A stretch of DNA of 58,100 nucleotides, the filler included, from Basidioascus undulatus (taxonomy: Eukaryota), in NCBI GenBank assembly GCA_000826855.1. It is 6 parts of 6 records of this genome, joined end to end, with 100 filler letters (N's around TTAATTAATTAA, not from the genome) between each part and the next. Parts side by side here need not be neighbours in the genome. Positions count along the whole stretch, not along the records: positions 48,921 to 58,100 come from JTLS01001287.1; 5 more parts are not named here. One strand, written 5' to 3'. This document shows, in pieces, positions 1 through 58,100 of this stretch. The stretch's first letter is position 1. Each line of letters begins with the position of its first letter. Both the position numbers and the translations under genes were made by a program. The notes under the pieces were generated by a model. The model did not search any database. It worked only from the letters and a program-made list of their open reading frames with translations, and was not told where the DNA came from.

Positions 1-540
1 CCCCACCCCTCTTCCTCACCCTCCTGCGCCTCTATCTGCGCCCCTCGCCCCCCCACCAAGCGCAGCTCGACCCGGCGCTCTCCCTCCTCTCCCGACACCC
101 AGCGGAGATCGACCTCCTCGGGGCCCTCGACCTCCTGCCCCCGCTCGTCGGCCTCGCAGACACGCGCACGTTCCTCGAGCGCGCCCTGCGCGCGGGGACG
201 CGCGAGCGGCTGCGCAACCAGGTCGGGAGGGAGGTGGTCAAGGCCCGGCTAGACCAGGTCGGGCGCGGACTGATGGGCCTGCAGAGTCGGCGCGTGCGCA
301 TCACAGAGTCGAGGACGTGCGTTGTCGACTCCTCTCCCGTTATGCTTGTGCTTAAATAAGCTGATGGATGGACGGACGCACGAGCACAGATGCCCCCAGT
401 GTCATAAGCGCCTCGGCAACTCCGTCATCGCCGTGCACGCCCCGCGCGGGGAGGTCACGCACCTGGGGTGCAAGGACGAGTTCGGGCGCAAGCTCGCGGA
501 GGAGCTGAGCTTCGTGCAGCGCTTGGGCGGGCCACCATGA
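1..540 (+). CDS. VPS39: Vps39/Vam6 (HOPS subunit) C-terminal part; 5' end outside the window; intron 317-389
   Basis: Spliced translation LFLTLLRLYLRP...IDLLGALDLLPP...FLERALR...LQSRRVRITESRT|CPQCHKRLGNSVIAVHAPRGEVTHLGC... matches the Vps39_2 domain and C-terminal Zn-finger. Intron is GTGCGT...CACAG; stop TGA at 538-540. Confidence 0.85.
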
Positions 541-1551
541 CAGTCGGTCGGGGCTGCGTTTTGGCTCTTTTTCCTCATCCTGTTCCACCTAATTTCCGAC
601 ATTACACTTGAGCACTGAGCATTCCATCATCGCCCTCAATAGTGTAGCATGCGTTGCTTGCCGTTAAGCCTGCCTGGAGCATTGGCGTGCAGCTTCCCCC
701 TGGACTTCGCAACTATGCATGCTCGACATCGAAGCCGTGGCACGACTGGGCCGTCCAATTTCATACCCCTTCGCATCGACATATGAGCTTGCGTTTCATG
801 TTATCTGCAACCTCAAGACTTCCGGCGAGGACTCTCAGATGTCTGTCTTGGAAAAGCGTCCCCAATGTCTTCATACACTAGCGTTGCCGTGACTATTTAT
901 CTTCGTTACTCTTGTGAAAGACATATGAGGCTAATGAGAGGGACACCTGAAGAGAATGCTCCAAAGTTCAAGAGCATTGCATGGGTCCCCTTGGGTAAAT
1001 TGTTTATGTAAAATGGTGCCATGGAGCAACGACGTATAGCAGGCTGGCACACGGACTCGGGACTTACTCGATGCGGAACAGGTCTCTCCTACGTAAGTTT
1101 GGAGGCAGTTTATCTCCCATCTTAAAGGGCGGAGTCGAAATACTTCAGTTCCTGGTCAGTTACAGGGAAGGACAGGGTACACCAGCCAGTAGTATCAGTA
1201 GTGTCAACAATGTGCGTCGCCGTGAAGGTGGCAATGAAAAATGCCCAACACACAGGTACTGCATGGCCATGCAGTGATCAAGGACCGTGACACCAGTGAC
1301 GTTTCTGACAGGGATGTTGAAGTGGGGTAGTTTGTCTGCGTGGGGCGGATTGAACCAGCGGTCATTCTCGTTGTTGACACGCACGACAAGTTGGAGCTCC
1401 TGGCTCAGAGGGCGAGTAGTGAACGATGCGGCGAGGGGCAAGTGGGCGAGAAGGAAAGAGTTGTCTCGGGATTGTCGTTGAGGTTGGGGCCGCAAGTCGA
1501 GCAAACCACTTCGGTGAGTTGAAGCCTGATCTCTCTGGGCTCTGTGGTTAA

Positions 1552-2020
1552 GGGACTGTCCCTGGCTGGAGGACCATCTCTGGCTGGATGAAAGTTCCAG
1601 GCTGTGGGGCTGTCTTTGGGTGGAGGACAGTCCTTGACTGGAGGACTGTAATTTATGGAAGGACAGTCCCTGGCTGGAGGACTGTCTTTCGGTGAAGGTC
1701 TGTCACTGTCTGGAGGACGGTCCCTGGCGGGAGGATAGTCTTTGGCTGAAGGATGGTCCTTGAGTGAAAGACTGTCCATGATTGAAGGACTGTCCTTGAC
1801 TGGGGGACAGTCCATGGGTGAAGGGCATTCCTTGGTATGAATAATCCCTGAGGAGAGGACAGTCCATGGCCAAAGGACTGTCCATGAAGGGAGGACTGTC
1901 CATCAGTGGGGACAGTCCTTGGGGGGAGGAGAGTCCTTGAGTGAAGGACCGCCTTCAGTGAAGGACAATCCCTGGCTATTGGACGAGTGACAGTCCTTAA
2001 GTGTGGTACTGTCCCTGCCT
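1552..2020. repeat. Degenerate 18-bp tandem minisatellite (~25 units), core palindrome GGACNGTCC
   Basis: Successive units include ggactgtccctggctgga, ggacagtccttgactgga, ggacggtccctggcggga and ggactgtccttgactggg. They produce the D-x-P-P-x-K/R repeat in the minus-strand ORF 1405-1815. Confidence 0.9.
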
Positions 2021-2279
2021 GAAGGACAAAGCCTAGCAGAAGGGAATAGCAAGAGAAAAAAGTGAGATCTAGAAGTAGAAGAAGATCACCAAGACCAAAG
2101 TGAGACAGCAACTCTGAGGTTAGATAGAAGATCTGCTTCAAGGCACAAATAAGAAATAAGAATGGAGTATATTCAGCAGCCCATCACCCTGCCGCCGCAA
2201 TCCAATCTGCCATCAACCTGCCCATCCTTTGGCCAGATCAGCTTTTCTTCCAACCATAACAAAACTGTACAATGTGTCA

Positions 2280-2700
2280 ATGACAGACACCCTGCAGACA
2301 ACCCCTATCTATCATAGACACACTGCAAATACAGCCCGTCTATGATAGACACAGGGTAGACTTGACCTGGCTATGGTAGACACTGGAATGTCTATGGTAG
2401 GCAGCCTGCAGACACCCCTGTCTAGCATACACACCCTGTGGAACTTCAGACACATTTCTATTATTCCAGACACATGTCTATTCTTCCAGACGCATGTCTA
2501 TTCTTCCAGACACACCCTGTTAGTAGTTTCAAACACAGGTCTATCATTCCAGACACATGTCTATTATTCCAGACACCTTTCTATTTCTCTAGACATATGT
2601 CAATTTCCACAGACCCTTCCTCTTTGGATGTTCAGACATGTGCCTATTCTTCTAAAGATGTGTCAATCCTTTAAGACCCAAGTCTAGTTTTCCAAATGCA
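2280..2700. repeat. Degenerate ~20-bp tandem repeat, core AGAC-N4-GTCT
   Basis: Units such as ttccagacacatgtctatta and ttccagacgcatgtctattc recur. Confidence 0.8.
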
Positions 2701-2769
2701 TATGGCATATGAAATTTCAGAGACAGGCCTATTTTTTCAGATGCACAGGCTAGCAGTATTCCCTACAAT

Positions 2770-4560
2770 GAGTCAGACTGAAGCTGTCTGTTGCACATGG
2801 TTTGGTAACACTGAGGCTGTCTTCCTGAGAGTGTGCTTGAAGCAGCCTTCCTTGGACTCCCATCTTACTGTGCCTTGACTGCAGAACAGCAGAGGTTGTG
2901 CTGGTCCTGAAGCAGTATTAAGAAGACTGAAGCAGACTGGAGTAGTGTTGGCAAGACCGAAACTGTCTTAATCAGTCTTATCCAGTCTTGAGCTGTTGGG
3001 ACCAGTCTGAAGCTGTGTTGGCCTCATTGTCACAGTCCTACCCAGACTAATGTGGTCTGAAGCAGTCCAGAGCAGTCCAGAGCCAGTCTGAAGCAGTCCA
3101 TAACCAAACTCAGGCAGCCTTCTCCAGACAGAAACAGACTTGGCCAGACTCACACAGTCTTGGTGAGTCTGATGTAGGTCTTCTTAGACTAAAGGAGTCC
3201 TGGTTTGAGTTAAGCAGGCTTTCTGAGACTGCAACAGTCCAAAGCTGTGTGAAGCAGTCTCGCTTGTGCAGTTTGAGGCAGTCTTGTCTTTTCCGGAACT
3301 CAAGCAGCCTCATTGTAACTGAAGCTGTCTTGTGGAGGCTGAAGTAGTCTTATCTAGACTGAAGTATTCCTTGCTCAGACTGAAGCAGCCCTGCTTAGAC
3401 TAAAGCAGTCTAATGGACTGAAGCAGCCTTGACTTGATTGCCCCAATGCAGCAGTCTTTGCTAGGGAGAAGCTGTTTATCCAGTTAGAACCTGCCATAAC
3501 TCAACCAAAGAAGTAAGCTTGCCCTTCAGAAGGCAAGCATCAGAAGACTGTAATATTCTCCAGAAGGTGGGCTTCACCTCCAGATGGCAGCCATTTCTTT
3601 CAAAAGATGAACTTCACCTTCAGATGGCAGTTAATTCCTTCCAAAAAGGATGTCCCCCTTCAGAAGAAAATCCTTTCCTTCAGAGATGAGCTTCACCTTC
3701 AGGTGGCAGTCATCCCTTACGGAAGATGACCTTCCCTTCAGAAGGCAAGCTTCCCCTTCAGAAGACCAACATTGTTCAGAAGGTGGGCTTCTCCACTGGA
3801 AGGGAGTCATCCCTTTCAAAACACAGTCACTGCAAGGACCATCAATGCAATGACTGTCACTTTCATTGCAACAACTCTCACTGTCTGAGGAAAACTGTCT
3901 GAGTGAGGACTGTCTGTGCACAGACAGTGTGTGAGCTGTGACAGTCAGAGGTGTGATGGCCATAGCAATGACTGTCACTACAATGACTGACTATCTGAGC
4001 TGTGGCTGTCTGCTGTGTGACTGGACCTTTCCTCCACAGGGCAGAGAACCCCTCTGCAGTGTGGGGAACTTGGTCTGGGTGGAGAACCTCTCCACCCCCT
4101 GGAGAACCTCTCCACCATCTGGGGACACTCACCACCAGATGCACTTGCATGCAAGATACACTTCCAACATTGTCGGAAATATCATCCTGAGTGTTTGTAC
4201 AAAGTACTTCCCTCACAGTCCCTTGCCTGGTTCTGATTACAGCCTTGCACTCTGCCAGTACTGAACAGACAGACTTGCCAGATCACTCACATGCAGTTAT
4301 ATACTTCCAAACAACCTAAGAAAGTTCACCTTGAGCATGTGCACAGGGGTTGTTCACTTGCAATCCCTTGGGTTTTCTTCTGGGTGAGAGGGCTTTCTCC
4401 TAGAAGAGTTTCTCCTGCCCCAGGAGATTCTCCTCTAGTGATGGGCGATTTTCTTCTGGCAAGAAGAATTTCTTCTAGATGAGTTTTTCTTGCACCAGGA
4501 GAGTCTCTTCTAAGCTAGGAGATTCCCTTCCGCAGCAGGAGATTGCTTCTGATTGTGAGG
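2770..4560. repeat. Consecutive degenerate minisatellite arrays (agactgaagcagtc; cccttcagaagg; gacWgtc/cactgtc; ggagattctcct), CpG-depleted; probable transposon relic
   Basis: Arrays at about 2770-3430, 3520-3800, 3825-4020, 4060-4130 and 4385-4560. CG dinucleotides are almost absent compared with the CpG-rich genes elsewhere. Confidence 0.7.
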
Positions 4561-4879
4561 TACAATTGTCCATGGGCTGTACTGATTCTCCACTTGAAGC
4601 AAAGATGCTCTGCTCTATCCAACAGGCAGATGCTCCAGCTGATGGAAAGATGATCCACCCGACATAGCAAAACCTTCATGCCCATGTCCGTGTCCCTACA
4701 GATGTCCCTCAACAAACCCTGTCAGTCTGCAACAACTGCCCTAGCCTCCTCGTCATGCTAACTTCCATTTGTAGACCGTAGATCATAGACCGGCACATTG
4801 CGTGGGCATGATCTTCTTAAGGACAAAGTGGGAGTGCCAGGGCTGAGGCATTGGGATGGAATGCAAGGTTAAGACTGTC

Positions 4880-5337
4880 ACAGGACTGTGTTTTGCAAGA
4901 AGTGATAATGACACTTTCGAGGTAAGAAGGGCATGGGGGGCGTGTTGGATGGCGTGGAGCAGAAGCAGACGTGGGCGTTGCAGGCCAGTCGGACCGCTGG
5001 CAAAACGCGGAGCAATAGGGGACTGTTCATTCGGATTAGAGATACAGCGGAGACGTAGGGGGGGTACTCAGGTCGTTGCCCAGAAAAGTTTCACCAGACT
5101 GCAGCGTCCACACACCCGCAGCTTTGGTCCGCCCGGCGGCGCGGGCTTGTCACAGTTCTGGCAGGTCCCATACGCGCGCGAGAGGGAGGACGTAATTTGG
5201 ATCTCGGGTATGCGGGAGGATTCGGAAAGGGAGCTGGGTTGTGGGGCTGCTGGAGAGGCTGGGTGGACGACGCTGATGGTGGTGGGTGGAAAGGTAGGAC
5301 GTCCGAATGGAGACACGTGGGGCAGCGGCGGAACCAT
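4880..5337 (-). pseudogene. MYND-type zinc-finger gene, disrupted or truncated
   Basis: CQNCDKPAPPGGPKLRVCGRCSL..(intron)..PYCSAFCQRSDWP.(H)AHVC gives the CxxC/CxxC/YCSxxCQxxDW/HxxxC pattern. Two 1-nt corrections are needed to restore the frame. Confidence 0.6.
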
Positions 5338-5893
5338 GGTCCGCGGCGAGTGCCCGCTGCGAAACTTTGTCGGTTCGATATTGAGCAAAAGGATCACGGT
5401 TCGTACACCAACATTCACGAGGACATGTTACACAGTCTGTCATGCTCACCAGGCAGGACGGATAAAGGTCACATTGCGTCTGTTGCAGCTTTTAACCGAC
5501 ACTGGCAGTAGTACTGACGTTCTTTCTAGCCGTGGTTTCAATCAATAAGTAAGATAGTCCGAACAATGATAATCACTGAGAATCTTTAGACGGCGTGTTG
5601 ACTATCTCTTGGCGTTGACCAAACGTGCAGTGGCGGGGCCGAGCTTTTCAAACATCTTCCTGACGAGGTTGACGTTAGCAGCCCCATACTCATTCATAAT
5701 TTTGATTTGTTTAAATGGAATGTGCTGTCAGTTCCTGGTTTTATCTGTCAACTACCGTGCTTTGAACTTGGCCTCATGCATGTTGAGGATCCGGAGCTTC
5801 CAACGCCCACGCATGCACATTCAACGCTGGTTTGGAGGCCCAGGCCGCTTTGGTTCAGTGCATAAAGCAGATGTGTTATAGCAGGATCGATCT

Positions 5894-6676
5894 CTAGTAC
5901 AAGCTCAGGGCTCCTCTCGTGCACCCCATCGCTTCCCGACCCGACGAAGGCAGTGGGACAAACTCGACCGCCTTCCATCCCCCTCCCGCTGATCCGCCCT
6001 CCCCCTCGCCCTGAAGCTCACACCTTAGGTGCTCCAGATAGTCCTTGTATTCAGGCGGGACATCCCTCCACGGTAGGTCAATCGTCACCAGCTTGAGCTG
6101 CGGGGTGCGCGAGACCTTTTCCTTTGCGTGCCGCCGCACGAAGCGGAGGTCGTCGACGTTGAAGACTTGTATAACTGAGAGCTGTTCGATTGTGTTGGGC
6201 ATGTAATACAGATAGGCCATCATCCACGGCTTGATCGTCAAAGCTAATAGGCTTGGCGTGAGGAGCTTCAAATGAGCGAAGACGGTGTCCACGAGCATCG
6301 CTGCGGAGATCAAGATCCCAACCGTGGAAGTGCTAGGGAACGACTGCGCGATGGTGAGGCAAAGCCGTCGAGTGTGCCGAAGCGAGCTTTTCGCCGTTCC
6401 AAGGGACCGAAAGTCTCGGTAGATGTACTCTCCACAGAACGGTTTGAGGATGTTCAGGTCCGCAATGTGGATTTCCTCGTACAGCAGCGACGTCGCCTGC
6501 GAGTGCCACTGCTTGTTTACGAGGGCAGCAGATGCGAGTGAGCGGGGATCGAGGTAGCCGAGCACGTGCGCCAGCAGCTCCGGGAGGCGGTGCCAACTCG
6601 CTGCGTCGAGGGGCACGATCGAAAGCGACAGCGAGCTCGAGGAGGAAGCGAGTTGGTTCGAGTGCGTGTGAGCCAT
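5894..6676 (-). CDS. F-box domain protein, single exon, 260 aa
   Basis: Open ORF with N-terminal LPELLAHVLGYLDPRSLASAALVNKQWHSQATSLLYEEI F-box motif. Confidence 0.75.
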   Translation of the reverse strand: MAHTHSNQLASSSSSLSLSIVPLDAASWHRLPELLAHVLGYLDPRSLASAALVNKQWHSQATSLLYEEIHIADLNILKPFCGEYIYRDFRSLGTAKSSLRHTRRLCLTIAQSFPSTSTVGILISAAMLVDTVFAHLKLLTPSLLALTIKPWMMAYLYYMPNTIEQLSVIQVFNVDDLRFVRRHAKEKVSRTPQLKLVTIDLPWRDVPPEYKDYLEHLRCELQGEGEGGSAGGGWKAVEFVPLPSSGREAMGCTRGALSLY

Positions 6677-9017
6677 GGTGAGAAGGAACTACTTGGTGAA
6701 TGCTGGTGGTGATGGTGGGAGGACAGGAAGTGGTGTCCTGGGCATGCGTCAAAGCAATCTGTACCGGGGCCGCGTGGGCACCTTGTGGTTCCTGGAGCGG
6801 GTACACAAACAAACCAGCGGATGCCGACCAGAACCGCTCTGGACAGCAGACAGATGCCGCTTCATTTGCTGCGACCAAAAAGGAAAAATCCCTCAAGAAT
6901 CACGAGCTTTCATACCCCCGAAAAAGGTGCTTGTGATTGCAAGTGAGACGTTGCACCGTCAGCTGTACAGGCCGAGCCGAAAGCGAGCGGCCATTGACAG
7001 TGGACTACCCGTACCGGCTGCAGCGCACAATAGGTCACTCTTCCCAGTTCGATATTTTATGCTCATCAGACCATAGTAAGTTAAGGAAGCACATATTCCG
7101 GAAGAGACAAAAAAGGCAGAGGGGCAGAGGATGCCTACAAACCCGCTGCACAAAGGCAGAGCTAGACTGAGTGAATCAAGGGGATGGGCTCTTCCTCTGC
7201 CGAATCGTAAATATGCATCCAAATATATTTGAGGGATTATACTTGCACGTCAGCTTCGACATCCACACTGAGATGGAATACATCGTCTTCAACGGCGAGC
7301 ACCAAGACCGTACCGTGCCCGCCCAGAGCCGTGCTCGCACTTTCACTTCCCTGCGCTATCTCAGATCATGAAAAACCCCCTGTTTAAAGGAAGTTCCTTG
7401 GGAAGACGTGATGTGTCTATCAGTCGACCAGTGGCATTGTCACTGACGCTCCTGAGTCAGGAGTAGCACAGCAGAGCGGCACCCCCTTTTTCCCTCCGTC
7501 CACTGCATTGCGTTCTTCCCATGAGATCCCCCTCCGAATCATCAATTTAAAGTCTGCGAAGAAGTTCCCGGTGATAGCGAGATTGCTAATATGCTCCCAA
7601 ACCAACGCTAACTTACGCTGCATGGGAGACGGACCGTGCATCAGCAAGGCGCCTTCGCTCTCGGGGGGCTGGACTTGGCCCGCATGCATGTAGGGAAGGA
7701 GAGCCTAAAGATTTCACTTGGGAAGGTCATGGGAGTAAAGGGAGAGGCGCCCGATAGTTCCCTGTCTGTCGACCCTCTAAGAGCAGATGCGGCCGACGCA
7801 GCGACGCAGTGCCCAAGGCAGCTAACCACCCACCCATGCACAGAGGTTCAAAATACCTTCCTCTAGTTCTTTTCCCAGCCAAGATCTTTCCTTCAGCCAG
7901 TTGACCCAAGCGTTTTGAGCCTCAGTGCCTCAGCTCGAGCGCTCTCTGCAACACCTGAGTCGTGCACAGTCTACGCGATACGCCGGAGCAGCGGCGCCGC
8001 CTCACTTAGTCTAGCATTTCTTGCCTTGTCCACTCCCTCATCCAGGTCGCACACGGTGATAAAGTATGTGGAGGGGTTGGGCAAACGGTTGATACTTGCA
8101 TGCCAGCCTGCCGCGGCCGCACTGCCGTAGCAAATTGCGCATCTCGTTCACCTCTCATCTGTGAATACACCCGTGCGCACAGCGTCGATCTATACTTCGA
8201 CATTTCCCATCCCCATAGCGGGATATTTCATCCCACATCCGACACGTCCCACAGAGCACAACATGTGAAGATGAGCAGAGCAGGTCGAGCGGCAGCGGTC
8301 AGTCTCGCAACTGTTGCAGGCAGTCCTGGCATACTCATGCTTATTCCTTGCTGATGCTACAAAACACACTAAGACACGATTACTTGCTCCATGAGTTTGA
8401 GACCCTGTCCCGTACTCTCTCTCTAACTAGTCCACTGACTCCCCTTGCCGCATCAGTCCAATCGCCTCCTCCTCGGCATGCGTAGTTCGGAGTACGTAGT
8501 TCGTAGTTCGTAGAACACAACCAAGTCGTTTCCACAATGGCCATGGAGAGCCTCATCGACGTGATCATTGTGAAAATCAGCTTCCTCGCCCTGGGGTGAA
8601 CGGCACACAAATACAGCCTGTCTACCCACGTCAGACTTTGTGGCCGTTCCACTTAATCTTCTGCGATGCAGTTGCCGCCTGTGTACGTGAAGCGGCACCG
8701 CTGTCGCTTGCCTCGAGCGCTATTCGACGGTTCGTGTTGCAGCGTTCGAGTACAATATTTTCGAAATATTGTCATTGGCAAGGGGATCAGACCCAAAGCG
8801 ACAAGTAACCTAACAATTTGGCACTCCTCCTCGTCGCGGTGCTCAGAGAACATCTACCTCACGTGAAGTGCCGACCAACGCGTTGCGCGCCTTCCTCCCT
8901 TCCTGCCCTCGCTCCTCAAACGCCGTCGAGATCCTCGCCCTCCTCATCCCCTTCGCATCCTACACATCTTCAAGCACATAACTATCACACACAACACCGC
9001 ACACTCGATTGTCTACG

Positions 9018-9215
9018 ATGGACAATACGTCCCCCTACACGCGCCCGAGCGCGCCCGTCGCGGTCAACTACGCCTCGTACGACTCCTCATCCTCCGGTAC
9101 GTCCGCTTCTACGCCCCGAACACCTGGCTCGTCACAGGCGTACCTCGGTGAGGCATCTCCAACCCCTTTCTCACTCACCACAACCTTCAAACTCTCATCT
9201 GATCTACCTCACCGA
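9018..9215 (+). CDS. 5' start of an unidentified Ser/Thr-rich protein, cut by contig end
   Basis: ATG after a pyrimidine-rich 5' UTR, MDNTSPYTRPSAPVAVNYASYDSSSSGTSASTPRTP, GC3-rich codons, possible GTGAGG donor at ~9148. Confidence 0.4.
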
Positions 9216-9315
9216 NNNNNNNNNNNNNNNNNNNNNNNNNNNNNNNNNNNNNNNNNNNNTTAATTAATTAANNNNNNNNNNNNNNNNNNNNNNNNNNNNN
9301 NNNNNNNNNNNNNNN
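9216..9315. other. Artificial contig linker N44-TTAATTAATTAA-N44
   Basis: Same 100-nt spacer as at the four other joins; stops in all six frames. Confidence 0.98.
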
Positions 9316-9838
9316 GCCCCTGCCCCGCCCGCGCCGTGCCCCCGGACCCATCCGCCGGAGGAGCGCCGACTCCGTCTGCTTCCGCAGACGCATCTTGGAA
9401 AACTCCTTCACGGCGTACTTCCGCCCCGTTCGCGTGTCCAGCGCGAGCTCGACCGTCCCGAACGCGCCTTGCCCGAGCAAGGGGCCGAGCACGTAGTCGT
9501 TTAGCTGGCGGCGGCCATCGGCGAGCTCGACGGACTCGGCGTTGAGGGTCTCCTGCACTCCCCGGGGGTGCGCGTTTCAGCAGAGGAGGAGGGGAGACAG
9601 AGGGCAAGCAACGCACTTTGACGAAGTGGCTGCTCTTCCGGCGCGTATGCAGCGACTTTGTACCCTCACCCGAGGGAGAAGCGGACGACGCTGAGCTCGC
9701 CCCACCCTCCTCTTTCAGCGCGGGCGGGACAGCCAGCGAGTCGGATCGCCGTGGCTGGTCGTGCTCGTGCTGCTCAGGAAGCTGCGGGGGCGCGGAGGCC
9801 GGCGGGGAAGCGTAGATCGCTGGGGGTGGGTCGCTCAT
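9316..9838 (-). CDS. Ca2+/calmodulin-dependent protein kinase kinase (CAMKK, CmkC/Ssp1-like), 5' part; intron 9553-9616
   Basis: HFVK|ETLNAESVELADGRRQLNDYVLGPLLGQGAFGTVELALDTRTGRKYAVKEFSKMRLRK contains the Gly-loop, the catalytic Lys (AVK) and the fungal CAMKK 'VKETL...AVKEFSKxRLRK' signature. Confidence 0.85.
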
Positions 9839-10484
9839 GGCCGGGTATGGGAATCAAGAAGGAGAAAAGGTGGATGAGAGAAAGAGGAAGATGGTAGGAT
9901 ACAAAGAGCGCAATAACCGAGCGCAGCACACTTGAGGGGATCAAGATGCTTCAGGACCATCGCGCGGCGCGCGGCACGCCCTGAGCCGAACGGCGCGATT
10001 GCTGATCAGTTGGTTCCTCGTCCTTCCGGCGCGGCCGTGTCGTGTACGCTGGCACACAACGCTGACATGCTGACAACATGGTGATATCGAGCGGACTAAA
10101 AACAATTTCAGAGGTGTAAGTAAGGAGGTGAATGCGTGCGCGCGCCGATCCAAACCGATCCAATGTGCGGACGGGACCAGAGATAACGAGCGGAAGCAGT
10201 CGATTGCGGGGCGTTGGCGGCTGACCGTCGCCAACTCGTCGCTTGTTCGCTGTTCCTCGTCGTTGTACCTTCCCGACACTACAACGTTTTCAAAGCTGTT
10301 TGAAAAGGCAACCTTGAATTCAGTTCGACCATTCAAACCAATGAGTGGGAATGGCCAGAAAGGCAAGCAGTCCGTCTCCCGAGAGTCACACGCGTCCTCC
10401 GCGCGTCCTCCGCGCGTCTTCCTTCTCTCCTCCCACCACCATCTCCCTACCTACCTACCTCCCCCCTCTGCGCCCATTCCCACC

Positions 10485-11130
10485 ATGCGTCCCCTCCCCC
10501 TCCCACCGCCGCTCCCCGTTCTCCTCCTCCTCCTCTCGCTCCTCATCCCCCTCGCATACGCAAACACAGAAATCATCCAATTCACCTCTTCCCCCTCCCC
10601 CTCGCTCCCCTCCTCCCTCTTCTCCGCGCCGCGCCTCCGCCCCAACGTCCCCCACCGCATAACGCGCGCGCTACCTTCCGAGGAGCGGTGGGCGCTAGAG
10701 CTGGATGAGAAGGACGGGGAAGGGGAGTGGTGGAGGAGCTTCCACTTCTCGCGATGGACCGTGAGGGTATCCTACGCCGCTACAGTGCGTCCTCCCTCTT
10801 CTCCCCTATCTCCCACTTTCACTCACTCCCGCACAGACACCCGCCTCAATCCACCTCTCCCACACCTCCGAAGGGCTCCGCCTCTTCCTCCGCCCCGAAG
10901 CAGTCCCCATCCCCCCGCACCCCACGCCCACGAGCATAGAGCTCGACATCCTTCTCGAGCCCCTCTTGTTCGGGGCGGTGCCGCTGAGCGTCCTCCCCGC
11001 CGCCGGGTGGCTGGTTGGGCTGGCGGCTTTGGCGGCGGGAGTGGGCGTGGGGGCGGTGAGGAGGGTGGTGGCGGGGGTGCTATTCGGGGAGGAAGAGGAG
11101 GGGGAGAAGGCGAGGGGGAAGGAGGATTGA
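10485..11130 (+). CDS. PGA1: Pga1-like GPI mannosyltransferase II co-activator; intron 10785-10836
   Basis: Signal peptide followed by ANTEII; then WTVRVSYAAT|TPASIHL, LEPLLFGAVPLSVLP and a C-terminal TM helix. This resembles yeast Pga1 (ANTE, IKVCWSAIHPISI). Splicing restores the frame to TGA 11128-11130. Confidence 0.7.
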
Positions 11131-12967
11131 CTTTTTGCAGCGTAGAGAGGGTTGGCGGGGGTGGTGCGGGCTTTCTCTCAACGCTTTCACTCATCGCTTC
11201 AAGCCGATACTCGACGATTCGCCCTTAAGGCCTCCCCCACGATCACGCTCAAATCAACGCTCAACTTCTTGTCTCCTCACGTTCTCAGTTCTCGCCTTCC
11301 AATCTTCTCGTCCTCTCATTCGCACCCGAGCCCGCTCCCTCCGCGCTTTACCAGCGCTCTCCACTGGGACCGTACAACCCTCTCTCTTCTCTCCTCGCGA
11401 CCTGCGCGTCCGAACTGCCCAGCCTCGCAGCGCAGCCGTCATCAAGTCTTCCACAATTGAAGTTCAGCATTTCGACTCCCACATGTCGTCTCCGTTCACG
11501 CTCGGCCCGTCTTCCTCTCGATCACCCTTTCATCCTCAACCTCAATATTGTCACCACCGCGGGCGCAGCTCAACCCCTCTCTCTCTCCCTTCCCTCTCCC
11601 TCTCCCATTTCCACCTCGCCACAACCCGAGCGCGACCGCCCCGGCCGTCAGCGAGGCAAGATCACCGATGTCCAATCAGCTCGTCCCCCCCTCTTCGCGC
11701 GCTCGTCGAAAATTCCGCCGGAAGGCGGGGGGGGGAGGCGCTTGGGGNGGGGGGGGGGGAGGGCGCTTGGGGATGGTCGGGAAAAAGGGGATTGGGATTA
11801 GTAGGGGTAGGATGGGTAGGCGAGGGAGAAGTCGCCCACGCCATTGAGGACCGTTAAATTGGACGAATGCGTGCGCTCGATGAGGGGCCATCGGGTCTGA
11901 GGGCCGTGGACATGCGGACATGCGAACTCAGGTGGATTTCGTTGATCTACCTTGCGTCCCGGACGCGACTATTTCATCTGCTGCTTGCGTCTGGGTCACC
12001 CTCGCCCATGGTCTAGCACTGAGCAGAAGACTTGAACCGGATGTTTCTATTTTCAAGATGCCCAGTGCATTGAAGCCTCGTCATCACATTTTTCGCCCTC
12101 TGAGCGGGGTGCAGATACAAGTTATTCCTTGCTGGACACCCAATTTCTGACGTTCTAAGGGAACGTGGGCGACACAAGTGACAGCTGGTTAGCTTGAATA
12201 CTGCCAGAGCGGATAATAAGCGAGCTCTGGAGTGGCTGCATGTCTGCAGAGAGAAATCACACAGATACAGGCACCCGGACGTATTGGCTGCAAGAGATGC
12301 CTTGGGGTTCAGGCCCGAAGAGGCAGGAAGAAACTAGGAGACTCATGTACCTTCGACAAATACTGAGCACACAGGAGTCTGGGACCGTCTACAGCTGGAT
12401 AGGGTATCCCCGAAAGTACCCGCGTATTTGTTTGGCGGAGTTGGACAGAATACAGTACTGTCTATAGAGCATTGGGAGCAGCGGGCAAACATCGGTGAGC
12501 TAAAGGCCAATTGAAGAGACAGTCAACAAACTCACAAGGTGGTGAAGCAAGATTTATTCCAAATATCACTACTGTGCTCAGAAAAAGCATAGATGGACTA
12601 CACAACAGCACAAGACAACAAACAAATAAAGGACAACGGGGCTAGGTCCCCTGTACCCAAGATGGGTACGTTGCACTGGGGTCCGGTGCAGATTCCTGCA
12701 TAAGCCCCTGTCAAGTATCGGCCTCCAAACCCTTACGCTAACGGGTTCGGGAACATGCAGTGCAGACAGCTTCTTGCAGTACCGATCCAGCGAAGATTGA
12801 AAATGCCCACACTTTACTGGTGAATAAGCGCGCTGTATTATAGAAGTCTGAAAAGATGTAGTACAAGCGAGTGGATTAAGAAATTAACAAAGAAGCCCAA
12901 AATAAGTTCCGTCTAAGATAATGAGCCGAGAGGATCCAAATAGGAAAAAAAGGGGGTGCGGGAGAAA

Positions 12968-15471
<2,504 letters not shown>

Positions 15472-15818
15472 TTTTCGGTATCGTCGAGTATCCGAGACTA
15501 GTGTACTAAAATGCGATCCGATGTTGAGAAAAAGTAGAAGATGGAGATGGAGAATGGAGATGAGGGTGAAGCCGAGATGATGCGTGTGTGGGGAAGACGA
15601 GCAGTCCGCTGGCCGATCGCCGCGGCCCGGCCGGCGGAGTCGGCAGAAGACGCTTGCTGACAGCGCCTGATGACGCAGATTTTTCACAAATCTTCTTCGA
15701 CTGCAAGACTTCGAAGGCGTTCATGATGTTTCTTCATCTTTTGCAGGCATACAAATGAGTCCGCAGATCATATAAAAGCACTGCACGCGGATGCAGTTCA
15801 TCGGTGCTCTCCCAAACC

Positions 15819-17461
15819 TCACTTCCCCTTCCACGTCGTCCCGAGTCCCTTGTAGATGCGCTCCTTCGGATCACACCATTCGAGCACTCTGCCCGTGTCG
15901 CCAACGCGGATGATGCCGACTGCTAGAAAACGAGTAAGGACACGTAAAGCTCAAGTGCAGGAAGTTTGCGCACAGTCAGCCTTCGGGACTGCCAAGACAC
16001 CGAAACAACCCATGAAACGAGCGCCCTGTTTGAGGAATAACACATGAAAGTCAGCATGGGTAGCAACGTTTCGAGAAGCTACCTAGGCCCACCTTGTCGA
16101 CCGCACCGCGTGCCTTTGCAAGGACTTTGTACAAGAACGGGGACTTCTCGGCCGTGTACAGATCGACAGTCGGAACCTGCAGCAAGCATTAGCAGGCCGA
16201 CCTTCGCAAACGTGGTTCGGGAAGGAGCGGCATACCTGACACCGGACACACCGGGCAACGCAGTAGAGAACGTTGTCTGTTGGGCCAACAGCGATGCTCG
16301 ACCATGACTCTTCCTCGAACGGCTGCAGCGCAGGCCCGTCTTTCGCGGGACCGAGCACGATGTTCGCCCTGTCACAGGACGATCCTCAGTAATAGACTTC
16401 CATGAAAAAGGTTTCAGGAATGTACACACACCTGTAACGCTCGATCTTCTCCACGCGGGTTGCGTCCCACTTCTCGTCGAGCAGCTTCACGTCGTACAGC
16501 GGGGCAGCTCCGGGAGCCGGGTTTGCTGTCTCATTGAGCATGCGCTTGAGGCCCTTATGTGAAGCGGTAGAGGCCAGGAGGAGCGGATACTGGTCTGCCG
16601 TCGTGAGGTCGAATGAGTTCCGTTCGGAATAGACGATCGACTGAACGCACCTTGAAAATGCAGGCGAGGTTCGTCATACGAAAGGGGTCCTATGGGCCCG
16701 TCAGGTCCTAAATGCTCGTGTAAGCTGAGATTCCGGTGACGATGCAGTCTCAGGACATACCGATCGGTCGACCCTTCGGACCTCTCCAAACCAAGCGTAC
16801 CTCCCGTCCAGCCCACTTCGACAGCGTGCGGTCCGCCTCCGCGCCGACCGCGTACGCGGAGGTCTCCTTGTTAGTGTACAAGCTGACATCCTCGACCAGC
16901 TCTAGATTTGATGGGTTCGGATCGAGCGGCACTTCGAGGTCGGCTTGGCCGGGGATGGAGATGACGAGATGTGTGGACGACAAGCGCGGGACGAGGAGAG
17001 TGAGCTTTGGGAGAGTGGTCATGGCGTAGTGCTTGCGGGTCTGACAATGGAATGTTCAGTCATTTTGCGGTATGGCTGAAACTGGGCTGAACTGGGCTGA
17101 ACTCACTGCAACATCTATTATCAGCCATCTGCGCAGGTAAGGTCAGTCTTGCCATTGCAGCAGTTGGGGAACATTGATACGCACGTTCGGTCATATTTCA
17201 GCCCATCTGCAATGGCCAGAGTCAATGAATGGGAAGCCCGTATCTAGAGAAGTGTAACGCACATTTAGTGAGTTCCGCGTCGTCCACCGAAATTCCACGA
17301 GCGCCCTTGATGGGGTGTATGCGCAGCTTCTCGACGACGAAGTGCTGAGCTTTGCCTCTGGAGAGCGCCGCTTGAGGGCGGAGCCAACGCTCCAATCGGT
17401 CTCTGAAGAGTATGGTAGCGACCACCAGAGCTGAGAGTGTAGCGAGTACGAAGATCGTCAT
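15819..17461 (-). CDS. MOSC-domain protein (mARC-like, Moco-dependent) with N-terminal TM anchor, multi-exon
   Basis: Motifs VEKLRIHPIKGARGISV, PKLTLLVP, QYPLLLASTAS, RANIVL, PFEEESW, VARCVRC, CFGV and GIIRVGD. Stop at 15819-15821. Confidence 0.85.
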
Positions 17462-17672
17462 GTCGAGGTGGTATGTGGTCAAGGATGAAGGATGAGCAGC
17501 AGCTCCGGCGAACAACGATAACGGTTGAGCCGGTCCGATGACGTGCGTGATAAGCGTGGGCACTGCTAATACGAAGAAATTCAATAGCAGCGTCGAGGGG
17601 ATTTACACTGTTGATCAATCTTTCAAGCAGAAGACATGTTAATGTGAAGCTATAAAATGCACAGTGTCATCC

Positions 17673-18800
17673 TCAGACGTTCACCTCCATCCCACCACAT
17701 TCAAGCACCCGAAACTTCCCCGTGTCCGCCATTGCTCCCTCCTCAATCCCAATCACCTTCTCCAGTCCCAGAGCCTCCCTTCAACATCACGCCACGCACT
17801 CATCTCCTCCTCCCTCACCCCACGGAAAAGCATGAACACGCGCACAACCCCTCCGGCGCAGGCTGAACGCGCAGCTGCGCTGCCTGCTCGTACTCGATCT
17901 GCGGCAAGAACCGCAGCGCGATCTTGGCATGGCGGTTGAACGAGGGAGCCAGAAGGCAATGAACGAGGTAGTAGCCTCGACGTGGAGACCGAGCAAGGGA
18001 AGGTGGACGTCGAGGTAGGTCACTGCGGCAAGGGGGGAGAGGACGAGCGAGTTCGAGGGGTCGAGGGTAGCGTGAGTGGGGTCGGAAGTGGGAGTCGGAA
18101 GCGTGCTGTTGGGAGCGGCAGCTAGCGGTCGTAGGGGAGCGGGAGATGGACGAATCACGTTGGTCCTAAGGTCGTGATCAAGTGAGCAGCTGTGCGCACA
18201 GCATGCAGCAGGAAAGAGGAACGACGCACTTGTTCCAGCACAGGCAGCTGCATTTCCCGCCCTCCATGCGCTGCAGGGTCCCATCGGGCCGTGCGAGCAC
18301 ATTCCAGGAGACAGTCTGCCCGTAGGGCTTGAGCGATCGTGCGACCTTGGTGGGCGGATAGAGGGCGGAGAAGTCCCATGCCGAGACAAGAGATAAGTCG
18401 ACCTGGACGTTGAGGGACGACGGAGTGCTGCAGGCAGAGCAAACTTCAGCAGATATATCGGTGCCTTCCCTCGAAATTGCGGAAAGCAGGCATCGATGTC
18501 ATTCCCCTCTTCCATCTCCAGGCCGAGAGGCTTCTCGTTGCCCGAAATACGCCTGACCTTGTACGTGTACGACAAGTGAGCGAGTCTCTTCGAGTCTTCC
18601 TGCTTCCCATCTTTGAGCTGTCCCCGAAAGCTTCCGGGCACGTAAGCAAAGAGCTCCCTTAACGGCAGCAATCTGTCCATTTCTGAACTCCGCCAGTCGT
18701 CAAACTCGACAAGAATTCTAATGAATGTTCTGATCACTGACAGTAGTCCGAGATGCAAGGCTCTTCTCGGCCAGTCAGAGCGAGCCGGACATGTAGACAA
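17673..18800 (-). pseudogene. Basidiomycete ubiquitin/SUMO-like domain fused to the 'GKPVIYL...FRVLEWGGMEV' family domain; frameshifted; 5' end uncertain
   Basis: RISGNEKPLGLEMEEGNDIDACFPQFRGKAPIYL, LGLHVEATTSFIAFWLP / FNRHAKIALRFLPQIEYEQAAQL / VRVFMLFRGV / KFRVLECGGMEV* fall in different frames. Confidence 0.7.
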
Positions 18801-20952
18801 ACGTCGTCGGACTCTGGCTCTGGCTCCGGATATCTACGCATTGAATGACCCTTGTCAACGTCCTTGCGAGCTCAGAGATTCTAGCCCCTCTCAGCGCTCC
18901 TGGGGACCGGGTAAGACGTACTGTGGCCACTCCTGGCATGGCTGTTCGCCTGGGAACGTGGTGCCTTGATTGAAGATGTAGTCTGCCCGCCGGTGATAGG
19001 CTGTGCAACGGCTAGCGTAATTTCCTCGACTATCTGGTAGAGCGAGGGCCAGAGGAGGGGCGAGAGGTTGCACTGGCGTCCATTGACGAAGGCCGTCATC
19101 CCGATGTGCATGAGGGGCTGCTGGAAAGTCGAGGGGAAGAGCGCGGCGAGCTTCGAGACGACCGTCTGTGAAATGAATCAATGCCACCGTTCCCTAGGCT
19201 TCAAAGGAAGTAGGGCTAGGGGAGGATGCACCAGCCAGTCATGGGCCAACATCGAACGAGGACGGCCTCAGCCCTGTGGTTGTGGACGACCGCCACGAAG
19301 GCCCTCGAATCCTCATCATACGGCTCGACGCAGCTGGGGCAGCTGCACCCTTGCACGTGAATGGGATAAGACATGATTTGAGAGCTTGGAGCACAGAGTG
19401 TTATAGGGGGCCTTGAACAGAATGTCTATGGGACGATGGCGGTTAGAAGGCAAGCTCTGAGGACAGGCACGAGGCACAGCGAGCGGGCGCGGGAGTTTCA
19501 TACCCTTCTACAGCGTCATCGGCTTCTCTTCAGGTGTTTTTATTCATTGTACAATGTAACGAATAAATCAGGGTATGCGTTGCAGCGAACGTGAGGTCAG
19601 CGCACAGTTGTGGAAGTTCGCATCCGCTCTCTGTGAGTTCAGCGAGGAGAGTCGTTACAGCTTCTTTCGCCATCGGTAATGTCATGGATATTGATATCTC
19701 TGAAGCCGAACCGTCAGCTTAGCCATAGCCTCTCGGCCTCTAGCGCCGCAACGCAGGCTTCAGCATGCCCGGCATTGAGTGTGATTCACAATATATCTTG
19801 CTTTCAGGTCTCTCCATGTAGCTCTTCTTTGCCCGTGTGTGAACAGAAAAATAGATTGCAGATATTATGTGAACTCCCAGCGAAACGGAGCTCCTCTGCG
19901 GCGATGCCTGCAGTGCGCTCGAAGACGTTGTCAGGTCTGCCGCCTTGAGAGGCATCTCTCCCTTCATTCCCCCATCCGTACAACGTTGGCTGGTGTCCGT
20001 TCGCTGGGAATTCCACCATAGACCACCATCCATACATGCAGCAAGAATCGAACGATACTGTTCCGTTCCGTTGCGCTCTTGTAAGAATTCCGGTCCGAGT
20101 GCTTAAGCAGCTTGGGTCCCACCGGTGCCCTGAATACCCAACCTTCTTTATTAGAATGAATAGAATTGAAGATAAGAGGGTTATTCAAGGAAAAGTGAGC
20201 CAGGAGTGAGCGTGTTCCACACAAGCGCTGCGCTCGCCGTACCCCTTCACAACTCCAACTTGCTTCTGTTCGGCCACCACTCAAACTCTTCTATATAGCT
20301 GCTCATACCCTACCACAACGGTCCCTGGGGCTGAATTCAAGACCATGATGAGCATCTCTTACTGATCCACATGCAGACCTCTTGAGCAGCGCCTGCGGAA
20401 GCTGTCAGTCGGTGCTATGGCCCGTCCTCTCCTCCGGGAGGAGAGCGTGAAATTGAGTCCACTCATAAATCCTGCTGTTCACCAACTCACAGCCGAGTCC
20501 AGGTCACTCCCGTCCCCCAGATGCCGTCCCCCGCCAAGCTGCGCTTCCTAATGATCTTCCTCCGCCGCTCCTTCCTTCTCCGGCTCGCCAACTTCCACCT
20601 TCCCTGGTAGGATGGGGCGGGATCTCGTTCACCCTACTGGGAATGGATGCTTTGAGGGTCTTACAAGGGATAAAGAGCGTGCTGGTCCGGAAGGGCGGGA
20701 ACGCGTCGCTGCTGCCCGCGGGAAGGGGTACGGGGAGGCACCACGCCATGCTGCTATCCTCCGACTGACGGGCTCTCCAACGAAGAAAGAGAAGAAGAGG
20801 CAAAATAGGGGTGTACATCCTCGTGCGTTCATATATATTACTTTTCCCCCAACCCTCGGTGAAGCCACGCCTGACCCTCTTTCCGTGCGCTTTCCCGGCT
20901 CCGCGTTACACCCCCCCCACCCCACCTCACCCCAAACTCCGCATTCGGCCGC

Positions 20953-21052
20953 NNNNNNNNNNNNNNNNNNNNNNNNNNNNNNNNNNNNNNNNNNNNTTAA
21001 TTAATTAANNNNNNNNNNNNNNNNNNNNNNNNNNNNNNNNNNNNNNNNNNNN
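20953..21052. other. Artificial contig linker
   Basis: N44-TTAATTAATTAA-N44. Confidence 0.98.
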
Positions 21053-21667
21053 TCCTCCTGTCCACCTCCTCGCCGTGCCTGGGTGGGCGCGGGGGGACGT
21101 ATGAGCAAGATCGGTGGGAGGGAGAAGGGTGGGGAGGAGGCGCACCCGAGCATGACGACGCCCAGGGCCTCAATGGGTAGCGCCTTGCCCACGCCCGCTT
21201 CCTTGTGCTCCTTCCGCTTGGAGATGTGGTGGACATAGTTGGAGGTGAGGGAGTCGAGACTGGGTGAGCAGGGGGTCGTCAGCGGGATGTGAACGGGAAC
21301 CACCACCCATTTGCACTCCCAGTCCTCCTTCTGCACCCACGTTCAAACAAAACCAAAATCATCGACTCACCGGTCAATCCCCGCCTTCCTCAGCTCGATA
21401 TCCCTCTCGAGCTCCAGGAACTCCTCCGACGGCGCGGACGCCTTCTCCCGCCCGAGCTTCTCGCCTAGGAACTGGCTGAACTATTGGATCCCAGATGCCG
21501 GTATCCGCATACTTATCAGCGGATCTCATGAGAGGGTAATATGTATCGGGGAATGGAGGAGGGCACTGGCACCTTGCCGAACTGCTTGGTGCTGGCCTGG
21601 GAGAGCAGGGACAAGCCGGATCAGCAGAGTCGAGGTGAGGACGTGAAGAGGGGAAACACACCTTCAT
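21053..21667 (-). CDS. Fungal BAR-domain protein, 5' part with micro-exons; cut by contig end
   Basis: Spliced MK|ASTKQFGK|FSQFLGEKLGREKASAPSEEFLELERDIELRKAGIDR|LDSLTSNYVHHISKRK...LPIEALGVVMLG|HGEE, all with GT-AG introns. Confidence 0.75.
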
Positions 21668-22362
21668 CTATATCCGCTCCCAAAAGCTGTATTCTCGTAT
21701 TTAAAAGAAAAATGGAGGTGGGAAGAGTGCGCTCTCTGGAGCGCAAAGACTGGGAGGTCGACTGAGCTGATGAGATTGCAGATCCCGGGCGCCGCGGGCC
21801 GGAGAGCTCTTGGGAGCGGGCGGGCGGGGAATGAAGCGGTGTTGGTGATGCTCTGTCGCGGAAGGGGACCGGCCGGTTAGGTAATAAGGCGTCTACGCGG
21901 TCTATATGGGTGTGAGTGCGCTGGCAGAGAGAGGAGTGCACGATGAGGATGGCAGGCAGGCAGGCGAGCCCAGCGGCCAGGCTTGTCGGTTGGGCGCAGG
22001 GCGAGGCTTCGCGCTCGGATTCACTTGACTGTTGTGACGTGATTTTGCACACGTTATCGCGGTTGGCGTTGGCATCGAGAATCTTGAGATGGGAGGTTCC
22101 CCTTGCATTAAGAAGTGGAAGTTGATGACGAGTACTAAGTATCTACAGCGATGGAAAGGGCAATTTCAAGGTAGCAGCAAGGGTGACAGACTATAGGCTG
22201 CGAGCTGGCGGACCTGACCCTCTGTGACCTCCTTTCACACAGCAAGAAGGTCGTTCTGCCCCAGATTGGCCAACAACAACTGCATCAACCCTTATGGTAT
22301 TACCGAACCTCAGTACGCCCCAACATCTCGCTTCTCTATCCCAGCGTTTCATCCCAAACGGC

Positions 22363-23105
22363 TTAAGCAGCCTCGATCTCGGCGATGTACCCCTTGCTCT
22401 CCTCGGTGTCGGACTTGCGGAGGATCTGTCCTCCCTTCGTCAGTGGGTTTCTAGAAGGGAGGTCATGGGGCAGGGAAGGAAGGAAACGAAGGGGGAGAAA
22501 GGAAACGGGACGGACCTCGATCAGCGCGTCGACGTACTCTTTCTGCGCGTCCTCCTTCGACTTGCCCTCGACCTTCTTCCAGGCGTCCCTGTGGATGGGG
22601 GTGCATGAGAGGAACGTTAGCGAGGGAGGAGAGAGGAATGCGGAGAAAGAGGGAGAGGGAATGGGAATGGGAAAAAGAACGTACCACTTGGCCTTCCCAA
22701 CGAAGTCGAGCATCCCCGGGCGCGCGGTAGTGTTGTCACCCTCCTTGACTGATCCCCCCCAGCCCAACCAGTAACCATCATGGTGTCAGAAACCAGCCCC
22801 GGCCGACCGAATGCAAGGCAGATGAGGAGCCGCACGCACCCTGCTTGAACAGCGCGTAAAACTGCGGCGTTCCAGCAGGAGTCAGCCAACACACACCCGG
22901 AACGGGATGGAAAGTGCGATGAACAGACGCAGATGCACCTTGAGCTTCTCGTCCTGCGTCGGCTGGACGGGGCCCTCCTTCGGCAGAGACCCGACGATAG
23001 CGACAGCCTGTGTGTGCGACGACCCCCGAACTCAGCCCATCAGCTTGCGCGCCCGACGCGCTGCCGCGAGTCGGAGTGCACCTTCTCGAACTTGGCGGCG
23101 GACAT
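22363..23105 (-). CDS. ACB1: Acyl-CoA-binding protein, 6 exons
   Basis: MSAAKFEK|AVAIVGSLPKEGPVQPTQDEKLK|FYALFKQ|..EGDNTTARPGMLDFVGKAKW|DAWKKVEGKSKEDAQKEYVDALIE|ILRK... Confidence 0.93.
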
Positions 23106-23528
23106 GGTTGTGTAGTGGTAGTGAAGTGGAAGGGATGAGGAGACCAAAGGAGACACTCGCGTTGGGGAAGCGAGCTCGGCGGGATGTGAGGGGCACCGCG
23201 CCGGGTATCCGCGGACGCCGGTTCCTCGATGTCAGATTGTGACAGTGTCAAGGGTATAGCTGTCGCTCCTGTCTGTCCTTGGATTACGATCTCTACCCCC
23301 TACATCTCCATAATCATTCTAAACCTTTCCAACAGGGCAAGAGGAGGTTGGACTTGAGTAAAGCATTCAAGCCCCCACTGACATTGAGGAAGCAGGTAGC
23401 CCACATCTCCCTCGCAGCTCTTTCTGTCCTAGCCCCGTAGGCGCCGCTACCTTCCACCCTCCTTCAGCTCTCACATACGACATCCGCGCATCTAGCCATC
23501 TATGGACTTCTATCCCTCATCCCGCCTA

Positions 23529-24376
23529 TCATCCCCTCGCCCCCGCCTCCCCCTCGCTCTGCAAAGCCGCCATCGCCTCCCTCCACTGTTCCGGCGTATT
23601 AGTATTAACCAACCACCTCTTATCAATCGGCCTGACGAGCCCCCTCCCCTCAACCATCCCCTCCGGCGCATTGACGTCCTTCCATATCTGGCGCGCAGTG
23701 AAGCACGGCCCCGTCTTGCCCGCCTCGACGTTGTACCGCAGGCGCGCAAGCCCGTCCGGCGTCCACACCGCCATGAGCGGCTCGGGGTGCCCGTCTTCCG
23801 GGTGCAGGTACGCTGTGACGGGCGCGGGGGCCGTGGAGGAGAGGTGCGCTTGGAGGAGGTACGTGAGGGCGGAAGGGGTCACGAGGGGGAAGTCGACGGC
23901 GAGGACGAGGAAGGTCGAGTCGGGGTGGGCGGCCTGCGAGACATCGGGAGAGCCCTGAGTCAGCGTACATTTACAACCGGGGGAGAGATACATACGCACA
24001 TGAGCGGCCAAGAGACCTGCAGCAGGCCCAATATCGTGCCCTGGCTCATCGAGCACGACGGACATGCCGTCGGACAGGGTGTGCGGTAGCTGGGGCAGCT
24101 GGACCTGCCTCGCGGAGAGGCAGACGCCGTCCGGGCAGAGCGGGAGGAGGAGGGAGGCGTTGCGGAACCAGAGCGGGGTGGGTTCGGACGCGGCGAAGGA
24201 AATCGAGGGGGGCGCGTAGGGGAGGAGCGACTTGTCGGTGCCCACTGTGCGAGGGGGTTGCGAGAACGGTGAGATCTGTATATGGAGGGGAGAGGGAGAC
24301 GCTGAGAATGCGCACTTCGGGTAGAGTGCCCGCCGAGGAGGACTAGCCCGCGGAGAGGAGTCGTCGGCGCGGCCAT
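23529..24376 (-). CDS. mobA: Molybdenum cofactor guanylyltransferase (MobA-like NTP transferase), 3 exons, apparently intact
   Basis: LVLLGGHSTR-M-GTDKSLL (intron 24315-24245 splits the Met codon), DIGPAAGLLAAH, FLVLAVDFP, PEPLMAVW and LVNTNTPEQW match the MobA GGxSxRMGxDK, GPxxG, D-P, PL and NxNTP motifs. Confidence 0.88.
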
Positions 24377-24856
24377 CGTGCTCGTGCTCGTCGGTGTCGC
24401 TGAGTGTCCTATCGTCGTGGCCAGCACCGCAGTGGTCGTCGTCGTCTGTGAACAAGCTGTGTTTTCCTTTAGCAGAGCCCGAGCGTTACGAGGCGGTGCT
24501 CGCCATGCGAAACGGTGTGTGAGACTGAGACGCTGCCGTGCCTTGCAGCGCCATCTCCAAATGACGCCACCTGGTTCATCCAGACTCCTCCTCGATTGAG
24601 CAACGCCTCGGCCTCAAGCCTCATGAGGAGCATCATTGATTCTTCGACAATTATATGTTCTCTGCTCCCCAGCAGTGTTGTGGTCAGGCTGCTCCACTCA
24701 TTGTTTCCGATGCTATTGACCTCCTCCACCGATTGAGTGCCATTCGGCACATGCGAGCCACTGACCACACCCTCATGAATCTGCCCGCTATTCGTGGACG
24801 CTCGCTCGCTGGGCATTCGTCGTGGGACGATGCCCGTCGATCATCCTCCATTCTTC

Positions 24857-25099
24857 ATGCACAAGCCTCGAGCTCAACTCCCCGCTCACACTCAAGCCAC
24901 TACGACCGAAAACTTACCCGAGTACAGATGTTACCGTACGCGTGGCGTGAGAATCAAGAGGACCCTGGACGCCTCGGAGTATGGCGGGCGTAGCGGTGCG
25001 GACTCTCTGTTGTTCGCCACGGCTGTCGTCAGGCTCAAGAACGAGGCCATGGCCCTCGAGCTCGTGCGGAGCAACACCTCTCTGCCTGTTCCGAAGTTC
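24857..25099 (+). pseudogene. N-terminal fragment of a fungal APH/kinase-like phosphotransferase
   Basis: IKRTL...RLKNEAMALELVRSNTSLPVPK matches the 'NEAxxLxxIxxxTxIPVP' motif. No continuation follows the GTATGC donor. Confidence 0.55.
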
Positions 25100-25176
25100 G
25101 TATGCCAATCCTTCTATCACGCTCACCTCCCTCCTCTGCTCGAAGCACTTCACATCACTCACCCACGTGACGCAGG

Positions 25177-28100
25177 ATGGCGCCCATCGAGGCCGTCCAC
25201 ACCGCGAGCGCGGTCGAAACGCGCAACTCGATCGAGGACACCTGGGGCCCGCGCTGCAAGTCCTACAACGGCGACGGCACCTGGACGGTGCGCGTCGACT
25301 AGCACACGTCCGAGGAGCCTGAGAAGTGGGTCCAGAGCACATGCATAATTGCAGCAACAGCGTACGTCTCGACTTTCCCTTTTCTCACTTTTCTCGAGTG
25401 AGAGTCAATTAGCTGACGAAGGCGAGGGATTGAGGAACTCACAGTGCGGCATTGGCATGGGCGTGAAGGACGGGAAGATCGCCGGTGTGCGCGGGCAAAG
25501 TCGACCGCGTCAACAAGGGCCTGCACAGCTGGGTCTCCAACCACGCCCCTGACCGCCTCACGCAACCTCTCATCCGGAACGCCAAGGGCGAGCTCGAGAA
25601 GGCGACTTGGGGACGAGGCAATGGTGAGCTTCGCGGGCTTCTCTTTCCCGCAGCCAAGCTGACCTTTCCGTTTGCGCAACCGACGACAGTCCTTCATTGT
25701 GCGAAAGCCTAAGGAGATTCAGGAGCGCCTGTCGAACCACGCCATTGGGTTCTACACGAGCGGTTCGTTCGGTTTTCTTATCCTGCGGCACGAGGCCACT
25801 GCTCACCGCTCGTTAAAACCATAGGCCAACTTTTCCTTGAAGAATGTAAGTGTTCTTACAGAAATGCAAAATTCCGCATCTCTCATTCCGAATTCTACTT
25901 AATAGCATAAACTACACGCTCGCTACCACCGGCAAGGCGGGCCTGGGCACGCTGCACATGGACGGCAACACGCGTCTGTGTGTCGACATTTTCCCGTACC
26001 TTCCCGTCCCGCTATACTCGGCTATTGACAAACTCTTTGGGACTTCTTTCAGGTGTACCGCCACCGCCGCGAAGTCAATGCGCGATTCCTTTGGCTGCGA
26101 TGGGCAGCCCGGCTCATACACCGACATTGACACCACGGACTGCGTCTTCCTCGTCAGTACATCTCTGCTCGCTCCCCCCTATGTAAGGCTTTCCTGCTTA
26201 CGAAGTTTTCTCTGACTCTCAAAACAGGCCACAACATGTCTGCTACGTAGACGGTCCTCTGGTCGCGCAATCCCCGACCGCCTGGCCTGCCCGTACGCAT
26301 CTATTCTCTTCCCCTAAGTTTCACTCTGCTCTCCTACTATACTAATTGCCACACATCCTCCCTCTCACCTCAGCAAACCCCCGAAAGTAGTAGTCATCGG
26401 CCCGCGCCGACGTCCCACCGCGCGCGGGGCGACCGTGCACCTGACGCAAAGATCGGGACGAACCTAGCCGTGCTGAACGGGCTGCTGCACCTGCTCTTCG
26501 AGGCGGGCGACGTCGACGAGGAGTACATTGCCAGGCACACGGTCGGCATCGACGCGCTCCACGAGGTCACGCGCAAGTACGACCCCAAGACGGTCGAGGG
26601 CATCTCGGACCTCCCGGAGGCGAAGCTGCGCGAGGCCGCGAAAGTCTGGCTAAAGCCGGTGTAGTCGCTGTTGACGCATCGTACTTCGTCAGCCACGGCC
26701 AGTTATGATTGCCTTAGTGATAAAAAACACCCCCGCCAAGGCCGACCAGCAGTCGAGTTCTTCCATGCTTCGAAAGCGCCCTCCGGGTCCTTCCAATACT
26801 GCAATCACGCTCCCCGTAAGCTCCGGTTGTCTGCCTAAACATGTTGAAATACGAAAGACGCATGATGAGCGACTGGCCTTCTTATCCTTGAACTCCATCC
26901 GAGTGGCATAGTCAGTCCAGATCGCGAGGTCCGTCCTTGCTTCGCCCGGCGGCTCGACGGACGGCCTTGTGCGAGATGTGCACGGTGCGGTCGACGTTGG
27001 TCTGTTGGCCACACACAGTTAGTATTAATTGTTACGCCCCCTTGAGGCAGGTCCGAACGGGAACGTACGAAGCAGCCAGTCTCTTGTCGCGGGTCAAGAA
27101 AGAGGGTTAGAAAAACGCTGCAGCCTGTGAAAGCAGGTCGCGACGGATCTTTTCGCCCCACATAGCCGCAACGACGTCGGCCAGCACAGTCGTCTCGTTC
27201 GGGAAGATGTCCTATTCCGCCGCCCAGTAGCCAAAATTAGCTTGTCTGACTGCCTCGGATAGACATCTCTGTACGGGATGCAAGCTCATCTGCGCAACGA
27301 CGAACTCGTCGCTCGCGAGGAGGCGACGGACGCGCTCGAGCTGGGGCAGGCTCACGGCTGGGTTGGTTCCCGAGATCCAGAACATCGCGATCTGCTTGTT
27401 CTCGATGTAGTTGAGCATGTCCATCTGGTTCGTAACACAACCGGGGGGTATCAGTCCAAAAACCCGGCGCGGCACCATGGTATAAAAATGGAACGGACGA
27501 TGTGCGTAGGCTGGTTCCACTGTTGTCGGTCGGGGCAAAGGTGTGAGCAGACGGCGAAGGACAGGAGGGGTTGCCACCGAGGAAAGACGGACGTGGGGCA
27601 TTCAAGAGAGGGTGATGTTCCAGTGTTTGGTAGGTCCTGTAGGTTTTCATCGCCGGTCATCTACGTAAGCCGTGGAAAATATGCTAGAAACTAAGCGGAA
27701 GGGGCACACCTTCATGTGGTCCGAGTGCTGGTGGTTCCGGAAGCCAGGGAACCTACGGTGACGCAGCGCGACGTGAGTCCCAGCTCTCTCTCCTCAAAGT
27801 GGCTGTCCAAAGTGATTGAAAGGAACCACGCACTCGCCGTCACAGCCAGTTTCCATGTTGTTTTGAGCAGTCGGCTGCCCTGCAACAGGAAAGAAATTCA
27901 GCGAAGCGGCCTAAAGCTGCGAGGGGAACTTCAAGGCACACACCAGCTCCAGGCCTGCCGATCTTGCCGCGAACGATGTTTATGTTGTTGACCGCGCAAG
28001 CGCTAGCAGTCACCTACCCGTCCCCGCGCAGTCGCAGTCCGGCAAAAGCACGAGAGCGAGGAACCTCCCTCCAGCCCGCCCCCGACGCACCTGGTTCGAC

Positions 28101-29645
28101 TGATAAACGCCCTGCAGCGCCGTGCTCAGCAGCCTCTCATTGAGAAGCTCACGGGCGGTTCCGGCATCCAGTAGCCGTGCAACGAGTCCGCTCCGAACGG
28201 GACCGAGCGACTGTACACGGACGGTGTATTCCCGACTGACGACGACCACTGCGAGGTGCGTTTGCACTTTCTCGGTCTCCGGCACCACTGCGTACTGAGA
28301 TACCTGTTGCGCCGGCATGCACAGCTGGGGCCACGACCTTGAGACGGGAACGCAACGCAGTACCGCTCCTTGAACCCGCCGGGAGGGCGATTCTGAAGAC
28401 GGCGCACTTCCGCGAGGCGGAGGACATGCCGAACGAGAAGTTCCCTTTCCTGCTTTCTACTGGCCATCGGGTTTACCAGTGCGTTCCATACTTCCGCCAG
28501 AACAAGGCTTACTAACTTGAATCTTTCACTTCCCTTCTCAGCAGCCGCACGAAGACGGGCCGCAGCAAGCGCCTGCAAGACGCGTCGCCCGAGAGCTTGG
28601 CACAGATCTCCGAGTCGGACACCGCGCGCCTGGGCCTCTCCGCCGGCGACCACGTCGTTGTCCGCTAGCGTACGGGCGGAGCGTTCGAAGTGCCGGTCAA
28701 GATTGGCGAGATCGAGGACGGGCACATCTACGTGCCCTTCCACTTCGGTTCGTTCGACGGCGGCGGCGGCGGCCGCGCGCAGTCCGCGAACGAGCTCACG
28801 AGCTGCCCCTGGGACAGCGTCCCGAAGCAGCCGTTCTTCAAGGGCGTGGCGGTCGAGACCGAGCGCGTCCCGGCCGGCGGCGAGGTCCTCATCCACGAGA
28901 GCTCGAATCGCCAAGCGGGACGCGGCGAGGCACAGCACCGACAGCGTGACCAAACTGAGGTCGAGGGGCGGCAGCAGGCACCTCGAGGACTTCGTGGGGC
29001 TGTGGGACGCTTACTCCGCAGAGATCCCCGAGATCTTCTAGTACCTCATCGGAGGTCTTGACCAGGACTACGAGATGCGGTCCGGCATCAAGGTCTTGCT
29101 CGAGTTCGCGGAGGCGGCGATCGAGGCCCTGAAGCCTTTCACAGAGAAGTATGTCCAATCACTCGGGTTTCCCTACGATGCCGGTGGCTTGTTCATCTTG
29201 CTCAATTATTTTACCAATTTCGCAGATACGGCAACAAACGTACCGTTGCTCAGAAGGATACCGACACAGTTCGCCGCGTCCTCTTCCCTGTAAGCGCTCA
29301 CCTCATTCATCCTCCAGCCTATCAGGATTCGTCCCTGCTTTTGACATAGCCACCCTCTTTTAGACCGAACGTCGCGGCCACGGGCCGTTCGACATCTTCA
29401 TGAAGCTGCAGGGCCTCGCCATCTTCGTTTCGGCGATCCAGGCGCACCTCGCGGCGCTGACGCCCGCGTTCAAGGCGCTGCACGACAACGACTTTAGCGA
29501 GCTGATCCTTCGCGTGGTTAGCCACTCTGGGCGCGTTCAGTCCTGGGTCCAGGCCAAGATCTCGTTCAAGGCACCGCAGGCACTCATCGTGCCTGCGCCG
29601 CGTGCGCTGGGGACTTTCCTGCCCACGGACGAGAACGAGGAGTGA
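25177..29645 (+). pseudogene. DMSO-reductase-family (Mo-bis-MGD) oxidoreductase, NapA/NasA nitrate-reductase-like, intron-rich; nonsense codons, frameshifts and an internal inversion (26649-28140)
   Basis: Motifs EEPEKWVQSTCI.CSN.CG.G.GVKDGKIAGVRG, DRLTQPLIR, LHMDGNTRLCTATAAKSMRDSFGCDGQPGSYTDID, GTNLAVLNG, LTGGSGIQ*PC, VPFHFG, ANELT..WDSVPKQPFFKG and C-terminal APQALIVP. In-frame TAG at 25300, 26248, 28172 and 28666. Confidence 0.9.
26649..28140 (-). other. Inverted central segment of the oxidoreductase gene
   Basis: Minus strand reads ERLLSTALQGVYQSNQ, ASACAVNNINIVRGKIGRPG, GQPTAQNNMETGCDGE, FPGFRNH, MFWISGTNPAVSLP, TNVDRTVH, VEPPGEARTDL and DYTGFS. This is exactly the part missing between the plus-strand LREAAKV and EKLTGGSG. 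Confidence 0.9.
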
Positions 29646-30246
29646 TACAAGACGCTGATTGTTATTTTATGTTTGAAATTTCCCGGATTAGCGTATGCAA
29701 TGTTCAAGGAGTCCGTAGCTATGCGTCCGTCTGCGCAAGTTGTCGGTTGACTGGGTACTGCACTGCGGGATGCCGATTGGAAACACAAGCGTGGACTGAG
29801 GACGGCGCGCCTTACAATTGCAAGGACACCCACAGCAGAAAGCTCTTTAGACAAAAAGTCTGCAGCTCGCAGATACCTCTTAAAGGATGCATGGTAGGAA
29901 AAGTGCGACGCTGTGCTACGTGCGCTCGTGGAAAATTTGTATGTCAACGCGTATCAGCTATAGCGCTACTCCTTGTGAGTATCAAGTTAGTTATTGCGGA
30001 TCTTATAGCATAATTTTCTCTAGGTATACAAACGTAAGACAAACCGTCTGAGACGAGTGTGTGGCCATGTGCTGCATGGCGTTGTGCGTAACGTCTTGCG
30101 CATCCGCTGGTGTGAAGTTAGAATCTCGGTAACATAATCTGTTAGGTACGGTTTGTTATCAAGAATGAGAAAGATTTAGGATAAGCAGCCATGTTGTGGT
30201 AAGCGTGAATACTTCTTCAACCCCATTCGGCAGTAGCCCTCGTACA

Positions 30247-30346
30247 NNNNNNNNNNNNNNNNNNNNNNNNNNNNNNNNNNNNNNNNNNNNTTAATTAATT
30301 AANNNNNNNNNNNNNNNNNNNNNNNNNNNNNNNNNNNNNNNNNNNN
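30247..30346. other. Artificial contig linker
   Basis: N44-TTAATTAATTAA-N44. Confidence 0.98.
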
Positions 30347-30408
30347 TACTCTACCATTGAGCCAGCCGGCCGTGACCGACGCAGGGATCGAACCTGCAAC
30401 CCCCTGAT
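30347..30408 (-). tRNA. tRNA-Trp-like gene in permuted order: 3' half (30408-30373), 1-nt spacer (30372), 5' half (30371-30347, cut by contig end)
   Basis: Minus strand ATCAGG GGGTT GCAGG TTCGATC CCTGC GTCGGTC A | C | GGCCGGC TG GCTC AATGGTA GAGT A. The T-arm and D-arm fold, and GGCCGGC pairs with GTCGGTC. Trp is inferred from similarity to eukaryotic tRNA-Trp; the anticodon is not visible. Confidence 0.8.
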
Positions 30409-31659
30409 CTCAACTACCACTAGTTACGCTTTGTGGTGAGAACTAAACCCATTAGTACATATATGTAAGTTTCTTGGAGAATGAAACTTCGAAAAGGGGC
30501 TAGACAGTGAGAATTAGCGCCCACAGTCATGTAAGCGGAGGCAAGAGTTCTACTGCGTTCCATGCGACCCAGCATAAGACCTGCCAAATCTGCATTGACA
30601 GCCATAATACGGACGCACAGCTTCTTACTCGAACGAACAGTCAAGCAAAAACAATGAAACAGCAAGCACCGCCACTGCAAGATATTTACCACATCCCACC
30701 AGTCTCATTCTTCCACACCCTGTCCGAGAACCGTCCGAACGTGCCCCTCCAAACCTGGTTTGCAAGCTGCAACCACCCACCACCGCCCAGTCAATCGTTC
30801 ACACGCAGATCTTCGAATGTACAAGTGAACTACTTACCCCGATAGCAAACACCAAAGTCAAGAGAACCAACTCGACCCTATTCTGGCCGATCGGCCTGCT
30901 GGAGAAGTCGACGTTGGTGTTGAGCAGTCGGTGGTGCGGCATGCTGCGTACGTCGGTTGGCCAGTAGGGAGGGTCGTTGATCGTGCGTGGCTCAGGGAAG
31001 GCCTGCGACTCAGACCGCCGAACGGATGTGATGCTCGCCTGCGGAGAGCGGTCGGTGGACGCCGCGGACTGGTCGGCGTGGCCGATGAGCGAGAGGGTCG
31101 ATGTGGCTCCTGGAGGGATACCGGCGCCTCCAGACGGTCGTCTGCGTTTGCTGGCGCAATTCGGACCTTATCACTGTGCGGAGAGGAGAGGGAATTCAAC
31201 TGCTGTCGGACACTTAAAGAGTGGCGAGACGTACAGCGCTGCCTTTGTGAAACGTGAAAGCTTCGCCAGGTGGTGGAAGGGGAGCAGCGTAAGACCGGAC
31301 TGAATTAACAGTGCTGAATATTATTCGGATCCCTATCTCAAGGAGAACAGTTAGAGGAGATGCCACGGGACCGAGCAAGGGCGGACAGTCGGAAGCGCGA
31401 GTCCGCGGCCGGTCGCAAGGGCGTCTGGGAAGTCGTTCTCGCCAGCAAGCGTCCGACCCGTATAGCTCGTCTCTTCCAGTTCCAGCAATCGTAGTCAGAG
31501 AACTATCATCCCTCAATAATCATCATCCCTTCGAATACTCCGTCGAATATGCGCCTCTGTAGCAGCGTTGCCAATTTCTCAAGCCGCCCCCTCTTTCAGC
31601 ACCTCTTCCCGTCTTCGTCTCGGCAACGGCGCTTCTCTTTCACACACGGCGCTCACGCT

Positions 31660-32400
31660 TCCCTCGGTCCAAACCCCATCATCGTCGACCAGTCCGTCCT
31701 CGGCGGAGTGCCGCTCCTGCACCCGCTCGACTCCGAGCTCGCACCCATACCGCGCACCATCACCGCTGCCGTGCAGGCCATAGTGCTTGCCCGCCACCAC
31801 CGCTCCGCGAGCGTGTCAGAGCCCCTCGCGACGTCCCCATGGGAGTCCTCGACTTCCCCATGGGAGTCCTCGACTGCCTCGTCCTACGTCCTCGTGCACG
31901 AGAACATCGCCCCGCTTTTTCCTGCGCGCCCTGCGCGCCGAAAAGCTCCCCGACGCACATGTCCTTTGCGGAGCCGGACCGGGCACGCTCAACTACCTCC
32001 TGGTCTTCGTCGTCCCCTCCATCGACTAAGCGATCGACATCGTCATGGACGACCTCCCCGCTTCCGCGGCGGCGTACGCCTTCGCCGAGGACCGGTTTGG
32101 CGCGTACGTCGCGAATCAGATCCGCACGCCGGCGGTGTACGTCAATGGTATCCCTGCGCGTGCGCTGGGTGAGTTCTTCCGCTCATGCTCCCATAACTTT
32201 CAATGTGCCCGCTGACATTATTCTGACAACACGCAGTCGAGGGCCTCTTCGCCGACCCGACAGCATTCACATTAACCTCAACCCGCACCCTGTCCATCGC
32301 TTCCAAACTACTTCGCCTGCCGCAGCGCGCATCCTCAAATCTCGAAGCTTACAAGCGCGTCAAGGCGCACGCAGTCAAGCAGCGCAAGGGATTTCGCATC
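31660..32400 (+). pseudogene. Degenerate aldehyde-dehydrogenase-like gene fragment
   Basis: PIIVDQS, AVQAIVLAR, YVLVHENIAPLF and VPSID*AIDIV...AAYAFA...YVANQI...VYVNGIP, with a stop (32027-32029), frameshifts and a 21-bp tandem duplication. Confidence 0.45.
31834..31875. repeat. Perfect 21-bp tandem duplication TCCCCATGGGAGTCCTCGACT x2
   Basis: Copies at 31834-31854 and 31855-31875. Confidence 0.95.
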
Positions 32401-34411
32401 GACTTCTTCTCCTCTGGTTCGTTTAACTCCTTTCGGCTCTCCTCTCTCTGTTTCTCTCTCCATTCCGCTGAAAGTTTCTCATCTGATTGAACAGGAATTC
32501 ACCTCTCGCTTACCGCCGTTGGGGCTGTCCTGCTCGGCACTTCGTCCTTCGTCGGGTACCGGCTCTTTTCGTTGGCGTGGAGGATGTACTGGAAAGCCGT
32601 TTGAAGGGCCTTGTATGGAGGGCAGTAAGGCAGTGCTGAGGGTGGCGGCGTGGGGTTGGCAAGGGTGAATTCGAAAGGCCTGGCAGTGTTTTGCTTTGTG
32701 GGACCTTTTGTGTATGATCTCAAAGAATTGATCGTGGTGATGCGCGTCCACCGGCAACCAGGCCTTTCCTCGCTAGCCAGCTCAGGAAAAGCTCCGCCTT
32801 GGCGCAGTGCCCAGATTAAAGGATCACACTCTGAATGCTTCGTGGCCATCTTCTCCCGGTTAACAGCCACCCCACCGGATCTCTGTCAGATCGACAGCGG
32901 AACACGCCGTTGTCGTCTGTCCTTGCCTTTTCACCCCTCCCCTTTGATCGCTGAAACAGCTGGAATATGCCTGCTGTCTTACTAGCCACACCATTGCCAC
33001 AAAAAACAACCGGATTTTCTCATGTGGGGTACTAGTAGAAGACAATGCTTCCTGTTTGGGACACCCACCGAGTCCCCGCTGGCGTTAGCATCACAATCCA
33101 GCAGTCAGTGCACATCTTTCCCCGGTTCTTCCCCACCTCCACACGATAGCAAGTAAAGCTATAAGTCCCTTAACACTTTAATTTTAGTTCGGACATCTCC
33201 ACAATCTCTGCCATAGTCTCGCCTTGCACTATTGAGCCGTCACTCGACCACATCGGCTGAAAGCAGTGTCGCAGCTTCAACAAGCTGTGTGCTTGTTTCG
33301 GATACGGAAACCAATAAATTTCATAGGACCGCTCGTTTCACACCAGGCTTTCCCCGGTCCTGCATAGGGCATAATATCCCTGGTATAGATACAAAGCGTG
33401 TTGGCTGGTCGGCACCGACTGCGGGTGCATTGAGTGGTTCCTTCTCAAAAACTCTCTTTCTGGATCGTTGAGAACATCTTTCTCGAGGAAAACCAGAGTG
33501 CTATTGTGCTCCCTTTCCGCGATGCGGCAGCCAAGCCCACGGAGGTCGGCAAGGACCACACGGGCGGACTCTGGACACTGAGAATGCCTGGACGGCACGA
33601 AGGTGCATGCTGCCCACGCCATGGCAATTAATTCCCTTGTACTTTGTTGGTGGTTCCTGACGGACTTTGCGGATCTGTATGTCCTAAAGATCGCCAGGTA
33701 GGACAAATTTAAGTTCCACGGCTCCAGCCTTTCCATCAGTTACTTGTTGCAGCTTTCCTGCTGACAGTCAGCTGATGCGTCTGCCCGCTTGGTGCCGCAG
33801 GTACAAGGAAGGACGCGAAGGATCGTGATCATGATGATTTCTGCAAGCCAAACTAGACGGCTGGAGCCAATCAAGTTCTGCATACTGGGAACTCTGAACT
33901 TCAGAGCAGTTCGCTCTACAAGGCCTCTTTATCATTGCAGGAACATCGTTAGCTGTTCCTGTACCTGCTAGCGTAACTGGACAATCCAGTATCTTCTATC
34001 AGTTCCCAGGTGGTTCTCACAAGGCCTTTGATAAGGCCGCTGATGGGCATGCGAACGGTGGGCTTGGGAAAGCGGCTCCGTGAGCACAAGCCGCCTTCCC
34101 TGGCAGTGTTGCACGAGGCCCAGCCTTTTTCGCCGCACTCCGGCGGCTCTAAGTAACTCTCGAACTTCTATTCATGCCATAGAGGGCAGTCTGTGATCGC
34201 TTGGCACGGCCAACCGGATAATGCAATCTGCATGGGCCCTTTATTGCGCGAGGTGCACGCACGATGCCAAGACTGTAAAAGTCTTATTAGTGATCTGCCA
34301 TACAAACCGGGCCGGCACGCGACTTGCACTTTACATCGAATCCCCTTCATCTTCTTCCAGAGACAGTGTTCACTCTCCATAAACACCGGTCCTCTTCAAC
34401 AAACATCGACC

Positions 34412-36580
34412 ATGGGCGACAAAGGTGGCGTGGCCGAAGCCGAGGCGATTGCCGACCGCCACGCGATGGTATACGACAAAAAGGCAGAGGTTTTGGACGC
34501 TGCGGAAACGAAGGTCAGCGACCTTGTGGAAGGAGAAGAAGTGCCTACGGTGGAGGAGGTTCAGTGAGCCTTTTCATGACCGACATTCGGGGAAGCGAGC
34601 GCGACTAACTGCATTTCTACGTGCATGGCAGCAACCTCCGCAAGGTCGCAGACAGGATCCCGTTCCGGGCTTTCCTTGTTGTTGTCGTAGAGCTCTGTAT
34701 GTCAAGTTACACAATGTCTCGGTTCTAAGAGCTGATGGAAGTTGTTATAGGCGAGCGCTACTCCTACTACGGAACGGTAAGACGAAGAGTACCAAAATCT
34801 CCCTGCCTGCCAATGCTGACCTCTTGGTGGATGCTATACACTCATTGCAGACGGGACCACTCACGAGTACGCATCATTAACGCTAACAATCTTCGTACCA
34901 CTGACTCACCGACCTTGTCGAAATAGACTACAGTCAGTCTGTTGTTCGATACAAGTTTGGCGGTCTGCCTGACAAACAGTTACAATTGCCACGCAGTTCA
35001 ACAGCCTCTTCCTCCTGGTTCCAAGTCTGGGTCTACGCCCAAGGGATTCCTGTAAGATGATATTCCACTGACTTTGAGTGCCAGCACATTGAAAAGGGGG
35101 CTCTGCAGCGGTCCAGCGGGCGCTCTCGGCCAAGGTCAACGCACAGCAACCGCCTTGATGACTTTCCTGTCCTTCTGGTGGGTCACCTTACGCTCCCGCT
35201 TTGCTTCCGAATGAACACTTATCGCCATTTTCAGGTGTTATGTTACGCCCGTGCTCGGGGCTATTCTGGCGGATGTCAAATGGGGCCGCTTCAAAGCCAT
35301 CGTGATATTCACCTAGTGCGTTGATGGCGTCTCCAAACGAGCGATTGTTTTTCTGAGTTGATGCCTCCTGGGACACCTACAGCGTATGCCTCATTGGGCA
35401 CATCATTTTGACCTTGACTTCAATCCCTCAAGCGCTAGAAACCCCCAAAGGAGCTCTGGGCGGGTTGGCTGTTGCCTTGGTCATCAGTGGGTTATTCGAC
35501 CATGGCCGTCTAAGTTTATTAGCTCATGTCTCTCTGGGTACTTGAAAACAGTGGGACTTGGCACAGGTGGTATAAAAGCAAACGTGCGCTCATCTCTGTC
35601 TTTCTCGGAAATCAGCACCGCCTGACATTGCGAGTGAGTGTTTAGGTGTCTCCGCTGGTAGCCGAACAGTACCAGAAGGGCATGGCCACCAAGAAAGTCC
35701 TCAAGTCCGGTGAGACTGTCATTGTCGATGTACGCCGCCTTTCGCTTCCAAACTCGGTTCGTGAGCCCACTGTTTGCATTCCACAGCCCTCCCTCACCGT
35801 TCAAAAGATTTACCTCTACTTCTACTTCTGCATGTTCGTTTAAGATTCTCCTTTTTTTGCTAAGGAACTCACCTTGGTCCTGCATCAACGCAGCAACGTT
35901 GGCAGTTTGGCCGGGATCTCGACGTGAGTCGACTTCTCAGGCCGTTCTCCCAGTAGAACAAACTTCCAGTTCACCCTGCATTCTAGCATCTACTCTGAGA
36001 AATATGTCGGTGTACGTCTCATGCTTGCACTGTGAACCTATATTTTTAATGTACTGATCATGCTTTCCACATGGCAGTTCTGGCTTGCTTGTACGTCATT
36101 GAAGGACTCGCAGGTACCTCAGAGCATCAGATGGAATCATTATTCCACCCACAGTCGCGCTTCCCACCATCGCCTTCTTTGTGGGTGTTGCGATAGTCAT
36201 ATTAATGGAGGGACAGAACTAATGCCTCAACCTGACTTTCACTTAGTTTGTCCCCTGGCTCCTTCACGGGTTCTCCAAGCACTACGTCAAGACGGCCCCC
36301 CGCGGCTCGATTCTTTTGGATGCCTGCCGCGTTTTCAGGACGTCGGCTCGTGGCAGGTGGTCCTTGAACCCGCTCGCGACGTATCGCAACTTCAAGACGG
36401 GCGACTTCTGGTCAGCAGCAAAGCCGAGTTCCTTCCTTGCTGGCGGAGCCAAGGGCGAGTCGGAAAGGCCGCAGTGTTGACTTGGGACGACGGTGAGTCC
36501 ATAATTTCAATTTCATGATCCCGTAGGGGGAAGGAGATCAAGATTCCTGACACTCAAATGAGCACAAAGTTGTTCGACGA
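34412..36580 (+). pseudogene. PTR2: POT/PTR2 peptide transporter copy A: 5' half only, truncated and frameshifted near its end
   Basis: Motifs NLRKVADRIP, ERYSYYG, GALGQGQRTATAL, YVTPVLGAILADVKWGRFKAI, GLGTGGIKANVSPLVAEQY, TVQKIYLYFY and PRGSILLDACRV. 1-nt deletion in QWLTWDD and an AG->AA acceptor change relative to copy B. Confidence 0.75.
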
Positions 36581-36819
36581 CTGTCGAGCAGGTCAAGCAC
36601 ATCGTCGACTCGTGCTTGTACCCGTACGTCTACGGCCGGGCTCTCTTCCCGACGAATCGCTCTATCGAACGCCGTCCATCACATTCGCGCTTTCCCAGTC
36701 CCCTCGGCAACCGCTCTTTTCTGCCATTCGCTCTCATCCCGGAACATCGCCATCCTTCCGTAGGTGCATGACTTCCTTGCTTACTTTTTCCTCCGTTCTA
36801 GCCAATGTTCATGCTTTGA

Positions 36820-37410
36820 GAGATCAGATTAAAGTCAGAAGGGCATAGACAACCTGGAGGACATCTTGCAAGTTTCCGGCGTCACGGGCATCAGTGCGTC
36901 CCGTTTTGATCTGGTTAAGGCCGACTTGACCTTGCCACATTCTGAATCGAGACCTTTTCACGCCACAGTGATCGGCACGGGCGACCCGCACCTCGATCTC
37001 GGTCTGGGGCTCAAGATGGACAACGACGCTCCGGCGTTCGTCATGTGCATGGAGCGCGTCAAGACGCTGGCCAAGAAGTACCGCGTTTCGATATGCGGAT
37101 ACGTTACGTCCGATCTCCTCGAGAAGCGCATGGACATTAATGATACTGCATGAGTAAGTTGTCTTGTAGATGCACTCAACCTTGGAACATCCCCAGGGGC
37201 TAATGCGGAGTGCGTTCCCTTCCGTCGTACAGTCTGCACTTCGTCGGACGTTTCCCATCTTGCTTTCGGCATTGCTGGCGAGGTGCGCACATTCGCCCAG
37301 GACATTCCACTCACTGAAACTGATTATAGATGGAGACTTCATCTACATACGGTTAAGACGAAGGCTCAAGCTGAGGCATGGTCCAAGAAGCAGCAGCAGG
37401 CGGCGTTGAA
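36820..37410 (+). pseudogene. HpcH/HpaI aldolase-family remnant
   Basis: QI...KGIDNLEDILQVSGV..IGTGDPHLDLGL...MERVKTLAKKY resembles QIExxxGxxNxxEI...IGxGDL; frameshifted. Confidence 0.5.
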
Positions 37411-37822
37411 GGTCTGAGAATTGAGGTGAATACTTCGAACGTCAGACAGTATTTCGAACTTCAGGAGGGTTGGGCCAAAATGCATCCATTGAGAAACTGC
37501 GCATTACAAACGGCCCGCATCGTGCTGAATAAACATGTGTTCTCTCTGTGTCGTTCTTGGAAGCACAAAGATTTCAATGGAGCAGTGCGACGCGAGCATA
37601 CGCTGCACACTGAGGTCTCCCGGGGCACTCTAGCCTTTCCACGCAACATCCCTGCGAAGCAGAGAGTGTCATGACCGAGACCATGTATTTCGTGAAACGT
37701 GGACAAGTGTAGACCGCGTAACTCGTAGCCCTTCATTGTACACGAAATGGAACGCAGTGAAGTGGAAATATCGGACCCGCGAGAGCGTTTGACGCAGGTT
37801 TGCGTACTTGCGTGCTGAACCC

Positions 37823-39539
37823 CTACTGCTTCTCGTCGACGAAGCCTTCGCGCTTGCCCTTGCCGATCTGGTTCAGCTCTGTAGAATATAGATCAGTCAG
37901 TCCATTCATCACAGTGCCCGAAGAGGTAAAGAACAGGCAGACATACCTTCTTCCTCCCTATCGAGGCGCCTGAAAGTGAAGAAGAAAGCAAGGCCGGCGA
38001 CGAAAGCAGCACAAGCGATACCGGTGTCTGGGGAGCAAAGGACAGGGCTTGAGCCTCGCGTGTATTATGACGAAGAATGGACTTACAGTTGCCGACAAGG
38101 TAGGGGTCGTTTGCCACGGAGGTCAGCGCGAACCCGAGGGCCTTCAAAGGGCAAAGGTCAGCATTTTCCGGCTTGTGGAACTCCGGAAAGAGCGTTACCG
38201 AGGCGATGGCATTCATGAAGAGGTTCACTGCCATGACGACCGAGCGCATACGCGCAGGTGCCTCTGAGTATAGAAAGTACATCAGAGCGAGAGCCTGAAG
38301 AGGATGTGCCGAGAAAGCAGTGAACTTACTGGTGTACGCGTACTCGAGCGTGGTGCTAGAGTTCCGTTACAGTCGTCAGTTGCCATTCACTGCCCAGATT
38401 AACTGAAACATACATGGAGGCAAAGATCTCGGAAAGGCCGATCAAAAGATATGAAGGTGCTTGCAGCCAAACATTGAGGTCGGCTGTGAGGACTTGGTCA
38501 TCCTGGTCCGTGCTAAAAGAACATGCAAAAATCCTTCACGTGAGATTGGCACGTCCAAGGGTGGTATAAGAACTGGCCATGTGGCAGCTCTGTCGCCACA
38601 AGGGCTGAGCGCGTAGACGCGGGACTGGATGACCGCTGAGTAGACCTGTTGCAGGATGTCAGAATGGAAGAATGGGGCAGCCTGAAGCCAGAGAGACTCA
38701 CCATCGCCGCGGACGCCGCCATGAACCCGCAAGTAATGCGGCGGATAGGGGTGAAACGAATCTTGAACTTCCGCAGAGTAGGGTCTGTCGAACACCAACA
38801 ATATTAGTCAAAGTCTCCGCCAGGTGTTATTGGTCAAGACCAGACGTACAGACAATCTGGTCCATGATGGGGCTGTCGGCGCTGCGTCAGTCAAAAGCCA
38901 CCAAAAATCTTACTCTCGCGACTGTACTTACATCATGCTGTGAAGTACAAGACGGCATCAGCATCAACTGCAAGGACAAGACCATTCACTGTCGCTTACA
39001 TGATGCTGAGGGGAGGGGCATAGCGGCATCAGCGCCGATAGTAATCAGCGCAAGAAACCAATGCTTACAGTGAGATCGGGTTCAAATTTTGGACTGATTG
39101 GAAATTGTATTAGTGTGGACTTCGGTAAAGATATCTGAAGGTACCCACTGAGATCATTGGGCGTTCCATTCAACCTCATGGCCGCAGCCTGTGAGACGAG
39201 GTTGTTCGTTTGTTGATTATAAGCCAGCTGCCGATCCCGAACGGTCCGGATGGTTAGGATTCGATCAAGTTACGTTCAAGAGACAGAAAACTACCCAATA
39301 GAGGGGCATGAAAAGGAACACTTTGCACGCCCGAAGCGCCCGGGCAAGCTCGTCGACAAACTCTGTACTCGCCTGGGCGTCAGGATTCTTGATCTCCTTC
39401 ACCTTACAAAGACCAGGGATTCATTTTATTGCTCACCGTCGTCCCAAGTCAACCACTGCGGCCTTTCCGACTCGCCCTTGGCTCCGCCAGCAAGGAAGGA
39501 ACTCGGCTTTGCTGCCGACCAGAAGTCGCCCGTCTTGAA
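37823..39539 (-). CDS. PTR2: POT/PTR2 peptide transporter copy B, 3' half; 5' part beyond the contig end
   Basis: QWLTWDD|FVDELARALRACKVFLFMPLY, WLAYNQ, NNLVSQAAAMRLNGTPNDL, FTPIRRITCGF, NVWLQAPSY, IGLSEIFAS, LEYAYT, APARMRSVV and C-terminal EGFVDEKQ*. Confidence 0.88.
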
Positions 39540-39639
39540 NNNNNNNNNNNNNNNNNNNNNNNNNNNNNNNNNNNNNNNNNNNNTTAATTAATTAANNNNN
39601 NNNNNNNNNNNNNNNNNNNNNNNNNNNNNNNNNNNNNNN
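39540..39639. other. Artificial contig linker
   Basis: N44-TTAATTAATTAA-N44. Confidence 0.98.
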
Positions 39640-39814
39640 CCTTCCGAGGCGGGCTCGCACGAGTGGGAGACCCTCACGGACCCCGAGCCGAACGGCCAGG
39701 GCGTGACGGTCGACGCTGAGCCGCTGCAGTGAGCGCATTGCGCGACTCGCTGGCTGGCTGGGTTGAGCTGGGGCGTGGCGGTTGGGTTCGGTGGAGGCAA
39801 GAAGCTGGGTGGAA

Positions 39815-39851
<37 letters not shown>

Positions 39852-40037
39852 GGGAGAAATGGATGGATGCGCCCCGCGGCTTCTGGGGGGCGCTGCCGCC
39901 GCGCACGCAGGCGGAAGGGAGGGGACACACGCTTCATACAACTCCTCCTGTGCATACTCGTCTCTCGCACCGTATTTGACACACACCTCTCGCTTCCCTC
40001 TTTCGCATGTGCCCGCGCTCGCTCGACTGTCTCATAG

Positions 40038-41238
40038 CGTGACCAGGCTGAGCAAGGTCCGCCCGCCCCACTCACTTTTCGTCGTGCACCAACGCGCATT
40101 TTCGAACTCACGCACGTCGTCGACGGGGCCATCGCAGACTACTTCGTTTCGTTTCCGAAGCCCGAAACGAACATCAAGATCGTCGATCTCGCTCCCCCCG
40201 TTCCTATTAAGCCGTCTACCTCCTCGCTCGAGTCTGACGGGGCTTCGATCGCGTCCGAGGATGACGAGGGGGAGGAGGCAGAGATACTCGAGGCGATGCT
40301 CAGGGACACCGAGCCGAACGTGGAGGAAACCTCTGTCCTGGCACTCACGTTTGAACTGATATCCAAGAGGGAGTGGGGCACCATCGCGCGCAGGCCGTTC
40401 AGGGAAGGGGACGTAATCTACACGGTGCGTTTTTTGCGTTGCGGTGGACGCTCGAGTGCTCACGTGCATGTCCATCTCTCAGGAAGCGCCCTTCGCGACC
40501 GCGCTCCTCCCGTCAGTCGAGGTGTGTGCGCCCCCATCCCTTCGCTCCTGGCTCATCCATCCTCACAACCTTCCACCTCACCTCTCCCCAGGGCCGCGCC
40601 ATGCATTGCACCTTCTGTCTGCGCCCACTCCTGCCCGGCCTCTCCCTCCGCCCCTCGCCCAACCCGCTCAGCGCCGCGTACTGCTCCAAGTCCTGCCTCC
40701 TCGAGTCCACAACGCTCTTCGGAGGGTTGCACGCGCGGTGGTCCGCCGCCTGCGGAGGAGGGGAAGCACAGGTGCTGGACCTCCTTGTCGCGCGCGCGTG
40801 GGTCCGCGCGCAGAAGAGGGGCGAGTGGACGGGGGTGGAGATGCTCCCGGTGCAGAAGGAGGAGGGGGAGGAGGACAGAATGCAGGGCGCGAAGGAGTGG
40901 GAGGACGTGAGGGCGGCGCTGGCCGCTTCGGCGGAGGGGCGGACGGCGGAGAAGTGGGTCGAGTTGAAGAGCAAGGCTGGGCGTGCGGCAGTGGCGGTTC
41001 AGGGATCGAAGGTACGTCGCGTCGATAGGACGTCGCGGTTCGTGAGAGGTGTACGTAGACTAATAGCTCAAGGAAGGAGGGACAGCAGGTCGGACTCGCC
41101 CTCTACCTCCTCACGTCGCACATCCGCCGCGGCGGTGAGGACGCGAACGCAAAGATGGTCTGGTCTGAGGGGGAGACGGCGGACGTCCAGCTCGTCGCGG
41201 TGCGGGCGATTGGGGAGGGAGAGGAGATCACGCTTTGA
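40038..41238 (+). CDS. SMYD/Set5-like SET-MYND protein, degenerate; 5' exons uncertain
   Basis: WGTIARRPFREGDVIYT|EAPFATAL..|HCTFCLRPL...YCSKSCL...|VGLALYLLTSHI...ANAKM...LVAVRAIGEGEEITL* gives a split SET domain with a MYND insert. Confidence 0.7.
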
Positions 41239-42446
41239 GACGTTTCGCGATACCGAATTGTGAGTGACGCTCGACGTTCTGCCGGAGTGGAATAGGGAGG
41301 AGAGCTGATAGTTAGCGTTTGCACGCAGGATGGGCTCGGGCACGCCGCTCCTGGCGATGGACGCCTCGGGAGCAGCAGCAGCCGGCTCGCCTACTCCTCC
41401 TTGATTCCCCTCCTTTGCAAAGTCTCTTCTTCGCCCAAACGGACTCTTTCTGAGTTATTTTTCTCATATGGACGTTTTCTCAAGCTACTGGATTCCAAAA
41501 TCTACTCACACACATATGCAGCCTCTCACACGTACACTCTCATACATCGCACAGGTTTCCTCACCGCACCCATATCCGTACCAGTACCCGCACCCGCATC
41601 CTGTCGGACCACTTCGCAGTGTACCGCAACCACATGTAGCCTTGCATTGCTCGCAATTCTACAGTTGCCGCCTTTCCCCCAGAACATTCGGGTCGGCCTC
41701 AACGTCTCATTGCTCCATGCACACCCGCCATCATACACGCTGCCACTCGACTGTTTTGGGCACTGTACAACGCGGATGGATGCCTTCGACCTCTGACTAC
41801 AAGAGTCACATTCCATGAAAGCACGCCAGAACAAGACGGTTTTAGGGGGTAGGACCAGACGGGGCGTGTCGGAGAGAATCGAATTTGCGACGTTGAAGAG
41901 AGCAAGAAGTATATAAGGAGGGTGGAACTACTGAATAAGACTACCAAAGAGCACGTGGGTTTCTTGCTACGTTTTGGTGTCCTATGTAAGCAAGTTGGAA
42001 ACGCGTCTTGCTCCTCAGTTGAGCCGCTGCAGAGCATTCCACAACCGGCCGGTTTCCTCATACGTAGGGTCTCTTAGGAATTGGAATTCTTTGGTATACA
42101 GTTCTGATAAGTCTTACTGCTTAAAGTGCAGCAGGTAATCTGGCATGAGTGGCTCTTGTACAGCAATTTCCGCCGTTTGCGACGTCCTTCCCGCCGTTCC
42201 TCTGCCAACATGCAAAAGATTCGTGGCCCATAAAGCTGTCGCTGAGGTCATTTCAGTTTGTTCGTCCTACTGCGACGGGCGTGATGATCTTTAATCTCGA
42301 CGGCTCAAGCCGCAGCACCAGGTCCACAGTAGTGTGGCACACCTTGCGCGTCGTTCAGGATGAAATTGGAGACAGAACGTTATCTGACCCCAGAAGGAGC
42401 ATTCATGCCGTAATACAGAAAACCTTCAACCCCAAGGATAGCGCCT

Positions 42447-45400
42447 CTACATGCCGAAGCACCGCTCCACGCTATCGGCATTGTTGCCCCACCAGTTGGG
42501 CATCGTGATCATTTTGCCCGCCGAGCTGAGATATCCGTCAGACTGAAGTCTAAGAATGAAGGATTTGGGAATCATAAGAAGCGTTCCAGACTCACAAGGC
42601 GATGAAGAGGAACAACATGCTGTGGCAATGGGGAAGGAAAGCGTTAGCGATCGTGATAAAGACCCGGAAGTACCGAGCGTTTCGCACTTCAGGTTGAACC
42701 CAGTGTCTAGGCTGCGCCCATTATGGCAAAGGTCGACCATAGTTTATGCCGCTGCAAAAAGAGCCTTTTCGGCATAAGACCTTTAAAAGAGACTTAGGAC
42801 ATTGCTCACGTAGCGGTACAAGTAAAAGCTGGAAATCGTCCCAAGCACGAACTGGTCAGTGGGCAGGTTGAGATGTTACCATAGAAGTCGCTCATGCTCG
42901 AGAAAAGGATGGTGCTGCCGATGGAACTTCTCGTCAGCATCCTATGAAGCGCAACGCGACTGCAAATGAAATCGTACCAGTTGCTGACGCGTTCAAAAGC
43001 CCCGTCAGCACTTGGTCAAACACAAGGCAGTCGGCAGTAAACCGTACCAGAGATCGAACGGGGTCTTGGGCCAGCGGCAGTGGGCGGCCCAGATTAGGAC
43101 GGGCGCAAGGGCCCCGAGAAGGAAGCCGTACAGAAGGGGTTGGTAGGCAGAGTCGGCGAAGAGCCTGGAAGGCCCGACGAGGCCGTACTGAATGGCGGCA
43201 GTGTGGTACGAAGTGGGCGACTGTGAAAACCCAAGGTAAGCTGGGGCTATAATTGCAGTCCAAGTAAGACTGTTGAGCCTACCTGTCCGGTCCACTGATG
43301 GTTGGGGTCGACCTTCGTGCCCTTCATGCTGCAAGGCGTACACTGTCAGTCACAGTGGAAGTGTGCTTCGCGCAGTGAGTTTGCACACTGGTCCATCTTC
43401 GTCTCCAAAATCCACACAACCGTCGCTGTGGCCAGGGCCCACGGATCAGCTCGAATTCGGCAGTTGAAGGACTTAAAGACGCCACGGGCTTGCCGTAGTT
43501 CACGGGGACTCCAATCAAGCTGCCCCAGAGCTGGCTCCATACCACTGCGCGCGGCGGGATGTGCAGGTAGTGACCTGTCTTCTGATCCTCGAGCATCGTT
43601 TGGGCGCGGTACCAGCACTGTCAGAGCAAGTCAGCTGTAGGTCCCCGTGAAGAGTATCAACTGGATGGCGCTATGAACCAGAGGCATTGATCATGTACCT
43701 CCTAAAAAAAAGAGGGACATGTCAGCTTTGATTAATGTCGTGTCGACTGCCCCAGTGGTGGTCACAACACACTTACTAGATGAGCTCTATCGGAGGACAC
43801 GCCGTGAGTCCACCAGCTCTACATTGAGATATGCCTCAACGTACCGTTGAAGATTTCAACCGGTATATGATACCCTGAGATGCCATCTGTGCATGAGTAA
43901 TGTAAAGAGAATGGAATAAGCGAAAGACTTAATGGGGCGTAACTCTGTCACAGCTGCGAGCGCTGCGTTGCACTCACAGACGTAGCCCATTGGGAGGACG
44001 GTGACCGCGCCAATCAGAAGAGCGACCTGATAAGTGGAGGATGTAAGCTGTACCTCGCAGACATTTCCGCTGAAAGTAAGGACACACGATGCACGTCAAA
44101 TAGGCAGAAACAAGTCTGCCTTCAAAGTCAGGACGAGATTTATCACGAAAGCGACGCCGAAGAGGGTGATAAACGCCCTGGTTATAGGATAGCGGCAACC
44201 AGTTCAGGATACGTCGTTTCGTTAAATAACAAACAAGTCGACGAAAACTCACAGCTTGTGAACCTCCGGATATGACTGGGCAAGGTTCGACAAGTGGTCG
44301 TTGAGAAGCCGCTGTTTGCTCCGGATATGCTTGAGCGTATCCCAGATCTTCGGGCCGGCAAAGAGCCCGATCCAGACGAAGGCCAACAAATAGGCGGCGT
44401 AGGAGAAGAAAATGTTCCTGGTCCATCTTCAGTCAGGAGAGGCTTGGGATGTGGCAGTGCCAGCCTTGCAGCAAACGTACCACATGAACTGTGCCCCGGC
44501 GTACACCAACCCATGCTAGTCGTAGCCGTCTGATTAACTTCGCATCCGACGTCACTGCTCACGATGTTTAGCAGCCTGAAAGAGCCGTGCAGACACAAAT
44601 TTAATCTCACTCAAGGCAGCCAACGGGTACCATTGGCCGTCGGCGGTGAAGAGCTTGTTCGACATAACACTGAACTTCGGGGCTGTCATGGTATCAGGTC
44701 AGGTCTTGAAACTTCTTCCCATACATTTATGGACACACAACCCCAGTTGTTTCCGATAGGCGATGGGAATGAGGATCCACGCGCTTAAAAGAGCTTGGGT
44801 TAGCCTTCCTGAGCACCCGCAAAAGGGAAGCGGATATGCCCACCTGATGACGAAGGATACGAAATTGATTATCTGTACAAAATATGGGGTCGTGATGATG
44901 TCGGAGGTGATATTACTCCAGTCCAGACTGTGGGTTGATGAGCTTTGGTTGGCCGATACAATAAGTTAAGTAACCCACGTGAAGTTCAAAACTCCCTGGA
45001 AGATAAGGATTTTTCAGTCGTACGCTCACAAGAATGGCAGTTTAGAATCATTAATGCGCACCATGCCGCCCAGGCCGGAACCGACGAATGAGAGCGCATG
45101 GTTGCGCGAGTTGAACCAGCAACTTCAATCCAAGATGGCCCAATTTGCACTGAAGGAAGATCGATGAAGCGGCGCCGGCAGATGGATTTCAAGGGATGGA
45201 CCAAGCTCCTCCCTGTAAAAACAACTGGCGGTACTACTTGGTCTAGTTATCCCAAGAAATCGCAGACAGGCAGTTGAACATCAGCCCTTCGCTTTACGCT
45301 CGGTCTGTGCGTCATTGACGGCAAGGTCACGGCTCGGTGGACGCTGCAGAATTTCCGAATATTCCGACCATTTCTTTTAGCCGTCGGGTGCGCACAGTCT

Positions 45401-45520
45401 CGCACCTCCCTTCTCTTTTATGGCTGATCAAATCCATCAGGGCGAACGAAAGATCGGTTGGCTGTCCACTCTGAAACGGCATTGCATCGGCGAGACAGTC
45501 TGCACGGGGCAAAGGTTAAG
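42447..45520 (-). pseudogene. OPT-family oligopeptide transporter, many introns, decayed
   Basis: LDWSNITSDIITTPY, MSNKLFTADG, YMINASGS*RHP (TAG 43671-43673), MLEDQKTGHYLHIPPRAVVWSQLWG, YGLVGPSRLF, LLYGFLLGA and MPNWWGNNADSVERC. Confidence 0.75.
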
Positions 45521-45943
45521 CAAGTCCTTCCCCCCGCTCACACAGAGCGAAGAAGCAGCTGAGGAAGGGCTCTTATCGCATTCATGACATGATGCTAACA
45601 TGGATTGGTCACCGGGAGAGTCATAGTGTAGAAGGCTAGTGACTTGCAACAGTGCGCAGGTGGCACCACTTGAAGGCATGGTGATGTTCTACTTTGGGCA
45701 CTATGGGCACATTTGAGAAATCATCAGCATCCGGTAGTTTCCTTCAGCGATGACGAGACTCTGCTTGTGCCAGGTTGGGCGTGTCAACCTTGCGGATCGA
45801 GAGGGTCAGCTGTCGCGTGGCCGCCGGGGCCGCTTCAAGTCCGTCCGCGACTATCACCATCACCTTCCCACAGCACGGTCTTTATCAACGATCAACGTCC
45901 ATCTCTCTTCACCCACACCTCGAGTCAAAAGGCATTCTCGAAC

Positions 45944-46495
45944 ATGTTCATCCCGGCGGTCCCATTGAGGTTCATAGGCTCATCATCGAGGAAGTGGGCG
46001 CTCCCTCGCAGCCGCTCGCGTACACCCAGGACTCCGCCACCTTGGCCTCGCTCTGCCTTGTCTCGCGTTCCTTCCATCTGGAGGCGACTCCACTTCTCTA
46101 CCGCTCGATCGCACTCCGAGATATCAGCGACAGGGGGAAACTCTTCGACACAGCGCGATCGAATCCAAGCCTTCTCGCCCACCGACGGTCGTTGCTGGCT
46201 CGACAAGGAGGTCCACCTGTTACTCTCAAATGTGTATGCTCCTCGCCGCCTTTCTATGAAGCTTCTAATTTTACCGCCCTCTATTATGGGATGAGATATG
46301 TGGACTCGTATCGGGAGTTTCATGTGCCATTTCTTTCGCGGGGTCTTCCATCCTCGCTCGCACAAGTCACCCGCTTCGCGTTTCTGAAATTGATTTTTCA
46401 TCCGCGGAGCATGTTCAAGCTCTGCTTTCCCTGCGCCGTCTCACCCATGTCGCCTTTCTGCAGTATGAGAAGGATGCACCTTCGCAGCAGCCCAA
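45944..46495 (+). pseudogene. F-box-like 'PS[HQ]PLAY' family fragment, frameshifted after its ATG and running in frame into CDC1 exons
   Basis: MFIPAVP/IEVHRLIIEEVGAPSQPLAYTQDSATLASLCLVSRSFHLEATPLLYRSI. Confidence 0.55.
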
Positions 46496-46500
46496 GGCTG

Positions 46501-48354
46501 AACGGCTTCGCGCTCGACGACGCCGAGTACGCGGCGTACCATGCCCGCTTCCGTGAGATCTTTCGCGTGCCGGAGGGGCACCGCGCGCCGAAGGTGCACT
46601 ATCTGCCGGGGAACCACGATGTTGGTGAGTTGAGTGGGCTGGGAGGTGGGTGTGGGGGTAGGCTGAGAGGCTGAGAAGGCGAGGGCGGGTGAAGGACTCG
46701 GTGGGCCCGACGCGAGTTACTCGGCCAAGGCGAGGGAACACTTCCGCGCGACGTACGGGCCTATCAACAGCGTCAAGTCGATCGGGGAACACTCGTTCAT
46801 CTTCCTAGACGCGCCGGGACTGGTTGAGGAGGTGCGTCGTCCTTCCCCTCCTATCCCCTGCCAACAGCCCATCTCACCTCTCCCGCCTCGCGCTACAGGA
46901 CTATCGGCGCTTCGCGCTCGGCGAGCTATTCGACGGGTCTTACCCGGGCGTCGAGGGCGGCGCAATAGAGTTCATCATGAAGCTACGACAAGGTGCGTCT
47001 TCCTCTCCCCTCTTTCTCAGCAGGTGCTGAATCCTTCCTGCAAACAGACCTCCCCCCGGCCCCACGCATCCTCCTCTCCCACATCCCGCTCTGGCGTCCG
47101 AACCTCGCAGCGTGCGGTCCGCAGCGTGAGCACGCGCACGGGATCCACCAGGGCACGGGGCTGGGGTACCAGAACCTCCTGCTGCATGACACGAGCACGT
47201 TCGTGCTCGACTCGCTCAAGCCGGATCTGATCTTCAGGTGTGCTGGGTGGTCTGAGAGGCTGGGCGGGGGAGGGAAGAGGCTCGGCGGTGAGGAAAAAGG
47301 CTGATTTCTGGTGGGTGGTGGTAGTGGTGATGATCACGATTACTGTGATACGCGGCATCAGAGCACGACGGGCTTGCCTGAGGGGGTGCGGGAAATTACC
47401 GTCAAGTCGTTTTCGATGGGTGCGCTCACCCTCCCCTCCGCTCTCTCCTTCCCTTACTCACACTCAGTACCCCCCAACACAGCCATGGGCATCCAACAAC
47501 CAGGCTACCAGCTCCTCTCCCTCGCGCCGCCCTTCGCGGACGCCACGCTCCCCACGCACTCCACCACGCCCTGCGCGCTCCCCTCGGAGCTCTTCATCCT
47601 CTCCGCGATCTACGCGCCTCTCGCGGCGCTCTCCATCCTCTTCCTCCTCATCAACCATCTCCGCCTCGCCTTCTCCTCCCGCTCCTCACCCCTCTGCTCC
47701 TCCAGCACCCAAAAATCCAAGCGCCCCCGAGGCGTGCACCTCGCGCAGCTCAAGACGGGTGCACCCCCGCGGCCGCGCACCACCTTCGCACCAGTTATCA
47801 CGCGCCGCTCGTCCGGGCTCGTTAGCCCCGCGACCTCCATGCCCCCGTCCGACACCGAGCCGGACTACGACGACCTCGAAGCGGGGGCCGGGCCGATGTC
47901 CCCCGGCGTGGGAGGAGGGGGACACTACTTCTTCGGGCCCGGCTCGAGCATCCGATACACGACGCCCTACTCCTCCGAGGGCGAGTACGACCACACTTCC
48001 CTCGACTCCCCCTCGGAGTACCTCTCCCCCGTCGACCTCCCCTCCCCTTCCTACCCCCGCACGCCCCTCCGCATCCGGCGCGTCAGCCGGCTCGGCACGT
48101 TTGGGGGGTCCTCCTCTGCCTCTTCCTCCCCCTCCTTCCTCTCTTCCGTCTGCGCAAACCCGACAATCCAGCGATACCTCCTCCGCCCCGCCCGGAACGC
48201 GTGCATCGCTGTGGGCGGGAAGCACGTCGTGCATGTGTGGAGGCTGGCCGGCGGCGCGGACGGCGTGCTGGGACGATGGGCTAGGGACACGTGGGATGTT
48301 CTGTGGGTTGCGCTGGCGCTGTATGCGCTCCTTTGGGCGTGGTTCGCGTTTTGA
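46501..48354 (+). CDS. CDC1: Cdc1/MPPE1-like metallophosphoesterase (GPI remodelling); N-terminal exons absent
   Basis: EYAAYHARFREIF, YLPGNHDVG, LDAPGLVEEDY, ILLSHIPLWRP..CGPQRE...GYQNLL, SGDDHDYC, EITVKSFSMAMGIQQPGYQLLSL and C-terminal TM helices. Confidence 0.85.
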
Positions 48355-48820
48355 GGAGTGGGGTGGATGCGGATGCCGATTCTTGGACTATTTGGTCGGC
48401 GTTGCATGATACACTCTTTTACATTGCACACAGGGCGGACCCGCCCGGACATTGGATGCCAAGCTGAAGCTCGAGCGTATCGTTGTGCCATGCTCAGCTA
48501 GAAGTTATGGTCTGGGGAAAAGCTGCTTTCTCGGGCCTGCTGCGGCTCCGCAAATTCTGCGGACAAGTCGTATTTGGCGTGTTCCACATCTGGTGTGATT
48601 CCATGTACGGATGTTCCCCGGCGTGTTTATTCTATTTAACTTTCGACAGCCCAAGGTATTCACCAAGTGGCCGCAGCATCTACGGACTTTTCGGGACTGG
48701 TTCAAAGCGCTCTCGCCAGCAACACCCAGTCGTACTTAGCCTGATCAAGGTCCCGTTCGAGTATCATTATAGCATTAGCAAAAATTTATGCAAGAGCGTT
48801 GACTGTGTCTCTCACAAAGG

Positions 48821-48920
48821 NNNNNNNNNNNNNNNNNNNNNNNNNNNNNNNNNNNNNNNNNNNNTTAATTAATTAANNNNNNNNNNNNNNNNNNNNNNNN
48901 NNNNNNNNNNNNNNNNNNNN
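48821..48920. other. Artificial contig linker
   Basis: N44-TTAATTAATTAA-N44. Confidence 0.98.
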
Positions 48921-48988
48921 GTCAGATACTCTACCATTGAGCCAGCCGGCCGTGACCGACGCAGGGATCGAACCTGCAACCCCCTGAT
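48921..48988 (-). tRNA. Second tRNA-Trp-like gene in permuted order: 3' half (48988-48953), 1-nt spacer (48952), 5' half (48951-48921, to C32)
   Basis: Core identical to 30347-30408. The 5' half extends to TCTGAC, and its TCTGA pairs with the TCAGG of the upstream 3' half (anticodon stem). Confidence 0.82.
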
Positions 48989-49957
48989 CTCGACTACCAC
49001 TTGCTTACGCTGGGCGGTGATGGACAAACCCTTGTCAGACTTATGAATCCCAAACTTAATTCTTCAGCATCCTAGTGATTGAGCTCTACTGCAGGGGGAG
49101 GTACCTTGAATGTGCCTTTGCCTTGTATTCCAGAACTCCCCCGGACAGCAGGGCCCTCGTGCTCCAGAAGTGCACATCCGCATCGACTTCAACCTTCTTG
49201 CAGAGCCTCGCTCTTAGTAAGGCCAAATCAGAATGTATAACTCCGTCCCCAACTTACCAATGCCACGCAAGCGTGCGGTGGGCCCCCTGAAGAGGGGTTC
49301 GTTGGGGGGTGGAAAGACAAGGTTCAGGCCAATGGGCAGGTTCGCATGAACAGATTGTCAACTTTAGGAGAGACTGTCGAGGTTCTCTGGATGGAATAAA
49401 GCGCTGAATTTGTTGTAAAGAAAAATTGGAGGTAACAAACCTGCAATAAACCTTCCCTGGTAGGTACATAACCTCCAACCAGGCCAAAGAGCAGACCTTT
49501 CCTTTGAACAAACCGTACGGCAGACGAATGACACCCCCGCTTCAGACATTCGAGCTTATAGATGACTTACCGACTGGAAATGAAGAACAACTATCTTTCC
49601 ACCCTCCGCTTGGAGGTCCTGCGAAGACAAGGGCAGGGTCGGGTTCTCAGCCACTGCGACCTGTTGTTTCATAAGAGATCATCTTACAATAGGAACGTTA
49701 CAATGTGAGGAGCTTTAACAAGAGAAACCTCTACATAGTGGTCAGTCTACGAGAGCTTGCTGCTGGGCTCGTCGCTAGTTCATTTTTTTAATTACAATGC
49801 CGGTAGCGGAGATAAATTACGCGTTCCGGTTGGGGCAAAAACATTCCATGAATCTGTTCAATGACTCAGGTAATTCAAGTTCAAGGACACCAGTGCTGCG
49901 ACTCAACGACAAACAACAAACGGCGTTCAATGTTTCAGTCGATCGCATTGTAACGCG

Positions 49958-51016
49958 TCATAAAGGGTAGCCAAACGAAAAGCGGAAGCACCAACAAATC
50001 TTAGTTTCTATCGAGCTCAGACTGTACCGAGGACATCCTCCAAGGTCATGCCCTCCATCTCCCATAGCGTGCGGTCCAGTAACGCGTCCTGCACCGCTGC
50101 ACCCACCGCCACGGCCGAATCCCAGAAGCACCGCCTGGGACATCTGTAATTCGACGCACAGACACCCGAAGACTTTTGCCTTTGCAGGCGTCGTGACTTG
50201 ACCACAACAACTCACGGACATTTAGTCCGTCTAGGTACACGAGGAGAACTTGCTTGAGAGCCGGCAAGCTGGCAGGGCAAGGAAGCGTAGAGCAAAACGT
50301 CGGCGTCCGATGGGACTTGTTTGTTCCAAGACGAGGTGAGTCAATGAGGTGAATATTCTGAAGGGGAAATTCTTGGAGCGGCAAAAGAGACTGCCCACAA
50401 CGATGCAGAGCCGGCGAAGAGTACCTGCAGCCGGCCGTGGGATGATGCTGCTAAGCAGTACACAGGAAACCCAACCCGCCTCACTGAGGGCAGATGATGG
50501 TCCGAGACTGATTAATCCCAACTCATATATCCTCAGACGCGCAATGGTGTCGAGGAGTGCAATGAGAATTCTCGATTGCTCGGCGTTCCCCGCGATGAGT
50601 GCCAAGGGGTTGAAAGAAATGACGAGGCGGCACAGATTAGACTGCAGCGCTTCAAGGGCGCTCTCAAGCCTTTGAAAAACTCCATGCGGGCGGCATTGGA
50701 GAGTGGGAACATCGCGTCGTAAGGTCGCAGATAGACAGCGACTGGATGAGGTGCAGCGGTCGTCCGGAGGGTGGGACCGGGGCGGTAAACGACAGAGCCG
50801 ACGACCCGCAGACAGAGCGGTAGAGGTGCGGAGGGCGATCTCCTTCACATCGCGCGAGACGAGCGTGAGTGCGGAAGCGTGTCCACGACGTCACGAGGTC
50901 GCCCGTAGGCGAGGGGATGCGAGGGAGCGTCGACCTGCTCCGCAACGATTGCGACGATGTCGAGCGGGATCGAGATGGGCAGGAGCCGTGAGAGCTTGGC
51001 GAGTTAAACTGGCCAT
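49958..51016 (-). pseudogene. F-box-like 'PSHPLAY' family paralogue, frameshifted
   Basis: IPLDIVAIVAEQVDAPSHPLAY...TL / SALTLVSRDVKEIAL / HLYRSVC fall in three frames; later FTSLTHLVL. Confidence 0.55.
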
Positions 51017-51579
51017 TTTGAGCAGGTGGATGAGCAGAAGGGTTGCGAGAGTGGTGAGCGTTAAGCTGGGTTGATGATGGTTAGAGGGCAACCCTTGACA
51101 AGCGGCGGCCTGCCTTTGGCGGTCGACGGTCTGCCTCCGCAGGCCCATCGCGCCACCTCAAGCATTACCCTTATGCAGCCAAATATTCGGAGCTCCACTT
51201 ATTCCTTTTTTACACCTGAATGTCTTGAACGGGGTCCGGGAACCCCATGACCTTTGTCCTGTGCAGCTGCAGCCTGTAATTCCCCCACCGGAGCAACGCC
51301 GTTGTTCTTTAAATGGCTTGGTTATGGTAGACGTTCCCTGTTTTTACTGTAAGGTACTGAATAGAGTATAATTCAAACCCACTAGGGAATGGAGCAAGCC
51401 ATCTTCTGGAATGATAGTGGAGAATGCTTGAGACAGGAACCAGCACCACTGCATACCGCTGCATCTCGACCGTCGGCGTCTCCTTTGTCCATTTGACGAG
51501 AACGAGCTAAAAATCAGGAAGGTACCTTTAATATCACAGGGGCGACTAACAGACACGGCACAGAAAAGAGGGGCGGAGA

Positions 51580-52560
51580 ATGCGGGGGCAGCTGTCCAGC
51601 GCACCCTTTCACACTCACTTTCACACTAACAATTCCCGTGCGCCTGCTGGCACTTTGTCCCTTGACCACTACCCTCTGCCCATCGCCTTGATCTCCTCGT
51701 CTCGACTCTGCTCAACCGCGCAGAGCCTCGCACGCCCCGCTTCGATCTCCGGGCCTCCTAAGCTCTCGCACGACATTCTCTTACTCATTATCGACTCACT
51801 GGCCTCACCGTCCCATCCGCTCGCATACGCCCTCGAATCCCACACGCTTGCATCACTGTGCGTCGTCTCTGGTTCGCTCCATTCCCCGGCATCTGCAGCG
51901 CTCTACCGCTCGATCGTCTGCCACAATGGCTCCTGCCAGACCTGTGTAGCGCGGACGTTCCGTGCGTGGCCAGACCTCGCGGCTCACGTCCACTCGATCG
52001 CATTCTGCTTCACGGCCGCGCCCCGCGGGCCCGGGCGCGCGGCAGTGTACGCCCACTATGCGGACGAGCTCCGCACCATCCTTGATGCGGTCGCGCCCAC
52101 CGCATCGCGACGGGCTGCCTCGCTGGGGGAGTGGACCGTGGCGGGTCTGCGCCAGTGTCTCGGGAAGGCCGTCCATCTGGAGGAGCTCGTTGGGGAATGG
52201 TTCAACTCGCTGGCGCACCTCGCGATCGGCCATCCCGCATGCCGCAGGATTGCGCACCCGCACATCGAGCACTGGGACTCCCGCTCCTGGGACCCCAGCA
52301 TACCATTCCCAGCACTCACGCACTTCGTCGCCGGCTCGCGCCGAGACACGCTTTCGAGCAAGATGCAGGACCTCGTGCGCTCGGTCGAGCGCACACCGGC
52401 GCTGCAGCGCGTAGGGATGGTGCTGAACTGGGGGCCAGGTCCCGTGCTCCCGCGCAGCGTTGCGGAGCTGCAGGAGGCGCTGGCGGAGCTCGCGCGCGCA
52501 GAGAGGGCCTGGAAGTGGTTGGCAGCCTGGAGTGTATGCGACATCATGCAATCTCACTAG
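51580..52560 (+). CDS. F-box-like 'PSHPLAY' family protein, single open exon; true start uncertain
   Basis: 326-aa ORF with PKLSHDILLLIIDSLASPSHPLAY...LASLCVVS...LYRSI, PDLAAHVHSI and FPALTHF. Confidence 0.65.
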   Translation: MRGQLSSAPFHTHFHTNNSRAPAGTLSLDHYPLPIALISSSRLCSTAQSLARPASISGPPKLSHDILLLIIDSLASPSHPLAYALESHTLASLCVVSGSLHSPASAALYRSIVCHNGSCQTCVARTFRAWPDLAAHVHSIAFCFTAAPRGPGRAAVYAHYADELRTILDAVAPTASRRAASLGEWTVAGLRQCLGKAVHLEELVGEWFNSLAHLAIGHPACRRIAHPHIEHWDSRSWDPSIPFPALTHFVAGSRRDTLSSKMQDLVRSVERTPALQRVGMVLNWGPGPVLPRSVAELQEALAELARAERAWKWLAAWSVCDIMQSH

Positions 52561-53527
52561 CTCAAATTTCCATACTATTTCACACTTGAAGATTTTGTTA
52601 CATTAACCGGCGCCTGGCTTTCTTCAAGGTCTGCGCTCTGTGCAGCAGCTGCAGCCTGCACACAGCCAACGGGAGCATCGTTCTTCGATCTTTCTGAGAC
52701 GATGAGGACGTCGATTTGGAAGCCAATCACTCTTCTGACTGACACCTTACACGGAACCGAAATATAATGCATGCAGCGCGCATGCCCTTCATTGGGACCG
52801 ACAGCGACGCATACCAGAAATTGGAAGCATCACCGCTGCACACCTCCCATCTCCTCCCCCATCCCACTAGCCGCCTCCAGTCCCCACCTCACCCTCTCCT
52901 CCACCCACCTCACATAGCACCCCCTAACCTCCTCATCCCAACAACTCTCTCCACGCCCCCTTCGCCCCCTCCCCTTCATCCCCGCTCCCGCCCTCACCCG
53001 CATCCGACAACCGCGACTCGTACGAGGCGCGCTACGCCGAGCTCGCGAGCCATATCGGGCACGCGGGCAATCCCGTCAACCCGGTCACTCCTGGAGGTGC
53101 ATGAACTTGGGAGAGAAGGCAGGCGGGCGGGAAAGAGACACGATTGAAATGAAAAAATGAACTAAGACTGCTCCAAAGAAGTTGCGTGCGTTGGGGTTGA
53201 TACTTGCGCCAAATCCGGCTGTCCAGAGCTTCCATACCTTGCGCAGCCAGTACGGTGCTGGGTACTGACAGCCGAACACGCGCCGTGGAGGTACAGAGTT
53301 CGCTGCAACCCACCCCCTTCCATCATCGTTACCATCGCTGAGATCGAGTTCGTTTTGTGTCTCACGTGGACTATAGGAGAAAAATATGCCGATCAGAGCC
53401 GCTGAGAGTTAAACACTCACTGATCCGTCAGTCTGGTAGGAAAGCGCCTTCGACAACCTGCGGCCCACCATCGCCATCGCCTTGCCTTCTGCCGTCATTC
53501 TCCTATTTCCTCAGATGAACCACAATA

Positions 53528-56500
53528 ATGCCCGGGCCTTTTGTAATGCCATTCCCAACCACTCCAGCATCACCCTCGGCCTCTACTCGCGTGAGCGCTG
53601 CGGGTGAAAGAATGAGTGACTCCAGCTTACATTCCCCCTATCCCCTGGTGTGGTTGTACCGAAGCACTCGCAACCACACAGTCACCGCCAATCAACACGC
53701 CATGGGAGCACTGAAGATAAAGGCCATGAAACCTGCCGATATCGGTACGCCGATCTTTAAGTTGTTCTTGCCGGGCTCAGTGTCACGCGTGTCGAGGGAG
53801 AGGCCGTACTGAGGAAGTTCGTGTCGCAGGTGGTCGCCCCTGTTGAGCGGGACACTTCTCCCCTTCTCCCTCTTCCTCGAGATAGAGGCTCTCGTCGACC
53901 CGTGGTACATCCAGTATGAGCGCGCGGGCGACATCCGGCGCAGGGTAGCCTGGAAGCGTAACCCCGTCTGTGAGCATGCCACTGCCCTAGGACTCCGTCG
54001 TTCCGGGAAATACAACTGCTTCTTACCCCGGGAGAACCTCATACCACAGTGTTACAAGTAGGTCTCGCCATCACTATGGCTTGCATAATCCTGGCTTGTG
54101 CGACACTCGTTCTGCGCTTCTTCGGCAAGCGGCCGAAGCTCTGCACGGAAGTCGCGATGGTCGCTTTGGTGCTTCACAGTATGTCCTTGTCCCCCCTACA
54201 TCATTGAAATTAGGGACGTATTTCCATGATATTTTTTTCAGATATGATCGACGTAACCGCTGTGAGCTTTTGCCAGCGTCGCGGTCAACCAGGCTCTGAA
54301 TGTATACCAGTAGTTGGTGGTCTTCCGCAGCCTTTATCCGCCCGACGGTCCATGGACGTATGGACCTGTGCGTTAAGTTCATGGATCTTTCCGCACCTAC
54401 TCTCATCCAGTCTAGGAGATCAGGCATACTGGGTGACCGTAGCCTCAACCTGTGTATCGTAAGCCACGTACAGCTTCCATTGAAACACGCCGGTGCCTCT
54501 CAAGTTCTCATCTCTTCACATAGCTGCACTTCCAACGTTTTCCTCCTGCTGGATTTCACTCAAGCCCAGCGCATCCGTCATTGGGGTTCGTCCCCTCCCG
54601 CACGCACTCCCTGAGGATGCCGCTCACTGGGACAACCCATAGGACCGGGAGTGACGCTCAAGCAGCGGTCTTGCGTGGTCATGAACATCCTGCTCCTCAC
54701 TTACGTCGCCCTCGGGGGCCTGTGGTTCGCGCTCTTGATGAAGCTGCGGTATATCGATGGCCTGTACTGTAAGAAGAGGTTCCAGCCTTTCCGCCAAGTT
54801 CTGAACAAGAATGCTAATGGCACTGCTTAAGGCAGTTATCACACTGTGCATACTCTGTGTAAGTCATCGTGTATGTCACAAACCTCAAAACTTGACGAAA
54901 ACAGGTCCACTCCATCAGGTCGGCTTCAGCATCACACCAACGCTATGGTATCAAAAGTTCTTCTCCCTCTTCTACTTCCCTGTGTGTATGACGTCTCTGG
55001 AATTTATTCACAGACCGCATGACTAATCGAGCTGAATCTCCCAGGTGGGTGTCGTTCTCGTAGGTGAGGCTGGCACCCGTATAGACGCAGCACAGCTCAA
55101 GAAGCTGCTCTGTGCGGAAGCCTGAGTGTATATTGACCGCCGTGAAACAGTCCTCACAGCTCAGACTATTCGAGAGACTTTCATCGAGTATTTTGCGGGT
55201 CGGTGCGTCTCCAGACCGCCTTGTCTAATCGCTTCCCTGACTGCTAGTCGCCGGTGGCTCGCAGCCTGCAAGGCCGTCTGGAATACGCTCTCAAGAGCTA
55301 CACGGCCCACAAGCAGGCGAGCGAGCAACGTGAGGATCGGATTCAAGAGATCCAGGACGAGATCCAAGCGACGGAAAGCCGCAGTGCACCTCCCTGCAGC
55401 AGCGATCGCGAAGCGGGCATGGGCGAAAATGTTTTCCCTGGTAGCGATCGGGACGGCCGCCTTGCACGGCTCAAAGAGGAAATGGCCGAGTACTCCAACG
55501 CGCCCGATACCTGGGAGGAGTTTGAACGGCGCTTGGACGAGCAGGAAAACAAAGAGTATAAGGCTCGGGTGAGTCCGTTGCTCGACTGGCGATTCTAGAA
55601 ACGCGCATTAACGCCGTCTTCCCAGCTGGTGTCTGCGCTGACAGCGTTTGCTTTGTTCTGGATGGCAAGCATGTTCACAATATAGGAACCATACCGCTCG
55701 CCTTATAATACATTCGGCAGGTGGGAACTGTGGTCTTTTGGCGTACGGAGAAGTGGGAGTTTTTCGACAGCTTCGTGAGCAGTTTGCTCTGATATGTTAA
55801 TTGTCAGCGGGAGCTACACTGAGATGCACCCCAGTACTTCTGTCTGACCTTCTTCTTGACGCTCGGGCAAGTTCGTCCCTTTCAGTGCGGCACGCTAGAT
55901 GCTGACTTATGGCCAGCCGTTTCAGCTTTGGCCGGGACCCAAAAACGTCCGTCGGTCGGGTATTTTGCATATTTTGGGCTTTGGGAGGGGTATCCGTAAT
56001 GAGTGCGGTGTATCTTCAACCCCATGGTGTTCCTACTCTCACATCTTCCACTGCGACAGCGGCCTTTATCACAGGTCTGCTCCTCCGCCTGGCTGACATG
56101 GGCCCAAGCTGCTAATCGACCATGCCTCCATGCAAGTGGCCTCGGAGACGTGGATGCGCAAGTACAAGCACTCTCTTCGAGACGAGTCCTTCCACCGCGC
56201 AGCGCGGCAGCTGGATCGGGAGAGCGAGGCTGTACGGCAGCGTCTCCGGCCGGCAACGCCTGCCGACATGCAGCGACCGCGGAAGGACCCGGAGAATCTG
56301 GTTAACGAGCTCGGAAGGGTTATCAAGGACTTGAACGAGGTGCGTCCTCAGAAGCTAACGCCAGGCGATCCCGCGCAAAGAAGAGCTGACACAGACCTAG
56401 GACGTGCTGGGACAGCATGTTCAGGTATGATGTTCACGCAAGGTTGTTCTGTTCCTCAGGTTACTGCTCATCCAGGTGCTTTCAGTATTTCCTTGCCACC

Positions 56501-56899
56501 AACACGGAGGCTGAGCCGCCTACCGCCTTGCGCGAAACACTGGAATCGCGCGGGCAGCTTCCGGAAGAAAAGACTGAAGAGCTCCTAGAAGACGAGGAAC
56601 TGAGAAAGGTGCGTTGCAGTTCCGCCGTGCAGGCATCTATATCCGGGGACTGAGGCCCAAATTTGCCAGCGGCTGTTCATGCTGAGCTACGAGCGCAAGT
56701 CCCTCTACCTCTTCCTGCTTTTTCAGTATGCGCTGGTTTCTCAACGCCGCTTGGTCGTGCAGGTACTGTTGCTGCGCTGATGGACATTGCCGAGCAGCTG
56801 CCACTGCAAGGGGCCACGAATTCTGAAACGGGACCAGAAGGGACCAGTGGGACGTTGGCGGTGCCTGCCCAATCGCAGAAGCTGAAGGAGGAGGTATAG
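53528..56899 (+). pseudogene. TOK1: TOK1-like two-pore K+ channel, intron-rich, probably decayed; boundaries approximate
   Basis: LSGTLLPFSLFLEI...WY, GVTLKQRS...LLTYVALGGL...YIDGLY, degenerate pore-1 VGFSITP (GD missing), FWM, YFCLTFFLTLG, PKTSVGRVFCIFWALGGV; frame changes between motifs. Confidence 0.65.
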
Positions 56900-57156
56900 G
56901 GCAGGCGATGAGCGAGGCTGGGCGAGCCTCGCTGCTCATACATTCCTGAACCTGTGCAGCCGCTAAGAACCTCAGTATGCTTCAGAAAGACCGCTCGGTT
57001 GTGAGAACTCAACGGCGACTCAGGCGAGCCAACCGGCGGTTTGAAAGCCCGTCTTGCAGTCGCGGAAAGATACCGCCTCACGTCATTCCCGCTGTCCCCC
57101 TTGTCCCTCGAGAACGTAGACGTTCTCCTCTTCCTCTCCCCCTCACCCTCACACAG

Positions 57157-58100
57157 ATGGAGGCGCTTTTATCCTATATCGCGTCCTCCTGGCTGCTGAA
57201 CGACTACCTGCACACGTCCCTGAACGTGCTCTTCTTCTGGCTGACGTGGTCCACTCTCGTGCTCTCTCACCCGCGTCCGTCTTGCGTCTTCCTCAACTCT
57301 TGCGTGCTGAAACTGAACAAGTGGCATATTCGGCGTCGTAGTCTGGAAAGTGCACCTGATCGGAACCGCATTCGTCCATGTCCTCGCATTCTGGGTGCCC
57401 ACGCTCGTGCTGGGGACGGCCCAGGCGGTAGCAGGGCTGATGAAGCAGGCGCCGGCGACTGCGCAGGGCGCGCGGAAGAAGACGTCTCGAAGTCGCTGGT
57501 GGAGCTGGACCTTCAAATCCAGCAAAGCTCGCACACGCGCACGCAAGACCATTCCATCCGTGGACAGGAGCGCCTTGGCGCTATTCTTCCTCGCGCTGCG
57601 GAACCAGCTCCTCACGCTCCTCGTGCACCTCGCGCTGGCGCTCGCCCTCCCGCCCGGATACCCCTACCGCATATCCACGACGCTCCCCTCCCCACCCTCG
57701 CTCCTGACTACTCTTGCCCTCTCCCTCCTCGCACAAGACATCCTTCTCTACTTCCTCACTCCACCCTCCGCAAACCCCTACCCCTCCTCCCCGCTAGCCG
57801 CACTCGCCCTCCCAGCAACACAGCACCTCACACTGAACGTCCTGCCCCTCGCGCTGCCCCCGCTCGTCCTCCGCGCGCACGAGCTCGAGTGGTGTGCCGT
57901 GCTCGCGGTGAGCGAGGCGCGGAATGTCCTCGAGTGGGGGACGGGGGAGCGGACTTGGTTCGGGAGGAGGCGATGGGGGCGCTGGAGGACGGGTGGGAGG
58001 ACGTGGAGGGGCGCTTGGGGGGTCGCGGATTGCGGGAGAGGTATAGCTGTGTTACTCACGGGGCGGGGATGGATGGGAAAGGCGACGAGCGCAGATTGCG
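57157..58100 (+). CDS. Fatty-acid-hydroxylase/sterol-desaturase-fold (FAXDC2-like) membrane protein lacking His boxes; runs off the window
   Basis: Open frame with ALRNQLL, YRISTTLPS, QDILLYF, PLAALALPATQHLTLNVLPLALPPLVLRAH..W and GAWGVAD. No HxxxH or HxxHH motifs. Confidence 0.6.
   Translation, partial: MEALLSYIASSWLLNDYLHTSLNVLFFWLTWSTLVLSHPRPSCVFLNSCVLKLNKWHIRRRSLESAPDRNRIRPCPRILGAHARAGDGPGGSRADEAGAGDCAGRAEEDVSKSLVELDLQIQQSSHTRTQDHSIRGQERLGAILPRAAEPAPHAPRAPRAGARPPARIPLPHIHDAPLPTLAPDYSCPLPPRTRHPSLLPHSTLRKPLPLLPASRTRPPSNTAPHTERPAPRAAPARPPRARARVVCRARGERGAECPRVGDGGADLVREEAMGALEDGWEDVEGRLGGRGLRERYSCVTHGAGMDGKGDERRL

Follow-up and report, generated by a model that had tools for sequence, protein, structure and literature searches.

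We report here a fungal element, seen in two copies in the analysed DNA of Basidioascus undulatus, in which the 3' half of a tRNA lies upstream of its 5' half on the same strand, the two halves jointly forming a canonical cloverleaf. The reading that we prefer, with a probability of roughly 0.45, is that these are working circularly permuted tRNA genes of Trp type, dispersed in many copies and matured through a circular intermediate. The original prediction, which had proposed a permuted tRNA-Trp gene system from the same two copies, is thereby partly supported: the layout stands, while the number of genes has to be revised and the assignment to tRNA-Trp stays tentative.

The window, i.e. the whole stretch of DNA that was analysed (58.1 kb), consists of six contigs of about 9.2-11.6 kb each, whose neighbours here are not adjacent in the genome, with spacers of the form N44-TTAATTAATTAA-N44 between them. 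A lone N is found at position 11748.

The two halves of a tRNA lie in permuted order

The element occupies the first bases of contig 4 (from 30347) and of contig 6 (from 48921). Read on the minus strand, both copies have the same order: tRNA positions 38-73, one C, and then positions 1-26 (copy 1) or 1-32 (copy 2), after which the contig ends. The features are the following.

9216-9315, 20953-21052, 30247-30346, 39540-39639 and 48821-48920: spacers between contigs
30371..30347, minus strand: copy 1, 5' half, G1-A26 (acceptor 5' strand, D arm, position 26), truncated where the contig ends
30372, minus strand: copy 1, single intervening base C that separates A73 from G1
30408..30373, minus strand: copy 1, 3' half, A38-A73 (anticodon-stem 3' strand, variable loop, T arm with B box, acceptor 3' strand, discriminator A)
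30409..30450, minus strand: copy 1, leader, partly common to copy 2 (GGGTTT.., TCACC, AGCGTAA, AGTGGTAGTTGAG)
48951..48921, minus strand: copy 2, 5' half, G1-C32 (including the anticodon-stem 5' strand TCTGA and C32), truncated where the contig ends
48952, minus strand: copy 2, one-base intervening sequence C
48988..48953, minus strand: copy 2, 3' half, A38-A73
48989..49031, minus strand: copy 2, leader

In copy 2 the 3' half reads A38, TCAGG, GGGTT, GCAGG-TTCGATC-CCTGC, GTCGGTC and A73, and the 5' half GGCCGGC, TG, GCTC-AATGGTA-GAGT, A, TCTGA and C32. This body is presumably of Trp type, by comparison with yeast and human tRNA-Trp. The window copies end at position 26 or 32, i.e. before the anticodon.

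To judge the layout against chance, we counted three words over the whole window: a 16-nt word across the junction, a 21-nt word of the T arm and a 16-nt word of the D arm. Chance is excluded, because each of them occurs exactly twice for expected counts of 0.03, 0.00 and 0.03, respectively, and two matches were seen in none of 100 shuffles.

The halves had been described as complementary, and this was confirmed by re-ordering copy 2 (positions 1-32, five filler bases at 33-37, then positions 38-73). In such conditions, ARAGORN called a 73-nt cloverleaf in 4 of 4 constructs, with an acceptor stem of 7 bp (including two G.U pairs), a D stem of 4 bp, an anticodon stem of 5 bp and a T stem of 5 bp; the isotype name given to these constructs comes from the filler anticodon only. 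The same program called neither of the two element sequences (0/2) in native order. The anticodon stem TCTGA/TCAGG that had been predicted is present in copy 2, but it is missing from copy 1, which stops at position 26. The expectation that standard finders would miss the element was borne out, since over the whole window ARAGORN reported 0 genes and Rfam 0 matches at gathering score.

The junction recurs in public runs and belongs to a multi-copy family

Both copies stand at contig ends and the region is repeated, as would be the case if a chimeric or collapsed repeat had been created by the assembly. Three public runs cover the region: X1, which is probably the source of the assembly, X2, which comes from another study (2014), and X3, made from the sample of X1. 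The runs comprise about 34-35 Mb of contigs. X3, with 36,764 contigs and 15.7 M letters, covers 4 of 30 bins; its contig sizes are transcriptome-like and it is not on record as RNA. The k=31 contigs of these runs were aligned to window positions 48921-49520, i.e. to copy 2 alone.

Exact k=31 contigs span the junction in two runs of different studies, and long contigs (18.5 kb and 50.7 kb) carry it as well. Moreover, the junction sits 19-25 nt (copy 1) and 25-31 nt (copy 2) within the window contigs. An assembly artefact is scarcely credible in view of these observations. The permuted order of the halves, with a break of the 37/38 type, had been the central claim of the original prediction and it holds: A73, C and G1 follow each other in both copies, and contigs of X1 and X2 also carry the junction.

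The depth of these contigs points to many copies. Single-copy depth, taken from unique flank, is 41.7 in X1 and 17.8 in X2. In X1 the k=31 contigs across the junction carry one mismatch and reach a depth of 472.7; in X2 the depth is 298.3 for an exact match and 175.4 with one mismatch. These values correspond to about 11, 17 and 10 copy-equivalents, respectively; since contig depth does not translate directly into copy number, only a copy-number class is claimed. Over the first ~90 nt of copy 2 we counted 53 contigs in X1 and 52 in X2. Among the matches listed, the upstream flank is represented by at least 10 contigs with 5 divergence points in X1 and by at least 11 contigs with 5 points in X2; these contigs part from copy 2 between 48998 and 49012 (positions -10 to -24) and run into differing sequences. 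In the other direction, 5 contigs of X1, 5 of X2 and 1 of X3 match copy 2 to its first base and continue past it. The element is thus a dispersed multi-copy family of roughly 25-30 copies or more, as estimated from contig depths, and not one or two genes.

Such numbers raise the question of a SINE-like or pseudogene family, in which a permuted or dimeric polymerase III transcript derived from tRNA-Trp (for example a circularised or tandem pre-tRNA) would have been copied to DNA and spread without giving a working tRNA. The copy number and the many differing flanks suit this proposal, and the scatter of the divergence points could reflect 5' truncations. Some fungal genomes do contain repeats derived from tRNAs (PMC8450103, available part), and fungal SINE families range from 5 to ~160 copies according to the accessible text of PMC5063351. 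Two models for the origin of permuted genes, head-to-tail duplication and reverse transcription of a circularised pre-tRNA, appear in the portion of PMC3978253 at hand, and the second of them would suit this proposal. About 25-30 near-identical copies are also several times the number that we would expect for tRNA-Trp genes. For all anticodons together, 80,824 tRNA predictions in 432 fungal genomes, i.e. ~187 per genome, are given in the accessible part of PMC8450103. We nevertheless hold a SINE-like origin to be unlikely, for reasons given below with the ends and the conservation of the element.

The shared block begins and ends in the anticodon loop

Since both window copies are cut within the 5' half, their permuted look might be due to the early contig end: behind a duplicated 3' fragment, the locus could hold a tRNA-Trp gene of the usual kind, or several complete genes arrayed head to tail. 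Prokaryotic tandem tRNA genes, with spacers of 0-4 nt, have the same spacing between T arm and D arm. They make up a large part of the loci found in a metagenome scan, in which a strict pattern of the element gave 0 loci and a loose one at least 119, by eye all tandem complete tRNA genes or YrlA-like RNAs, with none like the element among the matches listed.

A related copy that continues past the 5' half bears directly on this question. It is carried by an 18.5-kb contig of X1 and a 4.2-kb contig of X2, and its letters run ..GAGTATCT -> AACTACGA, C, TTTTTT, GCTTCGCG.., the last of these being unrelated sequence. In terms of tRNA positions, this corresponds to A30 A31 C32 T33 A34 C35 G36 A37, followed by one base and T6. 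The original prediction would have been contradicted by a 5' half that runs on into an intron and a full 3' half; neither an intron nor a second 3' half follows position 37 in this sole read-through copy (X1 and X2), which is one divergent copy. In addition, no other D-arm or T-arm word is present in either of the two 9.2-kb contigs. Run at its default threshold with introns permitted, ARAGORN found no upstream gene (0/2) in 600 nt; relaxed thresholds gave only inconsistent calls (Gln and Ala, with 'introns' of 342 and 475 nt). The claim that no 5' half precedes the 3' half is therefore upheld, although the leader does contain the hexamer TGGTAG of the D loop.

Two short contigs of X3 refine this picture. 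The first one (45 nt, depth 60.7) extends from G66 across the spacer and along the 5' half, stopping precisely at position 37, five bases beyond C32. The block shared by the copies starts a few bases before position 38 and stops at position 37; its ends are therefore those that a type II permuted gene predicts, and there is no obvious reason to expect them from a repeat or from a tRNA mimic. The second one (93 nt, depth 32.7) lies on the reference twice (48931-48993) with a 63-nt period composed of positions 1-22, TCGAG, positions 38-73 and C; the join is seamless and goes through TGGTAG, common to the D loop (16-22) and to the leader (-11 to -6). This contig could represent a locus that has an additional, deleted unit; should X3 be an RNA library, it could instead be a repeated cDNA. 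The repeated unit is what a tandem array would give, and unit variants of this kind would also suit a SINE-like family. This contig suggests that some units have an intact 5' part in place of the 'leader', and this fits an origin by head-to-tail duplication. That the leader could be a decayed 5' part is suggested by this contig only; when leader and 5' half are compared within the window copies, their resemblance is not significant, 788 and 258 of 2000 shuffles, respectively, scoring as well.

With the read-through copy passing from position 37 into C, T6 and unrelated sequence, and with no additional arm word in the two window contigs, an ordinary gene or a tandem array is very improbable. 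In the permuted reading, joining position 37 to A38 would restore an anticodon loop of 7 nt. The loop of the read-through copy, CTACGA (anticodon ACG), keeps U33 and A37, and A30 faces C40 in this copy. The identity of the tRNA was proposed to be tRNA-Trp: the body agrees with this, on the comparison mentioned above, while the only anticodon loop seen is not CCA (n=1), an observation that a SINE-like family would accommodate as well. The read-through copy may be atypical or dead, because it is displayed precisely for differing from copy 2.

The tRNA parts are conserved and the leader drifts

We then compared the two window copies. From position -4 through 73, the spacer and positions 1-26, they are identical at 65 of 65 positions, whereas their leaders agree in 39 of 54 aligned columns, with several indels (Fisher p = 2e-6 versus the tRNA parts). 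The identical stretch includes the acceptor stem, the variable loop and the T stem, which are not needed for a promoter; neutral copies of a SINE-like family should on the contrary decay evenly. The conservation would thus be that of a gene and not of a decaying repeat, as judged from the two full copies and the contig depths.

The spacer base offers a second comparison. The exact and the one-mismatch junction contigs both end at 48982 (= 48952 + 30). For k=31 contigs, this geometry indicates that the sole difference between them is the spacer base itself, from which we infer that two large subfamilies differ at this base alone (48952 in copy 2). If so, the acceptor stem would be invariant over ~27 copies while the intervening base varies.

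Other properties of the element are also at odds with a SINE-like family. The read-through copy has no tRNA-unrelated body and no A-rich or LINE-like tail, its T6 (seen in this one copy) coming one base past position 37. With ~130 nt, the unit is moreover shorter than fungal SINEs, for which the accessible text of PMC5063351 gives 140-900 bp.

Open reading frames called through the element were considered too. In the sense frame there was no candidate at near lengths and there were 12 at longer lengths, none of them scoring; in the antisense frame, none was found among 1.84 billion representatives.

The leader is complementary to the end of the 5' half

The minimum-energy fold of copy 2 (-34.2 kcal/mol) comprises the T arm, an acceptor hairpin (6 bp, loop of 4 nt), the D arm and a terminal helix. 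In this helix, the leader sequence GUC-G-AGAU (positions -1 to -6 plus A38 and T39) pairs with A26-C32. The anticodon-stem 5' strand is sequestered in this way, one register off the cloverleaf stem and with single-base bulges. Forcing the anticodon stem of the cloverleaf in copy 2 gave -31.8 kcal/mol, i.e. 2.4 kcal/mol costlier. In copy 1, it is likewise the last 12 nt of the leader that pair with positions 26-32 of the 5' half and beyond. The final 21 nt of each window leader, when paired with the read-through copy's 3' end, reached -12.9 kcal/mol, a value equalled in only 12 and 3 of 1000 shuffles. By hand, the last 12 bases of the leader are the reverse complement of positions 27-36 in an arm bearing CCA, with two single-base bulges; the leader UGG would then face the CCA anticodon, and a possible C32-G(-3) pair would put the 3' cut site in a 3-nt bulge. 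No bulge-helix-bulge motif was evident in the pairing of leader and 3' end.

This helix could be the anticodon-intron pairing of a splicing substrate or, equally, the terminal stem of a stable mimic. The second possibility would make the element a family of non-decoding tRNA-mimic RNAs resembling YrlA and Y RNAs, in which leader and 3' end form a long terminal stem, the T arm, the capped acceptor hairpin and the D arm mimic the tRNA elbow, and the polymerase III stop leaves a U-tail. The minimum-energy fold has exactly this architecture, its leader/3'-end helix beats nearly all shuffles, and conservation of the whole body would suit any RNA that is required to resemble a tRNA. Furthermore, when E values up to 10 are admitted, Rfam gives a single match to the element, YrlA (28.7 bits, E 2.5e-4); model positions 27-81, over which it extends, are the T arm, the acceptor hairpin and the D arm in the order of the element. 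This score is, however, far under the gathering score of 69. YrlA is bacterial, and none of the matches listed from the scan (at least 119 metagenome loci with the same arm order) resembles the fungal element. A mimic would not need a shared block that stops exactly at position 37, nor a loop that keeps U33 and A37, and dozens of copies would be unusual for such RNAs. Altogether we regard a mimic as quite unlikely.

The YrlA-like loci of the metagenome scan, e.g. L002, L025, L026, L035, L088 and L095, consist of a T arm, a tetraloop-capped acceptor hairpin and a D arm, with no 3' half downstream; the remaining loci are tandem tRNA genes with spacers of 0-4 nt.

With regard to transcription, box A lies downstream of box B in the element, an order that is awkward for TFIIIC. 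An A/T-rich patch is visible by eye in several copies about 45-65 nt before A38 (ATATAT, TATTTTAATT, AATTTAATT, ATAAAAG; 30459-30464 in copy 1). The context of these patches is 54-57% G+C. Such a patch may be a TATA-like promoter element.

A model for maturation through a circular intermediate

Working permuted tRNA genes remain the reading that we favour, based on the complementary halves, the block ends at 38/37, the position of the terminator, the presence of U33 and A37, and a body that is conserved as against a drifting leader. Against it stand the fact that the window copies of the main family are cut before the anticodon, the sole loop seen being ACG, the high copy number, the competing leader helix and the reversed order of the boxes.

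The unit would be a polymerase III gene of ~130 nt composed of a leader of ~12-55 nt, positions 38-73, one base, positions 1-37, one base and a T-run. Gene order, the fit of the halves, the copy-number class, the pattern of conservation and one terminator were read directly; the steps of expression and processing that we propose, as well as the anticodon, are inferred. Transcription would start in or before the leader, driven by the B box in the T arm, by a D-loop-like AGTGGTAG ~22 nt upstream of the B box and often by an A/T-rich patch further up, and it would stop at the T-run just past position 37. The transcript would then fold into the T arm, an acceptor stem with a tiny closing loop and the D arm, its ends meeting at the anticodon arm. 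The tRNA splicing endonuclease would cut before A38 and after position 37, and tRNA ligase would join 37 to 38, giving a circle that RNase P could open 5' of G1. Finally, the extra base after A73 might be kept as C74 or trimmed, and CCA would be completed. The layout itself would probably originate from a head-to-tail tRNA duplication or from a circularised tRNA copied back into DNA.

A bolder version of this model can be formulated, in which the fungus makes its tRNA-Trp from permuted genes only, the circle being opened by RNase P at the one-base acceptor loop, and in which the family may spawn other anticodons, since the ACG copy keeps U33, A37 and the terminator. We would bet against this version, but its consequences deserve mention. 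If true, it would be the first such system in fungi or in any opisthokont, and the first multi-copy family of permuted tRNA genes.

Permuted tRNA genes are usually seen as relics, or as a quirk of lineages that combine transcription from upstream promoters with endonucleases recognising bulge-helix-bulge motifs. A multi-copy case in a fungus would show that a splicing endonuclease, a ligase and an RNase P of the yeast type are able to mature permuted genes. It would also show that a recent origin of the layout is possible, whether by head-to-tail duplication or by way of a circularised tRNA, and that tRNA counts made with standard finders can miss a whole isoacceptor family. Should the element turn out to be a repeat or a tRNA mimic instead, its two complete tRNA halves would make it a polymerase III element of a kind that is new for fungi.

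Genes elsewhere in the window suggest a fungal host

The identity of the host matters because a trebouxiophyte alga has been reported to have permuted tRNA genes (PMC12636532, available part). We therefore looked at other genes in the window. A gene for an acyl-CoA-binding protein (ACBP, ~100 codons) is found at ~22400-23110 on the minus strand, with at least 6 exons and five introns of ~70-97 nt whose signals (GTNNGT, CTRAC and CAG) are of the fungal intron type. These introns suggest a very intron-dense fungal genome, which would explain the rarity of long ORFs with Pfam hits: 0 hits were obtained for the 43 ORFs of the two element-bearing contigs. An Atlas search with one ORF of 383 aa also gave no match.

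An ORF for a MobA-like NTP transferase occupies 23532-24485 on the minus strand. Its best relatives are annotated as molybdopterin-guanine dinucleotide biosynthesis protein A, and the only relatives with a name come from two ascomycetes and a bacterium. About 4 kb from this ORF, at 28669-29058 on the plus strand, part of a molybdopterin-dinucleotide-binding domain was noticed. A bacterial-type cofactor pair beside an intron-rich eukaryotic gene on one contig makes gene transfer possible. Elsewhere, an ORF with an F-box domain (E 6e-9) is present at 5897-6688 on the minus strand.

A fungal origin of the element, as originally supposed, is therefore plausible, the support coming from other contigs of the same assembly, with the five introns of the ACBP gene and the fungi among the relatives of the MobA-like ORF.

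Comparison with known systems

In eukaryotes, permuted tRNA genes are confined to certain unicellular algae according to the available parts of two reviews, of 2014 (PMC3978253) and 2026 (PMC13578239), and a trebouxiophyte was recently added (PMC12636532, as far as its accessible text goes). The statement that no fungal case had been described agrees with a full-text literature search, in which no title among the matches listed concerned a permuted tRNA gene in a fungus; a search on a 15-nt word of the D arm returned nothing related.

The closest systems are the type II (37/38) genes of Cyanidioschyzon merolae, of Ostreococcus (prasinophytes), of the Bigelowiella nucleomorph and, since 2025, of the trebouxiophyte Auxenochlorella. 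In the accessible parts of PMC3978253, PMC13578239 and PMC12636532, these genes likewise have the 3' half upstream of the 5' half on one strand with the break in the anticodon loop, and leader, intervening sequence and trailer are all present; the 5' half is followed by a T-stretch, and an A/T-rich patch is frequent upstream. They are single genes, whereas the fungal element exists in dozens of near-identical copies, and its intervening sequence is of 1 nt as compared with 7-74 nt in C. merolae. The element differs further by its fungal host, by the lack of a clear bulge-helix-bulge motif and by a D-loop-like word upstream of box B. The permuted tRNA-Tyr(GUA) of Thermofilum pendens likewise has a single intervening nucleotide where the two ends of the acceptor stem, 3' and then 5', meet (PMC3978253, available part); it is archaeal and single-copy, with its junction at 59/60 and CCA encoded, whereas in the fungal element a single base follows A73.

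Similarities with other classes of elements are more limited. YrlA and Y RNA-like molecules (RF02553) have the same order of T arm, capped acceptor hairpin, D arm and a terminal stem made of both RNA ends, but YrlA is bacterial and has no anticodon-loop half, whereas the fungal 5' half runs on to position 37 and the score of the element is far under threshold. The fungal tRNA-derived SINEs MgSINE, Foxy and AfuSINE2 are likewise dispersed, with a polymerase III-type promoter and a similar copy-number class; as described in the accessible part of PMC5063351, they have a tRNA-like head in normal order, a tRNA-unrelated body and target-site duplications, for 140-900 bp. By contrast, the element consists of two halves that are complete, complementary and permuted in order; it has no body, and T6 comes one base past position 37. 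Prokaryotic tandem tRNA genes (0-4 nt spacers) also have a T arm followed ~20 nt on by a D arm, but both genes are complete there, while neither flank completes a gene in the fungal element. The permuted layout is therefore already known; what is new is its fungal host, its multi-copy state and its one-base spacer.

Follow-up and report, generated by a model that had tools for sequence, protein, structure and literature searches.

A dispersed tRNA-like element with its 3′ half ahead of its 5′ half: a candidate family of permuted tRNA genes in a probably fungus-like eukaryote

So far, permuted tRNA genes are on record as single, essential genes of archaea and of a few unicellular algae. Genes of type II (junction 37/38) have been reported in Cyanidioschyzon merolae, Ostreococcus/Micromonas, the Bigelowiella nucleomorph and Auxenochlorella (PMC3978253, PMC12636532, PMC13578239), the last of these having been added in 2025 (PMC12636532). 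In Table 1 of PMC3978253, Thermofilum pendens is entered under type IV, with a tRNA-Tyr of 1-base intervening sequence, spacers range from 1 to 74 bases (5–74 in eukaryotes, the sole 1-base case being archaeal) and the genes are single or few per genome. Section 4 of the same review gives U8, R15:Y48, G18G19, U33 and U54U55C56 as consensus elements of the exons of permuted genes. In passages from the reviews PMC3978253 and PMC13578239 (2026), permuted tRNA genes are named in algae and archaea only, and a literature search returned no fungal permuted tRNA gene by title among the matches listed. A related architecture is found in bacterial YrlA RNA. YrlA of M. smegmatis, which has a closed 7-bp acceptor stem, undergoes RNase P cutting and CCA addition (PMC4201824), and this processing provides a precedent for the opening of a closed acceptor stem.

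In this study, a stretch of 58,100 nucleotides (the window) was analysed, which consists of six contigs of approximately 9–11.6 kb each, with artificial spacers between them. These are non-biological N runs around TTAATTAATTAA (e.g. 48821–48920, unstranded, and a like spacer at 30247–30346). The contigs beginning at 30347 (copy 1) and at 48921 (copy 2) both open with a back-to-front tRNA-like element on the minus strand. Read on that strand, the order is the same in both copies: (i) a leader, (ii) tRNA positions 38–73, (iii) one C, (iv) the tRNA 5′ half from G1, and (v) the contig end.

In copy 2 (all parts on the minus strand), the distal leader (49011–49046) is diverged from, but homologous to, that of copy 1; it carries the blocks CATA, GGGTTT and TCACC, and a weak AT-rich word, CATAAG, at 49040–49045. 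The proximal leader, GCGTAAGCAAGTGGTAGTCGAG (48989–49010), is near-identical in copy 1 and common to many members of the family; it holds AGTGG, an A-box-like word, and a G three bases before A38. The 3′ half (positions 38–73; 48988 to 48953) comprises A38, the anticodon-stem 3′ strand TCAGG, the variable segment GGGTT, the T arm GCAGG/TTCGATC/CCTGC, the acceptor 3′ strand GTCGGTC and the discriminator A73. A one-base intervening sequence, C, at 48952 separates A73 from G1. The 5′ half (positions 1–32; 48951 to 48921), which is cut by the contig start, comprises the acceptor 5′ strand GGCCGGC, TG, the D arm GCTC/AATGGTA/GAGT, A, the anticodon-stem 5′ strand TCTGA and C32, and its positions 1–31 match the Rfam tRNA model with 15.9 bits.

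Copy 1 (likewise on the minus strand) has a distal leader at 30430–30466, with a TATA-like word, CATATATG, approximately 51–58 bases upstream of A38, and a proximal leader at 30409–30429, one base shorter than that of copy 2 and with T instead of C at the place of 48992. Its 3′ half (positions 38–73; 30373–30408) is identical to that of copy 2 and is followed by the single C at 30372 and by the first 25 bases of the 5′ half (30347–30371), which the contig start cuts six bases earlier than in copy 2. The window copies stop at C32 (copy 2) or earlier (copy 1), and their contigs end before U33, the anticodon, the trailer and the terminator are reached. Runs of four or more T between leader and contig end are absent from both window copies. 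A search with a 49-base junction pattern (up to 3 mismatches allowed) gave exactly two matches in the window, 30349–30397 and 48929–48977, with 0 mismatches each, the mean over 100 shuffles being 0.00. The first-pass annotation of this DNA, which had reported a 3′ half–C–5′ half arrangement at the starts of two contigs, was right on this point; the identity of 62 nt that it gave is correct for 48927–48988, the identity being actually 65 bases.

The two halves make up a single cloverleaf. All four stems form when the 3′ half, which comes first, pairs with the 5′ half behind it; the acceptor stem has seven pairs (two of them G–T), and the visible invariant bases are all intact (U8, A14, A15:T48, G18G19, A21, G53:C61, T54T55C56 and A58). 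As in permuted genes, the 3′ half precedes the 5′ half on the same strand, and the spacer at the acceptor boundary, for which 1–74 bp are on record, is a single C at 48952 and at 30372, i.e. at the bottom of that range and free of any promoter or terminator. ARAGORN called no tRNA in native order, either in the whole window or in a 140-base native control, and called a 72-base tRNA when the halves were re-joined. Three of five constructs were called (a join at 32/33, five N in the loop, and a +3 shift, which gave a 4-letter anticodon); the native order and a −3 shift were left uncalled. The tRNA body may be that of a tRNA-Trp, the anticodon itself lying outside the window. The minimum-energy fold of the 70-base core is the back-to-front cloverleaf, with the T arm, a closed acceptor hairpin, the D arm and a closing stem. 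The folds computed were no more stable than those of shuffled sequences (z of 0.89, 0.00 and −0.06; −0.06 for the 70-base core), and the fold energy gives support neither way.

No Rfam family reached its gathering score anywhere in the window. With relaxed thresholds, the sole notable match, present in both copies (2/2), was the tRNA-like part of YrlA (gathering score 69), with 34.6 bits and an E-value of 4e-6 for copy 2, and 28.7 bits and 2e-4 for copy 1. Taken together with the minimum-energy fold, this match would fit a stable, non-decoding tRNA-mimic RNA comparable to the tRNA-like domain of bacterial YrlA, in which the tetraloop C-A-C-G would close the acceptor stem and the leader and trailer would pair below the equivalent of the anticodon stem; we consider such an RNA very unlikely. 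The scores are far below the gathering score and cover only features that any back-to-front tRNA shares, so that the match reflects a common order and layout of arms, not membership. YrlA (RF02553) and the element do have the same succession of T arm, closed acceptor stem and D arm, but YrlA is a bacterial and phage RNA which adjoins rsr (Ro60), contains a Ro-binding stem and lacks an anticodon, whereas the element is eukaryotic, multicopy (a copy number in the tens would be unusual here) and reaches half the gathering score. A Ro60/Rsr neighbour was sought among 184 distinct translations of open reading frames (ORFs) of the window, and no TROVE/Ro60 match was found.

Relatives of the element were also sought in other collections. 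A metagenome scan for a T arm followed by 14–22 bases and a D arm yielded four loci, none of which is this element. One of them (L001) consists of two adjacent complete tRNA genes, and in two more (L002 and L003) the match holds a single tRNA gene that attains the gathering score. The fourth (L004:401–446, minus strand) has a T arm and then a D arm, and between them a 6-bp hairpin, closed by a TTTG loop, substitutes for the acceptor stem. This is a YrlA-like layout, but the locus reached no Rfam gathering score. The exact junction had no occurrence in viral contigs and none in 185,579 prokaryote genomes.

Comparison of the two window copies revealed a single mismatch in 75 bases (48927–49001), the C/T difference at 48992, which is followed by nine more matches. 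BLAST joins 105 bases of the copies at 91.5%. The leader stretch 49002–49046 (approximately 45 bases) is still alike, with a score of 31 that was reached by none of 500 shuffles, and an alignment of the distal leaders has 34 matches, 6 mismatches and 9 gap columns among 49 columns. Beyond 49050 no likeness between the two contigs was found (120 of 500 shuffles reached the score). The divergence of flanking DNA noted earlier therefore holds beyond 49050, but not for the adjoining ~45 bases of leader. The element is the sole sequence common to the two contigs and, since they share nothing else, copies 1 and 2 represent two loci; two alleles of one locus are ruled out.

The difference in divergence between core and leader, assessed on these two copies, is significant (Fisher p = 0.007; binomial 7e-5). 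Neutral repeat copies would be expected to decay evenly along the element, and this expectation failed (1 mismatch in 75 bases versus 6 mismatches and 9 gaps in 49 columns). The lower divergence of the core than of the leader suggests that the tRNA part is subject to constraint or to gene conversion; the latter could give the same uneven conservation without any function.

To follow the element outside the window, Logan contigs of three public runs (X1, X2 and X3) were aligned to 48921–49320. Runs X1 and X2, which come from two studies, contain the 2-kb stretch completely, and the assembly may derive from either or both of them; X3 contains 14% of the sampled words of that stretch. Element-bearing contigs numbered 52 of 24,453 in X1 and 53 of 16,194 in X2, and the 52 contigs of X1 fall into likeness classes of 99+ (23 contigs), 95–99 (21) and 90–95 (8). 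Contigs of 4220 and 18542 bases span the junction and extend at least 31 letters to either side of it. The depth of exact-core contigs was 298 and 175 in X1 (against 17.8 in unique flank) and 473 in X2 (against 41.7), i.e. the exact core has ~10–17 times the single-copy depth, which corresponds to about 10–17 copies per variant. The estimate was taken from these contigs, since summed depths (1332–3982 in X1 and 3160–8678 in X2) overstate the copy number owing to the 30-base overlap of neighbouring contigs. Unlike upstream DNA begins between 48998 and 49012 in at least 11 contigs of X1 and 10 of X2, and some of it again contains GGGTTT...TCACC blocks, with AT-rich words further up.

These data support three claims of the first-pass annotation. 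The arrangement is not a single misassembly, given that the junction is bridged in the Logan contigs of both X1 and X2; the element is multicopy, as the contig counts, the depth and the differing upstream exits agree; and the breaks of both window contigs at the element, which had been ascribed to a multicopy repeat, are accounted for by its copy number.

The same abundance is what would be expected of a non-coding, dispersed repeat derived from a tRNA, with no working tRNA, which might be the head of a SINE-like retroposon or might consist of pseudo-tRNA arrays that arose from reverse-transcribed circular or concatenated tRNA bearing one C of the CCA. This explanation, which we hold to be somewhat unlikely, draws on several observations. 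There are tens of copies with a spread of divergence (the X1 classes above; 5 differences in 57–71 bases in several long contigs), both window contigs break at the element, and the copies lose likeness at varied points within 48998–49012, as is seen in repeats that are 5′-truncated or diverged. AT-rich DNA often lies upstream, possibly because such a repeat prefers it as a target. An A73-C-G1 junction would be expected from the copying of a circularised, partly CCA-tailed tRNA, following a scenario outlined in section 10 of PMC3978253. Several features are at odds with a repeat, however. Between the window copies, the tRNA part is much better preserved than the leader next to it, and every visible invariant base of the tRNA is intact. 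The leader has no detectable tRNA derivation; its interpretation as a decayed tRNA 5′ half or upstream unit is not supported, because shuffled sequences scored as well (547 and 536 of 2000; 288, 627, 417 and 581 of 1000).

In a tRNA-derived SINE the A box precedes the B box, and a body, an A-rich or repeat tail and target-site duplications complete the structure. The element resembles such SINEs in its tens of dispersed copies, its tRNA-related sequence, its Pol III signals and the assembly breaks that it causes. It differs from them in that its boxes, although intact, are in the order B then A, which is wrong for a SINE head, in the concentration of conservation on the tRNA part, and in the lack of an A-rich or simple-repeat tail in the sole downstream view, where a T run follows a canonical anticodon loop. 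The primer-binding site of an LTR element was also considered and rejected, the plus strand being the complement of 41 tRNA bases without CCA.

Head-to-tail arrangements of ordinary tRNA genes are a further point of comparison. In the co-transcribed dimeric tRNA genes of yeast, two units stand head to tail with a very short spacer, and the upstream unit is a complete tRNA. The element likewise has two tRNA-type units head to tail, probably on one Pol III transcript; unlike in yeast, its 3′ half is not preceded by a tRNA 5′ half. An arrangement of ordinary tRNA genes, tandem or dimeric, was rejected on these grounds: the upstream unit is incomplete, ARAGORN calls no tRNA, Rfam detects none upstream, and the leader shows no significant likeness to a 5′ half.

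The DNA that follows the 5′ half was seen in a single family member. A single contig, found identically in both X1 and X2, deviates from the window sequence at 48923 (G30 to A) and runs past the window end, where it reads, on the minus strand, C32, T33, ACG, A37, then C, and then six T. To judge from its sequence, this member looks like a canonical anticodon loop with a Pol III-type stop directly after position 37. Such a T run is the layout expected of a type II permuted gene, as observed in this one member, and an ordinary intron-bearing gene could not carry a stop at that place. The canonical C-T-NNN-A loop also argues for a decoding tRNA and against a tRNA mimic, for which the trailer of this member (~7 bases before the T run) would be too short to form a Ro-binding stem. 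The T run is known from this single member, whose ACG differs from what the tRNA body suggests, and the member may be another isoacceptor or a decayed copy. The proposal that other isoacceptors of this genome are permuted as well has gained one hint, namely this ACG at the anticodon place, and stands at that.

It is in this region that the element has to be weighed against an ordinary multicopy tRNA gene, perhaps with an intron, that lies behind what is left of a tandem duplicate (an intron end and a 3′ exon). The window would then contain only this remnant and the real gene as far as base 32, and gene conversion from the gene next to it would keep the remnant identical. We judge this arrangement to be unlikely, even though the window contigs end before the anticodon and leave room for a complete gene downstream. 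The leader might be taken for the end of a tRNA intron, with its TGG word and the G at −3, and the abrupt end of conservation near 49002–49012 would follow from conversion between two 3′ halves at the same locus. The summed depth of 48963–48990 is about twice that of the junction and the 5′ half, a figure which may include overlapping contigs counted twice. Against a duplicate, the six T after position 38 in the member described above would stop Pol III inside any intron. Moreover, the contigs of 4220 and 18542 bases span the 3′ half, the junction and kilobases of further DNA, each as one aligned piece, which argues against a second identical 3′ half nearby at those loci, and neither joints nor second placements were found in X1 or X2 (0 in both).

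Run X3 offered a different picture. One of its contigs (45 bases) carries the 5′ half five bases beyond the window end and stops where position 37 would be. Another (93 bases) contains the acceptor 3′ strand, the C and the 5′ half as far as the D loop (...AATGGTAG), followed directly by TCGAGA, the last six bases of the leader, and the 3′ half; it represents a 63-base cycle (window 48931–48993), at the join of which lies TGGTAG, a word that the D loop has in common with the leader. X3 contains no leader letters upstream of 48993. Either a shortened unit repeated in tandem, in a related strain, or a circular molecule might underlie the cycle. It fits the tandem multimers expected of a repeat, it is unpredicted by a permuted-gene model, and it keeps the idea of a decayed upstream unit alive, as a lead only.

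The element is best, though tentatively, read as a family of circularly permuted tRNA genes of type II (junction 37/38), in which C74 would form the one-base spacer; we favour this reading over the others, but regard it as possible and, on balance, doubtful. The dispersed family itself is real and has tens of copies; on this reading, each would be a Pol III-type unit composed of a leader of ~20–55 bases, positions 38–73, C and positions 1–37. A permuted family is suggested because the 3′ half comes first, the halves form one cloverleaf, no tRNA exists in native order, the invariant bases are intact and conservation is uneven; it is suggested further because a T run follows position 37 in one member and the unit is free of T runs in the window copies.

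For such a gene, transcription would start in the leader and stop at the T run just past position 37, the promoter being the upstream AT-rich word and/or the A-box-like AGTGG of the leader together with the B box in the T arm. The halves would fold into the cloverleaf, with the C closing the acceptor stem. The tRNA splicing endonuclease would cut off the leader before A38 and a short trailer after position 37, and tRNA ligase would join 37 to 38, producing a circle of ~74 bases. A hint of the splice site comes from the leader, which ends in ...G-A-G before A38; its G at −3 could pair with C32, in line with the anticodon-intron pair rule. The single base at 48952 is most simply taken as an encoded C74, in which case one RNase P cut between C and G1 would leave a linear tRNA ending in A73-C74, to be completed by the CCA-adding enzyme, and the one-base spacer would need no 3′ trimming.

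Several points speak against a permuted gene. The tens of copies, with members 5–9% diverged, look more like a repeat family; the position of the B box upstream of the A box is wrong for TFIIIC; and the upstream AT-rich words are weak in copy 2, which has only CATAAG at the place of the TATA-like word of copy 1. Compared with the permuted genes of algae, the element shares (i) a 3′ half upstream on the same strand, (ii) acceptor ends that meet at a short spacer, (iii) invariant bases that are intact as far as they are visible and a 3′ half that starts at A38, (iv) an AT-rich word ~50 bases upstream, which stands out in copy 1 but is weak in copy 2, and (v) a T run after the 5′ half, the last as six T in one Logan contig. 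It departs from the known eukaryotic cases in its spacer (one base versus 5–74) and from known permuted genes in general in its tens of copies, some of them diverged, versus one or two. Unlike the algal cases, its host looks non-algal and intron-rich.

With regard to the host, the window contigs are eukaryotic, as they contain an F-box domain and an ACBP gene with short introns. The latter, the split gene for acyl-CoA-binding protein (ACBP; 22366–22785, minus strand), has short exons and introns of roughly 60–80 bases, and is the clearest eukaryotic sign in these contigs. Overall, the host probably resembles a non-algal, intron-rich, fungus-like eukaryote; were it a green alga, the element would add one more case to a class already described. 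The Pfam matches among the 184 distinct ORF translations were limited to MobA-like NTP_transf_3, F-box, ACBP and Molydop_binding. Homologues of the F-box ORF, and of an ORF of 336 residues, were absent from the results of a homologue search, and a protein atlas search of the window proteins gave no usable match.

Several further observations concern the window in general. A eukaryote-like contig carries an ORF for a MobA-like molybdenum cofactor guanylyltransferase (23532–24485, minus strand) and a molybdopterin-dinucleotide-binding domain (28669–29058, plus strand). The homologue search with the MobA-like ORF gave 22 matches, the best being metagenome proteins with 48–51% identity, and named fungal homologues had 30–34%. 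This cofactor system is mainly prokaryotic, and the two may therefore have been acquired together by horizontal transfer. A 192-base inverted repeat with 86% identity (39350–39539 and 36391–36580) has one arm at the far end of the copy 1 contig. The first contig contains local direct repeats of 68–81% identity (1553–1947, 2426–2617 and 3522–3821), and a weak similarity (69% over 133 bases) connects 45979–46111 and 51784–51916, which belong to different contigs.

Taken to its full extent, the proposal is that a non-algal, probably fungus-like eukaryote encodes one tRNA, perhaps several isoacceptors, only as tens of permuted genes with a one-base spacer (C74), the tRNA maturing via a tRNA circle, one RNase P cut and CCA completion; in this full form we consider it rather unlikely. 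If the element is a tRNA-derived repeat, it would be a modest curiosity. If the proposal is true, permuted tRNA genes would be known for the first time from beyond the algae and archaea, and for the first time as a multicopy family, and the tRNA would seem to be missing from annotation, given that ARAGORN calls none in the window and that short-read assemblies break at the element. Spacer removal would be simple, with an encoded C74 and one RNase P cut, and the family would be a natural test of Pol III recruitment by a permuted gene in a TFIIIC-dependent host. It would also bear on the origin of permuted genes, by tandem duplication or by reverse transcription of circular tRNA. The known distribution of the permuted layout would be widened, and a permuted gene would be seen spreading through a genome.
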